DNA from: Vicinamibacterales bacterium
Lineage (GTDB): Bacteria > Acidobacteriota > Vicinamibacteria > Vicinamibacterales > 2-12-FULL-66-21
Direction: 5' to 3'
Assembly: GCA_035250005.1 (NCBI GenBank)
Contig: DATFFM010000106.1
Coordinates: 9,723-73,722 of the forward strand
Length of the DNA stretch: 64,000 nt
Shown: positions 1 through 64,000 of the stretch, in pieces
How positions within the stretch are numbered: position 1 is the stretch's first letter
How the letters are laid out: each line of letters begins with the position of its first letter
Notes under the pieces: model-generated
Seen by the model: only the letters and a program-made list of their open reading frames with translations
What the model was told of the DNA's origin: nothing
The model's database searches: none
Made by a program: the position numbers and the translations under genes

Positions 1-1532
1 CGCATCCGTCCGCCGGGAACATCGGCGGCGGTGGCTTCATGATCGTCCGGACACCGGATGGCCAGGTCACCAGCTTCGACTTTCGCGAGCGGGCGCCGTT
101 GAAATCGACCCGTACCATGTACCTCGGCAAGGACGGCGAGATCGCGCGCGACCTCACCGAGGCCGGTTACCTGGCTCCCGGCGTGCCCGGTTCCGTCCGC
201 GGCATGGCGATGGCGCACGCCAAGTTCGGCAAGCTGCCGTGGAAGGACGTCGTGATGCCAGGTGTGCTGGTCGCCGAGCAGGGATTCGTGATCTCAGCGG
301 CCCTCGCGCGAGGATTGAACCGCGAGGTGAAAGGGCCGATGGCGGAATTCCCGGCTTCGGTGGCGGCCTATGGCAAGCCCGGCGGGGGCGACTGGACGGC
401 CGGCGACCGGCTGGTCCTGAAGGATCTCGGCAGGACGCTGCGCTCGATCGCGACCGACGGGCCCGACGCGTTCTACACCGGCTGGATCGCCGACGCCATC
501 GCCGAAGACATGAAGGCGAATGGCGGCCTGATCACGAAGGAGGACCTTGCGAAGTACGCGGCCAAAGAGCGCGCGCCCGTGCGGGGTACCTACAAGGGCT
601 TCGAGATCGTCTCGATGCCGCCGGTCAGCTCCGGCGGCGTGGCGCTGATCGAGATGCTGAACATCCTCGAGCCGCTGAACCTGAAATCGAAAGGGCTGCT
701 CACCGCCGACGCGCTTCACCTCCAGATCGAAGCCATGCGCCGCGCGTACCTCGACCGCGCTCGGCATCTCGGGGATCCCGACTTCGTGAAGATCCCGGTC
801 GACACTCTGATCTCGAAGGAGCATGCGCGCAAGGTCGCGGCCTCGATCGATCCGGCCAAAGCCTCGAGCAGCGTCGCGCTCGGCAAGGACATCGTGACGG
901 TGACGACCGACCAGGAGCCCGACGAGACGACTCACTACTCGGTCATCGATCGCAACGGCATGGCGGTGACGACCACGACGACGCTCGAGGGCGGTTACGG
1001 CTCGCACGTGGTGGTGAAGGGCACGGGGTTCCTGTTGAACAACGAAATGGGTGACTTCAACAAGAAGCCGGGGGAGACGAACGTTCGTGGCGACATCGGC
1101 ACGCCGGCAAACCTGATCGATCCGGGCAAGCGCATGCTCAGCTCGATGACCCCGACGATGGTGCTGAAAGATAGCAAGGTGGTGATGCTCACCGGATCGC
1201 CTGGCGGCCGCACGATCATCAACACCGTGTTCACCATCGTCTTCGGCGTGGTCGAGTACGGCTTGAACGGCCGGCAGGCGGTGGACCTGGCGCGCATGCA
1301 TCACCAGTGGCTGCCCGATCGCGTCTCGATCGAGAAGGAGAGCGGCCCGGGCGAAGAGGTGCTGTCGAAGCTGAAGGCGATGGGCCACGATATCAGGACC
1401 GGCGGGCGGCAGGGGGACGCGCACTCCATCTGGGTCGCGCCCGACGGTTCGGTCTACGGAATCAACGAGAAGCGGACCCCGGATGGCAAGGCCTCGGTGC
1501 CCCAGTTGACTTCGTCGGCCGCGGGGCGGTAG
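1..1532 (+). CDS. ggt: gamma-glutamyltransferase, 5' end cut by window edge
   Basis: The frame of ORF 39..1532 stays open back to base 3 (HPSAGNIGGGGFMIVRT is the GGT Gly-rich motif). Autoprocessing/nucleophile Thr context DETTHYSVIDRNGMAVTTTTTLEGGYGS. Confidence 0.9.
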   Translation, partial: HPSAGNIGGGGFMIVRTPDGQVTSFDFRERAPLKSTRTMYLGKDGEIARDLTEAGYLAPGVPGSVRGMAMAHAKFGKLPWKDVVMPGVLVAEQGFVISAALARGLNREVKGPMAEFPASVAAYGKPGGGDWTAGDRLVLKDLGRTLRSIATDGPDAFYTGWIADAIAEDMKANGGLITKEDLAKYAAKERAPVRGTYKGFEIVSMPPVSSGGVALIEMLNILEPLNLKSKGLLTADALHLQIEAMRRAYLDRARHLGDPDFVKIPVDTLISKEHARKVAASIDPAKASSSVALGKDIVTVTTDQEPDETTHYSVIDRNGMAVTTTTTLEGGYGSHVVVKGTGFLLNNEMGDFNKKPGETNVRGDIGTPANLIDPGKRMLSSMTPTMVLKDSKVVMLTGSPGGRTIINTVFTIVFGVVEYGLNGRQAVDLARMHHQWLPDRVSIEKESGPGEEVLSKLKAMGHDIRTGGRQGDAHSIWVAPDGSVYGINEKRTPDGKASVPQLTSSAAGR

Positions 1533-1535
1533 GCT
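1506..1535 (+). promoter_or_regulatory. candidate sigma70-type promoter for the his leader (TTGACT - 18 nt - TAGGCT)
   Basis: TTGACT 1506-1511 and TAGGCT 1530-1535 (overlaps the ggt stop). The predicted start is a few nt before leader ATG 1547, which has no Shine-Dalgarno. Hand-matched only. Confidence 0.3.
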
Positions 1536-1546
1536 TGCCTGCGTTC

Positions 1547-1627
1547 ATGTTTCAGTCTCTGCACCATCACCGGCACCACCATCACTCCTGCTCCGGCGGG
1601 CCGGTATCCGTGCGCTTCATGAACTGA
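1547..1627 (+). CDS. his operon leader peptide, 26 aa (MFQSLHHHRHHHHSCSGGPVSVRFMN), hisL-like
   Basis: Codons 6-13 are CAC CAT CAC CGG CAC CAC CAT CAC (7 His in 8 codons). It lies between the ggt stop and hisI and is followed by a terminator/antiterminator. Confidence 0.75.
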   Translation: MFQSLHHHRHHHHSCSGGPVSVRFMN

Positions 1628-1652
1628 TCCTTTAGAAACGCGCACTCATTCG

Positions 1653-1690
1653 AGGCCCTGCTGGAGAACATCCGGCAGGGCCTTTTGCTT
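1653..1690 (+). terminator. intrinsic terminator of the his attenuator
   Basis: 13-bp stem AGGCCCTGCTGGA (1653-1665) / TCCGGCAGGGCCT (1671-1683) with one G-U pair, loop GAACA, then TTTTGCTT. It ends 10 nt before hisI ATG 1700. Alternative pairing of 1592-1602 with 1654-1665 is possible. Confidence 0.75.
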
Positions 1691-1699
1691 GTACGAACC

Positions 1700-2011
1700 A
1701 TGGATTTCACGAAACTCGACGGACTCATCCCCGCTGTGATCCAGGACGACGCCTCGGGCGAGGTCCTGATGGTCGGCTTCATGAACGAGGAGGCGCTGAC
1801 GCTCACCCAGGCGTCCGGATACGCGACCTTCTTCAGCCGCACGCGCCAGACGCTGTGGATGAAGGGGGAAACCTCCGGCAACCGGCTGAAAGTGAGGGCG
1901 ATGCTCGTGGACTGCGACGAGGACACGCTCCTGCTCAAGGTCGTATGCGAAGGGAGCGGCGCGGCCTGCCACACCGGGGCACGGTCGTGCTTTCGCAGTG
2001 CTGAAAGGTGA
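1700..2011 (+). CDS. hisI: phosphoribosyl-AMP cyclohydrolase (monofunctional, no HisE domain)
   Basis: [16 protein letters not shown]..., [21 protein letters not shown]...[15 protein letters not shown] 1700 preferred over track TTG 1685, which lies inside the terminator T-tract. Confidence 0.9.
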
Positions 2012-2906
2012 AGAGGTGAACAAAATCAAGCTGGGCTTGCCGAAGGGGTCCCTGCAGGACGCGACGATTCAGCTGTTCGCGCGGGCGGGGTTCAACATCT
2101 ACGCGAGCACGCGGTCGTACTTTCCGGCAATCGACGATCCGTCGATCGACTGCATGCTGATCCGGGCACAGGAGATGGCGCGGTACGTCGCCGACGGCGT
2201 GCTCGATGCGGGGCTCACGGGCCAGGACTGGATCGCCGAGCATGCGGCGGCCCGGGGCGGATGTTCCGGCGTGGAGCCGCTGGCCGATCTCATTTACGCG
2301 AAACAAAGCTTCGGCAAGGTGCGGTGGGTGCTCGCCGTGCCTGAAGACTCACGCTATCGGAGCGTGAAGGACCTCGAGGGAGCCACCGTGGCCACCGAGC
2401 TCGTGCGCGCGACCCAGGCGTACTTCACTCGCCAGAACGTCAAGGTGAACGTCGAGTTCTCCTGGGGCGCAACGGAAGTGAAGCCGCCCGTCCTCGCGGA
2501 CGCCATCGTCGAGGTCACCGAGACGGGATCCTCTCTGCGCGCCAACCGGCTCCGCGTCATCGAGACGGTGCTCGAATCGAACACCCAGCTCATCGCCAAC
2601 CCCGCGTCGCTTGGCGACGAGTGGAAGCGCACCAAGCTGGAGAACATCGCGCTGCTGCTGCGGGCCGCCATGGAGGCGCAGGGGCGGGTCGGGATCATGC
2701 TCAACGTGAAGCGGTCCGACCTCGACGCGGTGCTGTCGCTGCTGCCCGCGCTGCAGCGCCCGACGATCTCTCCCCTCGCCGACAACGACTGGGTCGCGCT
2801 GAACACGATCATCGAGGAGCGCACGGTCCGGGACCTCATTCCGCGCCTGAAGGCCGCCCAGGCCCAGGGCATCGTCGAGTATCCGCTGAACAAGATCGTG
2901 CTGTGA
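1998..2906 (+). CDS. hisG: ATP phosphoribosyltransferase, long form
   Basis: [49 protein letters not shown]-terminal regulatory domain present. Alternative start GTG 2016 with AAAGG 7 nt upstream. Confidence 0.9.
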
Positions 2907-3216
2907 TGATGCCGACTTTCAACTACCTGAGGCAACCAGCGCCGCGTGACGGCGAGACACCTCCTCGCCGCGCGGCGCGGCGGAGCCACGTCAGGGCCAC
3001 GGCGCGATGCGGCCAGCGCGCTGCGACAGGTCCGACAAACCGACCGCAGGCGGTCCCATCGGCGGAGGCGCAGGTATCGTCCCAGGCGCCCCGGATCGCC
3101 CGGATGCCCAGGCGAGCCCTTACCGGCCTGCGGAAAGCCCGGGCCGGAGGCGCATCGTGAGCCGCGCGCCGGAGGACGGTTTTTCCGCGTCCAGGCCGAG
3201 ACGCCGTCGACCCGGC

Positions 3217-4509
3217 GTGGCCCCGACGCAACACGCGCGGACCGGATCCAGCCTCGCGCTCAAACTGACGCCAATCCGGGTCTGGGAATCGAAGGATTCC
3301 GGCATCGTCGATCGACTGATCGCCGGGCCGGCGCGCCGGAACTCCAGGATCGAGGCGCGCGTGCGGCGGATCGTCGCCGACGTCCGGGAACGCGGCGACA
3401 CGGCGCTCATGGAGTATGCGCGCCAGCTCGATGGTCTGACCGGACCGGTGGAGATCACGCGCACGGAAATACGACGGGCGGCGCGCACCGTGCCGGCGGA
3501 TGTCGGTGACGCGATCCGGCTGGCGGCACGAAACATCCGCACCGTCGCGCGCAAGCAGGTGCCGACGGGATGGAGAGTATCGACGGTTCCGGGTGTGCGC
3601 ATCGAGCAGCGCGTCACGCCGCTCGAGCGTGTCGGCTGCTACGTGCCGGGTGGGCGTTATCCCCTGCCCTCTTCGCTGCTGATGACGGCCATCCCGGCGC
3701 GAGTCGCGGGTGTCCGGGAGATCATTGCGGTCTGTCCGAGACCGGATGCGACGGTGCTCTTCGCGGCGGGCGTGGCGGGGGTCGATCGGTTGTTCCGTAT
3801 CGGTGGCGCGCACGCGGTCGCGGCGCTGGCTTGCGGCACACGGACGGTTCCGCGTGTTGACAAGATCGTCGGTCCCGGGAACGCCTACGTCGCTGCCGCG
3901 AAAGCGCTCGTGTCACGCGAGTGCGCGATCGACTTCTTCGCCGGTCCGAGCGAGATCGTCGTCGTCTCGGCCAGCGGCAATCCGGGCTGGATCGCCGCCG
4001 ATCTCATCGCGCAGGCCGAGCACGACCCCGATGCCCGCGCGATCCTGCTGACGCCGTCCCGGCGGCTGGCCGAGGCGGTCGCGGGTGAATGCGACCGGCT
4101 GCTGCCGGGTGACGGAACGGCCCGTGACGCGCTCGCTCGAAACGGCGGGATCGTCGTGACGCGAAGCATCGCGGAAGCGATTGCGCTGTCGCAGCAGATG
4201 GCCCCCGAGCACGTGGTGTGCGACGACGAAGCGGTGGCGGCGCGGCTGACGGCGGCTGGAACCGTCTTCGTCGGCAGCTGGAGCGCGCAGGCTTTGGGGG
4301 ATTACGTCACCGGCTCCAACCACGTGCTGCCGACCGGCGGCGCCGCCCGCGCGCGCGGCGGGCTCGGCGCAGTCGACTTCGTCCGCGTGTCGAACGTGCA
4401 GCGCATATCGTCGCGCGGCGTCCGGCGTATCGGTGACGCGGCGGTCACGCTGGCGCAGGCGGAGGGGCTCACGGCCCATGCCGCCTCGATCCGCGTCCGA
4501 TTCTCATGA
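3217..4509 (+). CDS. hisD: histidinol dehydrogenase (start uncertain)
   Basis: VGCYVPGGRYPLPSSLLMTAIPARVAG, AQAEHDPDA, NHVLPTGGAARARGGL. Track ATG 3007 adds a 70-aa Arg/Pro-rich extension with no HisD counterpart. In-frame GTG 3217 gives ~430 aa. Confidence 0.85.
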   Translation: MAPTQHARTGSSLALKLTPIRVWESKDSGIVDRLIAGPARRNSRIEARVRRIVADVRERGDTALMEYARQLDGLTGPVEITRTEIRRAARTVPADVGDAIRLAARNIRTVARKQVPTGWRVSTVPGVRIEQRVTPLERVGCYVPGGRYPLPSSLLMTAIPARVAGVREIIAVCPRPDATVLFAAGVAGVDRLFRIGGAHAVAALACGTRTVPRVDKIVGPGNAYVAAAKALVSRECAIDFFAGPSEIVVVSASGNPGWIAADLIAQAEHDPDARAILLTPSRRLAEAVAGECDRLLPGDGTARDALARNGGIVVTRSIAEAIALSQQMAPEHVVCDDEAVAARLTAAGTVFVGSWSAQALGDYVTGSNHVLPTGGAARARGGLGAVDFVRVSNVQRISSRGVRRIGDAAVTLAQAEGLTAHAASIRVRFS

Positions 4510-5573
4510 AGCTGTCGAAACAGATGAATTACGAGTACGAGAAAGTCGTCACCCCTTCGTCGGGCCTGCGCCTGCACCTGAACGAGAACACCGCCGGATG
4601 CTCGCCGGCCGTGCTCGACGCGATTCGCGGGATCACGTGTGAGACGGCGGCATTCTACCCGGACTATGCGGACGCGATCGCCGCCTGCTGCGAGCATCTC
4701 GAGGTGCCTGCGTCCAGTCTCCTGCTGACCAACGGCCTCGACGAAGGGATCCTCGCCGCCAGCGTCGCCGCGTTGCGGGGCAGCCCCGCCGCCGACCCGT
4801 TCGAGGCCATCGTCATCGTGCCGGCGTTCGACATGTACGCCGCCTGCGCGGATGCGGCCGGGGGCCGGGTGATCGAGATCCCACAGGGAGATGATTTCGA
4901 GTTCCCGCTCGACGCGGTGCTCGCCGCGGTCGGCCCGCGTACCCGCATCGTCTTCATCACCACTCCCAACAACCCGACCGGGATCACGGTTCCCCGGAGC
5001 AGCATCCTGGCGATCGCCGCCGCCGCGCCAGGATCGCTGATCTTCGTCGACGAGGCGTACGTGGACTTCAGCGGCGTGACGCTCGTCGGCGATCCTTCGA
5101 TGGAAACACACTCGAACCTCGTGGTCGGACGCACATTCGCGAAAGCGTACGGCCTGGCTGCCATACGTGCGGGGGCGCTCATCGGCTCGCCGGAGACGCT
5201 TGCGCCGATCCGCCGCGTCGTGCCGCCCTACAGCCTCAACGTCGCGGCCGCGGTGGCGATCCCGGCTGCGCTTCGCGACCGCGAGCGCTACGACTGGTAC
5301 CTCGGCGAGGTACGGCGGTCGAAACGGCTGCTCTACGACGCTTTCGACCGGCTCGATGTCCGGTACTGGCCGAGCGACGGCAACTTCGTTCTCGTGCGTT
5401 TCGGCGAGATGTCGGGCCGCGTCGTGAGCGTGCTGGCGGAGCGCGGGATCTACCTCCGCGACCGCTCGAAGGACCACGGCTGCAGCGGCTGTGTTCGGAT
5501 CACCGCCGGGGTCGCCGAACACACGCGCCGGTGCATCGACGCGATCGAGGAGGTCCTGTGCGACGCGCGCTGA
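4506..5573 (+). CDS. hisC: histidinol-phosphate aminotransferase
   Basis: [18 protein letters not shown]-Lys context [19 protein letters not shown] overlap with the hisD stop. Confidence 0.9.
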
Positions 5574-6145
5574 TCGACCGGCACACCAGCGAGACGCAGA
5601 TCCGGCTGAAGTTGAATCTCGACGGGCACGGCCGATACGAGATCGCGACCGGCATCCGGTTTCTCGACCACATGCTGGAGCTCCTCGCCCGGCATGGCGC
5701 GTTCGATCTCTCGGTCGCCGCATCCGGCGATCTGGATGTCGATCAGCACCACACCGTCGAGGATCTCGGTATCGCGCTCGGCGAGGCGGTCTCGGCGGCG
5801 CTCGGGGGCCGCCGCGGCATCAATCGTGCGGGCTACTTCGTCATGCCGATGGACGAAACGCTGGCCGTCGCGGCGATCGACCTCGGCGGCAGAGCGCACG
5901 CCGTGGTCGACCTGCGGTTGCGTGTCAAGCGGGTGGGTGATCTCGACGCAGAGCTGGTCAACGACTTCTTCGACGGTTTCGCGCAGGGAGCCCGCGCCAA
6001 CGTCCACCTGAAGGTTCTCTATGGACGATCCAGCCATCATCACGTCGAAGCGTGCTTCAAGGCCTTCGCCAGGGCCCTTCGGGTCGCCTGCGCGAAGGAC
6101 AAGCGGATGGCGAGAATGCTGCCGTCGACGAAGGGGCTCATTTAG
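5558..6145 (+). CDS. hisB: imidazoleglycerol-phosphate dehydratase (monofunctional)
   Basis: [65 protein letters not shown] 5558 is preceded by GAGGAGG and overlaps the hisC end. Confidence 0.9.
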
Positions 6146-6187
6146 CAGGGATGCCGTCGCCCGTCGGGCGGCGATGTGGGGCACAGA

Positions 6188-6793
6188 ATGCGGATTGCGC
6201 TGATCGATTACGGTGCCGGGAATCTCACGTCGGTTCTCAAGGGCTTCAGAGCCGCGGGGGACGAGCCCGGAATACCGGGCGCGCCTGCCGACCTTGCCGG
6301 TTGCGCCGGAATCGTCGTGCCCGGCGTCGGCCACTTCGCGGCGACGTCGTCCATCGCCGACGCCTGGCGCGCGGCGATCACCCGGCGGGTCGAAGCGGGC
6401 GTGCCGTTCCTGGGGATCTGCCTGGGCATGCAGTGGCTCTTCGAGGGCAGCGAAGAAGCGCCCGGCATGGCGGGGCTCGGTCTGCTGGCCGGACGATGTG
6501 CGCGGATCGAGGCGGAGCGGCCATTGAAGGTGCCGCACGTCGGATGGAACGCGCTGGACGTGCGGCGGCACAGCCCGATTCTCGACGCGATCGAGGACGG
6601 CACCCAGGTGTACTTCACGCACTCGTTCGCGGGGCCAGTAACCCCCGAGTGTTGCGCATCCACCACCCACGGGCAGGCTTTTGCCGCCGTCGTCCAGCGC
6701 GACAACGTTGCCGGCGTTCAGTTCCACCCGGAGAAGTCGGGGGCCGCGGGCCTCCGCATCCTTCGCAACTTTCTGGCGATGACCAGGAGCTGA
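6188..6793 (+). CDS. hisH: imidazole glycerol phosphate synthase, glutamine amidotransferase subunit
   Basis: [13 protein letters not shown], nucleophile Cys in GICLGMQ, HVGWN, FHPEKSG. Confidence 0.9.
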
Positions 6794-6794
6794 C

Positions 6795-7565
6795 GTGCTG
6801 TCGAAGCGGATCATCGCGTGCCTCGACGTTCGCGACGGCTCGGTGGTCAAGGGGGTGAACTTCGAAGACCTGCGCAACGCCGGCGATCCGGCGGCGCTCG
6901 CCCGGCGGTACAACGCCGAAGGCATCGACGAGCTGGTGATCCTCGACGTCACGGCCACGATCGAGGCGCGCCGGGCGATCGCGGCAACGATCCGGGCGGT
7001 CTCGAGCGAGCTGTTCATCCCGCTGGCCGTCGGTGGAGGGATTCGCACTGGAGCGGACGCCGCAGCCGTTATCGAGGCGGGCGCCGACAAGGTGAGCCTG
7101 AATACGGCTGCCCTGGCAGACCCTGCCCTGATTACGAGCCTCGCGGAGTTATACGGCAGCCAGGCGGTGATCGTCGCAATCGACGCGAAGCGCGATGGGG
7201 ATCGCTGGATCGTCTTCACGCGCAGCGGCCGCGACGGGACCACCCGCGAGGCTGGCGAGTGGGCGCGTGAAGCGGAGCACCGCGGTGCCGGGGAAATCCT
7301 CCTGACCTCGATCGACCGTGACGGGACCCGCACCGGATTCGACTGCGAGCTGACCGCGCTGGTGGCTGGCGCAGTATCCATCCCGGTCATCGCGTCAGGC
7401 GGGGCCGGGACCTTCGAACACTTTCACGACGTCTTCACGCTGGGCCAGGCCGACGCCGCGCTCGCCGCCTCGGTGTTTCACTACTCGGAACACGCCGTCG
7501 CCGAGCTCAAGAGCTACCTCGCGCAGCGTGGACTCCCGATCAGATCATGCTCGTCCCCTCCATAG
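6795..7565 (+). CDS. hisF: imidazole glycerol phosphate synthase, cyclase subunit
   Basis: [44 protein letters not shown] start preceded by CAGGAG. Confidence 0.9.
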
Positions 7566-8221
7566 ATCTTCAAGGCGGCCGCATCGTGCAGCTCGTCCAG
7601 GGGGAGACGCTGGCCGTCGAGAGCAGCGAGATCGACCTGTGGGTCGGAAGGTTCCGCGGCCGTTCGAAGATCCAGCTGATCGACCTCGATGCGGCAAAGG
7701 GTCAGGGCGACAACCGCGCGCTGGTCGAGCGGATCTGCGCCGAGCTCCCGTGCCGCGTCGGCGGCGGCGTCCGGTCGATCGAGCGTGCGCACCGGTTGCT
7801 CGACCGCGGCGCAACACACGTCATCGTCGGCTCGGCGCTGTTTGCCGGCGGAAAGATCGACCTGCCGTTCGCACGGGCGCTGTCGGAGGCGGCGGGCGCC
7901 GGCCGGCTGATCGCCGCCGTTGACAGTCGAGGCGGCAGGGTCGTCATCCACGGCTGGCGAACGCAGCTCGAGATCACGCCAGCGGACGCCGTCCGCCAGC
8001 TGGAACCGTACTTCGGCGAGTTTCTCTACACGCACGTGGACAGCGAGGGGCTCATGCGCGGCACCGACATGGCCGCGATCCGCGCGGTTCGGGACGCGAC
8101 CTCCCGGCCGCTCACGGCTGCCGGAGGGATCACCACAGCCGAAGAAGTCGCGGCCCTCGACGCGCTGGGAGTGGATGCGGTCGTCGGGATGGCAATCTAC
8201 ACCGGGCGGATCGAATACTGA
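7547..8221 (+). CDS. hisA: ProFAR isomerase (HisA)
   Basis: [19 protein letters not shown], (beta/alpha)8 HisA/HisF-like, GGGVRS, AAGGIT. 19-nt overlap with the hisF end. Confidence 0.8.
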
Positions 8222-8245
8222 GGGTCCGGGGGTCCGGGGGTCGGC
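8222..8245. repeat. 3 x 8-nt tandem repeat GGGTCCGG GGGTCCGG GGGTCGGC
   Basis: Read directly. Starts at the base after the hisA stop. GGGTCC is the reverse complement of the GGACCC core of the array at 20102-20155. Confidence 0.8.
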
Positions 8246-8279
8246 ATTCCACGGTTCGCTGTGGTGTAGGCTGAGGCCG

Positions 8280-10604
8280 ATGCCTCATCGTTTCGCGGGT
8301 CTCGCCTTCCTTCTGGCCATCACGGCATTCACGGGCTGTTCACGAAGCACGGGTTCCTTCTCGGAGCGGAACGCGCGGGCCCACGTCGAGGTGCTGGCGG
8401 GCACGATCGGCAGCCGGCCGTCGGGGACGGAGGCGCACGCAAAGGCGCGCGCCTACGTCATCGACCAGCTGAAGATCTTTGGCTACCAGGTGCGGGTGCA
8501 GGAGGCCGACGCGCGGCGGCCCGAGCTCGGACGCAGCGCCCGTGTCGCCAACATCATCGGGATCCTGCCCGGGCCGCGGCGCGAAGCGATCGGCCTGCTG
8601 TCCCATTACGACTCCCGGGGCGATACACCGGGGGCGGGCGACGATGCCTTTGGCGTGGCGGTGTCGCTCGAGGCGGCGCGCCTGATTGCCGCATCGAGTG
8701 CGCGCCAGTGGACGACATACGTGCTGGTCACCGACGCCGAAGAAGAAGGACTGATGGGCGCGGCGGCGCTCATGAACGACCCCGAGGTCAGGGACCACCT
8801 CTCCGCCTACATCAACATCGAGTCGACCGGGTCGGGCGGGCCCGTGATGCTGTTCGAGACCGGGCCCGGCAACGAGTGGCTGGTCGATCGCTGGGCACGG
8901 CGGGCGCCGCGGCCGCGCGGTGGTTCGTTCGCCCTCGAGATCTACAAGCGGCTGCCGAACGACACCGATTTCTCGATCATGAAGCAGCACGGGGTGCCGG
9001 GCCTGAACTTCGCGGCCGTCGGTGACAGCTACACGTACCATACCGCCCGCGACACACCCGACCGGCTCTCGCCGCGCGCCCTGAGCGAAACCGGCGACAA
9101 CGTCGTCGCCATCGTCGAGGCGCTTCAAGGCACCGACATCACGGCGAGAACGACGGCGGACGCCACCTATTTCGACATCTCCGGCACGGCGGGCGTCAGC
9201 TACGGCACGCTGGGCGCGTGGGCCACGTCGGTGCTCGCGCTGATTCTCGGGGCCCTCGGCTGGCTGCGGGTGACGCGGTTCCTGCTGCACGAGGAAGGGT
9301 TCGGGCGGTGGCTGCTCGGGCTCGTCTGGATGATCATTGCGGTAGCCGTGACGGCAGCCGCCATGGTCGGCGCCGCCGCCGCGCTTCGAGCCGCGCGCGA
9401 GGTGTACCACCCCTGGTACGCGCGGCCGGACCGTTTGTTCCTGATGGTCGCGGCGGTCGGCGGGGCGGTCGGGTGGATGATGGCGCGGGCGGGCCGATGG
9501 ATCCCCGTGCGCGCGCGCGGCCTGCGGCATCCTGCCATCGCCTGGACGTATACGCTGCCGGTGTGGATCGCGCTGGCCCTGTTCGTCTTCTGGGCCGCAC
9601 CGGCGGCTGCCTACCTCTGGACGTGGCCGCTGCTGACCGCGGGCCTGCTTCTGCTGCTGGTGCCGGCGTCCAATGCCGGTGCGGTTCGAATCGCCTCGGT
9701 CGTCATTCTTGCGGTCGCGGCGACGCTCTGGCTCCGCGATATGGTGGAGCTGCTTCGTTTCATGGTGGCGGTCTTCGGGCGGCTGCCCATCGTCACGCCG
9801 GTTTATGTGTATCCGGCGCTGATCGCGGGCGCCGGCCTGATGGTCGCGCCGCCGCTGTTCGCCGCCACGGTCAGGCCGCTGCCGCTCCTGCGCCCGTCGC
9901 TCGCCACCGCCCTGGCGCTGGCGGGTGTGGCGGCAACGATGCTCGCAGCCTGGCTGGCGCCGGCCTACACGCCGGAGCAGCCCCTGCGCCGGTACGTCCG
10001 CGCCATCCAGGAGCCGGGTACCCCGACCTCGCTCTGGAAGGTCGGATCCCTCGAGCCGGGGCTCGACCTGGGTGAAGGGGCGCCGCAGGGATGGAACACG
10101 ACGGAACCGTCGGTTCAGAGCATTCCCTGGGGATCGCTGGCGCAACCGTTCGTCTTCTCGACGACGAGCGCGCCGCTGCCGGCGGCGCCGGCATCTGTGA
10201 CCGGCTACGCCACGGCACCGGCTGCGGACGGCGCGGGCACGACGCTGTCGGTCTCGGTGATCCCGAAGGAGCCGTCGCTGGCCGTCTCGTTCGTGCTGCC
10301 GGCCGGGGTCGTTCCCGCGCGGAGCAATTTCCCCGGCGTCATTCGCCTCGGCCGATGGACGGCCACCTTCTACGCGCCGCCGCCCGAGGGGATCGCCTGG
10401 CAGGCGACGTTCGCCTCGGTCACGCCGGAGCAGCTGAAAGCCGTCCGCGTGGCGGTCACGTCGAGCGGCCTGCCGGGAGCCCCCGGCTGGCAGCGCCTCC
10501 CGGCCTGGCTGCCGCAGGAACGGGCGGTGTGGAACGGCTGGTTCACCTGGGTCCTGGATCCGTCCGCGCCGCCGCCGATTGAACCGGTCCCCCCGTTACG
10601 TTAA
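8280..10604 (+). CDS. M28-family metallopeptidase fused to a multi-pass membrane domain, lipoprotein-type signal
   Basis: Start ATG 8280 (LAFLLAITAFTGC lipobox). M28 motifs HYDSRGDTPGAGDDAFGV, DAEEEGLMGA, NIESTGSGGP. About nine hydrophobic segments follow, then a C-terminal soluble tail. The upstream part of track ORF 7920.. overlaps hisA and is discarded. Confidence 0.8.
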   Translation: MPHRFAGLAFLLAITAFTGCSRSTGSFSERNARAHVEVLAGTIGSRPSGTEAHAKARAYVIDQLKIFGYQVRVQEADARRPELGRSARVANIIGILPGPRREAIGLLSHYDSRGDTPGAGDDAFGVAVSLEAARLIAASSARQWTTYVLVTDAEEEGLMGAAALMNDPEVRDHLSAYINIESTGSGGPVMLFETGPGNEWLVDRWARRAPRPRGGSFALEIYKRLPNDTDFSIMKQHGVPGLNFAAVGDSYTYHTARDTPDRLSPRALSETGDNVVAIVEALQGTDITARTTADATYFDISGTAGVSYGTLGAWATSVLALILGALGWLRVTRFLLHEEGFGRWLLGLVWMIIAVAVTAAAMVGAAAALRAAREVYHPWYARPDRLFLMVAAVGGAVGWMMARAGRWIPVRARGLRHPAIAWTYTLPVWIALALFVFWAAPAAAYLWTWPLLTAGLLLLLVPASNAGAVRIASVVILAVAATLWLRDMVELLRFMVAVFGRLPIVTPVYVYPALIAGAGLMVAPPLFAATVRPLPLLRPSLATALALAGVAATMLAAWLAPAYTPEQPLRRYVRAIQEPGTPTSLWKVGSLEPGLDLGEGAPQGWNTTEPSVQSIPWGSLAQPFVFSTTSAPLPAAPASVTGYATAPAADGAGTTLSVSVIPKEPSLAVSFVLPAGVVPARSNFPGVIRLGRWTATFYAPPPEGIAWQATFASVTPEQLKAVRVAVTSSGLPGAPGWQRLPAWLPQERAVWNGWFTWVLDPSAPPPIEPVPPLR

Positions 10605-10637
10605 ACTACGTAACCGTTACGGTGGATGGTGTAACGG
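10593..10637. promoter_or_regulatory. four GTTACG/CGTAAC half-sites (candidate operator or RNA hairpins) upstream of the ATPase gene
   Basis: CCGTTACG 10593-10600; perfect palindrome CGTAAC-c-GTTACG 10609-10621; GTAACGG 10631-10637. All lie in the 39-nt gap between stop 10604 and ATG 10644. Confidence 0.35.
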
Positions 10638-10643
10638 CCCGCC

Positions 10644-11789
10644 ATGCCCAATCCCTTCGTCTACGGAGAAGTCGTCCCGGCGGCGTCGTTCGTCGATCGT
10701 GAGGCGGAACTCGACCGGCTCACCGGGGACCTCCTGGCCGGGCAGAAGGTGTTTCTCATCTCTCCCCGCCGGTACGGCAAGTCGTCGCTGGTCGTCCAGG
10801 CGCTCCGGTCGGCCGCCAGGCACGGCGCCCTGACGGTCGACGTCACGGTCAGCAGCTACAGCTCCTACGTCGCATTTCTCGAGGGCTATGCGCGGGCGCT
10901 GCTCTCCATCGAAACCCGGGCCGACAAGGTGCGTGCCTGGCTCCGCGACATGCTCGGCGGCGTCCGTCCGGAGGTTCGCTTCGAACCAGACCACGCAGGC
11001 CGCAGCCAGGTCGCCATCTCCTTCCCTTCGGCACGCACGGAGAAGGACGTTTCGCGCCTCGCTCAGGAGGTGTTCGCTCTGCCGGGACGGATTGCCGAGG
11101 CGCGCAAGAGAAGGCTGGCGGTCGCGCTCGACGAGTTTCAGGCCATCGGTGCGTTCAATGGCGGCAGCGTCGAGCACGCCCTGCGCGCCGCCGTCCAGCA
11201 CCAGCGGCAGGTCGGGTATGTCTTCTCCGGGTCGGAGCCCGCGCTGATGGAACGCATGCTGGGCCGGAGCCGGCCGTTCTACAAGGCCGGACCGGTCATG
11301 CGGCTGCAGAAAATCCCCGAAGGCCGGTTCGCCGACTTTCTCGAGGCCCGCTTCCGCGCCACAGGCCTGAAGCCGGTCGAGGGCCTCGGTCCCGCGATCG
11401 TCGAGCTCGCCGGCAACCTGCCCTACGACGTGCAGCGCCTCGCGCACGAAGTGTGGGACGACGTGAAGGCAGCGGGGCGGCGGGCGGTCAGCCTCGACGA
11501 CCTGCATACGACGCTCACCCGGCTGCTCGGCGAACACGAAACATTGTTCGAGAGCATGTGGCAGCGGCTGACGCTCGCGCAGCGGGCCGCGCTTCGCGCG
11601 GTGGTCCTCCAGGACGGCCTCGAGCTGCTCTCGGCCGACACCCGCGCGCGGCACCGGCTCACCGGCGCTTCGACGGTGCAGGCGTCGCTCGCCGCGCTCG
11701 TCCGCGAAGATATCCTCACCCGCGAAGGCCCTCGCTACGTCGTCGTCGATTCGCTCTTGCGGGAGTGGGTGGCGCGCCACACCTTCTAG
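10644..11789 (+). CDS. AAA-type ATPase (archaeal-ATPase/DUF234-like) with C-terminal winged-helix-like region
   Basis: FVDREAELDRL, Walker A SPRRYGKSS, Walker B LAVALDEFQ, sensor-like YVFSGSE. Confidence 0.7.
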   Translation: MPNPFVYGEVVPAASFVDREAELDRLTGDLLAGQKVFLISPRRYGKSSLVVQALRSAARHGALTVDVTVSSYSSYVAFLEGYARALLSIETRADKVRAWLRDMLGGVRPEVRFEPDHAGRSQVAISFPSARTEKDVSRLAQEVFALPGRIAEARKRRLAVALDEFQAIGAFNGGSVEHALRAAVQHQRQVGYVFSGSEPALMERMLGRSRPFYKAGPVMRLQKIPEGRFADFLEARFRATGLKPVEGLGPAIVELAGNLPYDVQRLAHEVWDDVKAAGRRAVSLDDLHTTLTRLLGEHETLFESMWQRLTLAQRAALRAVVLQDGLELLSADTRARHRLTGASTVQASLAALVREDILTREGPRYVVVDSLLREWVARHTF

Positions 11790-11791
11790 CC

Positions 11792-13108
11792 ATGAGCTCT
11801 CTCCTCGATCGCGTCGGGCTCGGCCGGCCGGAGCTCCGGGCGTGGGCCCTGTACGATCTCGCCAACTCCGCGTACCAGACCACGATCATCGCGTCGGTGT
11901 TCCCGATTTACTTTCGACGGGTACTGGCCGCAGACCTGCCGGAGGCGGTGGCGCTGTCGCGGTTTGCCTGGGCGAGTGCAATCGCCGTTCTCGTGGTGGC
12001 GGTCCTCGCGCCGCTCCTGGGTGCGATCGCCGACCATGCTGCCATCAAGAAACGGCTGCTCGCCATGTTTGCGGGGACCGGGATCGCCTCCTGTTTCGCC
12101 ATGTTCTGGCTGACGGAGGGGGAGTGGCTGTTTGCCCTCGTCCTGTTCGTCATCGGCAACATCGGCGTGGCCGGAAGCATCGTGTTCTACGAGTCGCTCC
12201 TGCCGCATCTCGTCGGGCCGTCGGAACTGGACCGTGTCTCCACAGCGGGGTACGCGATCGGCTTTCTCGGCGGCGGCACGCTGCTGGCGATCAATCTCCT
12301 CATGATTCAGCGGCCTGCGCTGTTCGGCCTCGCTGACGCAGGCGCCGGCACCCGGCTCGCCCTGGCCAGCGTCGGGTTGTGGTGGCTGATCTTCTCGATC
12401 CCGCTCCTCGTGAAAGTGCCTGAACCGGCGGCGCTCGCGGGCGCCGGGCGGGAGCCGGCGTCGCTGACAGCGGGGGCGCGCCACCTGGCGGCGACGTTTC
12501 GCGAGCTCCGGAAGTACCGCAGCGCGCTCATGTTTCTGCTCGCGTTCTTCGTCTACAACGACGGCATCCAGACGATGATCAAGATGGCCGCCATCTATGG
12601 CGATACCATCGGCCTCGAATCCGCGTCGATGATCACCGCATTGCTTTTGACGCAGTTCATCGGCGTGCCGGCCGCGTTCGGTTTCGGCGCTCTCGCAGGG
12701 CGTCTTGGCGCGAAGGCCGCGGTCTACCTGGGGCTGGCGGTGTACATCCTGACCGCGGCGCTGGCGTACTACATGACGACGGCGTACCATTTCTACGCAC
12801 TGGCAGTGCTCGTCGGCCTCGTGCAGGGCGGCACACAGGCGTTGAGCCGGTCGATCTTTGCCAGCATGATCCCGCGACAGAAGTCGTCGGAGTTCTTCGC
12901 TTTCTTCGGCGTGTTCGAACGGTACGCCGGCGTGCTGGGCCCGGCGGTGTTTGCAATTGTCGTGTCCGTCAGCGGCCGGGGCCGGGCCGCGATTCTCGCG
13001 GTACTGCTCTTCTTCATCGTGGGAGCGATTCTGCTCACGCAGGTGGACGTCGACGGCGGCCGGCGCGAGGCACGGGCCGGGGAAGAAGAGCTGGCCACCG
13101 CTCACTGA
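11792..13108 (+). CDS. MFS transporter, UMF1/Atg22-like
   Basis: ATG 11792, 2 nt after the upstream stop. AWALYDLANSAYQTTIIASVFPIYF is typical of the UMF1 family. About 12 hydrophobic segments. Confidence 0.75.
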   Translation: MSSLLDRVGLGRPELRAWALYDLANSAYQTTIIASVFPIYFRRVLAADLPEAVALSRFAWASAIAVLVVAVLAPLLGAIADHAAIKKRLLAMFAGTGIASCFAMFWLTEGEWLFALVLFVIGNIGVAGSIVFYESLLPHLVGPSELDRVSTAGYAIGFLGGGTLLAINLLMIQRPALFGLADAGAGTRLALASVGLWWLIFSIPLLVKVPEPAALAGAGREPASLTAGARHLAATFRELRKYRSALMFLLAFFVYNDGIQTMIKMAAIYGDTIGLESASMITALLLTQFIGVPAAFGFGALAGRLGAKAAVYLGLAVYILTAALAYYMTTAYHFYALAVLVGLVQGGTQALSRSIFASMIPRQKSSEFFAFFGVFERYAGVLGPAVFAIVVSVSGRGRAAILAVLLFFIVGAILLTQVDVDGGRREARAGEEELATAH

Positions 13109-14418
13109 TGGCATCAGGTTCGCGAATCGTCCATCGTCTGGCGGCGGCGATCGCCCACATTTTCTACCGCGTGGACGTCGTGGGCGCGATCCCCGCCGGC
13201 GGTCCGGTGCTCCTGCTGCCGAACCACGCGAACGCACTGCTCGATCCGGCACTGGTCCTGGCCACCGCCGGGCGGCCGGTCCGCTTTCTCGCCAAGTCCA
13301 CGCTCTTCAGCGGTCCCTTCGCCCCGCTGCTGAAGGCCGCCGGCGCCATCCCAGTCTATCGAAGGCAGGACGGCGTCGACGGCAGCCAGAACGAACGGAC
13401 GTTCAGCGCCGTCGATTCGGCGCTCGGCAGCGGAGAAGCGATCTGCATTTTTCCCGAAGGGATCAGCCACTCCTCCGGACGGCTCGAGCCGCTCCGGACC
13501 GGCGCCGCGCGGATGGCGCTGTCGGCGGCGGCCGTGGGCGTCGATCTGCGGCTCGTGCCGGTCGGCATCAATCTCGAACACAAGACCATTTTCCGGTCCA
13601 GAGCGACGGTCGCGTATGGGACGCCGTTCGCTGTGCCCTGGTCTGGCGGCCGGATCCGCACTCCACCTCCGGCCGAGGAGGTCAAGGCATTGACCAGCGA
13701 GATCGCGACGCACATGCGCGCGCTGCTGATCGAGGCGGATCCGCGCGGCGACGCCGAGCTCGTGGCCCGCATCGACCGGCTCTACAGCGCCGAGCGCCCG
13801 CAACGCGATGATGCGCAGGCCACGCTGGTGCGCCGCAAGGCCATCGCGGACGCGCTGCACCGCCTGCGCGCGGAGCGTCCCGAGTGGTACGCATCGGCGC
13901 TCATCCAGCTGCGTCGCTACGACGACCGGCTGCAGCGGTTCGGGCTCCGGGATGCCGCGCTCGACTGGCAGATGACTCCGGCCGCGGCATGGCCCTTCAT
14001 CGCGCGCGAGGTGCCAGCGGCTGTTCTGCTCGTGCCGGTAGCGGCAGCGGCCCTGCTCGCCTTCGCCGTGCCCTACGGCCTCACGGCCGCGGCGTCCAGG
14101 CTGTCGAACGACATGGACGTCACGGCAACGGCGAAAGTGGTCGGTGGCGGCGTGCTCTATGCCGCATGGATCGCGGTCCTGTCGATGACGGCCGGGGCGC
14201 TCGGTGGAGCTGTTGCGGCGATCATGGTCCTCGCCGGCCTGCCACTGCTCGCCGTTGCGGGTCTCTTCGCCATCGAGCGTGAAGCGGCGGCGTGGCAGAC
14301 CGCCCGTTCGTGGCTCGCGCTTCGCGTCGCACGCGAGACGACCAGAGAGGCGCTCAAACGCCGGCGCGCTGAGCTGGCCGGCGTGCTCGACGAGGTGAAC
14401 GAGTGGCTGCGGAGGTAA
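13108..14418 (+). CDS. PlsC/GPAT-type acyltransferase with C-terminal membrane segments
   Basis: HX4D box LLLPNHANALLD, IFPEGISH, PLRTGAARMAL. TGATG stop/start overlap with the MFS gene. Two or three C-terminal TM helices. Confidence 0.75.
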   Translation: MASGSRIVHRLAAAIAHIFYRVDVVGAIPAGGPVLLLPNHANALLDPALVLATAGRPVRFLAKSTLFSGPFAPLLKAAGAIPVYRRQDGVDGSQNERTFSAVDSALGSGEAICIFPEGISHSSGRLEPLRTGAARMALSAAAVGVDLRLVPVGINLEHKTIFRSRATVAYGTPFAVPWSGGRIRTPPPAEEVKALTSEIATHMRALLIEADPRGDAELVARIDRLYSAERPQRDDAQATLVRRKAIADALHRLRAERPEWYASALIQLRRYDDRLQRFGLRDAALDWQMTPAAAWPFIAREVPAAVLLVPVAAAALLAFAVPYGLTAAASRLSNDMDVTATAKVVGGGVLYAAWIAVLSMTAGALGGAVAAIMVLAGLPLLAVAGLFAIEREAAAWQTARSWLALRVARETTREALKRRRAELAGVLDEVNEWLRR

Positions 14419-14427
14419 TCTAACGGG

Positions 14428-15906
14428 ATGCTGCTGTCGGAGCTGGCCGCCGGGTACGAGATCCGCGGCACCTCGAACCCCGACATCTCCGGTATCAGCG
14501 AAGACAGCCGCCGCATCGGGCCGGGCATGCTGTTCGTCGCGGTCCGCGGCACGGCGGAAGATGGCCATCATTACATCGCCGATGCGCTCGCGCGAGGTGC
14601 GGCCGCGATCGCCGCCGAAGCGCTTCCACCATCTCCAGACGTTCCGGTGGTTCGCTTGAAGGCCTCACGCGCCGCCCTGGCGGACTTCGCGTCGCGCTTT
14701 GCCGGGCATCCCGCAAGAGACCTGACCCTGATCGGCTTCACCGGCACATTCGGCAAGACCAGCACCAGCGCCATCCTGCAAGGGCTCCTGGCCGCCGGCG
14801 GAGCCAGAGTGGCCGTGCTCGGCTCGCTCGGCGCGCGTTACCGCGACTTCTCCGTTCCCGGTTCGGGCCTGACCACGCCGGCGCCGGTGGAGCTGCACCG
14901 TGCGCTGCGTGACTTGAAGGATGCCGGCGCCGACACGGTGATCGTCGAGGTCACGAGCCATGCGTTGCGTCTCGAACGGGTCGCCGGCCTCATGTTTTCG
15001 GGCGGGCTCTTGTCGGCGATCATGCCAGGCGAGCACTCCGACTTCCACGGTTCGTACGACGAGTACGTCGCGGCCAAACGGCTCTTTCTGAACCACCTGT
15101 CGCCCGGCGCGACGCTTGCCTTCGATGCCGACAATCACGCGGCGCGCACGCTGGCCCGTGATGCAGCGGTGGCGGTGCGGGCCGGCGTGTCGCTGCACGG
15201 CCGGACGACCGATGTGCGGCTGATGCACGTCGGCCTGGATCACACCGGGGCCCGCTTCACCATCAACGGGCGCCGCCTGCACAGCCCGCTGCTCGGGCAG
15301 GGCCATCTGAAGAACGTGGCGCTGGCGCTGACCTACGCGTTCGCAGCCGGGGTCACGATCGATCAGGCGCGGACGGTGCTGCGGCGGCTGAAGCCTCTCC
15401 GGCGCCGCATGGAAACCTACACGGTGGGCGGACGCCTGGTGCTCGACGACACGGCCGGGCACCCCGACAGCCTCCAGGCGACCTTCGATGTGGCCGCCAT
15501 GCTGGCGCGATCACCCGCGGTGCGGGCCGACGGCCGCGTGGCCGTCGTCTACGCCATCCGGGGCAGCCGCGGCGACGACATCAACCACCGCAACGCAACC
15601 GCGCTCGCCGATCTCGCGGCGGAACATGGCGTCAGCCGCCTGATCCTGACCGCCTCAGCCGACGCTGCCGGACCGAACGACCGCGCGACCGCCGACGAAG
15701 TGGCCGCCGCGCGCCGAGCACTCGCGGCGCGTTATCAGAAATTCGACTGGTTCGACGATCTCGAAGGGGCCGTACTCGAAGCCATAGCGGCAACGAGTCC
15801 GGGCGACCTGATCGTGCTGGCCGGCGCGCAGGGGATGAACGAGGCCGCGAGCTTTCTCAGTGCAGCAGATGCTGTTGAGCGAACAGGATCCACGTATAGA
15901 AGTTGA
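14428..15906 (+). CDS. Mur ligase family protein, divergent MurE/MurF-like paralogue
   Basis: N-domain DSRRIGPGMLFVAVRGTAEDGHHYIADALARGAAA, P-loop GFTGTFGKTSTS, EVTSHAL, AAKRLF. The canonical MurE DNPR and GGDRD motifs are replaced (ASADAAGPNDR, RGSRGDD). Not in a dcw context. Confidence 0.7.
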   Translation: MLLSELAAGYEIRGTSNPDISGISEDSRRIGPGMLFVAVRGTAEDGHHYIADALARGAAAIAAEALPPSPDVPVVRLKASRAALADFASRFAGHPARDLTLIGFTGTFGKTSTSAILQGLLAAGGARVAVLGSLGARYRDFSVPGSGLTTPAPVELHRALRDLKDAGADTVIVEVTSHALRLERVAGLMFSGGLLSAIMPGEHSDFHGSYDEYVAAKRLFLNHLSPGATLAFDADNHAARTLARDAAVAVRAGVSLHGRTTDVRLMHVGLDHTGARFTINGRRLHSPLLGQGHLKNVALALTYAFAAGVTIDQARTVLRRLKPLRRRMETYTVGGRLVLDDTAGHPDSLQATFDVAAMLARSPAVRADGRVAVVYAIRGSRGDDINHRNATALADLAAEHGVSRLILTASADAAGPNDRATADEVAAARRALAARYQKFDWFDDLEGAVLEAIAATSPGDLIVLAGAQGMNEAASFLSAADAVERTGSTYRS

Positions 15907-17791
15907 AGTTGGAGTTCGCCAGTGTCCGCGGGAAATTCTCGTGGCCCGCGTCGTCGTAGACGACGAGCCAGACCGGCACGCCGGCGTCCTTCAGGGCCTT
16001 GTGCATCGATTCGGCCTGCGCGATCGGCACCCGCACATCCTGCCGGCCGTGGGCGATCATCACCGGCGCCTTGATCCGGGGAGCCAGCGTCACCGGCGAC
16101 ACGCCGGTCAAAAAATCGCGCATGCCGGAATCGCGCTCGTCGCCGTACTCGGCGCGGCGGTCCTGCTGCCGGCCGGGTTCGGTGTTCTCGAGGTAGGTGA
16201 CGAAGTTGGAGATCGCCACTGCCGCAAACGCGCAGCGGATCCGCTCCGGGTAGTGCGCCGCCACCGCGTAGGTCATGTATCCGCCATAGCTGGCGCCGGT
16301 GACCATGACCCGTGCGGCGTCGAGGTACGGCTGGCGCGAGATCCAGTCGAGCAGCGAACCGATGTCTTTCACCGCGTCCTCGCGGTTGCGTCCGTCGTCG
16401 AGCTTCTCGAAGCTGCGGCCGAACCCGAAGCTGCCGCGGACGTTCGGATACACGATCGCGATCCCCATCTCGTTGAGAAAGTACCCGCTGCGGCCCTGGA
16501 AGCGCGGCCGCTCGCGCGCATCGTTCGGCCCGCCATGAATATTGATCATCACCGGCCGCGGACCCTTGAACGACGACGGCGGACGGTAGAGCACGCCCGA
16601 GATCGTCTTGCCGTCGAAGCTCCGCCAGCGGACGATCTCCGGCTCCGGCAGCGTGGCGGCGTCGATGCCCCCCACCGGGCTGTTGGTCCAGCGGGAAATC
16701 GCGCCGGACCTCGCATTGACGCTGAAGACGTCTCCCTGCATCCGGACGGAGCCGAACGTGAACCCGACCTCCGTCCCGGACCGATGCCACTGCACGTCGG
16801 TGATCTGACCGGCGGGCAGCTCTGGCCGTACCCGAGACCTGAGCGTTCTTGCGTCCAGCAGTTCGAGCCGGCTGGACGCATCGCGATCGAACACGACGGC
16901 GATCGTCCGGCCGTCGGGCGACACCGCAGCCGCCTCCACCGAATCGCCGTCATCCGTCAACGGTGTCCATTTCGCGTCGCGCCAGCGCCAGAGGCGGGCG
17001 AGCTCGCTTCCCCGGTTGCTGACCGCGTAGATTGACCGGCCGTCCGGGGAGTAATGCGCCGAGGACCAGATCGACGGCGGCTCGTCTCGGTTCAGCGGAG
17101 TCAGCAGCGTGCGCCTGCCGGTCTGGATCTCCACCGTCCACAACGCCGTGTCGTTGCCGGGCAGCATCTCGACCGCGAGAATCGAGCGGTCGTCGGGTGA
17201 CCACGCGGCAACGAACCACGATCCGGTCACCTGCATCAGCATCCGCGACGTCTTTGGATTCTTCGGGTCGAGAACGTAGATGTCGCGGTCCTTGCCGTTG
17301 CGGCGGTTGGACTCGAATGCGATCCGGCCGCTCTTCGACGACCATGCCGGCACGCCGTTCAGCGATTTGCCGTCGGTCAGAATCGCCGCGCGGCCCGGTC
17401 CGGACCTCCACAGCTGGTGGGTCTCGGCGCCGCCCGTATCCTTCCGATAGACGAACCAGTCGCCGCCCGCGGGGCTGTATGCCGCGTCGCCGCTGACGCC
17501 ATCAGCCAGCGACGTCACCGGCTTCGGCGGTTTCCCCGGCGCCTCGACGGCGTGGACCTGGGGCGCCTTGCCGGTTGTGGTCGAGACCAGCATTGCGCGC
17601 TTCGTTGGATGCCACGAGAGCAGCGCCGCCCGCCGGAACTGCGCGTACGGACCGAGCTTCTCGGCGATCGCTGCGGGCACGGGGGGCAGCCCTTGGACCT
17701 TGATGTTTGCCGGGACCGGCAGTACCGCGCCCTGACCCGCCAGCACGCCTCCGGTCAGGAGGACGGCGGCGATCCGTACCAGAAAACGCAT
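15857..17791 (-). CDS. S9 family serine peptidase (beta-propeller plus alpha/beta hydrolase), secreted
   Basis: ATG 17791 with GAGGTG SD gives signal peptide MRFLVRIAAVLLTGGVLAG. GxSxGG nucleophile GASYGGYMT; HGRQDVRVP; DDAGHENF. Confidence 0.85.
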   Translation of the reverse strand: MRFLVRIAAVLLTGGVLAGQGAVLPVPANIKVQGLPPVPAAIAEKLGPYAQFRRAALLSWHPTKRAMLVSTTTGKAPQVHAVEAPGKPPKPVTSLADGVSGDAAYSPAGGDWFVYRKDTGGAETHQLWRSGPGRAAILTDGKSLNGVPAWSSKSGRIAFESNRRNGKDRDIYVLDPKNPKTSRMLMQVTGSWFVAAWSPDDRSILAVEMLPGNDTALWTVEIQTGRRTLLTPLNRDEPPSIWSSAHYSPDGRSIYAVSNRGSELARLWRWRDAKWTPLTDDGDSVEAAAVSPDGRTIAVVFDRDASSRLELLDARTLRSRVRPELPAGQITDVQWHRSGTEVGFTFGSVRMQGDVFSVNARSGAISRWTNSPVGGIDAATLPEPEIVRWRSFDGKTISGVLYRPPSSFKGPRPVMINIHGGPNDARERPRFQGRSGYFLNEMGIAIVYPNVRGSFGFGRSFEKLDDGRNREDAVKDIGSLLDWISRQPYLDAARVMVTGASYGGYMTYAVAAHYPERIRCAFAAVAISNFVTYLENTEPGRQQDRRAEYGDERDSGMRDFLTGVSPVTLAPRIKAPVMIAHGRQDVRVPIAQAESMHKALKDAGVPVWLVVYDDAGHENFPRTLANSNFNFYTWILFAQQHLLH

Positions 17792-17872
17792 GGCACCTCG
17801 TCGGAAATGGGGGGGAGTAGACGCATTATAGTGCAAACCCGCAGGAGACCCCCTGCGTCAAAGGACTGAGAC

Positions 17873-18808
17873 ATGAGAATCGTCATCGCCGGCGGAACGG
17901 GTTTCATCGGCAGCCCGCTCGCGGAGGTGTACGCAGAAGAAGGGCACGACGTGCGCGTGCTCACGCGCGGTCTCGCCGACGGCGAGGCGCGGCACGATCC
18001 CGGGACCGGGATGCCGGGCATCACGCGCGTAGGCTGGCGCCCGGTCGGGGCAGCCGGCGCCTGGGCGCCGGTCGTGGATGACGCGGATGCTGTGATCAAT
18101 CTCGCGGGGGAATCGATCGGCGACGGCCGGTGGACACCACAACGCAAGGCCGCGCTTCGCGACAGCCGCATTCACGCGACGAGGAGCCTCGTTGCGGCGA
18201 TCAGGGCGGCGTCGAAGCCGCCGCGAGTCTTCATCAGTTCGAGCGCGCTCGGGTATTACGGGCCGTCCGGCGCCGAGCCGAAGACCGAGGACTCGCCACC
18301 GGGCGATGATTTTCTTTCACAGCTGGCGCAGGACTGGGAGGCCGAAGCGCTGAAGGCCGAGGGAACCGGCACGCGCGTGGTGCTGCTGCGAACCGGGCTC
18401 GTGCTCGAAAAGAGCGGCGGCGCGCTGCCGCGGATGATGCGACCGTTCCGGTTCTTCGTGGGGGGCCCGATCGGCAGCGGCCGGCAGTACACCTCGTGGA
18501 TCCATCGACTGGACGTGATCGAAATGATCCGCTGGATCGTCGAAACACCGGCCGTCATCGGGCCGGTGAATGCCACGGCCCCGCATCCGGTGACGAACCG
18601 CGAGCTCGCGCGGGCGCTCGGCCGCGCGCTTCGCCGGCCCAGCCTGCTGCCGGCGCCGGCGTTTGCGCTGAAGGCGATGTTCGGAGAAATGGCCGGCCCG
18701 CTGCTCCTCACCGGCCAGCGCGTCGTGCCCGCCCGGGCGCAGGCGCACGGATACCACTTCCGCTATCCCGAGATCGACATCGCGATGCGGGGAATCTTCG
18801 GCGAGTAA
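17873..18808 (+). CDS. TIGR01777-type NAD-dependent epimerase/SDR (YfcH-like, DUF1731 C-terminus)
   Basis: MRIVIAGGTGFIGSPL Rossmann motif; C-terminal GQRVVPARAQAHGYHFRYPEIDIAMRGIF. Confidence 0.8.
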   Translation: MRIVIAGGTGFIGSPLAEVYAEEGHDVRVLTRGLADGEARHDPGTGMPGITRVGWRPVGAAGAWAPVVDDADAVINLAGESIGDGRWTPQRKAALRDSRIHATRSLVAAIRAASKPPRVFISSSALGYYGPSGAEPKTEDSPPGDDFLSQLAQDWEAEALKAEGTGTRVVLLRTGLVLEKSGGALPRMMRPFRFFVGGPIGSGRQYTSWIHRLDVIEMIRWIVETPAVIGPVNATAPHPVTNRELARALGRALRRPSLLPAPAFALKAMFGEMAGPLLLTGQRVVPARAQAHGYHFRYPEIDIAMRGIFGE

Positions 18809-18813
18809 GCCGG

Positions 18814-20031
18814 CTACAGGATGCGGGGGAAGCCGAGCGCGTCATCCGCGCGCGCGGCGTCGCCCTGGAAGTGCCGCAATGCCAGCCGGGCGGCAACCCA
18901 TGCCAGCCCGGCGCCATGCCGGGCGGACCCGAATGCAAACAGATGGCGCGGAAAGTTCCGGTGCGGACCGAGAAAGGGCAAGCCGTCGGCGGTCTCGTAA
19001 TCGAGTCCGTCCCACGACGACTCCGCCTGAAGGCCTGAAATCGCCGGGTAGAGCAGCGACAGTTCATACATGAGCTGCCCGGTGCGCTGAGTGATCGCGC
19101 GCTCCCGAAGGCGGGCCGGCACCTCGGGCTGCCGGGCGCCCAGCACGAACACGCGGTCATCCGACAGCCACCTGACCACCCGCCCAGGGTCACCTGCTTC
19201 GTCGAGAACCGCACGGCGCGGCCCGACCTGCCGCCGGACCGTTGCCGGCAAGCCCTCGGTCACGACGCCATAGGCGTGTTCCGGGCGCAGGTGGCGCCGC
19301 AAAGCGCGAAGGTCCTGGATTGGTGCGGCCGTCGCCAGCACCACGGCTTCGGCCCGCAGAGTACCGGCCTCCGTAACCACCTCGACATGACGCCTGGCGG
19401 GGCGCACTCGCCGCACGGCCGATCGCTCATGCACGCGCGCGCCGCGAGCAACAGCGGCAGCGGCGAGACCGAGACAGGCGCGATACGGATCGAGAATCGC
19501 GCCATGAGTCCGTATTCCGCCGGCGGCCTCGAGCGCGGTGTGACGGGCGAGCGCCGCCGGGCTCAGCCATGCACTGTCGAGCCCCGCGTCATGACGCGCC
19601 TGGTACTCGCGGCGCAGCGCGCGTCCGGCTTCGGACCCCGGCCCGGCAAAGGTGATGACGTCCTGTGGAGCCAAGTCGCACTTGATCTTGTTGCGCCGCA
19701 GCACTGCCGCGAAGTCCAGCGATCCCCGGCGCATCGTGTCCCACACGGCACGCGACGTCTTCAGCCCATGTGCGGCCACTGCGGCCTGAAAGGAGCCGGC
19801 GAAGCCTTCCCTCAGGAGCCCGGCGTCCCCGGCTGTCATGCCCCCACCGACGGATTCGGCTTCGAGAACGACGACATCGATGCCGGCAGCGGCAAACGAC
19901 AGCGCGCACGCTGCGCCGGTCAGCCCCCCACCGACGATGGCGACACGGGCCGTGTGAGCTCCACGAAGACGGGGAAACCCGGGGCGGCGGCTCTTGGGGA
20001 ACCGGTCGAGCCATAGAGGCGCGTGACGCAT
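18814..20031 (-). CDS. FAD-dependent oxidoreductase (DAO family)
   Basis: VAIVGGGLTGAACALSFAAAG dinucleotide-binding motif. ATG 20031 preferred; the track TTG 20157 extension is only the translated 9-mer repeat (GPLGPLGPL). Confidence 0.75.
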   Translation of the reverse strand: MRHAPLWLDRFPKSRRPGFPRLRGAHTARVAIVGGGLTGAACALSFAAAGIDVVVLEAESVGGGMTAGDAGLLREGFAGSFQAAVAAHGLKTSRAVWDTMRRGSLDFAAVLRRNKIKCDLAPQDVITFAGPGSEAGRALRREYQARHDAGLDSAWLSPAALARHTALEAAGGIRTHGAILDPYRACLGLAAAAVARGARVHERSAVRRVRPARRHVEVVTEAGTLRAEAVVLATAAPIQDLRALRRHLRPEHAYGVVTEGLPATVRRQVGPRRAVLDEAGDPGRVVRWLSDDRVFVLGARQPEVPARLRERAITQRTGQLMYELSLLYPAISGLQAESSWDGLDYETADGLPFLGPHRNFPRHLFAFGSARHGAGLAWVAARLALRHFQGDAARADDALGFPRIL

Positions 20032-20101
20032 GTGGTGGAATTCTAACGCGTCGCGCCGATCACCTCGCGGCACAAAGCTTGAAGTCGAAAACAGAGGGTC
20101 A

Positions 20102-20155
20102 GGACCCAACGGACCCCACGGACCCAACGGACCCAACGGACCCAACGGACCAGCC
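20102..20155. repeat. 6 x 9-nt tandem repeat GGACCCAAC (variants GGACCCCAC, GGACCAGCC)
   Basis: Read directly. Ends immediately before the AAGGAG SD (20156-20161) of the eRF1-like gene. The complementary strand carries GGG every 9 nt. Confidence 0.9.
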
Positions 20156-20166
20156 AAGGAGCCCCC

Positions 20167-21318
20167 ATGCCGCTAGCGGACCAACTCGACCAACTGGCCA
20201 GATTCGAACCTGCGCCGTATCCCGTGATCAGCCTCTATCTGAATACTCAGCCGAACGCGAAGGGGCGAGATGAGTACCAAACCTTCGTGCGGCAGGAGTT
20301 CAAGGCCCGGGCCCGGACGTATCCGGCCGGCTCGCCGGAACGCGACAGCCTCGACAAGGATCTGGAGCGGATCACGACGTTTCTCGCCAACGAGCTGCAG
20401 CCGTCCGCCAACGGCGCGGCGATCTTTGCCTGCTCCGCCGGCGAGCTCTTCGAGGCGGTCCAGCTCACGGCCCCGATCGAACAGCACTGGCTGTACATCG
20501 GCGATACGCCGCATCTCTACCCGCTCGCCCGCCTTGAGTCCCGGTACCCGCGCTACGCCGCGGTGGTTGCCGACACGAACACCGCCAGGATCATGGTGTT
20601 TGCAGCCGGCGAGCTCGTAAGCCAGCAGGACCTCAAGGGAGAAAAGACCAGAAGGAGTTCGCAGGGAGGATGGTCGCAGGCTCGCTTCCAGCGCCATATC
20701 GAGAACTTCCACCTTCAGCACGCCAAGGACATCGTGGACGCGCTCGAGCGGATCGTTCAGCAGGAGGGCATCACCCAGATCCTGACCGCCGGCGACGAAG
20801 TGATCCTGCCGCTCCTCCGCGAGCAGATGCCGAAGCACCTGGCCGAGAAAGTGGTCGATCATCTGAAGCTGGATGCCAGAGCGCCGCTCGACGATGTGCT
20901 GACGGCGACTCTCGACGCCATGGGCCGGCAGAACGAGCGGAGCGACAGGGAGAGAGTCGCTGCGGCGATCGGCGCCTATCGCGCCGGCGGGCTTGGAGTG
21001 GTCGGCCCCGAAGATACATTGACCGCCCTCGTGAAAGGGCAGGTGGATGAGCTGCTGCTGACGTCGAGCGTCCATGCGATCCAGAACGTCTCGGCGCAGG
21101 CCGCCGCCGCGACCGCCAACGACAGCACGCTGCTGGAACCCGCAGTCGAAACAGCGGCCGGCGGCGAGGCGGCGCAAGCGGACCCGAACGTCGTACGTCT
21201 CGCCGACGAGCTCGTGACGCGGGCCAGACAGACCGGTGCGCGCGTGACCTTCGTCGAAGATGCCTCGCTGCTCGAGGGTTACGGAGGCGTGGCGGCGCTC
21301 TTGCGGTTCAGGATCTGA
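20167..21318 (+). CDS. bacterial eRF1/Pelota/Vms1-like protein (baeRF-type)
   Basis: 383 aa, three-domain length. The loop KTRRSSQGGWSQARFQRHIENF aligns by eye with eRF1 HGRGGQSALRFARLR (GGWSQ at 20665-20679). C-terminal VTFVEDASLLEGYGGVAALLRF resembles eRF1 domain 3. Confidence 0.65.
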   Translation: MPLADQLDQLARFEPAPYPVISLYLNTQPNAKGRDEYQTFVRQEFKARARTYPAGSPERDSLDKDLERITTFLANELQPSANGAAIFACSAGELFEAVQLTAPIEQHWLYIGDTPHLYPLARLESRYPRYAAVVADTNTARIMVFAAGELVSQQDLKGEKTRRSSQGGWSQARFQRHIENFHLQHAKDIVDALERIVQQEGITQILTAGDEVILPLLREQMPKHLAEKVVDHLKLDARAPLDDVLTATLDAMGRQNERSDRERVAAAIGAYRAGGLGVVGPEDTLTALVKGQVDELLLTSSVHAIQNVSAQAAAATANDSTLLEPAVETAAGGEAAQADPNVVRLADELVTRARQTGARVTFVEDASLLEGYGGVAALLRFRI

Positions 21319-21929
21319 CTCTGTGCGTTGCGCGTCTCCCGCTTGACGCTCCGATATACCGCCACCGCCGACACGATCGTGCCGGCAATCGCCAGCACCG
21401 CCAGAGCGATGACGATGACCGTGAACATCCGCGACTCCATCCAGGCGAGAATGCCGCGGCCGTAGTAGGCCGCCAGCCCGGCTTCGATCATGAACCGCGC
21501 GAGGCGGACCCCTGCCAGCGTGGAAAGAAACGTCCACGGATTCAGCCCGCAGGCGCCGCTGGTGAGAACGAAGGCGGTGAACGGAAAGGGAGGCGGAACG
21601 ACGCCCAGCGTCGCAATCGGGACGGCTGCGCTGTGGGTCACGCGCCGCTGGACGCGCTTCAACGTGGAAGCCTTCACGAGCCGGGTCAGCCCGTGCTCGC
21701 CGACCTTTTGGCCTATCCAGAACGTCGCACCGGCGCCGACGATCGAGCCGGCCGTTGCGAGCAGCGCGTACAGCCAGAAAAGATCCGGCTTGCGCGCCGC
21801 CATGATGATCACGACGAAGTCGATCCCGAGCGGCAGAAAGAACACCAGCGAGGCATCCAGGGCTCCCATGACGAGGACGCCGGCAGGTGTGAGAAAGTAG
21901 CTGAGCAGCGAGTTGAAGAGGGTTCTCAT
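21279..21929 (-). CDS. YqaA/DedA-related (VTT-domain-like) membrane protein
   Basis: Five or six hydrophobic segments, LDASLVFFLPLGIDF. The 3' end overlaps the eRF1-like gene by 40 nt and the start codon overlaps the next gene's start. Confidence 0.6.
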   Translation of the reverse strand: MRTLFNSLLSYFLTPAGVLVMGALDASLVFFLPLGIDFVVIIMAARKPDLFWLYALLATAGSIVGAGATFWIGQKVGEHGLTRLVKASTLKRVQRRVTHSAAVPIATLGVVPPPFPFTAFVLTSGACGLNPWTFLSTLAGVRLARFMIEAGLAAYYGRGILAWMESRMFTVIVIALAVLAIAGTIVSAVAVYRSVKRETRNAQSQILNRKSAATPP

Positions 21930-23280
21930 GCAGGCGAGCCGCTATCTCGGAGTCGTTGTGGTGCTGGGGACGCTCACGGTGGCCTGCAACCGGTCGCAAC
22001 AGGCTCCCGAGCCCGGCAATACGGACGCGGGATCTTCCATGAACAGCATCGCAGAGCAATACGTGCGCCTGACGCTGGCGGTCGGGCAGCACGACCCCGA
22101 CTACGTCGACGCGTATTACGGCCCGCCGGAGTGGAAACCTGCCGGCGACAAGCTGAGCCTGGACGATCTCCTCAGCCGGGCCAGGGCTCTGGAAGGCACG
22201 CCCGAGCTTCAGGTCGGGCGCACGGCGCCGGTGGCGACGCCGGCTCCGGACGAGATGGAGGCCCTTCGCCGCCGATATCTGCAGACGCAGCTGTCGGCGA
22301 TGACCGCTCGCCTGCGGATGCTGAAAGGGGAGCGGCTGACCTTCGACGACGAATCGCGCGCGCTCTACGACGCGACCGCCCCCGTCCTTCCCGAGTCGCA
22401 CTTCCAGGCAGTTCTCGACCGGCTGGAGCCGCGCTTCCCGGGCGATGGCACGCTGGTCCAGCGGTACGACGCCTGGCGGAAGGCCTTCGTCATTCCGAAG
22501 GAGAAGCTGGATCAGGTGTTCAGGACGGCGATCGAGGCCTGCCGCGAACGGACGGCCCGGCACCTGCAGCTGCCGCCTGGCGAGAGCTTCACCGTGGAGT
22601 ACGTCACGGGTAAATCCTGGAGCGGCTACAACTGGTACCAGGGAGCATTCCAGAGTCTGATCCAGGTGAACACCGACTTGCCGGTGTACATCGACCGCGC
22701 GGTCGATCTGGCGTGCCACGAGGGATATCCCGGGCATCACGTGTACAACGTGCTGCTCGAAAAGAATCTGGTAAGGGACCGCGGATGGATGGAGTTCACC
22801 GTCTACCCGTTGTTCTCGCCGCAGTCGCTGATCGCCGAGGGGACGGCCAACTACGGGATCGAGATGGCCTTCCCCGGCGACGAACGCAGCGGCTACGAAG
22901 AGAAGGTGCTCTTCCCGGCCGCCGGCCTGGATCCCTCGAAAGCCCGGGAGTACTACGCCGTGCAGGAGCTCGTCGAGCAGCTGGCGTACGCGGGCAACGA
23001 GGCGGCGCGCCGCTATCTCAATGGCGAGATCGACGCCGCGCAGGCCGCCCGATGGCTCGAGAAATACGCGCTGATGCCGAACGACCGGGCCGCGCAGCGC
23101 GTCCGGTTCTTCGATCAGTACCGCAGTTACGTGATCAACTACAACCTCGGCAAGGACATGATCCGCGACTTCATCGAAAGGCGCGCCGGCCAGCAGCCTC
23201 CCGACCGGCAGCCGGCCACGCGTTGGGAGGAGTTCGGCAGGCTGCTGTCGTCGCCGCGGCTGCCGTCCGCGCTCCGGTAG
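21928..23280 (+). CDS. DUF885-like putative metallopeptidase lipoprotein
   Basis: ATG 21928 preceded by GAAGAGGG; lipobox LGTLTVAC; motif ACHEGYPGHHVYN resembles the DUF885 E-x-PGHH signature. Confidence 0.5.
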   Translation: MQASRYLGVVVVLGTLTVACNRSQQAPEPGNTDAGSSMNSIAEQYVRLTLAVGQHDPDYVDAYYGPPEWKPAGDKLSLDDLLSRARALEGTPELQVGRTAPVATPAPDEMEALRRRYLQTQLSAMTARLRMLKGERLTFDDESRALYDATAPVLPESHFQAVLDRLEPRFPGDGTLVQRYDAWRKAFVIPKEKLDQVFRTAIEACRERTARHLQLPPGESFTVEYVTGKSWSGYNWYQGAFQSLIQVNTDLPVYIDRAVDLACHEGYPGHHVYNVLLEKNLVRDRGWMEFTVYPLFSPQSLIAEGTANYGIEMAFPGDERSGYEEKVLFPAAGLDPSKAREYYAVQELVEQLAYAGNEAARRYLNGEIDAAQAARWLEKYALMPNDRAAQRVRFFDQYRSYVINYNLGKDMIRDFIERRAGQQPPDRQPATRWEEFGRLLSSPRLPSALR

Positions 23281-24575
23281 TGGCGAGCTCGCGCGGCGTG
23301 GTGGTGTGGTCCGCAGTCCTGTGCCTTGCCGGCTATGTGTGGGTGTACGCCACCGGCCTCGCCGACGTTCCCATCCGTTCAGACGGTTTCAGCTACTACG
23401 TCTATCTACCCTCCTGGTTTCTCTTTCACGACACCACGCTCGCCGCCGTGGCCCGTGACTGCTGCGGCGGGGAGTTCCCGGACTACTCGGCAATCATCCG
23501 GTGGCCGGGCACGCGCCGATGGGTCAATGCCCATCCGATCGGCGTTGCCGTGATGCAGGCCCCTCTGTTCCCGTTTGCGCATGGGCTCACGAAGTGGACG
23601 AACCTCTCGGCCGACGGGTTCTCGCTTTACTATCAACATGCGGCGGGGCTCGCGGGGCTCGGGTGGATCGTCGCCGGGCTTGCCCTGCTCCGCCGGCTGC
23701 TCCTGCGATCGTTCAGCGATGGCGTGGTCGCCGTGACGCTCATCGCGCTGCTCCTCGGCACGAATCTTTATCACTACGCGACGTTCGACAGCGCCTACAG
23801 TCATCCGTATTCGTTCTTCCTCTTCGCGGCGTTCATGGTGCTCACGGCGGCGTGGCACGAGAAGCCCGCCTCCCGCACCTCCCTGCTGCTCGGCCTGACC
23901 GCGGGGTTGATCGTGCTCGTGCGTCACACGAACATCGTCTTTTGTGCTGTCTTCCTGCTGTACGGCGCAGGAACAGGCGCGGCACTCGCCGCGACGTTCG
24001 CGCGGTTGCGCGCGGCCCCAGGCGAGTTGATGCGGATCGTCGGCGTCGCCGTGCTCGTGATCGCGCCGCAGCTGCTCATCTACCACCAGGCGACCGGCAA
24101 TCCCGTGATCAGCTCGTACGGCGGTCTCGGCTTCAACTGGGCATCGCCGCAGATTGCCGGCGTGCTGTTCGGCGTCGAGAAAGGATTGTTCTTCTGGTCT
24201 CCCGTGCTCCTGGTTGCGGCCGCCGGGCTGGCCGTTCTGGCGCGATCCGCGAAACCGGCAGCCGCGTTCGTCGTTCCCGGGGCCCTGTTTCTCGCGGTGA
24301 ACACGTACCTGATCGCCAGCTGGTGGGACTGGCAGTTCGGCGGCAGCTACGGGCATCGCGGGTTCGTGGATGCGCTACCGGTTTTCGCGCTCGGTCTCGC
24401 GGCTGCTTTCGAGCGCGCGTCGTATACAGCCCGACTGCGGGCACTCGCGGCGGTCGTCGCAACGCTGCTGGTGTCGCTGTCGGTGTTTCAGATGATTCAG
24501 TACTGGTACGGCATCATCCCGTTCCAGGGCACCACATGGCAGCTGTACCGCGAGCTCTTTCTTCAGTGGCGTTGA
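23280..24575 (+). CDS. polytopic membrane protein, GT-C (ArnT/PMT-like) glycosyltransferase-like
   Basis: GTG 23280 overlaps the upstream stop. About 11 hydrophobic segments; first loop SDGFSYYVYLPSW. Family assignment is tentative. Confidence 0.45.
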   Translation: MASSRGVVVWSAVLCLAGYVWVYATGLADVPIRSDGFSYYVYLPSWFLFHDTTLAAVARDCCGGEFPDYSAIIRWPGTRRWVNAHPIGVAVMQAPLFPFAHGLTKWTNLSADGFSLYYQHAAGLAGLGWIVAGLALLRRLLLRSFSDGVVAVTLIALLLGTNLYHYATFDSAYSHPYSFFLFAAFMVLTAAWHEKPASRTSLLLGLTAGLIVLVRHTNIVFCAVFLLYGAGTGAALAATFARLRAAPGELMRIVGVAVLVIAPQLLIYHQATGNPVISSYGGLGFNWASPQIAGVLFGVEKGLFFWSPVLLVAAAGLAVLARSAKPAAAFVVPGALFLAVNTYLIASWWDWQFGGSYGHRGFVDALPVFALGLAAAFERASYTARLRALAAVVATLLVSLSVFQMIQYWYGIIPFQGTTWQLYRELFLQWR

Positions 24576-24997
24576 AATCCCGCGCAGCGTTCCTCGTCGC
24601 TGCCGTGATCCTGTTGACGGCGCTGGGCTATCTGCGCGATCCGCCATGGCTGTCGAACGTCACGTCCGGCTTGAGCGCGTGGGAGACCGACGAGGCCGGC
24701 GTGCCGTACCGATGGACGCGCGGGCACGCGTCATTCTTCGTGCCGGCCGACCGCCGCGCCGTCGTCTTGACGATGAGGTCCGACAAGGATGCACCGACGG
24801 ACTGGCCGATCACGGCGACGCTGACGATCGACGACCGGCCGGCGGAGATCATCACGTTCCGGGATGAAGGCTGGCATGACGTCCGGCTGCGGCTCCCGCC
24901 CCGCGGGAACCGCGATGTTCGCCGCATCGACGTCAAGCTGGACCGCGTACGCTCCCGTCAGCGCGGGATCCAGCTGCGGGAGCCGCGGGTGGAGTAA
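24566..24997 (+). CDS. hypothetical membrane-anchored protein
   Basis: GTG 24566 overlaps the upstream gene end by 10 nt. N-terminal TM AAFLVAAVILLTALGYL followed by a ~115-aa soluble domain. No family recognised. Confidence 0.5.
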   Translation: MALKSRAAFLVAAVILLTALGYLRDPPWLSNVTSGLSAWETDEAGVPYRWTRGHASFFVPADRRAVVLTMRSDKDAPTDWPITATLTIDDRPAEIITFRDEGWHDVRLRLPPRGNRDVRRIDVKLDRVRSRQRGIQLREPRVE

Positions 24998-25079
24998 TCT
25001 CGAAGCCGGGTCGGCAGTTGTGCCACGGCTGTCGATTTCAGGCCTCGTCATTCGACCAATGCCTGAAGGAGGGATTACG

Positions 25080-25505
25080 ATGCGATTCATGGTCATGGTC
25101 AAGGCAAACAAGAGCTCAGAGGCTGGCGAGCTTCCGGACGAGAAGATGCTCGCCGCGATGGGCAAGTACAACGAGGAACTGGCAAAGGCCGGCGTGCTGC
25201 TGGCTGGCGAGGGGCTTCACCCCAGCTCCAGAGGGACCCGCGTCAGGTTCTCCGGCGACAAGCGGACCGTCATCGATGGACCGTTTGCGGAGACCAAAGA
25301 GCTGATCGCCGGCTTCTGGATGTTCCAGGTGAAGTCGAAGGAAGAGGCGATCGAATGGGTCAAGCGCTGCCCCAATCCGTTCCCGGGAGAGTCTGAGATC
25401 GAGATCCGCCAGGTGTTCGAGGCCGACGACTTCGGTGCGGAGTTCACTCCCGAGCTCCGGGAACAGGAAGAGCGGATCCGCGCGCAGGTGGCGGCGAAGC
25501 GGTAA
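25080..25505 (+). CDS. YciI-like / DGPF-domain protein
   Basis: GGAGGG SD then ATG 25080. MRFMVMVKA..., IDGPFAETKELIAGFWMFQVKSKEEAIEW. Confidence 0.75.
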   Translation: MRFMVMVKANKSSEAGELPDEKMLAAMGKYNEELAKAGVLLAGEGLHPSSRGTRVRFSGDKRTVIDGPFAETKELIAGFWMFQVKSKEEAIEWVKRCPNPFPGESEIEIRQVFEADDFGAEFTPELREQEERIRAQVAAKR

Positions 25506-25510
25506 CACCC

Positions 25511-26593
25511 ATGTTCGCGATCGCGCCGCCGATCGAGCCGATGCTGGCCAAACTCACCGAGCAGCTGCCGGTGAGTGACGGCCTCCTGTACGAGCCGAAA
25601 TGGGACGGGTTCCGGGCGATCGTGTACCGCGGCAAGACCGACGTCTTCATCCAGAGCCGTGACCTTCGTCCGCTCGACCGGTATTTTCCGGAACTGCACG
25701 ACGTCCTCCTCGCGCGGCTCCCGAACGGCTGTGTGCTCGACGGCGAAATCGTGATCGCGACGCCGAAGGGGCTCGATTTCGACGCACTGCAGCTGCGGCT
25801 TCATCCCGCCGCCTCCCGCGTCGCCAAACTGGCGCAGGCGACGCCCTCTTCGTTCGTGGCCTTCGACCTCCTCGCCGTCGGCGGACGCGACGTCCGCGGC
25901 AAACCGCAGGTGGAGCGCCGGGCCCTGCTCGAACAGCTGCTCGCGAACGTCGAGCCGCCGATTCATCTGACACCCATGACCCGCGACCTGGGTGTCGCGC
26001 GCAAGTGGCTGTCACACTTCGAGGGCGCGGGCCTCGATGGCGTGATCGCCAAGCCGGCGGATGCGCCTTATCATCCGGGCAAGCGCGCCATGATCAAGGT
26101 CAAGCACGCCCGAACAGCTGACTGCGTCGTCGGCGGCTTTCGCTGGCACAAGAGCGGAAAAGACACGGTCGGATCGCTGCTGCTGGGGCTGTACGACGAT
26201 GGCGGGCGGCTGCAGCATGTGGGCGTGACCTCGTCGTTCACGATGGCCGCGCGCAAGCAGCTGGCCGTGGAGCTCGCGCCCTTGCGCAAACGTGCCCTCG
26301 AGGACCATCCCTGGCGCGAATGGGCCGTGGCCGACGGGAGTGACCCCTCCCGGATGCCGGGCGCGCAGAGCCGCTGGAGCGCCGGGAAGGATCTGTCGTG
26401 GGAGCCGCTGCGGATCGAGCGCGTCTGCGAAGTCAAGTACGACCACATGCAGGGGCCCCGCTTCCGCCATGCCGCGACGTTCCTGCGGTGGCGGCCCGAC
26501 CGGCAGCCGGCCGACTGCCGCTTCGATCAACTGGAAGTCACCGCACCTTACGAGCTCGAGAAGGTCTTTGGCGCCACCGCCCGCGGGCGCTGA
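25511..26593 (+). CDS. ATP-dependent DNA ligase (LigC/LigD ligase-domain type, adenylation plus OB)
   Basis: Motif I EPKWDGFR, FVAFDLL, LDGVIAKP, MIKVKH, OB region DCVVGGF. No Ku or primase-polymerase gene in the window. Confidence 0.85.
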   Translation: MFAIAPPIEPMLAKLTEQLPVSDGLLYEPKWDGFRAIVYRGKTDVFIQSRDLRPLDRYFPELHDVLLARLPNGCVLDGEIVIATPKGLDFDALQLRLHPAASRVAKLAQATPSSFVAFDLLAVGGRDVRGKPQVERRALLEQLLANVEPPIHLTPMTRDLGVARKWLSHFEGAGLDGVIAKPADAPYHPGKRAMIKVKHARTADCVVGGFRWHKSGKDTVGSLLLGLYDDGGRLQHVGVTSSFTMAARKQLAVELAPLRKRALEDHPWREWAVADGSDPSRMPGAQSRWSAGKDLSWEPLRIERVCEVKYDHMQGPRFRHAATFLRWRPDRQPADCRFDQLEVTAPYELEKVFGATARGR

Positions 26594-26596
26594 CCC

Positions 26597-27178
26597 GTGG
26601 CGTCGACCCCAGGGACCTCACGGCGGTCGTCAGCGCCGCTCTATCCGCGAGTGATGGGCGCATCGTGGAGCCAGGTCGCGGACCCGGTTCGTGCCCTCCA
26701 CGCCACGAACGTGCGGGCGCGAGGCCGTTTCCGTATCGAGCACGGCCGCAATCGGGCGGCTCGCCTCCTGGCGCGGATGCTGCGATTGCCGCGACCCGCG
26801 GCCGCCGCCGAGATTCGCCTGATCGTCACAACGCGTCATGGCGGCGAGCAGTGGCTGCGCACGTTCGACGGACGACGCCTCGAGACGCATCAATGCGAGG
26901 CGGGTGAGTTCGAGCTCGCCGAACGGTTCGGCGTCCTCGAGGTTCGATTCCGGCTCGAGGCGTCGCACGGAAGCCTTCTCTACCTTCAGCGTGAAGCCGC
27001 TTTCCGGCTCGGACCCCTTCGCGTGCGGATACCGGCCGCGTTCGCGCCGCGGGTGGAGGCCAGAGAGGATCCCTCAGGCCCGGCACGCGTCCAGGTCCAC
27101 GTCCGCGTCGCCCTGCCGGCCGTCGGCGCGCTGATCGCCTACGTCGGTTTCATAGAGATTGAGGGGACGCCCGCATGA
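26597..27178 (+). CDS. DUF4166-like protein
   Basis: GTG 26597, 3 nt after the ligase stop (alternative ATG 26654, MGASWSQV). The beta-rich sequence recalls DUF4166; family assignment is from memory. Confidence 0.5.
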   Translation: MASTPGTSRRSSAPLYPRVMGASWSQVADPVRALHATNVRARGRFRIEHGRNRAARLLARMLRLPRPAAAAEIRLIVTTRHGGEQWLRTFDGRRLETHQCEAGEFELAERFGVLEVRFRLEASHGSLLYLQREAAFRLGPLRVRIPAAFAPRVEAREDPSGPARVQVHVRVALPAVGALIAYVGFIEIEGTPA

Positions 27179-27711
27179 TCGTCGCTCTCTGGCTTCTGGC
27201 CGCGCAGGGCCTCATCGGCGCATTCGACACGCTCTATTACCACGAATGGCGGGCGCGCCTGCCGGCGCAGGGCGCGCAGTCGGCTCCGGAGCTCAAGCTG
27301 CACGCCGCACGCGACTTCTTTTACGCGGTCTTGTTTGCCACCCTTCCGTGGCTTGCGTGGCGCGGTCGATGGGTGCTGGTCCTCGCGGGCGTCTTGATTG
27401 CGGAGATCATCCTGACGCTGAGGGACTTCGTCGTGGAGATCACCGTCCGCAAACCGATTGGAGATGTGTACGCCGGCGAACGGGTCACGCACGCCGTGAT
27501 GGGGATCCTGTACGGCGCGATGATCGCGGGGCTGACCCCGGCGATGATCCGGTGGTGGTCGTTGCCGACGGGTCTCGTGATGGCGCCGCCTGACATCCCG
27601 GACGCGCTGCGGTGGGGTCTCGTGATGATGGCGGCGGGCGTCTCGGGATCGGGTCTCCGGGATTTGTATGCCGCCTACCAGCTCCCGTACGCGAGCTGGC
27701 CCTGGCGGTGA
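27175..27711 (+). CDS. hypothetical 4-5 TM membrane protein
   Basis: ATGA overlap with the upstream gene. FDTLYYHEWRARLP motif and hydrophobic segments. Confidence 0.55.
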   Translation: MIVALWLLAAQGLIGAFDTLYYHEWRARLPAQGAQSAPELKLHAARDFFYAVLFATLPWLAWRGRWVLVLAGVLIAEIILTLRDFVVEITVRKPIGDVYAGERVTHAVMGILYGAMIAGLTPAMIRWWSLPTGLVMAPPDIPDALRWGLVMMAAGVSGSGLRDLYAAYQLPYASWPWR

Positions 27712-28133
27712 TCCGCCGGCGCCGCTTCCATCGGATCGTCTTCACCGCCGCGGGGCTCTACAACATCCTGTGGGGCGTGTGGTCGATCGCCGATCCGCAG
27801 TGGCTGTTCCGGTTCACGGGAATGCCGCTCTCCAATCATCCCGCCGTGTTTGCGTGCCTCGGGATGGTCGTCGGTCTTTACGGTGTTCTCTATCTCGAAG
27901 TCGCACGGGTCCCGGAGCGCGGATGGCTGATCGGTGCCGTCGGCCTCACCGGGAAAGTCCTGGGACCCGTCGGCATGTCGTGGTTGATCTGGACCGGCAC
28001 CTGGCCGCCGTCAGCGGTTGTCTTATGCCTCACCAACGATTTGATCTGGTGGATCCCGTTCGGGTTGTACCTGCGTGATGCGTGGCCGGCGTTCCGGGCG
28101 GATCACCGAGCGCCCGTCACGCGCGGACGCTGA
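27708..28133 (+). CDS. hypothetical 4 TM membrane protein
   Basis: GTGA overlap with the upstream gene. IVFTAAGLYNILWGVWSIADPQW; four hydrophobic segments. Confidence 0.5.
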   Translation: MIRRRRFHRIVFTAAGLYNILWGVWSIADPQWLFRFTGMPLSNHPAVFACLGMVVGLYGVLYLEVARVPERGWLIGAVGLTGKVLGPVGMSWLIWTGTWPPSAVVLCLTNDLIWWIPFGLYLRDAWPAFRADHRAPVTRGR

Positions 28134-28183
28134 CGCTCGCGCAATATGGCCCGGCTCTTGCCTCTGCCCCAGCGGAGCAGTAT

Positions 28184-28981
28184 GTGGCAGCGAAGAGCTG
28201 GCTCGACATCGTCGATGCGCTGTACGAAGGATCCTGGAACACGGAGCTGCGGCGCTTCCGTTCCCCGTTCGCGTTCCGCGGACTCGGCTCCGTCGAACAC
28301 ATCCTGACGAGCACGCTCGTCCGGCTCGCAGGCGACAAAGCCGACATTCACCGGCTGGAGCTCGCGCTGCTGCGGAACTTCCGCAAGTACGCCAGGGTGG
28401 AAGGGGCCGAAACCGGCTCGATCTGGAACTGGCTGGCGCTCGGCCAGCACCACGGGCTCCCGACCCGGCTGCTCGACTGGAGCTATTCACCGCTCGTCGC
28501 CCTGCACTTCGCGACCGAGAACCTGGCCGAGTTCGATCAGGATGGCGCCGTCTGGTGCATCAACTTCGTCGAGGCCAACAAGCGGATTCCGCGACGGCTC
28601 CAGCAAATCCTGACTCAGGAGGCGTCCGACACCTTTACCGTCGAGATGCTCGCCGGATTCGACACGCTGCGGCAGTTCGATGCGCTGTCGCGCAAACCAT
28701 TCGTGGTCTTTCTTGAGCCGCCGGCGGTGGACCGCCGGATTCTCAACCAGCTCGCGCTCTTCTCGTTGATGTCGGATCCGGCGGCGGTTTTCGACGACTG
28801 GCTGCGAGAGCACCCCGAGCTCTGCCGGCGAGTCGTCATCCCCGCGTCGGTCAAGTGGGAGATCCGCGACAAGCTCGATCAGGCAAACGTCAACGAGCGT
28901 GTGCTCTTCCCCGGCCTCGACGGCCTGAGCCGTTGGCTCGCCCGGTACTACACCCCCACTGGCCCCACTCGCCGGCGCTGA
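28184..28981 (+). CDS. FRG-domain protein
   Basis: Name-giving FAFRGLG motif and LGQHHGLPTRLLDWSYSPLVALHFA. GTG 28184 has GGAG 6 nt upstream. Track start 28082 would overlap the upstream gene by 52 nt. Confidence 0.75.
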   Translation: MAAKSWLDIVDALYEGSWNTELRRFRSPFAFRGLGSVEHILTSTLVRLAGDKADIHRLELALLRNFRKYARVEGAETGSIWNWLALGQHHGLPTRLLDWSYSPLVALHFATENLAEFDQDGAVWCINFVEANKRIPRRLQQILTQEASDTFTVEMLAGFDTLRQFDALSRKPFVVFLEPPAVDRRILNQLALFSLMSDPAAVFDDWLREHPELCRRVVIPASVKWEIRDKLDQANVNERVLFPGLDGLSRWLARYYTPTGPTRRR

Positions 28982-29033
28982 TGGCGGCGCTCGGAATACC
29001 GCTTGCAGCCTCCTTTCGGCGTAAGGAGGCATC

Positions 29034-29954
29034 ATGCAAATCGGAGAAATCGCGGCCGAAGGCGTTCTGCGCGTCAGAACGCTGATGGCGAACGTGTACA
29101 TGGTCCGGACGGGCAGCTCGTGGGTGCTCGTCGATGCGGGGCTGGGCGGGTACGCGCGCACGATCATGTCGGCGGCCGATCAGTTCATCGGCCCCGGTAA
29201 AGCGCCCGAAGCGATCGTCCTGACACACGGGCATTTCGATCACATCGGTTCGCTCCAGGCGATCCTCGAGGAGTGGCCGGTGCCCGTGTACGCGCACCGG
29301 CTCGAGCGGCCGTATCTCAATGGCGAGTCGGCGTACCCGCCGCCGGATCCGCTCGTCGGACGCGGATCGATGGCGCTGCTGTCGCGGCTCTATCCGCGCG
29401 GTCCGATAGACGTCGGCAACCACCTCAACGTGCTGCCCGATGACGGCAGCGTCCCTGCCATGCCGGGATGGCGCTGGATCTTCACGCCCGGTCATACGGC
29501 TGGCCACGTCTCACTCTTCCGCGCGCACGACTCGACGCTCATCGCCGGCGATGCGGTCGTCACCACCAAGCAGGAGTCGGCGATCGCGGTGATGATGCAG
29601 CGCGAGGAGATGCACGGACCCCCGGCGTATTTCACGCAGGACTGGAAGTCATCCGCCGAGTCGGTGCGCAAGCTCGCGGCGCTCGAGCCGGAGGTTCTGG
29701 CCACCGGGCATGGCGTCGTCTTTCGCGGCGCGCCGATGCGCCAGGCGCTGCATGCACTGGCGGCCAACTTCGAGCAGACCGAAGTACCGCAGTACGGCCG
29801 GTATGCCAAGGATCCCGCGGTCACCGACGAACACGGCGTGGTTCGGCTACCGCCGGATCCGTTTCCGAAAATCGCGGCCGGTCTCGCCGCGGCCGTGGTC
29901 GCCTTCGGGCTGATGTCGCAGGCCGGCCGTCTGCGCCGCTCGGCATCCCGTTAA
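29034..29954 (+). CDS. MBL-fold metallo-hydrolase with C-terminal TM anchor
   Basis: GGAGG SD; THGHFDHIGS; TPGHTAGH; C-terminal IAAGLAAAVVAFGLM. Confidence 0.8.
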   Translation: MQIGEIAAEGVLRVRTLMANVYMVRTGSSWVLVDAGLGGYARTIMSAADQFIGPGKAPEAIVLTHGHFDHIGSLQAILEEWPVPVYAHRLERPYLNGESAYPPPDPLVGRGSMALLSRLYPRGPIDVGNHLNVLPDDGSVPAMPGWRWIFTPGHTAGHVSLFRAHDSTLIAGDAVVTTKQESAIAVMMQREEMHGPPAYFTQDWKSSAESVRKLAALEPEVLATGHGVVFRGAPMRQALHALAANFEQTEVPQYGRYAKDPAVTDEHGVVRLPPDPFPKIAAGLAAAVVAFGLMSQAGRLRRSASR

Positions 29955-29983
29955 CCGCAGGGACGACGTAAGCTGGCCGGTGC

Positions 29984-30973
29984 ATGCTCGCGATCGAGAT
30001 CTCGCAGCCGGGCGGACCCGAAGTGCTGCAGCCGGTCGAGCGGCCGCTGCCCGAGCTTCACGCCGGCGACCGGCACGACCTCCTGATTCGAGTCGAAGCC
30101 GCGGGAGTCAACCGGCCCGACATCATGCAGCGGGAGGGGAAGTATCCCCCGCCGCCGGGCGCCTCGGACGTTCCGGGTCTCGAGGTGGCCGGCACGGTGA
30201 TGGAAGCGGCGGCCGGGAGCCGATGGCACTCGGGCGACCGGGTGTGCGCGCTGGTCGCGGGCGGCGGATATGCGGAGTACTGCGCCGCGCCGGCGGCGCA
30301 GTGCCTGCCGATCCCGTCGGGGATGGATGCGGTGACGGCGGCGGCGATCCCTGAGACGTACTTCACCGTCTGGACCAATCTGTTCCAGCGGGGCCATCTG
30401 GGGGCCGGCGAACGCGTGCTGATCCACGGCGGCACGAGCGGCATCGGATCGACCGCCATCCAGCTCGCGCGGGCGTTCGGCGCGACCGCCTACGCGACTG
30501 CGGGCACCGACGAGAAATGCGAGGCCTGCAGAACCCTGGGCGCGGCCGAAGCCATCAACTACCGGACGCACGACTTCGTCGAGGCGATCGGGGAACTGAC
30601 CCGCGGCGGCGGCGTGGATGTGGTCCTCGATATCATCGGCGGCGAGTACCTGCGGCGGAACATCGCCTGCCTCCGCCTGCACGGGCGACTGGTACAGGTC
30701 GGCCTGATCGGCGGCTCGACGTCGCAGATCGATCTCCGCCCGATCCTTCAGAACCGGCTCACGGTGACGGGATCGACGCTGCGGCCGCGAACCGTCGAGG
30801 AGAAAGGCTCGATCGCGCGTGAGCTCGAAGAGAAGGTGTGGCCGCTGCTCGCGCGCGGTGACGTCCGTCCGATCGTGCACGCCACGTTCCCGCTGCGCCA
30901 GGCGGCCGAGGCCCACCGGCTCCTCGAATCCGGCGAGGTCGTCGGCAAAGTGGTTCTTACGGTCGCCGCCTGA
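29984..30973 (+). CDS. qor: NAD(P)H:quinone oxidoreductase (zeta-crystallin/PIG3-type MDR)
   Basis: VEAAGVNRPDIMQREGKYPPPPGASDVPGLEVAGTV, HGGTSGIGSTAIQLA. Confidence 0.85.
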   Translation: MLAIEISQPGGPEVLQPVERPLPELHAGDRHDLLIRVEAAGVNRPDIMQREGKYPPPPGASDVPGLEVAGTVMEAAAGSRWHSGDRVCALVAGGGYAEYCAAPAAQCLPIPSGMDAVTAAAIPETYFTVWTNLFQRGHLGAGERVLIHGGTSGIGSTAIQLARAFGATAYATAGTDEKCEACRTLGAAEAINYRTHDFVEAIGELTRGGGVDVVLDIIGGEYLRRNIACLRLHGRLVQVGLIGGSTSQIDLRPILQNRLTVTGSTLRPRTVEEKGSIARELEEKVWPLLARGDVRPIVHATFPLRQAAEAHRLLESGEVVGKVVLTVAA

Positions 30974-31334
30974 TCCTGATGACGATCGCGGCGATGAGCG
31001 CCGCACCCAGCGTCACGCCGGCGACGAACCACTCATCGCCGGGCGGCGTGTTGTTCGGCAGCGCCGACCAATAGAGCGACTGCAGCGTCCGCAGGACGAC
31101 GGCCAGGAGTGCGAACGACGAGAGCTGCCGGCCGTCAGGGGTGCCGTTCCACAATGCGAGTCCGGCCGCGGCGGCCAGCGCCGCAACACCGCCGTGGATC
31201 ACGAGCTCGATCGCCGCGACCGCACCGCGATAGGCGATCGTCGGAAAAACGGCCAGCGCCTCCGCGGCGAATCGCAGCGGTTCCCAGAAGATCAGCAGCG
31301 CGGCGATGACGCGAAGCATGACACCCGCCGGCAT
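30957..31334 (-). CDS. small 4-TM membrane protein
   Basis: ATG 31334 with GGAG 7 nt upstream, supplied by the last heptamer unit. The upstream part of track ORF ..31580 is only translated repeat. Confidence 0.5.
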   Translation of the reverse strand: MPAGVMLRVIAALLIFWEPLRFAAEALAVFPTIAYRGAVAAIELVIHGGVAALAAAAGLALWNGTPDGRQLSSFALLAVVLRTLQSLYWSALPNNTPPGDEWFVAGVTLGAALIAAIVIRIRRRP

Positions 31335-31341
31335 GGAACGA

Positions 31342-31434
31342 CTCCAAGCTGCAAACTCCAAACTGCACACTTCAAACTCCAAAGGTACTCGCTTTGCACC
31401 TTTTGAAGTTTGAAGTTTGAAGTTTGAAGTGTGG
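31342..31434. repeat. inverted heptamer arrays: 6 x CT(C/G/T)CAA(A/G) then 4 x TTTGAAG, forming a long imperfect hairpin
   Basis: Left array 31342-31383, AAAGG/CCTTT closing pairs, 13-nt loop 31386-31398, right array 31402-31429. Lies between the vWA stop (31439) and the small membrane gene start (31334). Confidence 0.85.
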
Positions 31435-31438
31435 CGTC

Positions 31439-33436
31439 TCAGCGCCTCAGATCCGGAGTCGATGTCGTGTGCTTCCCATCGAGCGCCGAGGCGAGATCTG
31501 CCAGCCGGATGAACTCGGCCCGGTATCCGTCGGGATCGCTGCCGCGATGCTCTCGGGCCAGCGACAGGACGTGTTGCCATGAAGCGGAACCCATGAACTC
31601 CGAACGGCGCAGCAGCATCCCGAACTCCGCGACGGCCGCCGCGAATCCGAGGTTCGCCGTCATGCGCGATTCCCTGTCCCGCACCGGGAATTCCAGGAGC
31701 CTGCTCGTCTCGCCTTCGGTGCCTGCCCCGAGCTTGTCGAGGGGGACCTTGTACCGGATCTTGATGTTCATCAGCTCGGTCGAATTCGTCGCGATCGTCC
31801 TCGCAGGAGGCTCCACCGTCTGCTGATACTTCAGCGGGTCCACGTCACCGCCCGGGACCGGTTCCCCGGCCGGCACGATTTCGTACAGGGCGGTCACGGC
31901 ATGCCCCGCGCCCATCTCGCCCGCGTCCTTCCGGTCGTTGTTGAAGTCTTCTTTCCGCAGGATGCGGTTCTCGTAGCCGACGAGGCGGTAGGCGGCCACG
32001 AAGCGCGGATTGAACTCGATCTGGAGCTTCACGTCCTTCGCAACGGTCACGAGCGTCGATCCGGCCTCGGCGATGAGGACCCGCCGGGCCTCCTGGATGG
32101 AGTCGAGGTAGGAGTAATTCCCGTTCCCCTTGTCGGCCAGCATCTCCATCGTCGAGTCCTTCAGGTTGTTGTCGCCCACGCCGAGCACCGAGAGAAAGAT
32201 CCCGCGTTCCCGCTTCTCTTCGATGAGTCGGAGGAGCGCCGCCTGGCTGGTGACGCCGACGTTGAAGTCGCCGTCGGTCGCGAGGATCACGCGGTTGATG
32301 CCGCCGCGGGCAAAGCTCCCGGAGGCGAGGTCATAGGCGAGCTCGATGCCGGCCGCGCCGTTGGTCGAGCCGCCGGCGCGCAGGTCGGCGATGGTCGAGT
32401 TGATGACGTGCTTGCGGTCACCGGACGTAGGCTGCAGCACTACTCCGCTCGCGCCCGCGTAGACGACGATCGCGACCCGGTCCTCAGGGCGGAGCGTATC
32501 GACGAGCATCCGCATCGCCGTCTTCACAAGCGGCAGCCGGTTCTCCGGCGTCATGGAGCCCGAGACGTCGAGCAGGAACGTGAGGTTGCGCGGGGGAGTG
32601 CGCTCCTGCTTGACCGGCGCGCTCCGCAGCCCCACGAGGGCAAGTTTCGTCTTCGGGTTCCACGGTGATGCGGCGATCTCGGTCGTGACCGAGACCGGCG
32701 CATCCGCCTGGGGCGCGGCATAGTCGTACTTGAAGTAGTTGATCAATTCTTCGATCCGGACGGCGTCCGGCGGCGGCAACCGCCCTTCGTTCAGAAAACG
32801 CCGGACGTTCGCATATGAGGCGGTATCGACGTCGACGGAGAAGGTGGAGAGCGGATGTTCGAGGACGCGGCGGAACCTGTTCTCCTGGATTCCCGCGTAG
32901 GAGGCCGTGTCGGGCCGCGACACTTCGATCAGGCCGCGGTGATGCAGGTACTCGTACTGCCCCGGGTAAACCGCTTTCCCTGACGATCCCCCTCCGATGC
33001 CCGCGCCGGTGCCGGAACCAGGCGGCGGCGGTGCAGCCGGCATGGCAGCCGCGAACGGGACGTTCCGAGCCTCGCCGGTGTCCGTTTGCTGGACGACTAC
33101 GGTCTCGGAAGCCACGCCCACTTTCAGGACCACGGTCAGCACCGGCGGCGGCGCAGCCTCTCGAAGAGCAACTACTGCCTCGGTCGTGACGAAGCCAGCC
33201 ATCGTCATGCGGACCCGGTAATCGCCTGGCGCCACCTTCTCGAACCTCCAGTCGCCGTTCGCGTCGGAGGTGGTCCGCTGCCGAACGGTGGCCCCCTGGC
33301 GCAGCTCGACCGCGACCCCGGGCAGTGCTCCACCGGCGGGATCGACGACTTTTCCCGCGATGCTCAGGGTCTGGAGGGGGGCGGCGTGGCCGACGGCCAG
33401 CAGGCAGAAAACAACGACGGGCGCGAGAAAGCGCAT
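31439..33436 (-). CDS. secreted von Willebrand factor A protein (CarboxypepD_reg N-domain, VWA, YfbK/DUF3520-like C-terminus)
   Basis: Signal peptide MRFLAPVVVFCLLAVGHA; MIDAS LTFLLDVSGSM; VILATDGDFNVG; GGAGG SD. Confidence 0.85.
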   Translation of the reverse strand: MRFLAPVVVFCLLAVGHAAPLQTLSIAGKVVDPAGGALPGVAVELRQGATVRQRTTSDANGDWRFEKVAPGDYRVRMTMAGFVTTEAVVALREAAPPPVLTVVLKVGVASETVVVQQTDTGEARNVPFAAAMPAAPPPPGSGTGAGIGGGSSGKAVYPGQYEYLHHRGLIEVSRPDTASYAGIQENRFRRVLEHPLSTFSVDVDTASYANVRRFLNEGRLPPPDAVRIEELINYFKYDYAAPQADAPVSVTTEIAASPWNPKTKLALVGLRSAPVKQERTPPRNLTFLLDVSGSMTPENRLPLVKTAMRMLVDTLRPEDRVAIVVYAGASGVVLQPTSGDRKHVINSTIADLRAGGSTNGAAGIELAYDLASGSFARGGINRVILATDGDFNVGVTSQAALLRLIEEKRERGIFLSVLGVGDNNLKDSTMEMLADKGNGNYSYLDSIQEARRVLIAEAGSTLVTVAKDVKLQIEFNPRFVAAYRLVGYENRILRKEDFNNDRKDAGEMGAGHAVTALYEIVPAGEPVPGGDVDPLKYQQTVEPPARTIATNSTELMNIKIRYKVPLDKLGAGTEGETSRLLEFPVRDRESRMTANLGFAAAVAEFGMLLRRSEFMGSASWQHVLSLAREHRGSDPDGYRAEFIRLADLASALDGKHTTSTPDLRR

Positions 33437-33507
33437 GAGGAACCTCCGCGGCCGCGGGCGGTGACGAACCGGGCCTACGGAGGTTTAGACACACGCGAGG
33501 CGATTTT

Positions 33508-33537
33508 GGATGGCCAGCCGGTTCGGCTTGGCCATCC
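33508..33537. other. strong GC hairpin (13-bp stem, one bulge, 3-nt loop)
   Basis: GGATGGCCAGCCG-gtt-CGGC(t)TGGCCATCC, between the small ORF stop (33567) and the vWA start (33436). No U-tract in the minus-strand sense, so not a classic terminator. Confidence 0.5.
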
Positions 33538-33566
33538 GGCGGTTCGCAAGGGTCCTGCCGGCGCTG

Positions 33567-33923
33567 TTAGTCGGCCCCGATCTTCTTCCCCGCCGCGACC
33601 TTCAGGTACCCGGGATCGAACCGCCACGCGAGGTGGCCGATCACCGACGGAGCCAGCGGCGACAGCAGGTTGCTGTTGAATTCCGCCAGGTTGACGTCTC
33701 CGTCCGGCAGACTGCAGCCCCCGGTTGGAGCCCGGTCAGGATCGCTGGGATCGCAGTCGTCGCGAAGCACCACCACGCGCTCGTCGCGAGGGTCGTCTGC
33801 GGTGGGTGTGGCGGCGCTCGCCACCAGCACGTGCGACACCTGCCAGCAGCGCTCCAAAGAGTCCAATCTTTCGCATCTCTCTACCTCCGACGAGATGCCG
33901 CGGGGCAAGTCCGGTGCCCGCAT
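33567..33923 (-). CDS. small hypothetical protein; probably a frameshifted secreted protein (see findings)
   Basis: The body frame reads ...TPTADDPRDERVVVLRDDCDPSDPDRAPTGGCSLPDGDVNLAEFNSNLLSPLAPSVIGHLAWRFDPGYLKV. The best SD (GGAGG) and signal peptide (MRKIGLFGALLAGV) lie in another frame at ATG 33876. Confidence 0.4.
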   Translation of the reverse strand: MRAPDLPRGISSEVERCERLDSLERCWQVSHVLVASAATPTADDPRDERVVVLRDDCDPSDPDRAPTGGCSLPDGDVNLAEFNSNLLSPLAPSVIGHLAWRFDPGYLKVAAGKKIGAD

Positions 33924-33964
33924 CCCGCCAGAAAACCCTGAACAAACAAGGCCCTTCGAGAGAT

Positions 33965-35878
33965 TCACACATCGAGCTCCTCCGCCTCCTCCGCGCGGTC
34001 CATGATGAATCGGAACCGCGCCGACGGATCCTTCCCCATCAGCTCGTTGATCACCCGGTCGGTGACGATGTGATCGGCGATCTCCACCTTCAACAGGCGT
34101 CGTGTCCGCGGATTCATCGTCGTTTCCCACAGGATCTTCGGCATCATTTCGCCGAGCCCCTTAAACCGGGTGATCTCCGGGTTCCCACGGCCGTTGCCGT
34201 GCAGCTTCAGGATCCTCGCTTTGTGCGCATCGTCGAGCGCCCAGAAGCTGTCCTTGCCGATGTCGATCCGGTAGAGCGGCGGCTGGGCGAGAAAGACGTG
34301 CCCCTGCGTGATGAGCCCGGGCATGTGGCGGTAGATGAACGTGAGGAGCAGCGTCGCGATGTGATGGCCGTCGGAATCGGCGTCGGCCAGGATGATGATC
34401 TTGCCATAGCGCAACCGCGCGGCGTCGAAGTTCTTGCCCAGCCCGCAGCCGAGCGCGGTCACGAGATCCGACAGCTCCTTGTTCTCGAGCACCTTGGCGA
34501 GCGACACGCTTTCGGTGTTGAGCACCTTGCCGCGCAGGGGCAGGATGGCCTGGCGTGTGCGGTCGCGCCCCTGCTTGGCCGATCCGCCCGCGGAGTCCCC
34601 TTCCACGATGAAGATCTCGCTCTCCGCACGGTCGGGCGACGAGCAGTCGCTCAGCTTCCCGGGCAACGTCAGCCGCGACGAGGTCGCGGTCTTGCGCGCG
34701 ACTTCCTGCTGGGCGGCGCGGCTCGCCTCGCGGGCGCGCGCGGCGAGGATGATGCGTGCCACGATCGACTCGGCGATGCTGATGTTCGTGTTCAGCCAGT
34801 GCTCCAGCGCCGGCCGGATGGCGGAGTCAACCAGCGCCATCGCTTCCGCGTTGTTCAACCGGTCCTTGGTCTGCCCCTGGAACTGCGGCTCGGCCAGAAA
34901 CACGCTCAGGACCGCGACGAGCCCCTCGCGGATGTCTTCCGCCGTCAGAGTCACCCCCTTGGGCGACAGGTTGTGGGTATCGATGAAGTTGCGGACGGCC
35001 TTGCCGAGGCCGGCGCGGAAGCCGTTCTCGTGCGTGCCGCCCGAGCCGGTCGGAATGCCGTTGACGTAGCTGCGGACGTGCTCGTCGGTCGACTGCGTCC
35101 ACTGCAGCGCGAGATCGAGCCGCACGCCGCCGTCTTCGCCGTCGCGCGCAAGGGTAAACGGCGCCTCGTGCACGGGGGTTGCGGTACGCTCTGTCAAAAT
35201 GGTCTTGAGGTAGTCGGCGAGACCTTCGCTGTGCTGGAAGACCTGCTTCGTTTTGTGCGCCTCGTCATCGAACGCGATCTTGACGCCTCGGTGCAGGTAA
35301 CTCGACACCTCGAGCCGCTGGCGGATCGTTTCGGGATCGAACTCGATCTTCGGAAAAATCGTGGAGTCCGGCCGAAAGAACACGGTCGTGCCGCTCCCGC
35401 GCGCCGGGCCGACTTTCTTGAGCGCGCCGACAGCATGCCCCTGCTTGAAGCGCATCTCCCACTCGGCGCCGTCCCGCCTGACGGTGGCGACGAGCTCCTT
35501 CGACAGGGCATTGACCACGCTGGCGCCGACGCCGTGAAGGCCGCCGGACGTCTTGTAGTTGCCCGCCTCGAATTTTCCGCCAGCGTGCAGGGTCGTGAAG
35601 ATCACCTCGATGGCGCTCTTTTTCGTTTTCGGATGCTTGTCGACGGGGATCCCGCGCCCGTCGTCGGCAATCGTGATCGACGAACCGTCGGCGTGGAGCG
35701 ACACGACGATGCTGGAGGCGTAGCCGTTCATCGCCTCGTCGATGGAGTTGTCGAGGATCTCCCACACGAGGTGATGGAGCCCGGCGGCGCTGACGCCACC
35801 GATATACATTCCCGGCCGCTTGCGTACGGGTTCGAGGCCCTCGAGGACCGTGATGTCTTTCGCGGTATAGGTTGCCAT
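33965..35878 (-). CDS. type IIA topoisomerase subunit B (GyrB/ParE family, short form)
   Basis: GLHHLVWEILDNSIDEA, GGLHGVGASVVNALS, EGDSAGGSAKQGRDR, PLRGKVLN, ILADADSDGHHI. Confidence 0.9.
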   Translation of the reverse strand: MATYTAKDITVLEGLEPVRKRPGMYIGGVSAAGLHHLVWEILDNSIDEAMNGYASSIVVSLHADGSSITIADDGRGIPVDKHPKTKKSAIEVIFTTLHAGGKFEAGNYKTSGGLHGVGASVVNALSKELVATVRRDGAEWEMRFKQGHAVGALKKVGPARGSGTTVFFRPDSTIFPKIEFDPETIRQRLEVSSYLHRGVKIAFDDEAHKTKQVFQHSEGLADYLKTILTERTATPVHEAPFTLARDGEDGGVRLDLALQWTQSTDEHVRSYVNGIPTGSGGTHENGFRAGLGKAVRNFIDTHNLSPKGVTLTAEDIREGLVAVLSVFLAEPQFQGQTKDRLNNAEAMALVDSAIRPALEHWLNTNISIAESIVARIILAARAREASRAAQQEVARKTATSSRLTLPGKLSDCSSPDRAESEIFIVEGDSAGGSAKQGRDRTRQAILPLRGKVLNTESVSLAKVLENKELSDLVTALGCGLGKNFDAARLRYGKIIILADADSDGHHIATLLLTFIYRHMPGLITQGHVFLAQPPLYRIDIGKDSFWALDDAHKARILKLHGNGRGNPEITRFKGLGEMMPKILWETTMNPRTRRLLKVEIADHIVTDRVINELMGKDPSARFRFIMDRAEEAEELDV

Positions 35879-35915
35879 GCGGAAAATGTGATGTTAACAG
35901 AGGTAGCATAGGGGC

Positions 35916-36386
35916 ATGCGCCTGCTGGTCCTTCTGCTGCTCGCGAGTGCCTCGCCTGCGCAACGCCCATCCGATATCGTGAAATGGTCCGCCACCGCGC
36001 CAGCCGTGATGACGAGTCCTGGCGGGACGGTAAAGGTCTCGCTCACGGCGAAGATCGAACGCGGGTGGAAGCTCTACGCGCTGACCCAGCCGGAAGGAGG
36101 GCCGCAGAAGCTGGCGATCGAGGTCGCCAGCGGCGCGCCGTTCACGGTCTCGCAGAAGCAGATCGCCGGGCCGGCGCCGAAGACGCTCGCCGACGAGAAC
36201 TTCGGCATGAAGACGCAGTATTACGAGAAAGCCGCGACCTTCACGGTGCCGGTCACCGTGTCGAAGACCGCCGCCACCGGCGCGCTGCGAATCCCGCTCG
36301 AAGTGACGTTCCAGGCCTGCGGCGAGAGTCTCTGTCTTCGCCCGTTCACCGAGAAGCTGGAGGTTGGCCTCAGCGTCGGGAAGTGA
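35916..36386 (+). CDS. DsbD N-terminal-like (DsbC/DsbD alpha) domain protein, secreted
   Basis: Signal peptide MRLLVLLLLASASPA; GWKLYAL; C-terminal QACGESLCLRP motif. Confidence 0.65.
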   Translation: MRLLVLLLLASASPAQRPSDIVKWSATAPAVMTSPGGTVKVSLTAKIERGWKLYALTQPEGGPQKLAIEVASGAPFTVSQKQIAGPAPKTLADENFGMKTQYYEKAATFTVPVTVSKTAATGALRIPLEVTFQACGESLCLRPFTEKLEVGLSVGK

Positions 36387-36410
36387 CCACCTCACACCGC
36401 CCGCAAACCC

Positions 36411-36896
36411 TCACACACCCTTCTTCAAAATCGCTATCTGCCCGGCGTGATAGGCATCGTGCTGCACGATGCCGTGGAGGAGCTCGTAGTAGGAGACGCC
36501 CACGCCGATCTCGCGATCTCGTGCGTCGTTGGACGGCGTAAAGAGGTTCGGCTCCGGAAAGTCCTTCACCGCCGACACGAGCAGCCGGTGCGCCAGCTCG
36601 AGCTTCTCCCGCGCATCGATCCAGCGCTCGGGGCTCACCTGCCCGACCACCGGCCAGTCGCCGGCTTCCGGTTCACCCGCCCGGGCGCCCGCCAGCCGGT
36701 GGCGCACCTCGTTCTTCCAGCCGGTCATGTGGAGCACGAGCTCCCAGATGCTGTGGGCGCCGGCGAGCGGCTTCGACGCCGCCTGTTCCCAGGTGATGCC
36801 ATCGAGGATCTGCGACAGCGGCGACCCATGCCACGGGTCACCGGCATGCTCGCGTTCGAGCTGGTCGACGATTCGGGCGATCTCGTTCAAGGCCAT
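36411..36896 (-). CDS. DinB-family protein
   Basis: HSIWELVLHMTGW and HDAYHAGQIAILKK (His triad of the DinB four-helix bundle). Confidence 0.8.
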   Translation of the reverse strand: MALNEIARIVDQLEREHAGDPWHGSPLSQILDGITWEQAASKPLAGAHSIWELVLHMTGWKNEVRHRLAGARAGEPEAGDWPVVGQVSPERWIDAREKLELAHRLLVSAVKDFPEPNLFTPSNDARDREIGVGVSYYELLHGIVQHDAYHAGQIAILKKGV

Positions 36897-36923
36897 GATT
36901 CAACACTGCTCCGGAGGCGGGAC

Positions 36924-38180
36924 TCATTCGATCAGCAGGGCTCCCGGATCCTCGATCAGCTCCTTGACGCGTACCAGGAACCGGACGGCTTCGGAGCCGT
37001 CGACGATCCGGTGATCGTAGGTGAGCGCCGTGTACATCATCGGCCGCAGGACGATCTGGCCGTCGACCCCGACGGGCCGGTCCTTGATGGCGTGCAGACC
37101 GAGGATGCCGACCTGCGGCGGGTTGAGGATCGGCGTGCTCTGGAGCGAACCGAAGACGCCGCCGTTGGTGATGGTGAAGGTGCCTCCCTTGAGGTCGGCC
37201 AGCGACAGGGAACCGTCGTCCGCCTTCTTCGCCAGCTCGCGGGTGCGGGCTTCGATCTCGGCGAACGACATCTGGTCGGCGTCGCGCAGGACCGGCACGA
37301 CGAGCCCCTCGCTCGCGCCGACCGCGATGCCGATATCGTAGTAGTGCTTCAGCACCATCTCGTCCCCCTGGATCTCGGCGTTGATCCGGGGGAACGCGTG
37401 CAGCGCGCCGATGACCGCCTTGACGAAGAAGGACGTCAGCCCGAGGCCGATGCCATGGCGCTCCTTGAAGCTCTCCTTGTGGCGGGCGCGCAGCGCCTGG
37501 ACGGCCGACATGTCCACCTCGTTGAAGGTGGTGAGCATCGCCGCTGTGCTCTGGACCTCGACGAGACGCCTGGCGATCGTCGCGCGGCGCTTCGACATGC
37601 GGATGCGTTCTTCAGTCCGCTCGCCGGCAGCCCGGCGCTGGGCGATGGGCGCGGGCGCAGGCGTCGCCCGAGCCTGGCTGGGCCGGGGCGCAGGAGGACC
37701 GGCGGGCTGTTCCACCGCCGGGGCGAAGGCCCCTTCGACATCGCGCTTCATGACGCGCCCGGCATCGCCGCTGCCCTTCACGCTGGCGAGATCGACGGCA
37801 TTCTTCTCGGCTGCCTTGCGCGCAGTCGGCGTCGCTCGGGTTTTGGCAGCAGCCGCCGCACCCGCCGCACTCTTTGCCTCCTCCGGGCTTTCAGTGGCGG
37901 CGCCGGCCGCACTGCCGGCATTCGCAGCACCAGCCGCGGCGGCACCCTCATCGATGACGCCGAGCACGTCACCGACCTTCACGTCGGCGCCGTCCTTGTG
38001 ATCGATCCGGGCGAGCAGGCCGGCGTGCGGGGCGGCGACCTCGAGGTCGATCTTGTCGGTCTCGAGCTCGACGAGCGGATCCCCCGCGGCCACGCTGTCG
38101 CCTTCGTGCTTCAGCCACTTCGCGACCCGCGCATCGACGATCGACTCGCCGACTTCCGGCACGACAATGTTCACGCTCAT
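36924..38180 (-). CDS. sucB: 2-oxoglutarate dehydrogenase E2, dihydrolipoyllysine-residue succinyltransferase
   Basis: Lipoyl domain VELETDKIDLEV, Ala/Pro linker, catalytic LTYDHRIVDG. Confidence 0.9.
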   Translation of the reverse strand: MSVNIVVPEVGESIVDARVAKWLKHEGDSVAAGDPLVELETDKIDLEVAAPHAGLLARIDHKDGADVKVGDVLGVIDEGAAAAGAANAGSAAGAATESPEEAKSAAGAAAAAKTRATPTARKAAEKNAVDLASVKGSGDAGRVMKRDVEGAFAPAVEQPAGPPAPRPSQARATPAPAPIAQRRAAGERTEERIRMSKRRATIARRLVEVQSTAAMLTTFNEVDMSAVQALRARHKESFKERHGIGLGLTSFFVKAVIGALHAFPRINAEIQGDEMVLKHYYDIGIAVGASEGLVVPVLRDADQMSFAEIEARTRELAKKADDGSLSLADLKGGTFTITNGGVFGSLQSTPILNPPQVGILGLHAIKDRPVGVDGQIVLRPMMYTALTYDHRIVDGSEAVRFLVRVKELIEDPGALLIE

Positions 38181-38182
38181 AA

Positions 38183-38296
38183 GATCCCTAATCCCTGATC
38201 CCTAATCCCTGATCCCTAATCCCTGATCCCTGATCCCTGATCCCTGATCCTGATCCTTGGTCTGATTAGAGATCAGGGATTAGTGACCAGGGATCC
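38183..38296. repeat. 11 x (G/A)ATCCCT heptamer array followed by an inverted arm (GATTAGA GATCAGG GATTAGT GACCAGG)
   Basis: Array 38183-38258 starts 2 nt from the sucB ATG. Inverted arm 38264-38296 includes the sucA stop and last 7 codons. The minus (mRNA) strand reads (AGGGAT[CT]) x9. Confidence 0.9.
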
Positions 38297-41083
38297 GGTG
38301 GCTGCCTTCTCGGCCACCTTGCCGCCCGAGCCGGGGGCGGCTCCGAACGCACGGTCGACGAGCGCCTGCTGGTTGGTCGCGTGGCGCGCGGCGGAGCCTT
38401 CGGCCGGGCTCGCGCTGCGCGGCCGGGCGATCCGGCGCACGGTTCGCCCACCCGCCAGCTCCGTGAGGTGCGGGCGGATGAACTCCCACGCGCCCATGTT
38501 CTCCGGCTCCTCCTGGACCCAGATGACCTCTTCGGCGCTCGCATACGCCTCGAGCATGCCGCGGAGATCGCGCATCGGCACGGGGTAGAGCTGTTCGAGC
38601 CGGCAGATCGCGACGTCCGGCCGCTGGGCGCGATGTTCGCTGACCATCAGGTCGACGAAGACCTTGCCGGAGCAGACCAGCACCCGCCGGATCTCGCTCG
38701 CCCGATCCGCAGCATCGGCGTCCGGAATCACCATCCGGAACCGGCCCTCCGCCAGCTCCCGCGGCGCGGACGCCACCATCGCGTGGCGCAGCAGGCTCTT
38801 CGGCGTCAGCACGACGAGCGGGAGCGGGTCCACCTCCAGCAGCGCCGCCTGGCGGCGAAGCAGGTGAAAGTATTGAGCCGCGGTCGTGCAGTTGGCGATG
38901 CGGACGTTGATGTCGGCCGCGAGCTGCAGAAAACGCTCCGGCCGCGCACTCGCATGGTCCGGCCCCTGCCCCTCGTGCCCGTGCGGCAGCAGCAGCACGA
39001 GCGACGGCCGCAGCCCCCACTTGCCCCGCGCCGAGACGAGGAACTCGTCGATCATCGTCTGCGCGCCGTTGATGAAGTCGCCGTACTGCGCCTCCCAGAT
39101 GACGAGGCGCAGCGGCTCCTGGATGTTGTAGCCGAACTCGAAGCCGATCAGCGCGTTCTCGGTCAGCGGACTGTTGTGGATCTCGAACGCCGCGCGCGCC
39201 TGCGGGATCTGCTGCAGCGGCACGTGAACGGCGCCGGTGTTCACGTCGTGGAACACCGCATGGCGATGGCTGAACGTGCCGCGCTCGACGTCTTCGCCGG
39301 TCAGCCGGATGGCGGCGCCATCGGCGAGGATCGATGCGAACGCCAGCTCCTCGGCGGCCGCCCAGTCCACGGTCCGCTCATCGGCACTGTCGAGAATCGC
39401 CGGCCGCTTCTCGCGCACGCGTTCGAGCTTGCGATGGATCGCGAATCCGTCGGGCAGCCGCACGAGCGACGCGTTCAGCTCGCGCAGCCGGTCGAGCGGC
39501 ACCGCCGTGGCGGCCTTCATCGCCGCGCCCGCCGGCGGCGCCTCGGGCTCCGGCTCGATGTAATCCTGCTCCGGCTTCAGCGTGTCCATCGTCTGCTGCA
39601 GCGCCGACATGTATCTGGCCGACAGCTGGTCCGCCGCTTCGGGGGTGATCGCGCCGCGGTCGGCGAGCGTGGCCGCCCAGATCTGCCGCACGGTTGGATG
39701 CGCCGAGATCTTCTGGTACATGAGCGGCTGCGTGAACGCCGGTTCGTCCCCCTCGTTGTGCCCGTAGCGGCGGTAGCCGATCAGATCGATCAGAAAATCG
39801 CGCTGGAACTGCTTCCGGTATGCGATCGCGAGGCGAGCGGCCTCGACGCACGCCTCCGGGTCGTCGGCGTTGACGTGAATGATCGGGATCTTGAACCCGC
39901 GCGCAAGCCCGCTGGCGTATGACGTGCTGTAAATGTCTTCAGCCCCGGTCGTGAACCCGAGCTGGTTGTTTACGATGATATGGATCGTGCCGCCGGTGTT
40001 GTAGCCCTGCAGCCGCGACAGGTTCAACGTTTCGGCCACCACCCCCTGGCCGGGGAAGGCCGCGTCGCCGTGGATCAGGATCGGCAGGCTGCAGGTGGGA
40101 TCGAACTTGGCCGGCCCCGGTTCGCCGACCGATGTTCCGGCCGCGCGCGCCATCCCCAGAACGACCGGATCGACCGCCTCGAGGTGGCTCGGGTTGGGCG
40201 GCATCGCAACGAAGACATCCAGGGCGGCCCCCCCTTTCAGCGCGCGCCGGGCACCGGCGTGATACTTCACGTCGCCGGTCCAGGCCATGTCTTCCCTGAA
40301 GCTCCTGCCTGAAACCGGATCCTTGAACTCCGCCAGGATCTGCGCGTACGGCTTGTTCAGCACGTGCGCCATGACGTTCAGGCGCCCGCGGTGCGCCATT
40401 CCGATGAGGATGTGACGCGCGCCGAACTCCGCCGAGTCGCCGATGATCTCGTCGAGCACCGGCACGAGCATGTCGAGCCCCTCGATCGAAAACCGGGTCT
40501 TGCCCGGGAACGTCCGGTGCAGAAAGCGCTCGAACGCCTCGACCTGCGACAGCCGGTCGAGCAGCGCCGCCGGATCGATCGGGTCGGCGGGCGAGCGGAA
40601 CCGTCCGGATTCCACCGCCTGCCGCAGCCATCGCCGCTCCTCGGGGACGAACACGTGCGCGAAGTCGTAGCCGGTGGTCGAACAGTAGACGCCCCGGAAC
40701 GCCTCGGCAACTTCGTACATGTTCGCGGCGCTCTCGGCCAGCCCCGACCAGATCAGCGAAGCGGGCAACGCCCGAAGATCCGCATTCGTCACGCCGTGTG
40801 TTTCCGGCAGGAGAGACGGGTCCCCGGGCGGGCGGGAACCGAGCGGGTCGAGCTGCGCGGCGAGATGCCCGTACCGGCGGATGGACTGCACCAGGTTGAC
40901 GGCCCCGACGCTGTTCAGGACCGGCTGCCCGCCAGTCTCGAGCGCTTCTTCGACGTGCGGCGTCCATTGCTCGAACAGCGCACGGGTGCCGGCGTCGACC
41001 GAAGCCGGATCCTGCCGGTACCGGTCGTACAACTCGAGCACGTATCCGCGGTTGAGATCGCTGAATTCCTGCCAGCCGGGCAT
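38273..41083 (-). CDS. sucA: 2-oxoglutarate dehydrogenase E1 component
   Basis: 936 aa. MAHRGRLNVMAHVL, GDAAFPGQGVV, GYRRYGHNEGDEP and the typical E1o C-terminal domain. Confidence 0.9.
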   Translation of the reverse strand: MPGWQEFSDLNRGYVLELYDRYRQDPASVDAGTRALFEQWTPHVEEALETGGQPVLNSVGAVNLVQSIRRYGHLAAQLDPLGSRPPGDPSLLPETHGVTNADLRALPASLIWSGLAESAANMYEVAEAFRGVYCSTTGYDFAHVFVPEERRWLRQAVESGRFRSPADPIDPAALLDRLSQVEAFERFLHRTFPGKTRFSIEGLDMLVPVLDEIIGDSAEFGARHILIGMAHRGRLNVMAHVLNKPYAQILAEFKDPVSGRSFREDMAWTGDVKYHAGARRALKGGAALDVFVAMPPNPSHLEAVDPVVLGMARAAGTSVGEPGPAKFDPTCSLPILIHGDAAFPGQGVVAETLNLSRLQGYNTGGTIHIIVNNQLGFTTGAEDIYSTSYASGLARGFKIPIIHVNADDPEACVEAARLAIAYRKQFQRDFLIDLIGYRRYGHNEGDEPAFTQPLMYQKISAHPTVRQIWAATLADRGAITPEAADQLSARYMSALQQTMDTLKPEQDYIEPEPEAPPAGAAMKAATAVPLDRLRELNASLVRLPDGFAIHRKLERVREKRPAILDSADERTVDWAAAEELAFASILADGAAIRLTGEDVERGTFSHRHAVFHDVNTGAVHVPLQQIPQARAAFEIHNSPLTENALIGFEFGYNIQEPLRLVIWEAQYGDFINGAQTMIDEFLVSARGKWGLRPSLVLLLPHGHEGQGPDHASARPERFLQLAADINVRIANCTTAAQYFHLLRRQAALLEVDPLPLVVLTPKSLLRHAMVASAPRELAEGRFRMVIPDADAADRASEIRRVLVCSGKVFVDLMVSEHRAQRPDVAICRLEQLYPVPMRDLRGMLEAYASAEEVIWVQEEPENMGAWEFIRPHLTELAGGRTVRRIARPRSASPAEGSAARHATNQQALVDRAFGAAPGSGGKVAEKAATGSLVTNP

Positions 41084-41088
41084 GTCTC

Positions 41089-41094
41089 TATAAT
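41089..41094 (+). promoter_or_regulatory. perfect TATAAT hexamer 8 nt upstream of esterase ATG (candidate -10 of a leaderless transcript)
   Basis: Only 19 bp separate the divergent start codons 41083 (sucA) and 41103. There is no SD before 41103 and no good -35 (TTCCTG). Confidence 0.3.
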
Positions 41095-41102
41095 CCTATC
41101 GC

Positions 41103-41987
41103 ATGCACTTTGTTCTCCTGGCCGCGCTCGCGCTTCACATTCCTGCACAATTCGACCTCAAAACGCGGCCCGGCGTCGGCCACCAGACACCCGGCACACA
41201 GGCGAAGAACGCACAAGCCAGGCTCCTTGAGGAGTCGGTTCAGAGCGCCGCGCTCGGCCGAGCCATGAAGTACCGCGTGCTCCTGCCGGCTGGGTACGAG
41301 ACGACTCTGCGGCGCTACCCGGTCCTCTACCTGCTGCACGGCCTCACCGGTGACTACAAGGACTGGACGACGCGCACGAACCTGGCTGAGTACAGCCGTG
41401 CGCTGCCGCTGATCATCGTGATGCCGGATGGCGAGAACCAGTGGTACACGAACGCCGCCGGCGGCGGGGCGCGCTTCGAGGACTACATCCTCACCGACCT
41501 CCAGGCAGACGTCGTCCGGAAGTTCCGGACGATCAATTCCCGGTTCGGACGGGCGATCGCGGGGCTTTCGATGGGCGGGTATGGCGCGCTGAAGATGGCG
41601 CTGAAACGCCCCGGCGCTTTTGCGGTCGCGGCCAGCTTCAGCGGCGCGTTCGGCGTCGGCGACGGTGAGGTGGAACGGCTCATCGGCCAGGCCGAGGCCG
41701 AGCGGATGCAGCAGATTTTCGGTCCGGCCGGTGGTCAGACCAGGAAGGAGAACGATGTCTTCCTGCTGGCCTCGGCGATGAAACCCGCCACCGCGCCCTA
41801 TATTTATGTCGACTGTGGAATCGCCGACAACGCGCTGATCGCCGCCAACCGCGAAGTAATCGCGGCGCTGCACAAAGCCGGCGTCGCCTACGAGTACCAC
41901 GAGGTGGCCGGAGCGCACACGTGGGATTACTGGGATCGCCGGATTCGCGAGTTCCTGCCGCTGCTGATGAAGAGGCTGGCTAACTGA
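41103..41987 (+). CDS. esterase family protein (PF00756-like, esterase D type), secreted
   Basis: RYPVLYLLHGLTGDYKDW; nucleophile elbow GLSMGGYGAL; N-terminal signal-like MHFVLLAALALHIPA. Confidence 0.8.
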   Translation: MHFVLLAALALHIPAQFDLKTRPGVGHQTPGTQAKNAQARLLEESVQSAALGRAMKYRVLLPAGYETTLRRYPVLYLLHGLTGDYKDWTTRTNLAEYSRALPLIIVMPDGENQWYTNAAGGGARFEDYILTDLQADVVRKFRTINSRFGRAIAGLSMGGYGALKMALKRPGAFAVAASFSGAFGVGDGEVERLIGQAEAERMQQIFGPAGGQTRKENDVFLLASAMKPATAPYIYVDCGIADNALIAANREVIAALHKAGVAYEYHEVAGAHTWDYWDRRIREFLPLLMKRLAN

Positions 41988-41989
41988 GA

Positions 41990-42068
41990 CAACTCCAAAT
42001 CTCAAACTTCAAACTCCAAAAAGAGCTCATCCCGAGCTTTGGAGTTTGAAGTTTGAAGTTTGGAGTTG
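41990..42068. repeat. near-perfect ~35-bp hairpin built from CT(C/T)CAAA / TTTG(A/G)AG heptamers; candidate bidirectional terminator
   Basis: Left arm CAACTCCAAATCTCAAACTTCAAACTCCAAA 41990-42020; right arm TTTGGAGTTTGAAGTTTGAAGTTTGGAGTTG 42038-42068. The inner AGCTC/GAGCT pairs leave a 5-nt loop. It exactly fills the gap between convergent stops 41987 and 42072. Confidence 0.85.
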
Positions 42069-42071
42069 TAG

Positions 42072-44765
42072 CTATTCGTACCGCAGAGCCTGAATCGGAT
42101 TCACCCGGCTCGCCCTCCAGGCCGGCACCCATCCCGCGACCAGCGCGACCGCACCCAGCGTGATCGCGACCACGGCGATCGTCAGCGGATCCGATGGGGT
42201 GACACCGTAGAGCAGCCGAGACAGCATCGGGCCCGCCAGCAGCAGCAGGCCTATGCCGAGCACCAGGCCGACTGCAGCCAGCCGGCCGACCTGCATCAGG
42301 ACGAGGCGGAGCACGTCGCTGCGCTCGGCGCCGATCGCCATCCGCACGCCGATCTCCTGCGTGCGCGCGCTGACCATGTACGACATCACGCCGTAGATGC
42401 CGATCGCCGCCAGCACGAGCGCAAGGATCGCGAAGCTGCTCAGCAGCATCGCCGAAACGCGTTGCTGAAACGACGACTGGGCCAGCGCCTCCTCCATGGT
42501 CTGGATCGCATACACCGGCTGCTCGGGGTCGATCGAGGCCACGGCGCTGCGGATCGACGGCACGAGCGACGCCGAATCGGCTTCGGAGCGGACGATGAGG
42601 AACAACTGGTTCCAGGCATCGCGGCCGCGCTCCATCGAGATGAACACTTCGGGCCGGACCGGAGCCCCGGCGCCATTGTTCCGTGCATCGCCGACAACCC
42701 CGATGATCTCCGCCCACTCTCCCGGGCCGCCGCGGCCGATCATCCTCACACGCCCGCTGACCGGCTCGCGCCCGCCCAGATACCGCTGCACGAATGCCTG
42801 ATTCACGACGACGCGGGCAGGCGTGCCCGGTTTGTCTTCGGCTGTGAACGTGCGGCCCTTCAGCAGCGGCACCTGAATCGCCCTGAAGTAATCACGGGAC
42901 GCGATCGTCGTGTTGGCCGTCGGCAGCATCGTCCCGCTGGCGGGTGCGCCTTCCACCTCGATCTGGCTCGAGAATGGCCCCATCGGCGGATACTGCGAGA
43001 CCATGCCGGTCGCACTGACGCCCGGGACGGCCTGCACGCGACGCGTCAGCTCCTCGAAGAACGCGGTGATCGCTTCACCGGTTGGATACTTCTGCTGCGG
43101 CAGCGTGAGCCGCATGGTGAGCACGTTCTTCGGCTGGAACCCGAGCTCCGCCCCCTGCATATTGACGAAGCTCCGCATCAACAGACCCGCGCCGAGGAGC
43201 AGCACGACCGACAGCGCGATCTCCGCAACGATCAGCCCGTGGCGCAACCGGGCGCCGGCCCGGCCCTCGCCGGTGCGCCCGTCCGACTTCAGCGAATCAT
43301 GCGGATCGGTCCGTGTCGCCTGCAGCGCCGGCAGCAGCGCCACCAGGACGCCGGCAATCGTTCCCATCGCCGCACACCACAGGAGCACGCGGCCATTCAC
43401 GCTGGCCTGCAGATCGAGCGTCGCGAACTGCGCCGGGATCAGGGCGTCCGAAAAACGAAGACCGACATGAGCGAAGAGGGTGCCGACCAGGGCGCCCGCG
43501 AACGCGAGCATCAGACTCTCAATGAGCAACTGGCGGGCGATCCGCCAGCGCGCTGCCCCGAGCGCGAGACGCACGGCCAGCTCGCGGCGTCTGGTCGTCG
43601 ATCGCGCGAGCATGAGGTTCGCGAGGTTTGCGCAGGCAATCAGCAGGACGAAGCCCACCGCGCCGAGGAGCATGAATGCGGCCGGGCGAATGTCCTGCAG
43701 CAGCGCCGCGGCCCACGGCGTGGCGGTCAGCCGCCAGCCGGCGTACTCCTTGAACTGCGCGCTCTCGGCCTGTTCCACCTGCGCGGCAATCGTGGCGAGC
43801 TCCGCGTTCGCCGACGCGAGCGTTGCGCCAGGCGCGAGCCGCGCGAGGATCGTGAACTGCCTGATGTTGCGCGGGATCTGTGCCGGGTCCCCTCCCCACG
43901 GGACCCACAGATCCGCGCCGATGAGCACCAGATCCCTGGGCATCACGCCGACGACCGTCGACCCGCGGCCGCTGATGCGGATCGTCCGATTGATGATTCC
44001 CGGATCGCCGCCGAATCGCGACTGCCACAACCGGTGGCTGATGATGGCCACGTCGGGCCCTCCCGGCGCGAGCTCCTCGGGCGTGAATCCGCGGCCGAGA
44101 TGCGGCCTGAGCCCGATGACCGGGAACAGGTCGTCGAGAAGGAGCGCAGTGAAGACGCGTTCGGGCACATCTCCACCGGAGAGGTTTCGGTTGCCGAGAT
44201 CGAGCGCGGCGATCTGCGCGAAGGAGCGGCTGCGTTTGATGTCCGCATACTCCGGCGTGGAAAGCGCCTCGATGTAAGTCGTGTCGGAAGAGACCTTCGG
44301 GAAAGTGCCACCGATCGCCACGAGCCGGTCCGAGTCGGGATAGGGAAACGGGTGGAACACGAAGCCGTCGAGCAACCCGAAGATCAAGCTGTTGCCGCCG
44401 ATCCCGAGAGCCAGCGAGAGAACGGCGATGGCGGTGAACCCGGGCCGGCGCGTGAACTGCCGAATCGCGTAGCGAATGTCCTGGAGGAGGCTTTCCATGG
44501 GGCTCCTTCGTGGCTGCCGGGGGAGGCCAGGCGCCCCGCGGCCGGTGATGTCGTGGAAGCGATGGGTAATCCCGCGATAACGCTGGCGGCCGGCGCTGGC
44601 GAGAAGGTCGGTCAACAGGTGCCGCCAGAGGGCCAGGGCCGCCGGAGCACCGCGGCTCCCGGCGGCGGCGCGCTCCTGATCGAACGCGTCCAGCAGCTCG
44701 GCGCGGTACCGGCGGCGGAACGCGGCCGGGTACAACAGCAGCAGGAGGCGATAGATCGTTCTCAC
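42072..44765 (-). CDS. ADOP-type duplicated FtsX/MacB-like permease with N-terminal cytoplasmic prefix domain
   Basis: YRLLLLLYPAAFRRRYRAELLDAF prefix; two MacB_PCD-plus-FtsX halves (...LACANLANLMLARSTTRRRELAVRLALGA..., ...RTQEIGVRMAIGA...). GTG start overlaps the padR stop (GTGA). Confidence 0.85.
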   Translation of the reverse strand: MRTIYRLLLLLYPAAFRRRYRAELLDAFDQERAAAGSRGAPAALALWRHLLTDLLASAGRQRYRGITHRFHDITGRGAPGLPRQPRRSPMESLLQDIRYAIRQFTRRPGFTAIAVLSLALGIGGNSLIFGLLDGFVFHPFPYPDSDRLVAIGGTFPKVSSDTTYIEALSTPEYADIKRSRSFAQIAALDLGNRNLSGGDVPERVFTALLLDDLFPVIGLRPHLGRGFTPEELAPGGPDVAIISHRLWQSRFGGDPGIINRTIRISGRGSTVVGVMPRDLVLIGADLWVPWGGDPAQIPRNIRQFTILARLAPGATLASANAELATIAAQVEQAESAQFKEYAGWRLTATPWAAALLQDIRPAAFMLLGAVGFVLLIACANLANLMLARSTTRRRELAVRLALGAARWRIARQLLIESLMLAFAGALVGTLFAHVGLRFSDALIPAQFATLDLQASVNGRVLLWCAAMGTIAGVLVALLPALQATRTDPHDSLKSDGRTGEGRAGARLRHGLIVAEIALSVVLLLGAGLLMRSFVNMQGAELGFQPKNVLTMRLTLPQQKYPTGEAITAFFEELTRRVQAVPGVSATGMVSQYPPMGPFSSQIEVEGAPASGTMLPTANTTIASRDYFRAIQVPLLKGRTFTAEDKPGTPARVVVNQAFVQRYLGGREPVSGRVRMIGRGGPGEWAEIIGVVGDARNNGAGAPVRPEVFISMERGRDAWNQLFLIVRSEADSASLVPSIRSAVASIDPEQPVYAIQTMEEALAQSSFQQRVSAMLLSSFAILALVLAAIGIYGVMSYMVSARTQEIGVRMAIGAERSDVLRLVLMQVGRLAAVGLVLGIGLLLLAGPMLSRLLYGVTPSDPLTIAVVAITLGAVALVAGWVPAWRASRVNPIQALRYE

Positions 44766-45124
44766 GCCAGCCCCTTGCGCAGTTTCGGGTTCGACCGTGC
44801 GTGGTCGACGATGGCGTCGAGCTGGCGAAGCTCGTCGCGAAGCAAGTCCCAGCCCCGTTCGGTCAGCTGGTAGTAACGCCGCTGCGCCTCCTGCCCGTTG
44901 GCCGGTGCTTCGCCGCGCGGGCTGGCCTCTTCGATCAGGCCGCCATCCTGGAGCCGCTGGATGGCTTCGTACAGCGTGCCGGGGCCAAGGCGCAGCCCGG
45001 TGCGTTCTTCGACATCCTGCTTGATGGCATAGCCGTGACGGGCGCCGTCGGCCAGCGCCAGAAGGATGTGGAGAACGGGCTGCGAAAGGGGTTTGCGAGG
45101 GTCCTGCGGCTTGGTCCGGGGCAT
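44762..45124 (-). CDS. PadR-family transcriptional regulator (acidobacterial type)
   Basis: ATG 45124. LSQPVLHILLALADGARHGYAIKQDVEERTGLRLGPGTLYEAIQRLQDGGLIEE...RRYYQLTERG. Confidence 0.85.
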   Translation of the reverse strand: MPRTKPQDPRKPLSQPVLHILLALADGARHGYAIKQDVEERTGLRLGPGTLYEAIQRLQDGGLIEEASPRGEAPANGQEAQRRYYQLTERGWDLLRDELRQLDAIVDHARSNPKLRKGLA

Positions 45125-45149
45125 ACGTATCGTTAGACGATACGTATGC
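45121..45149. promoter_or_regulatory. perfect 29-bp palindrome GCATACGTATCG-TTAGA-CGATACGTATGC (candidate PadR operator)
   Basis: Read directly. Contains two copies of the self-complementary octamer ATACGTAT. The padR start codon (45124-45122) lies inside one arm. Confidence 0.6.
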
Positions 45150-45200
45150 CGGTTTGGTTCGCAGCAGTCCCGCGTGGATTTGGCAGGCCCGCGGCGCTTG

Positions 45201-45218
45201 GCAGGCCTGAAGGCCTGC
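45201..45218 (-). terminator. stem-loop GCAGGCC-TGAA-GGCCTGC downstream of the PQQ-propeller gene
   Basis: Perfect 7-bp GC stem with tetraloop, 29 nt after stop 45247. No clear U-tract, so termination function is uncertain. Confidence 0.35.
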
Positions 45219-45246
45219 GCTACACGCCCGCCGGCAGGCCCCTCGG

Positions 45247-46656
45247 CTACGGTTTCCCGAAGCAGTACAACGTATTCAGCGTCCGCAGGTAGATCCTGCC
45301 GTCCACCAGCGCCGGCGTGGCGTAGATGCCGTCCTGCAGGTCGTTGACAGCAAGGGGCTCGATCTTCGGCCCGGGCGGCAGCACGAACACCTGCCCCTTC
45401 TCGCTGGCGATGTAGACCTTGCCGTCGCCGGCCACCGGTGACGCGTAGAACGTGTCGCTCCCGCCCGGCAGCCGTCCCTGCTTCAACAACTCCCCCGACG
45501 CCGGGTTCAGCATCGTCAGGATCCCGCCGTTGTCGTTCACCATGTAGAGGACGTCCTCGTAGATGAGCGGCGACGGCAGCTGCGGGATCCCGCGGTGGTA
45601 CTTCCACTTCACCGACTTTGCGGTCATGTCGCCGCTGCCGCCCATCTGGATCGCGAGGATCCCGTTGTCGGACTCCATGGCGGCCTTGTAGTAGTCCCAG
45701 TCCTCGCGCGACCACAGCTTGTCGCCGTCGAGGTCCATGAACGAGAAGTACGCCTTCGCGTGCTTGCTGGGGGCTTCTTCGCGCGACAGCTTGCCGTCGC
45801 CGTTGGCGTCGGCCTTGAACGCTTCGGCGGTCGTCATGACTTCGATCTTGCTGCCCGGGTTGTTCTCGGGGGATCCGAAGCCGTTGATGTACACGACATC
45901 CCCCTTGACGACCGGCGTGGACTTCATTTCGAAGGAGAGGCCGCCCACCCACCAGAGCCGCTGGCCGTTCGCGGGATCGTAGGCACTCAGCAGGAACGAG
46001 CCCGGCACGATGAGCTGCGGTCGGCCGCCGCGAGGCGTCCAGAGGATCGGGGTCGAATGGCCGCTCTTCGCTTCGGGACGAAGCGTCTTCCAGCGCGGCT
46101 TGCCGGTCGTCTTGTCCCACGCGGCGACGTACGAGTTGGTGCTCTGGTCGCAGACCAGGATCACGTTGTCGCCGACGATGAGCGGCGACGCGCCCATGCC
46201 GTAGATGTTGTTGAAGGGCCCGAGCGGCTGCTTCCAGAGCTCCTTGCCGTTCACGTCGTAGGTGATCAGACCGTAGTCGCCGAAGAAGACGCTCACGTGC
46301 TTGCCGTCCGTGGCGGCGGATGCGGCCGCCGGACGGTTTCGCTTGTCCAGCTTTTCGGTCCGCGCGCGCGGCGCAGTCCGTTCCCACAGAACCTTGCCGT
46401 TGGTCCGGTCCACGGCGAGAGTCACCAGGTTCTCGCCCCGGAGAGCGGTCAGAAAGATGCGGTCCCCGTGAATGACCGGCGAGGAGTAACCCTGCGGCAG
46501 ATCCACCTTCCAGATGACGTTCTTGTCGGGCCCGAACTCGGCCGGCAATCCCCTGGTTTCAGAGATCCCCGAGCCGTTGGGTCCGCGGAAGCGGGACCAG
46601 TCGGTATCGGATGCCGCGGCAACCACCGTCAACGCGAGTAAGAGCAGATGGAACAC
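45247..46656 (-). CDS. secreted PQQ-like (BamB-like) beta-propeller protein with an inserted EF-hand pair
   Basis: Signal MFHLLLLALTVVAAA; repeated propeller blades (VYASPVAGDGKVY...); DANGDGKLSREE and DLDGDKLWSRED Ca-binding loops. GTG start 3 nt after the ADOP stop. Confidence 0.8.
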   Translation of the reverse strand: MFHLLLLALTVVAAASDTDWSRFRGPNGSGISETRGLPAEFGPDKNVIWKVDLPQGYSSPVIHGDRIFLTALRGENLVTLAVDRTNGKVLWERTAPRARTEKLDKRNRPAAASAATDGKHVSVFFGDYGLITYDVNGKELWKQPLGPFNNIYGMGASPLIVGDNVILVCDQSTNSYVAAWDKTTGKPRWKTLRPEAKSGHSTPILWTPRGGRPQLIVPGSFLLSAYDPANGQRLWWVGGLSFEMKSTPVVKGDVVYINGFGSPENNPGSKIEVMTTAEAFKADANGDGKLSREEAPSKHAKAYFSFMDLDGDKLWSREDWDYYKAAMESDNGILAIQMGGSGDMTAKSVKWKYHRGIPQLPSPLIYEDVLYMVNDNGGILTMLNPASGELLKQGRLPGGSDTFYASPVAGDGKVYIASEKGQVFVLPPGPKIEPLAVNDLQDGIYATPALVDGRIYLRTLNTLYCFGKP

Positions 46657-46659
46657 GTT

Positions 46660-49062
46660 TCACTCCGAACGCAGGGCAACAAGCGGATCCACCGAGACCG
46701 CGCGCCGCACCGGCACGTAGGCCGCCACCAGTGCCACGAGCGACAGGATCACGACGACCGCCCCATACGTCGCCGGATCCGACGGTGACACCTGAAACAA
46801 CAGGCTCGCCGCCAACATCCTCCCGAGCACGGCGCCGCCGGTCAGGCCGATGGCGCCCCCGACCAGGACGAGCACCACCGTCTGCCGCACGATCATACGG
46901 CGAATGTCTCCCCCGGCGGCGCCGAGCGCCATGCGGATGCCGATTTCCTGGTATCGCTGGCTGACCGAGTACGACACCACGCCGTACAGTCCAGACGCCG
47001 CAAGCACCAGCGCCAGCGCGCCGAATGCGATGAACATCCCCATCAGGATCCGGCTGGTCGACATCTCGTCGTCGAAGACCTCTTCGAGCGTGCGGATCTC
47101 GCGGACCGGGACGTCAGGGTCGAGTGCACGCACCTCCGCCCGGGCCGACGCTATGAGCCGGCTCGCATCCGTCGCCCGGACCAGCACCGCCATCGTCGAG
47201 CGGGGATCCTGTCGCGCCGGTAGGTAGATCTGCGGATTGACGCTCCGAAGATCGGCCCGCAGCACGTTGCCAGTCACGCCGACGACGGTCAGCCGGCGAT
47301 CGTCTCCCTCGAGTTGCAGCCGCCGACCGAGGGCTCCCGCCTCCCCGCCCCAGTACCGCCGGGCCATTTCGGCATTGATGATCGCGACTCGCATCGCGAG
47401 GTCGTTGTCGGACGGAGCGAAGGGGCGGCCGGCAAGGACCGGGATGCCCGCGGTCGAGAAGAATCGCTCGCTCACCCGGGCCGGCACCGCCCACGCACGG
47501 TCCTGGGGACGGGCTGGTTCAAAGCCCTCGACCCGGATCGCGGCTACCGCCTCGGAGCCTACTACCGGCAGGCGATCGGTCGTGGCAGCGTCGCGGGCAG
47601 CGGGCAGCGCGGTGAGTCGAGTCAACAGCTGGTCCTGGAACTGCCGGATCGAGGCTGGAGTCGTGTATCGCCAGTGAGGCAGCTCGATTCGGATGGTGAG
47701 CAGGTCGCCGCGGTCGAACCCGAGCGGCGCCCGGTTGATCTCAACCATCGTCCGCACGAGCAATCCCGAGACGATCAGCAGCATCATCGCCAGGGCCAGT
47801 TGCGCAACCACCAGCGCCGAGCGGCTCCGGCGGCCGCGCTGCCCGCCGGCGCGATTCGAGCTGTCTTTCAACGCTTCCTGCAGGTCAGGATTTGACGCCT
47901 GGAGGGCGGGAAGCAGGCTGAAGACCAGCGGCGTGACGATCGCGAGCACGCCCGTAAAGAGGAGGACGGTTCGGTCGATGACGACCAGTTTGAAGAACGG
48001 CTCGTAGGCGGCCGCGCGAATCAGGATGAGCCCGCCGTAGGCCACGAGCAGGCCGAGCAGCCCGCCGGCCGCGGCGAGAAGCATGCTCTCGGTCAGCAGC
48101 TGGCGCACCATGCGTGCCCGGCTGGCACCGAGCGCCCCCCGGACGGCCAGTTCGCGCCGGCGTCCCGTTGCCCGTGCGAGAACGAGGTTTGCGATGTTCG
48201 CGCAGGCAATCACCAGCACGAACCCGACGACGGTGATGAGCAGCGCCAGGATCCGCCAGGTATCGCCGCCGGTCATCGCCTCCTTCGCCGGTGCGAGACG
48301 GGCCTCCCAGCCGGCATTTGTCGCCGGGTGATCGGACTGCAGCCGGCGCGAGACGTCACGCACCGCCGCGGCGGCCTGCTCGAAGCTCACACCCGGCTTC
48401 AACCGCCCACTCACACGGAGATTGCGCTGGTCGCGCGGGACCGCAGGATCGAGCGTGATCGGTACCCAGACATCGATCAGGCTCAGGTTGCCGATTTCGA
48501 TGTCGGGCTGCAGCACTCCGATGACCGCATGCGGCCGGCCGTTGAGCACGAGCGATTGGCCGACGACGGAAGCGTCGGCGTTGAAGCGCCGAACCCAGAA
48601 ATGGTGACTGAGCATGACGACCGGCGCTGCACCGGGCAGGTCGTCCCGCGGGCCGAACGCGCGCCCTGTCCGTGTCTCGAGACCCCAGGTGTCGGGCAGA
48701 TTGGCCGTGACGCTGGACCCGACGAGGGCCTCGGCGTCCCCCCTTCCCGTCATCGTGAACGCCGAAGCCGTATAACCGGCAATCGACTCGAACGATTCGA
48801 GCGACGCGCGGTAATCGAGGAGCTCGCTGACCGACAGCGGCCCCCGGCTGCCGCCCCGTTGTGGATCGTTCAGGAAAATCCAGCCGAGGGTGTCATGATC
48901 CTTGAGAGGCAGAGGTCTGAGGGCGAGGACGTTGGCGAAGCTGAAGATGACTGTGTTGGCGCCGATCGCCAGCGCCAGAGTCGAAGCGATGAGCAGCGCG
49001 TAGCCCGGCTGACGCCACACGATGCGGGCGCCAAAGCGAAGATCCTGTAGCAGTGCACGCAT
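46660..49062 (-). CDS. ADOP-type duplicated FtsX/MacB-like permease
   Basis: MRALLQDLRFGARIVWRQPGYALLIASTLALAIGANTVIFS; two FtsX halves (IACANIANLVLARATGRRRELAVRGALGA; RYQEIGIRMALGA). AGGAGG SD. Confidence 0.85.
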   Translation of the reverse strand: MRALLQDLRFGARIVWRQPGYALLIASTLALAIGANTVIFSFANVLALRPLPLKDHDTLGWIFLNDPQRGGSRGPLSVSELLDYRASLESFESIAGYTASAFTMTGRGDAEALVGSSVTANLPDTWGLETRTGRAFGPRDDLPGAAPVVMLSHHFWVRRFNADASVVGQSLVLNGRPHAVIGVLQPDIEIGNLSLIDVWVPITLDPAVPRDQRNLRVSGRLKPGVSFEQAAAAVRDVSRRLQSDHPATNAGWEARLAPAKEAMTGGDTWRILALLITVVGFVLVIACANIANLVLARATGRRRELAVRGALGASRARMVRQLLTESMLLAAAGGLLGLLVAYGGLILIRAAAYEPFFKLVVIDRTVLLFTGVLAIVTPLVFSLLPALQASNPDLQEALKDSSNRAGGQRGRRSRSALVVAQLALAMMLLIVSGLLVRTMVEINRAPLGFDRGDLLTIRIELPHWRYTTPASIRQFQDQLLTRLTALPAARDAATTDRLPVVGSEAVAAIRVEGFEPARPQDRAWAVPARVSERFFSTAGIPVLAGRPFAPSDNDLAMRVAIINAEMARRYWGGEAGALGRRLQLEGDDRRLTVVGVTGNVLRADLRSVNPQIYLPARQDPRSTMAVLVRATDASRLIASARAEVRALDPDVPVREIRTLEEVFDDEMSTSRILMGMFIAFGALALVLAASGLYGVVSYSVSQRYQEIGIRMALGAAGGDIRRMIVRQTVVLVLVGGAIGLTGGAVLGRMLAASLLFQVSPSDPATYGAVVVILSLVALVAAYVPVRRAVSVDPLVALRSE

Positions 49063-49092
49063 GAGAGCCTCCTACGAGCGCCTCAGCTGGCC

Positions 49093-49234
49093 AATCGCTA
49101 ATCCCTAATCCCTAATCCTTGATCGGATCTTTCACGGCATCCTAGACCGAAACGACCATCCAAGCCCTGGTCGCGGCCACAAGCGGGGACTGAAGATCGT
49201 GATCGCGATCAGGGATCAGGGATTAGAGATCTTC
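49093..49234. repeat. second (A/G)ATCCCT-family locus: 4-5 units (49093-49127) and an inverted arm (49195-49234) about 70 nt apart
   Basis: AATCGCT AATCCCT AATCCCT AATCCTT GATCGGA ... GATCGCGATCAGG GATCAGG GATTAGA GATCTTC. The right arm contains the stop and last codons of the FGE-like gene. GAAGATC/GATCTTC form an additional inverted pair. Confidence 0.8.
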
Positions 49235-50049
49235 AGCGCGGCTTGCCCTCCATCCCGGCGCGCGAGCACGACGCGGAAGCCGATGCAGCCGTCGTGGGCG
49301 TCCGGTTGGCTCCCGTAGCGCCACCAGACCGTGCAGTGCAGGTCCCAGTTGTGGTGGCACCCGCCGCGCAGCCGCCGCTCGGCACCGGGTCCCGGGTAGG
49401 GACGCCCATCAGCGGGGACCGCGTCGATGCTGTCGGTACAGACGTCCTGGCACCACTCCCATACATTGCCCGACATGTCGTAGAGGCCGAGCCGATTCGG
49501 CGCCTTGGTCGCGACCGGATGCGTGCGAGTGACTGGCTTACGGTGTGGAAGGCTGTTCGCGAGGCGCCACGCGATGCGCCAACCGAAGAGCTGGACCAGA
49601 CCCTGGTGCGCGCGCGTCCAGCGCGGACCGTACCAGGCCACCGCGTCGGGATCGTGGCTTCCGCTGAACGCAACCCCGTCGCGCCAATGGGGCCCGCCGC
49701 GTGCGGCGTACTCCCATTCGGTTTCGGACGGAAGACGGAAGCGGAGGTCGGCGTCGCCGGCGGCGAGCGCCGGCAGGATCTCGCTCGCGTCGAGCCGGTC
49801 GAAAAAGCCGCCCGGCCCCGTGATGTGCTCCCAGGACACGTTCTCCACCGGGCAGCGAAGATCCGGCCGCGCGGCCGGATTGGACCCCATCACGAGCTGC
49901 CAGAGCGCCTGGGTCACCGGGGTTGTCGCGATGAAGAACCCCGGCACGTCCACTGCACGGCCCGTCCGGCCCGTGCCCGAACCGGTACGGACTGCCATCG
50001 GTGCCCGGCACCCACACGAGCCCGAGCTCGTGCTCGCCTGAGTCGTCAC
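49216..50049 (-). CDS. formylglycine-generating-enzyme (SUMF1/EgtB/PvdO) family protein; N-terminus apparently in another frame
   Basis: GNVWEWCQD, RRLRGGCHHNW, GCIGFRVVLA. The expected N-terminal strand (LGLVWVPG...) and a GAAGG SD plus ATG 50074 lie in a different frame (track ORF 49538..50074). Confidence 0.6.
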   Translation of the reverse strand: MTTQASTSSGSCGCRAPMAVRTGSGTGRTGRAVDVPGFFIATTPVTQALWQLVMGSNPAARPDLRCPVENVSWEHITGPGGFFDRLDASEILPALAAGDADLRFRLPSETEWEYAARGGPHWRDGVAFSGSHDPDAVAWYGPRWTRAHQGLVQLFGWRIAWRLANSLPHRKPVTRTHPVATKAPNRLGLYDMSGNVWEWCQDVCTDSIDAVPADGRPYPGPGAERRLRGGCHHNWDLHCTVWWRYGSQPDAHDGCIGFRVVLARRDGGQAALKISNP

Positions 50050-50169
50050 GCCAGCAAAAGCGCCGCGAATCCATTATGGGCCTTCACTCTAGCGCTCGAG
50101 CGTCTGCGCGAGAACCGGCCGTGTCTGACCGAGCTCGGCTTCGAGCGCTTCGCCCATGCACGCTCCGTT

Positions 50170-51882
50170 CTAGCGTGTGATTACCTTGCCCGGGAGCGCC
50201 CACGTGAGCTTCGAGCCGTCGACGACGGCGACGCCGTTGACGAACACGTGCTCGACGCCTTCGGAATACTGATGGGGCTCGAAGAAGGTCGCCTTGTCGC
50301 GGATCGTCGCGAGATCGAAGATGACGATGTCGGCGGCCATGCCTTCGCGGATGAGGCCGCGATCCTTCAGGCCCATGATCAGCGCGGGCAGCGACGTCGA
50401 CGAACGGATGGCGTGCTCGACCGAGATGGCGCCGCGGTCGATCGCGTAGTGCCGGATCTTGCGCGTGAAGCTGCCGTAGAAACGCGCGTGCGTCGAAGGG
50501 GGGCCGTCCGGCAGCGCGATCCCGGCGTCGGTCGATGTGGCCACCCACGGCTGGCGCGCGAATGCCTCCATGTCGTTTTCGTGCATCGAGAAGCCGCGCA
50601 TGCGCGCGCCGCCGGAACGGTCTGGCAGCCCCTCGAGCTGAATCCGGATCGCGGCTTCGACCGGATCGACGCGCCACAGCTTCGCGATCTCCGCGAGCGA
50701 CTTGCCGTAGAGGGTCTTGTCGGGATAGTCGTAGACGACGATGTTGTCGGCGCCGCCGCGTCGGGCGATCTCGTGCGCGATGTCAGAGCGCACGGTTTTT
50801 GCCTTTACCGGATCCGCGAGCGTGCGGCGCAGCGCGTCAGCGCGCGGATTCGCGGCCTGCGGCTGCGGGACCTGCGGATCTCCGTCCGGCCGCGTGGCCC
50901 ACGCCGGGATGAGCACGGTCGATCCATCCGTGCCGCTGGTCGGATACGGGTACTGGTCGGACCAGACGTCCACGCCGCGCTGCCGGGCGCGTTCGATCAG
51001 ACTGATCGCGGCGCCGCTCGATCCCCAGTAGTTCGCGCCTTTGGCCTTGATGTGCGACGCGACCACACGCGCTCCTGATTTTTCGCCGATCTCGATCGTC
51101 TCGCGCACCGCGTCGAGCAGCGTCGGCGGGCCGGGGCCGTCCTGGCTGGGCACGTACCAGAGCGGATCGCTGCCTTCGCTCCGCTCGTGCGAGATGTAGA
51201 CACCGTCGAACGCCGGCAGTTCTTTCGCGAGCTCGACCACTTCGGAGGTCTCGCTCCAGCGTCCCGGCTCGTACTCGAGGCCGGCCGACAGTCCGACCGC
51301 GCCTTCCTGCAGCCCCTGCCGCACCAGCGTGCGCATCTGCGTGACTTCTTCCGCCGTCGCGGGCCGCCGCGCGTCGCGTCCGATCACCTGTGACCTGACG
51401 GCACCGTGCCCCACCATCAGCATGGTGTTCGGGCCGATCCCGTTCTTCTCGATCAGCTCGCGCTGCGCCTTGATCGGCCAGGGGGATCGCCCGTCGTGAT
51501 TGACGACGACCGTGGTGATGCCCTGGGACACGAGATTCGGCGCCGCGCGCACCTGGGGGTTGTCGTCGCGAAACCCACCTCGGGCCCGCCCCCCATCGTC
51601 GGCGTGAGAGTGGATGTCGATGAACCCGGGGGATACGAACTTGCCGCTCGCGTCGATCACGCGCGCTGCCTTCGCGTCGCCGAGCCGCCCCACCGCAACG
51701 ATTCTTCCGCCGCGCACGGCGATGTCGGCCGGGAACGCCGGGTTACCCGTGCCGTCGAAGACGCGGCCATTCTTTATCAGCAGCTCGAATGGTTGCGGTT
51801 GCGAGGCGCTGGGGGCCTGGGCAGCGACCGCTGCCGCGAACACCGACGCGAACAACCCGCCGATGAGGAACCAGTTCTTCAT
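50170..51882 (-). CDS. N-acyl-D-amino-acid deacylase (D-aminoacylase) family amidohydrolase, secreted
   Basis: Signal MKNWFLIGGLFASVFAAAVAAQA; PGFIDIHSHADDG metal-binding motif; ~570 aa. Confidence 0.8.
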   Translation of the reverse strand: MKNWFLIGGLFASVFAAAVAAQAPSASQPQPFELLIKNGRVFDGTGNPAFPADIAVRGGRIVAVGRLGDAKAARVIDASGKFVSPGFIDIHSHADDGGRARGGFRDDNPQVRAAPNLVSQGITTVVVNHDGRSPWPIKAQRELIEKNGIGPNTMLMVGHGAVRSQVIGRDARRPATAEEVTQMRTLVRQGLQEGAVGLSAGLEYEPGRWSETSEVVELAKELPAFDGVYISHERSEGSDPLWYVPSQDGPGPPTLLDAVRETIEIGEKSGARVVASHIKAKGANYWGSSGAAISLIERARQRGVDVWSDQYPYPTSGTDGSTVLIPAWATRPDGDPQVPQPQAANPRADALRRTLADPVKAKTVRSDIAHEIARRGGADNIVVYDYPDKTLYGKSLAEIAKLWRVDPVEAAIRIQLEGLPDRSGGARMRGFSMHENDMEAFARQPWVATSTDAGIALPDGPPSTHARFYGSFTRKIRHYAIDRGAISVEHAIRSSTSLPALIMGLKDRGLIREGMAADIVIFDLATIRDKATFFEPHQYSEGVEHVFVNGVAVVDGSKLTWALPGKVITR

Positions 51883-51926
51883 GGGCGAGAGATTACTACG
51901 GCGGACTCAACATTGACTGAATCCCC

Positions 51927-54344
51927 CTAGTCGTTGCGCAGCGACTCGATCGGATCCACGCGGCTCGCGCGGCGCGCCGGCACGTAACTCGCCAGCATGC
52001 CGATCCCGACCATCATGATCGACATCGCAACGAACACGACGGGGTCCACCGCGCTGACCTCATAGAGCAGCGCGTCCAGCAGACGCGTGGACGCCGCCGC
52101 CACGGCAACTCCAGCGACCGCGCCGATCAGAACCACCCGGGCACCTTGCGAGACCACCATCCGCCGCACCGAGCCGGCCGTCGCGCCGAGCGCCATGCGC
52201 ACACCGATCTCCCGCGTCCGCTGGGCGACCACGTACGACAGGACGCCGTACAGGCCCACTGCGCCCAGTATCATTGCGAGCCCCGAAACGACGCCGAGCG
52301 TCAGCATCGTGAACGACAGCTGCACCACGGATCGCTGCGCCAGGAACTCCATGGTGAACTCACGGTACACCGGCGCCTCCGGCGCCACCTGCCGCACGAG
52401 CTGCCGCACTTCGCGGCCCAGGCTCGACGCGCGCGGCGACTTGACCACGTACGCCGGCGACCCCATCGCCCATGCGGTCGGTGCCGGTCCCGTCAGCGGG
52501 AAGTAGACAACGGCCTCGCCGGCATCGCGCCAATCGTCCTGCTTCACGTCCTCGACCAGGCCCACCACGGTGAACCACTGGGCCGGGGTGGCCGCGCGAC
52601 GAATGCGCTGACCAATCGGATCCTGATTTGGCCAGAGCCGCTCGGCCGTCGACCGGCTGATGATGACGTTGCTATTCACCAGCACGGCCTCGTCGCTCGA
52701 GAACGGGCGTCCGCGGAGAAGATCGATCCCCATCACGCGGAAGTAGTCGCCGCCGGTGAAGTTCTGGTCGAGCAGCGCTCCGCCGCCCTGCGGGTCCATG
52801 GCCTCGGTGAGGAACCGCGCCGAGCCGGTCCCTTCGTCGAGCGGGATGTTGTTGACCACGCCAACGCCGGTGACGCCCGGGAGGGCCCGGAGGCGATCCA
52901 TGAAGTCCAGGTGGAGCCGTCCCCAGCTCGGCCCGTCGGTGAGGTGCGGCTGATCGGGCGCGAACTGGAAGGTATAGATGTCGGCGGTGTCGTAGCCGGG
53001 ATCCACGGTGCGCAACCGCTGAAAGCTCTGTACGAGCAGCGCTGAGCCGATCAGCAGCACCAGCGCGAGCGCCGTCTGCCCGACGACGAGCACGTCCCGT
53101 CCGAAGTGGCGGCGGCCGGTGCTGCCGCGGGACCCCTCACGCAAGCGATTGAAGTCCGGCGACGAGGCGTGCAGAGCGGGCATCGCGCCGCATACCAGCG
53201 CGACCAGCACCACGAGGACGAAAGCGGCCGCCACCGTCTGCAGGTCGAGCCCTACGAGGCCAAGCCGTGGGATACCCGTCGGGGCGGCGCGCAGAAAGAG
53301 GGGGAGCGTCAGCGCGCTGAGGATCACGGCGAGCCCGCCCGCCAGCAGGGCGACGATAAACGCTTCGACCATCTGAAGTCTGACGAGCTGAGCCCGCGAG
53401 GCGCCGATCGCGCGGCGCACCGCCAGGTCGCGGCGGCGGCCCTCGGCGCGGACCAGGAAGAGATTGGCGACGTTGGCGCAGGCAATGAGGAGCACGAGCG
53501 ACACCGCCCCCAGCAACACCCACAAGGACGTGGTGGCGGTGGGACCGACCATACGCTCGAGCAGCGGGTCGACCACCGCGCTGTGCTGTTCGATGATCCG
53601 GGCGTAGTTGGGCGGCCCGCCGAACCGCGCGGGCAGCTCCTTCGAGAGCCTCGTGAGTTCGGCGGCCAGCTGCTCGCGCGTAACCCCCGGCTTCATCCGC
53701 GCGATCAAGGGAGGGCCGAGCTGCCCCGGACGAATCTCGGCGGCCCGGACCTCGCCGGCCACCCAGAGGAGCGTTGCGTCGTTCGGGAAGTGGAACTCTG
53801 GCGGCATGACGCCGATGACTTCCCGCATCTCCCCCGAGATGAAGTACCTCCTCCCGATGACGCCGGGGTCGCGGCCGAACCAGCTGGTCCAGAGCTGGTC
53901 GCTGATCAGGACGACGCGATCCTCATCGTCGGACACGGGGAGGCGCCCGATCTGCGGGCGCGCGCCGAGCGTGGCGTAGATGTCGTTGGTCGGAAACGCC
54001 ATCGGGATCCGTTCGACCCGGTCCTCGGTGCGCAGCGTCGAGGTTCCTCCGCCGAACAGAAAGATGCCGTCGAGAAGCTGCGAGCGCTCCCTGGAATGGA
54101 GATAGAACTCGCTGCCGAGGCCGAAGCGGTCAGGGAGATCCGACCCTGGCGCAGTGCCTGAGACGACGACGAGGCGGTCGGAGTCGGGGAAGGGGAGCGG
54201 CCGCAGCAGGACCGTGCTGACAACGTTGAACATCCCGACCACCGCACCGATGGCGAGGGCCAGTGTGACGACTGACGTGACGAGAAAGCCCGGTGTGCGG
54301 AGAAGCGCCCGCCAGGCGTGCCGGAAGTCCGACGTCCACTGCAT
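51927..54344 (-). CDS. ADOP-type duplicated FtsX/MacB-like permease
   Basis: ATG 54344 gives MQWTSDFRHAWRALLRTPGFLVTSVVTLALAIGA. Two FtsX halves (IACANVANLFLVRAEGRRRDLAVRRAIGA; RTREIGVRMALGA). The upstream 100 aa of the track ORF are Ala/Pro/Ser-rich and discarded. Confidence 0.85.
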   Translation of the reverse strand: MQWTSDFRHAWRALLRTPGFLVTSVVTLALAIGAVVGMFNVVSTVLLRPLPFPDSDRLVVVSGTAPGSDLPDRFGLGSEFYLHSRERSQLLDGIFLFGGGTSTLRTEDRVERIPMAFPTNDIYATLGARPQIGRLPVSDDEDRVVLISDQLWTSWFGRDPGVIGRRYFISGEMREVIGVMPPEFHFPNDATLLWVAGEVRAAEIRPGQLGPPLIARMKPGVTREQLAAELTRLSKELPARFGGPPNYARIIEQHSAVVDPLLERMVGPTATTSLWVLLGAVSLVLLIACANVANLFLVRAEGRRRDLAVRRAIGASRAQLVRLQMVEAFIVALLAGGLAVILSALTLPLFLRAAPTGIPRLGLVGLDLQTVAAAFVLVVLVALVCGAMPALHASSPDFNRLREGSRGSTGRRHFGRDVLVVGQTALALVLLIGSALLVQSFQRLRTVDPGYDTADIYTFQFAPDQPHLTDGPSWGRLHLDFMDRLRALPGVTGVGVVNNIPLDEGTGSARFLTEAMDPQGGGALLDQNFTGGDYFRVMGIDLLRGRPFSSDEAVLVNSNVIISRSTAERLWPNQDPIGQRIRRAATPAQWFTVVGLVEDVKQDDWRDAGEAVVYFPLTGPAPTAWAMGSPAYVVKSPRASSLGREVRQLVRQVAPEAPVYREFTMEFLAQRSVVQLSFTMLTLGVVSGLAMILGAVGLYGVLSYVVAQRTREIGVRMALGATAGSVRRMVVSQGARVVLIGAVAGVAVAAASTRLLDALLYEVSAVDPVVFVAMSIMMVGIGMLASYVPARRASRVDPIESLRND

Positions 54345-54492
54345 GATCACCTTCGTGCCCCTCCCGGGACTGGGAGATTCGACGGTGATAACGGTCCGGA
54401 AGTTTGCTGCGGTTGCGGCATGCTCCGTGCAAGCCGGCGAACTCGCAGCCGGGCGATCCGCCAGGCTCGAGGGGCGGGCAGGAAGCCCAGCC

Positions 54493-56874
<2,382 letters not shown>

Positions 56875-56955
56875 ATGGAGAGTACGAAGATAGCAGACTC
56901 TGTCAATTGCGGATTGGATACTTCGGCTCGCCGCGACCGGCGCTAGACTCGCCTC

Positions 56956-57852
56956 ATGCGTTCACTTCGCTACCTGCACCTCGACGTCTTCACCTCGAAA
57001 CGTTTTGAAGGCAATCAACTGGCGGTGTTTCCGGAGCCGGGGAAGCTCGGCCCCGACACGATGCAGGCGATCGCCAGGGAGATGGCGTTCTCCGAAACCA
57101 CCTTCATCTATCCAGCTGAAGGCGCGGGGGACGTCAGGATGCGGATCTTCACGCCTGGCGAAGAGCTGCCGATGGCGGGGCATCCGACGATCGGAAGCAC
57201 GTTCGCGCTGGCGCTGGACGGTACGATCGCCCGCGGGCGCGAGCAGTTCGTCTTCGAGCTCGGCGTCGGGCCAATCCCGGTCTCGCTCGAATGGGACGTC
57301 GACGGACTCTCCTTCGCCTGGATGACGCAGCCTCTCCCCACCTTCGGGACGAGGATCGAGGACCGCGCGGCGGCCGCGGCCGCAATCGGGGTCGAGGAGC
57401 GTTCGCTGGCGCCAGGCCTCCCCCTCCAGGTCGTCTCGTGCGGGGTGCCGTTCCTCTTCGTCCCGATGGCGACGCGCTCGGCGGTCGATGCGGTCGCGAT
57501 CGACCGGCGGGCGATGCAAAGGTGTTCCGCGGCGGCTGGGGTCGAGGAGCTGCCAGTCTTCTTGTTCACCACCGAGGGTTCCGAGACGGCGTACAGCCGG
57601 ATGCTTGCTCCGGGCTTTGGCATCGCCGAGGATCCCGCCACCGGCGGAGCCAGCGGACCGCTCGGATCCTATCTGCTTCAATACCGCGTCGTGTCACGCG
57701 GCGAGGCGCGGGCGATGGTGAGCCTGCAGGGCGTCGCCATGGGCCGCCCCAGCCGGATCCACATTTCGATCGACGGCGAGCCCGATCGCATCACCCGGGT
57801 GCGCGTCGGGGGGCGTTCGGTGCTGGTCGGCCGCGGCGAGCTGATGGTCTAG
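56956..57852 (+). CDS. PhzF-family isomerase
   Basis: [49 protein letters not shown]. Confidence 0.85.
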
Positions 57853-57856
57853 CGGG

Positions 57857-58144
57857 TCATTCCATTTCGAGCCGCACTCCGCCGACCATCCCGGCGAACA
57901 CGTTGTACAGGGCCGCGGTGATGGCGCCGCCGACGAAGCCCATGCAGCCGTAGATGATCGGCAGCACGATGACCGCGCCGACGCCGAGCATCGGGCCCAG
58001 AAACGCGGCTTCGCTGGTCTCCGCCAGACCGGCGCCGACCACCGAGGCGAGCGCGAAACCAAGCCCGATCAGCACGCCCATCGCCGCGGCAATGGCGGCG
58101 TAGATTTTGGCGACGGAGAAGACGCCCACTTTCTTGACGATCAT
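57857..58144 (-). CDS. small 3-TM membrane protein
   Basis: ATG 58144 preceded by GAGAGG. Gly/Ala-rich hydrophobic segments; no family recognised. Confidence 0.5.
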   Translation of the reverse strand: MIVKKVGVFSVAKIYAAIAAAMGVLIGLGFALASVVGAGLAETSEAAFLGPMLGVGAVIVLPIIYGCMGFVGGAITAALYNVFAGMVGGVRLEME

Positions 58145-58311
58145 GTTCACCTCTCGCGACGGGAGCATACCGCAAGAATGGCTGAGCCGCCGGTGTTTTG
58201 TTTACTGCGCGGTGCCGCGATCGCAGAGGCAGCGAAGAGCAACGCCGGCGGTCGCATGCGTCCCTCGGATTGACGGGCGCCTGCGGAGCCGGCCGCAAGC
58301 GCCCTCGGGCG

Positions 58312-60498
<2,187 letters not shown>

Positions 60499-60613
60499 AG
60501 ATGTGTCCGTCCTTTCCGAGTTCAACAAGGGAGTAATTATGTGCAGCGGGGTGCCCGGCTTCAAGATCAAACCGCGGCCGGGTTAGATATTTTTTGTTTA
60601 TATACTTAACATT

Positions 60614-60961
60614 GTGAAACATATCCAGGACTACTACGCGCCGCTAATTGGTGAGTTCGAACAGGTTGTCCTGCTTTCGCTGCTCCGTCTGGGCAACGGC
60701 GCGTGGGGCGCGGCGATCCGGCGCGACATCCAGGGGCGCATCGGACGCGAGCTGCCGGTCAGCGTCGTGTACGTCACCCTGCAGCGGATGGAGAAAAAGG
60801 GAATGGTCAGGTCCTATGTCGGAGCGCCCAGCGCCGAGCGCGGCGGCCGCCGGCGCCGGCACTACCTGATCGACACACCCGGCGAACACGCGCTGGGAAG
60901 GTCCTACCGGACCCTGAAGAAGATGGCCGAAGGGCTCGAGGACTTATTGGAGAGGCTCTGA
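60614..60961 (+). CDS. PadR-like winged-helix transcriptional regulator
   Basis: EFEQVVLLSLLRLGNGAWGAAIRRDI...VYVTLQRMEKKGMVRSY...RRHYLIDTPGEHAL. GTG start without SD inside an AT-rich patch. Confidence 0.7.
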   Translation: MKHIQDYYAPLIGEFEQVVLLSLLRLGNGAWGAAIRRDIQGRIGRELPVSVVYVTLQRMEKKGMVRSYVGAPSAERGGRRRRHYLIDTPGEHALGRSYRTLKKMAEGLEDLLERL

Positions 60962-60979
60962 CAACTGCAAACTACGAAG

Positions 60980-61768
60980 TTATCTGATGTCGTAGCCCAT
61001 CCCTTCGCGCAGCACGCTCACTTTGACCTGACCCGACACCACCTGCCCCGGCGAGGCCTTTTCCACCGGCAGGTTGCGCGGGTCGAAGATGACGACGGCG
61101 CTGCGGCCGACCACCTCCACACGGCCATCGCGCAGGATGGCCGCGGTCCCCTCGTCGATGCCGACACCGATCATCGTGGGATGATCGAGCACGGCGCTCA
61201 GCAGCCGGTTGTTTCTCTGCCGCCGGACGAAGTGCTGATCGAAGATGCCGCCGGTCCACAGCGCCAGGCCCTTCGCGAGAACCGTCGTGCCCGCGGTCAG
61301 CGATTGAAGGTCCGCCTTTCCGGTGATCATGAGCCCTGACAGGACCGCTGCGCCGGCGCTCGTGCCGCCGACGACCGCGCCCGCGCGGTGGCGCGCACGG
61401 ATCACCTCGTCGAGCCCTGTTCCGGCGATCGCCTCCATGAACCGGTTCTGATCCCCGCCCGGGATCCAGATCAGAGAGGCCGACTCCAGCGCAGCCTTCG
61501 CATCCGGACTCCTGAAGTCGACTTTCCGTACGCCCCTGGCGCCCGCGTCGAGCCACATCTTCACCGAACTGTCGCCCGCATCCTCGAGCGCCGACGACTG
61601 CGGCAGTACGGCGACAACCGCATCCTTGCCGCCGGCCAGCTCCAGCGTGCGCTGAACGATCCTCTCGGGGGTGCCGCCCCCTCCAACCGCGACGATCGCT
61701 CCCGGAGACTGAGCGAACGCCGCCGTTGCAAGCAGCAGAACAACCGCAGCTTTGAGCGCCGTCAGCAT
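60980..61768 (-). CDS. cyanophycinase (peptidase S51), secreted
   Basis: ATG 61768 gives signal MLTALKAAVVLLLATAAFAQ. WIPGGDQNRF, nucleophile GGTSAGAAV, GVGIDEGTA. The upstream part of the track ORF is translated repeat. Confidence 0.8.
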   Translation of the reverse strand: MLTALKAAVVLLLATAAFAQSPGAIVAVGGGGTPERIVQRTLELAGGKDAVVAVLPQSSALEDAGDSSVKMWLDAGARGVRKVDFRSPDAKAALESASLIWIPGGDQNRFMEAIAGTGLDEVIRARHRAGAVVGGTSAGAAVLSGLMITGKADLQSLTAGTTVLAKGLALWTGGIFDQHFVRRQRNNRLLSAVLDHPTMIGVGIDEGTAAILRDGRVEVVGRSAVVIFDPRNLPVEKASPGQVVSGQVKVSVLREGMGYDIR

Positions 61769-61801
61769 CGGGCAGATTCTACCCAAATCCGCCGCCCGCC
61801 C

Positions 61802-61870
61802 CTTGAAGTTGGAAATTTGGCGTTTTGATATGTGAATTTGAAGTTTGAAGTTGAGATTTGAAGTTTGCCT
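61802..61870 (+). repeat. about 10 direct, degenerate TTTGAAG-family heptamers (no inverted partner)
   Basis: CTTGAAG TTGGAAA TTTGGCG TTTTGAT ATGTGAA TTTGAAG TTTGAAG TTGAGA TTTGAAG TTTGCCT, in the divergent region between cyanophycinase (61768) and padR (61923). Confidence 0.8.
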
Positions 61871-61881
61871 GTGGAGGCGAG

Positions 61882-61927
61882 TTGACAAGCGTCTGCCAGC
61901 CGGTGTATCCCATAGGACGTCTATGGG
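61882..61927 (+). promoter_or_regulatory. candidate padR promoter (perfect TTGACA, weak -10 TATCCC) overlapped by inverted repeat CCCATAG-GACGT-CTATGGG
   Basis: TTGACA 61882-61887; 18-nt spacer; TATCCC 61906-61911. Inverted repeat 61909-61927, whose right arm contains padR ATG 61923. Confidence 0.4.
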
Positions 61928-62267
61928 TAAGAAACGAAACGCACGCCAGGACCTGCTGCCCGGCACGCTCGACATGCTGATCCTGAAGACGCTCTCGCGT
62001 CAGGTGATGCACGGCTACGGGATCGCCGAGCACATCCGGCAGGTGTCGGCCGAGGTGCTCCGGGTGGAAGAAGGCTCGCTGTATCCTGCGCTGCAGCGCC
62101 TGCAGCTGCAGGGGCTGATCGCGTCGCAGTGGGGCCAGTCGGCGAACAACCGGCGCGCCCGCTACTACCGCCTGACCCCCGCCGGCCGGCGCGCGCTCGG
62201 CGAGACGGAGTCGAGCTTCTCCCGGCTCATCGAGGCGATCGCCCGGGTCATGAAACCGGCCACGTAG
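61923..62267 (+). CDS. PadR-family transcriptional regulator (acidobacterial type)
   Basis: LLPGTLDMLILKTLSRQVMHGYGIAEHIRQVSAEVLRVEEGSLYPALQRLQLQGLIASQW...ARYYRLTPAGR. Confidence 0.85.
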   Translation: MGKKRNARQDLLPGTLDMLILKTLSRQVMHGYGIAEHIRQVSAEVLRVEEGSLYPALQRLQLQGLIASQWGQSANNRRARYYRLTPAGRRALGETESSFSRLIEAIARVMKPAT

Positions 62268-62271
62268 ACCC

Positions 62272-64000
62272 ATGGCCTCTCTAGGGGATGTCGCCCGGCT
62301 GCTTCGAAGGATCGCCGGACGGGTCCATCGGGACCGGCTCGACCAGGAGTTGCGCGTCGAGATGGCGCAGCACATGGAAATGCGCCGGCAGCAGCTGGTG
62401 GACAACGGGATGGATCCGCGGGACGCGGCCTTCGAAGCGCGCCGGATGTTCGGGAACACGGCCCTGATACGGGACGACGTACGGGACGGCTGGGGCTTTC
62501 GGGCGATCGACACGCTCGCCCAGGACGTCCGGTTTGCCACGCGCCTGCTTCGCCGCGCGCCCGTGTTCACCGCCACCGCCGTCCTCGCGCTGGCCGCGGG
62601 CATCGGCGCCTCGGCTGCCGTGTTCAGCGTGGCGGATGCCGTGCTGTTCCGGTCCCTCCCCGTCCGGGCACCGGAAGAACTGCAATCCTTCCGTGCCGTC
62701 CAGACCCTCGGCGCCGCCTCCAAGATCGTCAGCGGAGTAGACCCGGCGACCTTCGCAGAGATCCAGCGCGCCGCCGGCTTCGCGCAATTCGCGGGGTACC
62801 GGCTGCTCGAGGACGTGACGCTCACGACCGACGCTGGATCGTCGCCCGCCCTCCTTCGCGCGGAACTCGTGTCGTCGAACTACTTTTCCCTGCTCGGCAC
62901 CCGGGTCGTAACCGGACGGCTCATTGGTGCGGAGGATGCCGGCGCCGGCGTCATCCCAGCCGTCGTCAGCGAGCGTCTCTGGCGGACGGGGTTCAATCGG
63001 GACCCGCGGGTCATCGGACGAACGATGGCGGTGAATGGCGCACGGGTTCAGATCACGGGAGTCGTGCGCGGGTTCCGGGGAGTTGTCGCCGACAGCCCGG
63101 CTGATCTCTTTCTCCCGTTCGCTGCCGCCGGCGCGGTCGAGGGTCCCTCATCCGGGCCGATCCGTCTCGTCGCGCGGCTCGCCCCTGGAATCCGGAGGGG
63201 CGAGGCGGAGCATCAGATGGCGATCCTGTATGCGAACGCATCCCCGGCGCGGATCCCCGGCGCGGTGGTACGCGTGGAGCTGCCGTCCGCGCAACGGGGC
63301 GTGTCCGAGACGCGAGCATCGCTGGAGCACCCGCTCGAGCTCGCCCTGGCCCTCGTGGCCGTTCTGCTCCTCGTCGCGAGCGCAAACACCGGCGGGCTGC
63401 TTCTCGCCCGCCTCGCGTCCCGGCAGGGGGAATTCGGCGTGCGGATCGCCCTCGGTGCCGGCCGTGGACGGCTCGTGCGCCAGCTGCTCGTCGAAACGCT
63501 GCTGCTCGCGGCGATGGCTGCTGCGGCCGGGCTCGTCGTCGCCGGCGTCGCCGGACCGCTGCTGGTCCGCTCGATCCCTTTCACCATGCCACTCGACTAC
63601 GAGCTGCGCGTCGACTGGCGTTTGACAGGTTTCACGGTTGCCGTATCGGCAGGCGCAACCGCGGCCGCCGCCGCCGCGTCCCTCTTCCGCCTGCTTCGCG
63701 CGGATCCCGCATCCATGCTGGCGGCCGACGCGCGGACGGTCGTCGGCAGTCCGGGGAGAGTGGCCGGCGCACTGATCGCCGCACAGGTGGCGTGTTCGCT
63801 GCTTCTGCTCGTAGGCGCGGCCGGCCTGACGAAGACGCTCCTAAACCTGCGGAGCGTGCCCGCCGGCTTCAATGCGCGTGAAACGTTCGCCGTTGACCTG
63901 AACACCGCCGGCCGGGTGGCGGATCCCGGACGGAGCCGCGAGTACCTGATGCGGTTGCACGAGCGGGTGGCGGCCGCTCCGTTCGTCGCCAGCGCGACCT
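62272..64000 (+). CDS. ADOP-type duplicated FtsX/MacB-like permease with N-terminal prefix domain, 3' end beyond window
   Basis: Not in the ORF track because it has no stop in the window. ATG 62272 is 4 nt after the padR stop and the frame stays open to 64000. MASLGDVARLLRRIAG...DVRFATRLLRRAPVFTATAVLALAAGIGA...VASANTGGLLLARLASRQGEFGVRIALGA. Confidence 0.85.
   Translation, partial: MASLGDVARLLRRIAGRVHRDRLDQELRVEMAQHMEMRRQQLVDNGMDPRDAAFEARRMFGNTALIRDDVRDGWGFRAIDTLAQDVRFATRLLRRAPVFTATAVLALAAGIGASAAVFSVADAVLFRSLPVRAPEELQSFRAVQTLGAASKIVSGVDPATFAEIQRAAGFAQFAGYRLLEDVTLTTDAGSSPALLRAELVSSNYFSLLGTRVVTGRLIGAEDAGAGVIPAVVSERLWRTGFNRDPRVIGRTMAVNGARVQITGVVRGFRGVVADSPADLFLPFAAAGAVEGPSSGPIRLVARLAPGIRRGEAEHQMAILYANASPARIPGAVVRVELPSAQRGVSETRASLEHPLELALALVAVLLLVASANTGGLLLARLASRQGEFGVRIALGAGRGRLVRQLLVETLLLAAMAAAAGLVVAGVAGPLLVRSIPFTMPLDYELRVDWRLTGFTVAVSAGATAAAAAASLFRLLRADPASMLAADARTVVGSPGRVAGALIAAQVACSLLLLVGAAGLTKTLLNLRSVPAGFNARETFAVDLNTAGRVADPGRSREYLMRLHERVAAAPFVASAT

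Follow-up and report, generated by a model that had tools for sequence, protein, structure and literature searches.

Histidine leader attenuators

The his leader of E. coli specifies a 16-residue peptide with 7 consecutive histidines, and trpL is the classical case of competing 1:2, 2:3 and 3:4 helices, with region 2 masked by the terminating ribosome. Histidine leader attenuators have also been predicted in Firmicutes lineages and in Actinobacteria (PMC9413887, PMC2965389, PMC4833913). The assertion of a preliminary description of the locus considered here, that such attenuation is documented mainly in Gammaproteobacteria, was therefore too narrow, and what is new about an element in the Acidobacteriota is the phylum, not its standing as a first case outside the Gammaproteobacteria. 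For the Acidobacteria themselves, a literature search, with subscription papers mostly outside it, retrieved no report of a His leader, and a 2010 survey contained almost no predicted Acidobacteria attenuators with an assigned function (PMC2965389).

The element analyzed below lies in front of the his operon in a 64,000-nucleotide stretch of Vicinamibacterales DNA (the whole of which is called the window). With a probability of roughly 0.85, it is a ribosome-mediated (leader-peptide) transcription attenuator that would set his-operon expression by charged tRNA-His. It resembles enterobacterial hisL (RF00514) in its position directly 5' of a his operon, in its short His-codon leader ORF, in its mutually exclusive terminator and antiterminator, and in having a helix that involves the His codons; the logic by which stalling leads to read-through would also be the same (summarised in PMC9413887). 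The two are nevertheless without detectable similarity of sequence or structure, and there is no match to RF00514 at E up to 10. hisL is laid out as A:B/C:D/E:F, the acidobacterial element as a simple 1:2/2:3/3:4 set with one inner hairpin. The leader peptide in the window has 26 residues and an interrupted run, HHHRHHHH; it is without a Shine-Dalgarno (SD) sequence and has a predicted 5' UTR of 0-5 nt; and the first gene of the operon is hisI, not hisG. The proposal that the locus embodies the full enterobacterial hisL logic survives as to the logic of attenuation; the element is no homologue of hisL in sequence or structure, searches of Rfam, Pfam and NCBIfam having been negative.

The Firmicutes His leaders (those of the hisZ/hisS paralogues of the B. 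cereus group, of Peptostreptococcaceae and of Erysipelotrichales) are likewise lineage-specific, combine a terminator with an antiterminator, are not recognized by the RF00514 model and were discovered through comparative genomics (PMC9413887, PMC2965389). They differ in having 3-5 consecutive His codons, low GC content and hisZ or hisS as first genes, and they have been reported in few lineages (PMC9413887), whereas the acidobacterial layout is present in nearly every acidobacterial locus sampled. The mycobacterial leaderless polycysteine sORFs (Canestrari et al., 10.1101/834739) are also sensory sORFs at the 5' end of a transcript, with a run of codons for the pathway amino acid; they unmask a downstream ribosome-binding site and so act translationally, in contrast to the canonical hairpin and U-tract of the acidobacterial element, whose likeness to them as a leaderless ORF refers to a start predicted from promoter spacing only.

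The leader region and its operon

The features of the locus are these (coordinates are those of the window):

1506-1511, + strand: TTGACT, -35 hexamer of the promoter predicted for the leader, within the 3'-terminal part of ggt
1530-1532: stop codon (TAG) of ggt, identified upstream by Pfam
1530-1535, + strand: -10 hexamer TAGGCT, after an 18-nt spacer; includes the ggt stop codon; 11 nt to the leader ATG
1547-1627, + strand: leader-peptide ORF, 26 codons plus TGA (1625-1627), product MFQSLHHHRHHHHSCSGGPVSVRFMN, without SD
1562-1585, + strand: regulatory codon run, leader codons 6-13, CAC CAT CAC CGG CAC CAC CAT CAC
1561-1580, + strand: region 1, 5' strand of the anti-antiterminator ("protector") helix; overlaps the His codons and pairs with 1595-1613 in the MFE structure
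1591-1605, + strand: region 2, antiterminator strand; 1591-1602 is CTCCGGCGGGCC; 1595-1605 also pairs with region 1
1610-1645, + strand: inner hairpin within the antiterminator, from constrained folds; includes the leader stop codon
1652-1666, + strand: region 3, terminator 5' arm; 1652-1665 used in the terminator, 1654-1666 in the antiterminator
1671-1684, + strand: region 4, terminator 3' arm; loop GAACA at 1666-1670
1683-1690, + strand: U-tract of the intrinsic terminator, TTTTGCTT
1700-2011, + strand: hisI, monofunctional PRA-CH of 103 aa (Pfam PF01502, 4.8e-31), first gene of the operon
1700-8221, + strand: his operon hisI-hisG-hisD-hisC-hisB-hisH-hisA-hisF, by Pfam; hisG is of the long form

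The leader run, 7 His codons (CAC/CAT) broken by one CGG (Arg), thus stands directly 5' of hisIGDCBHAF. Pfam identifies ggt and all eight his genes, as the preliminary description had proposed; the leader ORF, hairpin, antiterminator strand and promoter hexamers that it pointed out are likewise all present. Relatives of HisI align from residue 1 of its N-terminus (MDFTKLDG). The hisI start, ATG at 1700, is SD-less and lies 15 nt beyond the end of the hairpin.

Searches for known families returned little. Between 1300 and 2000, Rfam at E up to 10 yields no RF00514 His_leader, T-box or riboswitch and only chance hairpin matches (ncS01, P17), and no family reaches the gathering score anywhere in the window. 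The window leader and two Terriglobia leaders are without any match in Pfam and NCBIfam at E up to 10. A tRNA scan of the window found none, a six-frame scan for runs of other amino-acid codons in short ORFs turned up nothing resembling another attenuator, and the hisG-hisD spacer shows no BLAST similarity to relatives or to the window.

Competing helices

The segment 1540-1700 folds at -62 kcal/mol (z = -4.5; 0/200 shuffles are as good), and the alternative helices are recovered from it under constraints. The terminator was first described as a 13-bp hairpin (1653-1665/1671-1683): the arms and the GAACA loop are as given, but in the fold and in a terminator scan the stem is 14 bp long (1652-1684), with 9 G-C pairs and a duplex energy of -29.8 kcal/mol. 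The U-tract in the window is weak and short (UUUUGCUU, 4 U then GCUU). Region 2, with TCCGGCGGGCC at 1592-1602, nearly duplicates the terminator 3' arm, and the proposed antiterminator, 1591-1602 with 1654-1666, comes out as 12 bp with one bulge at -25.2 kcal/mol (z = -3.8; 0/200 shuffles). The proposed protector helix, of which ACCGGC (1569-1574, region 1) and GCCGGT (1600-1605, region 2) are complementary parts, is also strong in the window, its duplex having an energy of -24.8 kcal/mol and a z of -3.8, but across the family the signal is a weak one, with a median z of -1.3 and 32% of loci below -2. The inner hairpin at 1610-1645 has a z of -2.0 in the window and was rejected as a conserved family feature (median z -0.7).

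Constrained folds reproduce the 1:2/2:3/3:4 logic. When the His run is masked by a ribosome and the transcript stops short of region 4, the MFE structure is the 2:3 antiterminator, at -34.6 kcal/mol; a ribosome placed at the stop codon instead yields the 1:2 helix without 2:3. Even with a stalled ribosome, the terminator conformer (-45.7 kcal/mol) is favored over the antiterminator conformer (-34.6) by ~11 kcal/mol at equilibrium, and the switch must therefore be kinetic.

The four-segment architecture is common to this element and to the E. coli trp attenuator, which has two Trp codons against 7 His here. Across loci, the median distance from the end of the antiterminator strand to the leader stop is 11 nt; in most relatives a terminating ribosome would therefore mask region 2, as in trpL. 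The corresponding distance in the window is 21 nt, which puts region 2 out of reach of such masking, and repression there would depend on the 1:2 helix.

Conservation and covariation

The comparative set consists of HisI relatives from 80 genomes, of which 76 have upstream regions testable for a His run (5 or more His among 8 codons, 5' of hisI and on its strand). Such a run is found in 66 of the 76, never on the opposite strand (0/76), and in 3 of 3382 control windows (0.09%); by a looser criterion, a His-rich short ORF lies 70-190 nt 5' of hisI in 70/78. A hairpin of -20 kcal/mol or lower followed by a T-tract is present at 85% of loci and in 8.7% of control windows, and leader and strong terminator occur together in 71 loci. 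The U-tract of the relatives is mostly 5-9 U, directly after the hairpin. The median leader of the family has 25 aa and 7 His, the first of them at codon 6, and in most loci the antiterminator strand is inside the leader ORF and begins 8 nt (median) beyond the last His codon. Only 4/80 loci have ggt as the upstream gene, which assigns the element to the his operon; hisG follows hisI in 78/80. Four loci wholly without a leader bear non-acidobacterial labels. All told, the His run, the terminator and the antiterminator strand within the ORF are kept in ~72 acidobacterial loci with varied upstream genes. The predicted element is, on these comparisons, conserved across Vicinamibacterales and Terriglobia.

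On alignment A1, the terminator helix is 87% paired and 8 of its pairs have compensatory changes. MAFFT alignment of such variable leaders is imperfect, and RNAalifold applied to it finds the terminator only; the antiterminator was therefore tested as a named structure and by duplexes computed locus by locus. On the alignment it is 65% paired, a value that falls to 48% or less when the helix is slid; as a duplex it has a median z of -2.4, with 61% of loci below -2. For terminator and antiterminator alike, 0/500 shuffles reach the observed covariation score, and cognate pairs of strand and arm surpass permuted pairs in 5000/5000 cases; three-way covariation is seen in the comparison of L028 with L040. 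Both helices thus covary, and computation establishes the sequence elements, the alternative helices, their conservation and their covariation. The attenuator reading of the preliminary description is supported by this conservation of leader, terminator and antiterminator, by the covariation and by the constrained folds.

A conserved predicted promoter

A promoter of the form TTGACA (at most 1 mismatch)-N16-19-TAnnnT precedes the leader start at 51/64 loci and is matched in 9/5292 control windows, typically with a spacer of N17/18. The gap from the -10 hexamer to the leader AUG is mostly 9-10 nt across loci (11 nt in the window), which predicts a 5' UTR of ~0-5 nt, and an SD-like 4-mer precedes the leader in only 9/64 loci. 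Promoter spacing and absence of SD together predict that the leader ORF is nearly leaderless, as had been suggested from TTGACT-18-TAGGCT in the window. A scanner for the sigma-70 consensus called no promoter because TAGGCT, a weak -10, matches at 3/6 positions; this promoter was recovered only through conservation. Leaderless genes have been predicted at 9.7-19.4% in three Acidobacteria (PMC3160421).

Proposed mechanism

From these features we infer the transcription start site, leaderless initiation, stalling, the efficiency of termination and the response to histidine. The promoter that overlaps the end of ggt would start transcripts a few nucleotides ahead of AUG 1547, and the 26-codon leader would be translated from a minimal 5' UTR or none at all. 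Under scarcity of His-tRNA, the ribosome would stall on codons 6-13 and cover region 1, leaving region 2 (1591-1602) free to pair with region 3 (1654-1666) once the latter has been made; the 2:3 antiterminator would sequester the terminator's 5' arm, allowing RNA polymerase to read into hisI. When His-tRNA is plentiful, the ribosome would pass region 2 and proceed to the stop codon, melting the inner hairpin. Behind the ribosome, region 1 would then take up region 2 again or, in most relatives, the terminating ribosome itself would mask region 2; regions 3 and 4 would form the terminator, and transcription would end at ~1690. An untranslated transcript would form both 1:2 and 3:4, and would also be terminated. 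The same layout in >70 related acidobacterial genomes makes a histidine sensor of this textbook type very probable.

The best surviving alternative is that the leader ORF does sense histidine but that its output is mainly translational or Rho-dependent, through mRNA structure or polarity on hisI, and not intrinsic termination. The U-tract in the window is weak, the hairpin is only 15 nt from an SD-less start codon, and leaderless sORF attenuators with a translational output are documented in mycobacteria (10.1101/834739). Against this stand the long U-tracts of the relatives and the difference between loci and controls in strong hairpins with T-tracts (85% vs 8.7%). Moreover, the distance from hairpin to hisI ranges from 8 to 147 nt across loci (median 52), so that the hairpin cannot generally occlude the hisI start. 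A primarily translational or Rho-dependent output is accordingly judged unlikely.

His-rich peptides can bind metals, and the short ORF might encode a functional peptide whose place before his genes is incidental or otherwise used. C-terminal stretches of the leader are in fact kept within clades (VTSVSAD and GTSMPADC are examples), but the conserved C-terminal codons form the antiterminator strand (GTGTCGGCGGA), which is complementary to, and covaries with, the terminator arm. Outside the His run the peptide is wholly different between orders, the ORF never occurs apart from a terminator and the his operon, and neither Pfam nor NCBIfam has a family for it; a functional peptide is highly improbable. 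Least credible of all is an intrinsic terminator of ggt next to a chance reading frame in a GC-rich spacer: the hairpin does sit 120 nt 3' of the ggt stop on the same strand, and GC-rich DNA has many spurious ORFs, but synteny rejects it, ggt being upstream in only 4/80 loci while 71 retain both leader and terminator. In addition, just 0.09% of control windows have the His run, which is absent from the opposite strand, a conserved promoter separates the upstream gene from the leader, and hisI, with the hairpin ending 15 nt before its ATG, would be left without a promoter of its own.

Possible origin and implications

The history and design of the element can be sketched, tentatively and at slightly worse than even odds. 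It may have arisen independently of enterobacterial hisL and be ancestral to at least Vicinamibacteria and Terriglobia, with its sensory ORF on a leaderless or near-leaderless transcript. It would join leaderless loading of the ribosome to a classical intrinsic-terminator switch, and the GC-rich interruption of the run (a codon for Arg, Ala or Gly) would be retained for the sake of anti-antiterminator pairing.

Acidobacteriota are abundant soil bacteria, for which the locus supplies a specific regulatory element whose predicted signal, charged tRNA-His, is clear, together with a conserved promoter consensus and start-site geometry. Leader-peptide attenuation would thereby extend to a further phylum with unrelated sequence, which bears on the repeated evolution of such sensors, and the element offers a test case for near-leaderless translation coupled to transcription termination. 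The leader ORFs are without a match in the Rfam, Pfam and NCBIfam collections searched, and annotation would improve by their inclusion.

Leaders homologous to that of the window, of the form MF...HHHRHHH...GGP, are found at L012, L013, L015, L017 and L031, the first four of which have the GGTAGGCT/GATAGGCT promoter in common. At L031, which has the closest leader, the ATG and the His run are in different frames, and the leader of L053 is without an in-frame stop; both anomalies may be indel errors of metagenome-assembled genomes.

A histidine-codon leader in front of hisI

The preliminary description had read a ribosome-mediated histidine attenuator between ggt and hisI. Its observations are borne out in the sequence, and folds, conservation and covariation support the element as a predicted histidine-responsive leader-peptide transcription attenuator, whose transcription start, ribosome stalling, termination and response to histidine are steps that we infer. 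The leader ORF (ATG 1547, 26 codons, His codons 6-13) is present exactly as first given, and Pfam agrees with the gene setting: gamma-glutamyltranspeptidase (ggt) upstream and eight his genes, hisI, hisG (long-form), hisD, hisC, hisB, hisH, hisA and hisF, downstream. The hairpin is also present; the 13 bp originally assigned to it (1653-1665 with 1671-1683) become 14 bp by fold and terminator scan. The forward-strand features follow, region 1 being the His-codon strand, region 2 the antiterminator strand, and regions 3 and 4 the terminator 5' and 3' arms.

1506-1511, predicted -35 element TTGACT (conservation)
1530-1532, ggt stop TAG (sequence read)
1530-1535, predicted -10 element TAGGCT, 18-nt spacer from the -35 (conservation)
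1547 (ATG) to 1625-1627 (stop TGA), leader ORF, 26 codons, MFQSLHHHRHHHHSCSGGPVSVRFMN (sequence read)
1562-1585, His run, codons 6-13: seven His codons and one interrupting CGG (sequence read)
1561-1580 (His codons) with 1595-1613, helix 1:2, anti-antiterminator ("protector"), duplex -24.8 kcal/mol
1591-1602 with 1654-1666, helix 2:3, antiterminator, 12 bp, one bulge, -25.2 kcal/mol
1610-1623 with 1631-1645, inner hairpin enclosed by helix 2:3 and containing the leader stop codon (constrained folds)
1652-1684, helix 3:4, terminator hairpin, 14 bp, loop GAACA, then TTTTGCTT, -29.8 kcal/mol (fold and terminator scan)
1700, hisI ATG (sequence read)

Alternative RNA structures

Folding 1540-1700, proposed at the outset for comparing terminator and antiterminator energies, gives -62 kcal/mol for the 161-nt region, where dinucleotide shuffles give -45.1 ± 3.7 (z = -4.5; none of 200 as low). 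Constrained folds of the window leader yield three mutually exclusive helices, 1:2, 2:3 and 3:4, and, as computed, fit the requirements of the attenuator model. Without a ribosome, helix 1:2 is the first to form, in transcripts that end at 1650 or 1660, and the MFE structure of the full-length RNA is 1:2 plus terminator. With the His run masked by a ribosome and the RNA cut at 1668-1670, before region 4, the MFE structure is the antiterminator (-34.6 kcal/mol); with the ribosome placed on the stop codon, 1:2 re-forms and 2:3 is absent. Going by standard footprint sizes, a ribosome whose A site holds codons 6-11 would extend no further than ~1575-1590, and a stalled ribosome covering region 1 would leave region 2 free. 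In full-length RNA carrying the stalled ribosome, the terminator conformer lies ~11 kcal/mol below the antiterminator conformer (-45.7 vs -34.6); the attenuation decision must therefore be kinetic, as it is in classical attenuators.

Conservation among relatives

Comparison of the window HisI with one-genome-per-species contigs provided 80 related loci (L001-L080), mostly labelled Acidobacteriota, the closest from Vicinamibacterales/Vicinamibacteraceae (HisI identity up to 77%) and the next from Terriglobia (Acidobacteriaceae, Bryobacterales). Judged loosely, 70 of the 78 testable loci have a short His-rich ORF whose end lies 70-190 nt 5' of hisI. Conservation of the run, a test set by the preliminary description, is evident under a strict criterion (at least five His in eight codons, no more than 250 nt upstream of hisI): 66/76 loci have it on the hisI strand and 0/76 on the other strand, against 3/3382 control windows of the same loci. 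Degenerate leaders (3-4 His) with terminators occur in L026, L049 and L052. The leader is followed by a hairpin and T-tract in 71 loci plus the window; hairpin energy is -20 kcal/mol or lower in 85% of loci vs 8.7% of control windows. Since ggt lies upstream in only four loci (L012, L015, L017, L031) and hisG follows hisI in 78/80, the element travels with the his operon; the same synteny rules out the hairpin as a ggt terminator. Within Acidobacteriota, conservation of the predicted attenuator and its promoter spans at least two classes.

The leader is entirely absent from L060, L063, L074 and L075, whose labels are non-acidobacterial (Microsaccharimonas, Bacteroidota, Thermodesulfobacteriota and Peribacteria). 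Taxonomic labels of several MAG records are at odds with their content: L004, L010 and L027 are labelled Bifidobacteriaceae, yet their HisI shares 66-73% identity with that of the window, and they carry a full acidobacterial leader. The leader most like the window's, in L031 (2847-2924), has a single ATG, which is not in the reading frame of the His run, and the HHHH leader of L053 (2725-3006) has a frame without a stop before hisI; these may be assembly indel errors or genuinely decaying leaders.

Covariation of the alternative helices

Taken locus by locus, the best complement to the terminator 5' arm mostly falls within the leader ORF; its median start is 8 nt past the last His codon and its median end 11 nt short of the stop. 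Against dinucleotide shuffles the antiterminator duplex has a median z of -2.4 (below -2 in 61% of loci); in the window z is -3.8 (0/200). On A1, a 28-sequence MAFFT alignment of Vicinamibacterales-group leaders, the terminator helix is 87% paired, with eight pairs changed on both sides (covariation score 0/500 shuffles), and the antiterminator helix is 65% paired vs at most 48% with the partner slid (0/500 shuffles). Helices 2:3 and 3:4 thus covary in relatives, which answers the earlier call for compensatory changes; RNAalifold, unaided on A1, recovered the terminator alone. Each strand pairs with its own terminator arm better than in 5000/5000 random re-pairings across loci. Compensation is three-way: GTGTCGGCGG with CCGCCGACA and TCGGCGGG in L028 becomes GTGTCAGCGG with CCGCTGACA and TCAGCGGG in L040. 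C-terminal peptide motifs (e.g. VTSVSAD) are conserved because their codons spell the antiterminator strand. The inner hairpin shows no conservation across the family.

The protector helix 1:2 first described is strong in the window (z -3.8) and modest across the family (median z -1.3). A ribosome that has reached the stop codon would by itself hide region 2 in most relatives. In the window, region 2 ends 21 nt ahead of the leader stop, and helix 1:2 probably takes on this role there. Nearly every His run is broken by a single GC-rich codon (in L001-L080, Arg 56 times, Ala 35 and Gly 35), and in Vicinamibacterales leaders a conserved UGCGCGUG shortly before the stop complements an in-run CAC-GCG-CAY (or GTG) (A1 columns ~96-105). 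This complementarity suggests that the anti-antiterminator helix is the reason for keeping the interrupting codon.

Promoter and near-leaderless start

Conservation supports the TTGACT-18-TAGGCT promoter candidate: TTGACA (at most one mismatch)-N16-19-TAnnnT lies just 5' of the leader start in 51/64 loci vs 9/5292 control windows, with exact TTGACA in 47 of the 51. The -10 ends 9-10 nt from the start codon in 33/51 loci (11 nt in the window), and only 9/64 loci have an SD-like 4-mer ahead of the leader start codon, so the predicted 5' UTR is ~0-5 nt. Translation of the sensor ORF is accordingly predicted to be leaderless or nearly so, as initially proposed; this would be the most distinctive feature of the element, the attenuation mechanism itself being textbook. 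For three acidobacterial genomes, the predicted share of leaderless genes is 9.7-19.4% (PMC3160421). In the window, and also in L012, L013, L015 and L017, the predicted -35 lies inside ggt coding sequence and the -10 contains the ggt stop TAG, which places the predicted his promoter within the 3' end of the preceding gene.

Relation to known systems

The element shares the working logic of enterobacterial hisL and trpL, not their sequence family: RF00514 gave no match even at E up to 10, nor did any other Rfam family, and the leader peptides had zero matches in Pfam and NCBIfam. Folds and conservation uphold hisL-type logic before an acidobacterial his operon; the accompanying view that such attenuation is documented mainly in Gammaproteobacteria needs a qualification. 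His leader attenuators are described or predicted also in the B. cereus group, Peptostreptococcaceae and Erysipelotrichales (PMC9413887, PMC2965389), for Lactococcus lysQ and, as cited in PMC4833913, in Actinobacteria. None was found for Acidobacteria in the literature searched, where coverage of subscription surveys is thin and an earlier mention possible. Leaderless sensory sORFs with Cys codon runs are documented in mycobacteria; these act on translation, whereas the window element has a terminator (10.1101/834739). The element is of value for annotation and for understanding gene regulation in a phylum that has been little studied, and bears on the question of independent origins of such attenuators.

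Other features of the operon

hisI in the window lacks a Shine-Dalgarno sequence (1685-1702 examined); only 23 of 64 loci have an SD-like 4-mer ahead of hisI. HisI is monofunctional, with no hisE among the eight operon genes (1700-8221), and HisZ is not expected, hisG being the long form with a HisG_C domain. From the hisG stop (2906) to the first plausible hisD start (GTG 3217) the spacer is unusually long (~310 nt, 2907-3216, 73.5% GC), without significant similarity to relatives' spacers (0 to ~350 nt) or the rest of the window. In the 500-aa ORF that opens at ATG 3007, the match to the Histidinol_dh profile begins only at residue 110; the spacer may hold an N-terminal extension, a small gene or an RNA element. 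The end of the operon is marked by an M28-family peptidase (PF04389), a long ORF that as listed (7920-10604) overlaps the hisF 3' end and whose true start is probably further downstream.

Follow-up and report, generated by a model that had tools for sequence, protein, structure and literature searches.

Results

Organisation of the sucA-sucB junction

On the minus strand within the 64-kb stretch of DNA analysed here (the window), the genes for the E1 and E2 components of 2-oxoglutarate dehydrogenase, sucA and sucB, are separated by a spacer of 92 nt (38181-38272) that contains 11 heptamer units. The features of the junction are as follows:

36924..38180, minus strand: sucB (E2, dihydrolipoyllysine succinyltransferase), 418 aa; NF004309, 548 bits
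38273..41083, minus strand: sucA (2-oxoglutarate dehydrogenase E1), 936 aa; NF006914, 1088 bits
38183..38245, minus strand: nine perfect AGGGAT[CT] units (mRNA strand), with nine GGG tracts and 4-nt loops
38246..38258, minus strand: two degenerate units, AAGGATC and AGGATC (mRNA strand), at the sucA-proximal end of the array
38259..38263, minus strand: linker AGACC (mRNA strand) from the inverted arm to the array
38264..38296, minus strand: C-rich inverted arm, the 5' arm on the mRNA; its coding part is 38273-38296
38273..38275, minus strand: sucA stop codon TGA, formed by CCCTGATC of the inverted arm
38276..38296, minus strand: last seven sucA codons, GSLVTNP, repeat-derived, in place of the lineage-conserved ...QDAALTSAKG

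SucB aligns over residues 1-418 to positions 1-407 of the NF004309 model, and its ATG (38180-38178 on the minus strand) is separated by only 2 nt from the array, the end of which reads ...AGGGATC TT ATG on the mRNA strand. The 11 units with nine GGG tracts and 4-nt loops reported in the preliminary description were recovered both by TRF (38183-38256, period 7, 10.7 copies, score 120) and by reading the plus strand by hand, where nine perfect (G/A)ATCCCT units are followed by GATCCT (38246-38251) and GATCCTT (38252-38258). The six ATG-proximal units alternate between ATT and ATC; it is this alternating part that the inverted arm mirrors, and TRF assigns the arm a period of 14. The nine GGG runs of the minus strand make up six overlapping G3N4 x4 motifs, so the quadruplex pattern does occur more than once, as had been claimed. 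A search for AGGGATYAGGGATY with at most one mismatch gave 14 matches in the window, all within 38183-38281 and 49093-49231, and none in 100 shuffles.

The SD sequence of sucB had also been ascribed to a repeat unit. What is present at -9..-5 is only an SD-like AGGGA; a canonical SD precedes only about 12 of the 32 called genes of the window. No promoter-like or terminator-like sites were found in a scan of 37800-38700, and from this and the operon layout we infer that sucA and sucB are probably co-transcribed. The possibility that the hairpin is an intrinsic terminator was rejected on the basis of the same scan and because its stem is followed by CUUAUG and not by a U run. When the junction was compared with Rfam 15, nothing reached the gathering score, and only sub-threshold matches to hairpins of eukaryotic miRNA precursors appeared.

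Repeat-derived C-terminus of SucA

The last sucA codons, GGA TCC CTG GTC ACT AAT CCC TGA, fall inside the inverted arm, which confirms that both they and the stop codon originate from the repeat. The protein ends with ...KAATGSLVTNP, while the endings ...QDAALTSAKG or ...QLTSSKG are found in most of the 119 other homologues, and in nearly all of the closest ones, among the matches listed. The NF006914 model stops at SucA residue 914, which places the altered tail outside the conserved fold. By eye, the inverted arm shows some identity to the ancestral sucA tail (about 50-70% over short stretches), which is too weak to be claimed as leftover homology.

The attention of the preliminary description had been drawn to the NP* ending, shared by sucA and the gene at 49216 (see below). 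Both endings are real; however, the C-rich strand reaches TGA or TAA within three units in all three frames, so their agreement is a mechanical outcome of the unit sequence.

Predicted RNA structures

The inverted arm (38264-38294/8) is able to pair with the array in at least six registers with 77-91% complementarity, the best of them covering 31 nt at 90%, in agreement with the multiple registers described previously. The stem of the junction hairpin is about 33 bp long, with 31 of its 33 positions paired. The predicted folding energy of the sense junction RNA is -75.4 kcal/mol (z = -7.0), and the successive hairpin registers are predicted to be stable as the transcript grows (-43 to -75 kcal/mol). 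In all seven of the one-direction hairpins compared, the sense RNA folds better than the antisense RNA, by 3.6-27.8 kcal/mol, partly due to G-U pairs.

Opening of the region -20..+15 around the sucB AUG is predicted to cost 11-13 kcal/mol. In the comparison, predictions of 13.0 kcal/mol for the window, 13.4 for a shorter allele in contig L207 and 12.2 for the array-free relative L081 (both described below) were obtained. For the narrower region -15..+10 the predictions for the two alleles are 12.2 and 5.9 kcal/mol. The idea of the hairpin as a strong block of the sucB start was rejected since the arm finds other registers in which to pair again and opening costs about as much as in the array-free relative; the same two values, 13.0 and 12.2 kcal/mol, speak against the switch of the sucB:sucA translation ratio that had been suggested earlier.

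G4Hunter scoring, one of the checks proposed in the preliminary description, gave a maximum of 1.4. The quadruplex is the predicted minimum-energy structure of the isolated array. With a G4-aware energy model and the full context, however, the hairpin remains the minimum-energy structure, and the prediction changes to a quadruplex only under a constraint that keeps the 5' arm open (-28.0 vs -22.3 kcal/mol). In the 7-unit L207 allele only one or two G tracts are left outside the stem. The proposed choice between the hairpin, the quadruplex and free SD-like units is thus supported in so far as the motif and the multi-register hairpin exist, but it fails where the three states should compete, the hairpin winning in full context with the quadruplex allowed.

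Conservation and length variation of the junction

Contig L207 is 99.95% identical to the window over 4.2 kb (2 of 4,192 flanking bases differ), yet its array consists of 7 units with 6 GGG tracts, being shorter at the sucA-proximal end, against 11 units with 9 tracts in the window; both are short-read assemblies. Such a difference between near-identical strains argues against a dedicated switch. In the X3 contig, which comes from an independent run and covers part of the junction other than the unit number, the inverted arm and the SucA tail are present.

In the closest relative, L081, whose SucA is 90% identical and which is placed as sister in the NJ tree, the spacer measures 9 nt, the tail is the usual ...SAKG* and there is no array. 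Heptamer arrays are found at the junction in six of the seven other close relatives, often with different units. Related arrays of AGGGATY or AGCGATT units, differing in length, occur in L205, L203, L083 and L204 and invade the sucA tail to a varying extent, the arms in L083 being devoid of GGG, and the arrays of L082 and L206 show no significant structure and are accompanied by their own GAGGA SD. In total, five relatives have G-tract arrays on the sense strand at this junction, and the number of GGG tracts among the relatives ranges from 0 to 9. A regulatory RNA G-quadruplex was rejected on these grounds, the motif being absent in L081 and the hairpin being favoured in context. Among 80 loci of 63-83% identity most spacers measure 0-12 nt, and about 10 loci have other heptamer arrays (units e.g. 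CAGGTCG, CCCGAAC, TTTCCAG/AACTGGN). The native junction of the relatives, AAR GGR TAR, resembles the unit AGGGATYAG.

The comparison of SucA C-termini and spacers had been named beforehand as one that could speak against a switch, and it does: the closest orthologue has no array and a normal tail, most SucA C-termini align without NP, and spacers of 0-12 nt are common. Judged by these comparisons, the array is not a conserved sucAB device. Nevertheless, the window, L207, L083 and L205 share a layout in which the sucA stop lies in or adjoins the 5' arm and the 3' arm ends 3-15 nt before the ATG, and this hairpin layout is shared despite differing units (CCC/GGG vs CGC/GYG). Together with the better folding of the sense strand, it gives a hint of constraint on the RNA, although both features could arise equally from inverted duplication and a C-to-T bias on the coding strand.

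Other heptamer loci in the window

The window contains two loci of the GGGATYA unit and three of another unit. Besides the sucA-sucB array these are:

49093..49120, minus strand: sister locus, G-rich arm AAGGATT AGGGATT AGGGATT AGCGATT
49207..49231, minus strand: sister locus, C-rich arm, overlapping the stop codon (49216-49218) of an FGE-sulfatase-family gene
41991..42067, no strand assigned: hairpin (AACTCCA)4 / (TTTGAAG, TTTGGAG)4 of the other heptamer family; z -10 and -8
31341..31430, minus strand: hairpin (ACTCCAA)n / (TTTGAAG)4 of the ACTCCAA/TTTGAAG family, 9 nt 3' of the stop of a VWA-domain gene on the minus strand
61803..61867, no strand assigned: degenerate TTGAAGT array, about 9 units, located in the 5' region of a peptidase S51 gene

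The G-rich arm of the sister locus lies upstream of a MacB/FtsX permease gene (46660-49062), ahead of its AGGAGG SD. The FGE-sulfatase-family gene (49216..50049, minus strand) ends with ...AAT CCC TGA (...ISNP*) within the repeat arm, as the preliminary description had it; an exact-protein look-up of its product returned no identical record. The hairpin at 41991..42067 makes up the entire gap between convergent esterase and ADOP permease genes, and the equivalent gap in L081 is 3 nt. An identical copy, with no variation, is present in the independent contig L208, which ends at the hairpin. The ACTCCAA/TTTGAAG hairpins have no G tracts.

Heptamer repeats across the lineage and in other phyla

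In 652 kb of related loci, tandem arrays of period 7 (35) outnumbered those of periods 8 (12), 9 (11) and 6 (1). At a lower score threshold, 676 kb of related loci yielded 88 heptamer arrays with 61 different units, that is, about one array per 8 kb in the sampled loci. Although non-coding DNA constitutes 13% of the sequence, 69 of the 88 arrays are intergenic or at gene ends; counted by gene orientation, 26 cases in the 676 kb are co-directional, 12 convergent and 4 divergent. Measured from an array cluster to the stop codon next to it, the median distance is 8 nt. Of 35 arrays, 17 have a partner in inverted orientation no more than 200 nt away, as compared with 0 of 35 in the reversed-sequence control.

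The GGGATYA unit forms arrays in many phyla. Here the inverted partners do not exceed the control (14 of 104 arrays vs 20 of 104 with reversed sequence), because degenerate array flanks match the control. Between co-directional genes the G-rich strand is on the mRNA in 13 cases and the C-rich strand in 30. This bias, like the presence in the same genome of heptamer hairpins without G tracts, is contrary to a switch based on the quadruplex.

Discussion

The sucA-sucB array is an ordinary member of the bacterial class of G-rich heptamer repeats and one of many in its Vicinamibacterales-like genome and lineage. In our opinion it is probably a hypermutable GGGATYA simple sequence repeat (SSR) accompanied by a partial copy, in inverted orientation, of its own ATG-proximal end, which the cell tolerates as a fast-evolving passenger and which is not a conserved switch. 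The array would have grown in place at a former translationally coupled junction of 0-12 nt (...AAR GGR TAR, few bases, ATG), with strand slippage adding and removing units, and the inverted arm may represent a snap-back or template-switch copy that overwrote the last ~10 codons of sucA. The new stop codon and the NP* ending would then follow from the repeat itself, since every frame entering the C-rich copy is closed by TGA or TAA after at most three units.

In the transcript, the C-rich arm and the array are predicted to form a hairpin of about 33 bp that would slide along the array in 7- or 14-nt steps. As the sucA UGA lies within the 5' arm, each terminating ribosome would have to melt the stem, and the melting would lay open the weakly SD-like stretch ahead of the sucB AUG. 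On balance, translation of sucB would then probably still be tied to that of sucA despite the 92-nt insertion. The stem would be long enough to serve as an RNase III substrate and may be cleaved. Changes in the unit number would shift the loop size and the register and may nudge the E2 output; a regulatory role of the array is possible. The quadruplex would be at most a minor conformer, available, according to the energy model, only while the 5' arm is held open.

A more ambitious interpretation would see in the junction a selected repeat-number rheostat, in which a hairpin of the Haemophilus influenzae hmw type (PMC12721329) is processed by RNase III and/or gates the sucB start and the unit changes tune the E2:E1 ratio. 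The well-paired predicted stem (31 of 33 positions), the differing copy number in near-identical contigs, which alters the loop and the register together with the -15..+10 opening cost (12.2 vs 5.9 kcal/mol), the layout kept in 4-5 lineages, the better folding of the sense strand through G-U pairs and the experimental precedent in hmw are all consistent with it. Nevertheless we consider it unlikely in view of the array-free sister lineage L081, the unstructured arrays with their own GAGGA SD in L082 and L206, the opening energy of -20..+15, which does not differ between the alleles (13.0 and 13.4) and comes close to that of L081, and the similar arrays at unrelated junctions, including those of convergent genes. 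Still less credible is a three-state switch in which sucB translation is set by the competition of an RNA G-quadruplex with the hairpin and free SD-like units. The nine G3 tracts with 4-nt loops, the G4Hunter maximum of 1.4, the quadruplex predicted for the array alone and with the 5' arm held by a terminating ribosome, and the ability of similar heptamer oligonucleotides to form quadruplexes in vitro (PMC4692102) are outweighed by several observations: the hairpin wins in full context with the quadruplex allowed, the 7-unit allele retains only 1-2 tracts beyond the stem, the arms in L083 lack GGG and the ACTCCAA/TTTGAAG hairpins lack G tracts, the C-rich strand prevails on the mRNA of co-directional genes across phyla (30 vs 13), and in the hmw precedent it was the hairpin and not the G-rich sequence that mattered (PMC12721329).

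The arm-loop-arm organisation at four window sites adjoining stop codons, with the variant units of each arm mirrored in order in the partner arm, might also suggest a mobile palindromic element of the REP/BIME or MITE type inserted at the gene junction. This origin appears very improbable: outside the repeats, same-unit loci have no core or loop sequence in common, the flanks show no target-site duplication, 61 different units occur among 88 arrays, length changes by whole units between near-identical contigs, and the unit resembles the native junction sequence. The array could also be a binding-site array for an RNA- or DNA-binding protein, acting as a translational operator or a sponge; CAGGGAU, for example, fits CARGGAU, the motif of CsrA-type proteins. 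The motif is repeated 9-11 times and overlaps the sucB start region, GGGATYA arrays exist in many phyla, and protein binding has been proposed for TAACTGA repeats 5' of start codons (PMC4679880). However, the diversity of unit sequences in the lineage, the more frequent transcription of the C-rich strand, the variable count and the absence of the motif from the sister lineage leave this explanation with very little probability. An assembly artefact may be practically discounted. Tandem repeats and palindromes do break or distort short-read assemblies, and L204 and L208 end at arrays, but at 77 nt the array does not reach the length of usual reads, the arm and the tail recur in the independent run X3 and the independent contig L207, and several other assemblies contain related arrays. 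The tolerated passenger described above is the reading that we retain.

A poorly understood class of bacterial heptamer repeats is hereby extended to the Acidobacteriota, a dominant and mostly uncultured soil phylum. As the junction illustrates, repeats of this class can replace the conserved tail of a protein and give rise to a new stop codon; from a tightly coupled junction they can also make a long structured spacer, with gene linkage kept. For annotation, tails such as ...SLIANR*, ...SLVTNP* and ...ISNP* beside such arrays should be regarded as repeat-derived. If the sampled density holds genome-wide, each genome would contain hundreds of arrays. Should the repeat number affect the SucB output, the junction would count among the rare cases in which repeats tune central metabolism; if the output is unaffected, it would be a clean example of junk tolerated at a core operon junction. 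One may go further and speculate that heptamer-repeat hairpins are a general heritable tuning system in Vicinamibacterales, the repeat number between sucA and sucB setting the register and loop of a sliding hairpin that is melted by ribosomes, cleaved by RNase III and replaced by a quadruplex when the 5' arm is open, which would adjust the E2:E1 ratio between strains. We regard so broad a generalisation as quite improbable; if true, it would amount to a phase-variation-like control of core metabolism in free-living soil bacteria. A phase-variation (contingency) locus in the proper sense was rejected, the site being located between TCA-cycle cistrons and outside the sucB frame, with only the last sucA codons touched.

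Comparison with known repeat systems

A stem-loop at or overlapping a stop codon inside an operon brings to mind the REP/BIME elements. In E. coli these form stable stem-loops just past or overlapping stop codons within operons, where their possible effects include stabilisation of the upstream mRNA and interference with termination-proximal translation. REPs, however, are copies of a conserved palindrome of 20-40 nt mobilised by RAYT transposases, whereas the arms described here are built of tandem heptamers of many sequences with no conserved core.

Closer in their unit length are the cyanobacterial STRR and the TAACTGA repeats of Beggiatoaceae, Cyanobacteria and Bacteroidetes (MacGregor 2015, PMC4679880), which are likewise abundant intergenic tandem heptamers, often located a few bases 5' of starts where a canonical SD is rare, and for which post-transcriptional roles were proposed. 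They differ in having one dominant unit per genome, mostly in 2-6 direct copies, with no more than one inverted set reported (PMC4679880).

The 5'-UTRs of H. influenzae hmw1A/hmw2A provide the experimentally tested case (Rapun-Araiz et al. 2025, PMC12721329). There, an (ATCTTTC)n repeat forms a hairpin processed by RNase III, and variation of the repeat number changes expression. As is predicted here, a transcribed heptamer repeat contributes one of the two arms of a long hairpin, its partner being a G-rich stretch, and the question of hairpin or quadruplex was raised; it was the hairpin that counted rather than the G-rich sequence (PMC12721329). The hmw repeat, however, belongs to the 5'-UTR of an adhesin gene in a host-adapted pathogen, whereas the present one lies between two cistrons of a core metabolic operon in an uncultured soil bacterium, is itself the G-rich arm, is missing from a sister lineage and is known from sequence alone.

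The greatest resemblance is to the G-rich heptameric SSRs of the GGGNATC type of Rehm et al. (2015, PMC4692102), represented by GGGAATC in Xanthomonas and GGGGA(C/T)T in Nostoc; the same paper cites Mrazek et al. (2007) for the excess of heptamers, and such oligonucleotides form quadruplexes in vitro. Those repeats, too, are arranged in tandem, each heptamer combining a G3 tract with a 4-nt loop in which ATC or ATT occurs; they are intergenic, mainly between co-oriented genes and rarely between divergent ones, frequently occur as inverted pairs whose possible stem-loops compete with the quadruplex, vary widely in length and sequence between related genomes and lie near ordinary metabolic genes, with one intra-operon site at pecE-pecF (PMC4692102). 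In the loci sampled we found the same set of properties, namely G3 heptamers, many mostly non-coding arrays, unit-number variation and inverted pairs. The unit here, GGGATYA, differs in carrying the extra base after ATC and not before it, and the host belongs to another phylum, the Acidobacteriota, with dozens of other heptamer units in the same genome. At the sucA-sucB junction, moreover, the inverted arm has invaded the coding region, where it stands in place of a conserved C-terminal tail and provides the stop codon, and the array adjoins the next start codon in the rarer of the two orientations, with its G-rich strand on the mRNA.

Anatomy of the sucA-sucB spacer

The element between the genes for 2-oxoglutarate dehydrogenase E1 (sucA) and E2 (sucB) is a heptamer repeat, hypervariable and accompanied by an inverted copy of itself; it is not conserved at the orthologous site and is one of a large family. 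The window has a GC content of about 67% and also encodes an ADOP-family permease; the nearest proteins to its SucA among the homologues listed carry the label Vicinamibacterales. These features mark the contig as acidobacterial, from soil or rhizosphere.

36924..38180, (-) strand: E2 (sucB) ORF
38181-38272: sucA-sucB spacer, 92 nt, read on the mRNA strand
38264-38296: inverted arm
38273..41083, (-) strand: E1 (sucA) ORF

The mRNA strand reads UGA UCUCUAAUCAGACC AAGGAUC AGGAUC (AGGGAUC)4, followed by AGGGAUU AGGGAUC AGGGAUU AGGGAUC AGGGAUU AGGGAUC UU AUG, in which GGG occurs nine times and the G3N4 x4 motif six times, with overlap; TRF reports period 7, 10.7 copies and a score of 120. The two-unit pattern has 14 matches in the window, confined to this spacer and to 49093-49231, and none in 100 shuffles. 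The last seven sucA codons and the TGA fall within the arm. The arm shows complementarity to the array in six or more registers (best: 31 nt, 90%) and repeats in mirrored form the alternation of ATT and ATC in the ATG-proximal units, hence the period of 14 that TRF finds in it. The preliminary description of a heptamer array with nine G3N4 units, an inverted arm and a repeat-derived sucA end is accurate by TRF, motif counts and register search.

sucA and an esterase gene have divergent start codons 19 nt apart (41084-41102) with a perfect TATAAT in the gap; their transcripts must be leaderless, or the promoters must lie inside the neighbouring gene.

Turnover at orthologous junctions

Most of the SucA homologues listed, including nearly all of the closest, end in ...KAKQDAALTSAKG or a close variant; the window's protein ends in ...KAATGSLVTNP. 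The E1 family model reaches only to residue 914, which places the altered tail outside the conserved fold. Among 80 metagenome loci with 63-83% identity over the SucA C-terminal third, the spacer is 0-12 nt in most, and heptamer arrays occur in about ten, with quite different units and inverted arms in several.

Table. sucA-sucB junctions in related loci
L081: SucA 90%, sister in NJ tree; GCG AAG GGG TAA CGATTTCTC ATG; no array, normal tail
L082, L206: SucA 87-88%; normal tail, then GGGAATG/CGGATTG arrays, own GAGGA SD
L205: SucA 87%; C-rich arm directly after stop codon, then AGGGATY array
L203: SucA 83%; tail ...ESLIANR* from (AATCGCT)-type units, then (AGGGATC)4
L083: SucA 83%; tail ...GSLIANR*; (AATCGCT)3 arm over stop codon; middle GGGATKC array; AGTGATY/AGCGATT arm ends 3 nt before ATG
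L204: SucA 84%; contig end falls inside (AATCGCT)n

The comparison of orthologous spacers and SucA C-termini, proposed with the preliminary description as a check on a regulatory switch, thus went against it: the closest relative, L081, has neither the array nor the altered tail, and on this alignment evidence there is no conservation of the array itself. The varied junctions of the relatives make this site a repeat hot spot in the group, where arrays have come and gone, their unit sequence has changed, and repeats have entered the coding tail more than once. Several public SucA homologues (P0036, P0037, P0044, P0048 and P0004) have repeat-derived ends (...SLIANR, ...VLIANEAATS, ...ALANS) and not ...LTSAKG, which likewise means repeated invasion of the coding end. 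The native junction AAR GGR TAR, which encodes K-G-stop and also looks like a sucB SD, resembles the unit AGGGATYAG and may have seeded the array.

Longer heptamer arrays are found in relatives (L024 2463-2613, (AAGCCGG) x22; L082 1738-1829, (CAATCCC) x13), and the 270-nt sucA-sucB spacer of L011 (1351-1622) is built from two arrays in opposing orientation, about 10 and 15 units long. In L082 (12945-14221) and L205 (3535-4767) sucB is called as two genes, a lipoyl/E3-binding part and a catalytic part, which suggests a frameshift or assembly error in the linker region.

Length variation is also seen at close range. L207, an independent contig from a different ENA assembly, encodes an identical SucB and a SucA of 936 aa and matches the window at all but 2 of 4,192 flanking positions, but its spacer has 65 nt, 7 units and 6 GGG tracts against 92 nt, 11 units and 9 tracts. 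The 27 nt missing are at the loop side of the array; the arm, apart from one silent T/C difference, and the ATG-proximal units are preserved. The assembler's largest k-mer is longer than either array, which makes a real difference likely. The arm and the repeat-derived sucA tail also occur in a third sample, X3.

A family of heptamer repeats

The window contains further repeat loci:

20102-20151: 9-mer array (GGACCCAAC) x5.6
31341-31430: ACTCCAA/TTTGAAG hairpin, 9 nt beyond the stop codon of a VWA-domain gene on the (-) strand
41991-42067: near-perfect AACTCCA/TTTGAAG hairpin, filling a convergent gap
61803-61867: degenerate TTGAAGT array

A second locus, noted previously at 49216, holds up: in this FGE-sulfatase-to-permease spacer a matching C-rich arm lies over the stop codon (...ISNP*) and the G-rich arm follows 90 nt further on. 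The hairpin at 41991-42067 (about -55 kcal/mol on both strands) makes up the entire 84-nt gap (41988-42071) that separates the esterase gene (+) from the ADOP permease gene (-), a convergent pair with a gap of 3 nt in L081; in L208, an independent Logan contig, it is identical and the contig stops exactly at the hairpin end. The ACTCCAA/TTTGAAG hairpins have no G tracts, and what the window loci share is period 7 with an inverted arm, not quadruplex potential. The nonamer array lies directly upstream of an AAGGAG SD and the ATG (20167) of a bacterial archaeo-eukaryotic release-factor family gene (baeRF family 10, eRF1 domain 3).

In 652 kb of related loci, arrays of at least three copies have period 7 in 35 cases, period 8 in 12, period 9 in 11 and period 6 in one, with 7 further arrays each at periods 14 and 21. 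An inverted partner lies within 200 nt of 17/35 heptamer arrays (reversed-sequence control 0/35). With a lower threshold, 676 kb yielded 88 heptamer arrays (about 1 per 8 kb) of 61 different canonical units; 62 lie between genes and 7 across gene ends, against a non-coding share of just 13%, and divergent spacers are under-used. The median distance from array cluster to neighbouring stop codon is 8 nt. On the simplest reading, the arrays are the spacer itself, grown within formerly tiny gaps.

Exact matches to (GGGATYA)3GGG, the only unit scanned for, number at least 119 in species-representative genomes and come from at least 8 phyla: Acidobacteriota (including several Vicinamibacterales), Planctomycetota, Chloroflexota, Bacteroidota, Cyanobacteria (Nostoc, Fischerella), Xanthomonas and Lysobacterales, Clostridia and Verrucomicrobiota. 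Among the matches listed, 115 of 125 arrays lie outside genes by a simple purpose-written gene caller; four tracts are commonest, which is the scan minimum and so reveals no preference, and nine or more are rare. The inverted-partner test on these listed loci scored 14 arrays, and the control was higher (20/104). All 14 (loci L084-L202), weak calls that do not beat the control, have the G-rich array first and the C-rich arm second, opposite to the window's order.

Predicted folding and possible function

The sense RNA (38320-38160) is predicted to fold at -75.4 kcal/mol (z = -7.0), with the 5' arm paired to the five ATG-proximal units and the remaining units as loop; because the arm fits many registers, the hairpin would slide. 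Growing transcripts have a stable predicted hairpin at each step (-43 to -75 kcal/mol), and -53.5 kcal/mol is still left when -42..+15 is kept open. On paper, then, a sliding hairpin dominates this RNA. Matching hairpin layouts with other unit sequences are predicted for L083 (z = -7.2) and L205 (z = -2.7); the L082 and L206 junctions gave no significant structure in the folding test. A scan of the junction found no promoter-like or terminator-like sites, and an Rfam search returned no family. Sense folds better than antisense in 7/7 hairpins transcribed in one direction, partly via G-U pairs (8 in the sense fold of L083, 1 in the antisense), the transcribed (-) strand of 31341-31430 by some 9-10 kcal/mol; this predicted advantage fits RNA-level constraint or a C-to-T bias on the coding strand.

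We regard the element, with moderate confidence, as a tolerated passenger with modest consequences for the mRNA. Units would be gained and lost via slipped-strand mispairing, and the mirrored order of variant units suggests snap-back or template-switch copying as the origin of the arm. Translation into the C-rich strand should stop within three units in any frame, which would explain both the new sucA stop codon and the NP* ending shared with the second locus. A ribosome terminating at the UGA in the 5' arm would have to melt the stem and so expose the sucB start, keeping the genes coupled as in relatives with 0-12-nt spacers. The near-perfect 33-bp stem may also be a substrate for RNase III.

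A selected repeat-number rheostat appears unlikely. Opening -15..+10 is predicted to cost 5.9 kcal/mol in the 7-unit allele (L207), whose minimum-energy structure leaves the last unit unpaired, vs 12.2 in the 11-unit one; for -20..+15 at the sucB AUG the ensemble costs are 13.4 and 13.0 kcal/mol, and 12.2 in L081, 9.9 in L082 and 24.9 in L083. The preliminary description's choice between hairpin and G4 survives in part: the ViennaRNA quadruplex model predicts a three-layer G4 for the isolated array (G4Hunter maximum 1.4), and also with the 5' arm kept unpaired, as a ribosome at the sucA stop codon would do (-28.0 vs -22.3 kcal/mol), but in full context the minimum-energy structure is still the hairpin. 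That a G4 acts as the switch seems to us improbable. Among the GGGATYA arrays listed between co-directional genes the C-rich strand is the commoner on the mRNA (30 vs 13); the orientation in the window is the less frequent, evidence against the G-rich RNA having a general role. The small probability left over falls to minor rivals: a mobile palindromic element, an array of protein-binding sites or an assembly artefact.

Comparison with known systems

Our literature search found no paper connecting Vicinamibacter with tandem repeats. In sequence class the array belongs with the G-rich heptamer repeats known from Xanthomonas and Nostoc, which lie between genes, frequently as inverted pairs, differ from one relative to the next and form G4s in vitro, with no function assigned (PMC4692102). 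New here are the phylum, the unit, the unit diversity within one lineage and the overwritten conserved SucA tail. The closest mechanistic precedent for the predicted hairpin is the hmw 5'-UTR of H. influenzae, in which the transcript's (ATCTTTC)n arm base-pairs with a G-rich one, the resulting hairpin is cut by RNase III, and it is the hairpin that matters, not the G-rich sequence (PMC12721329).
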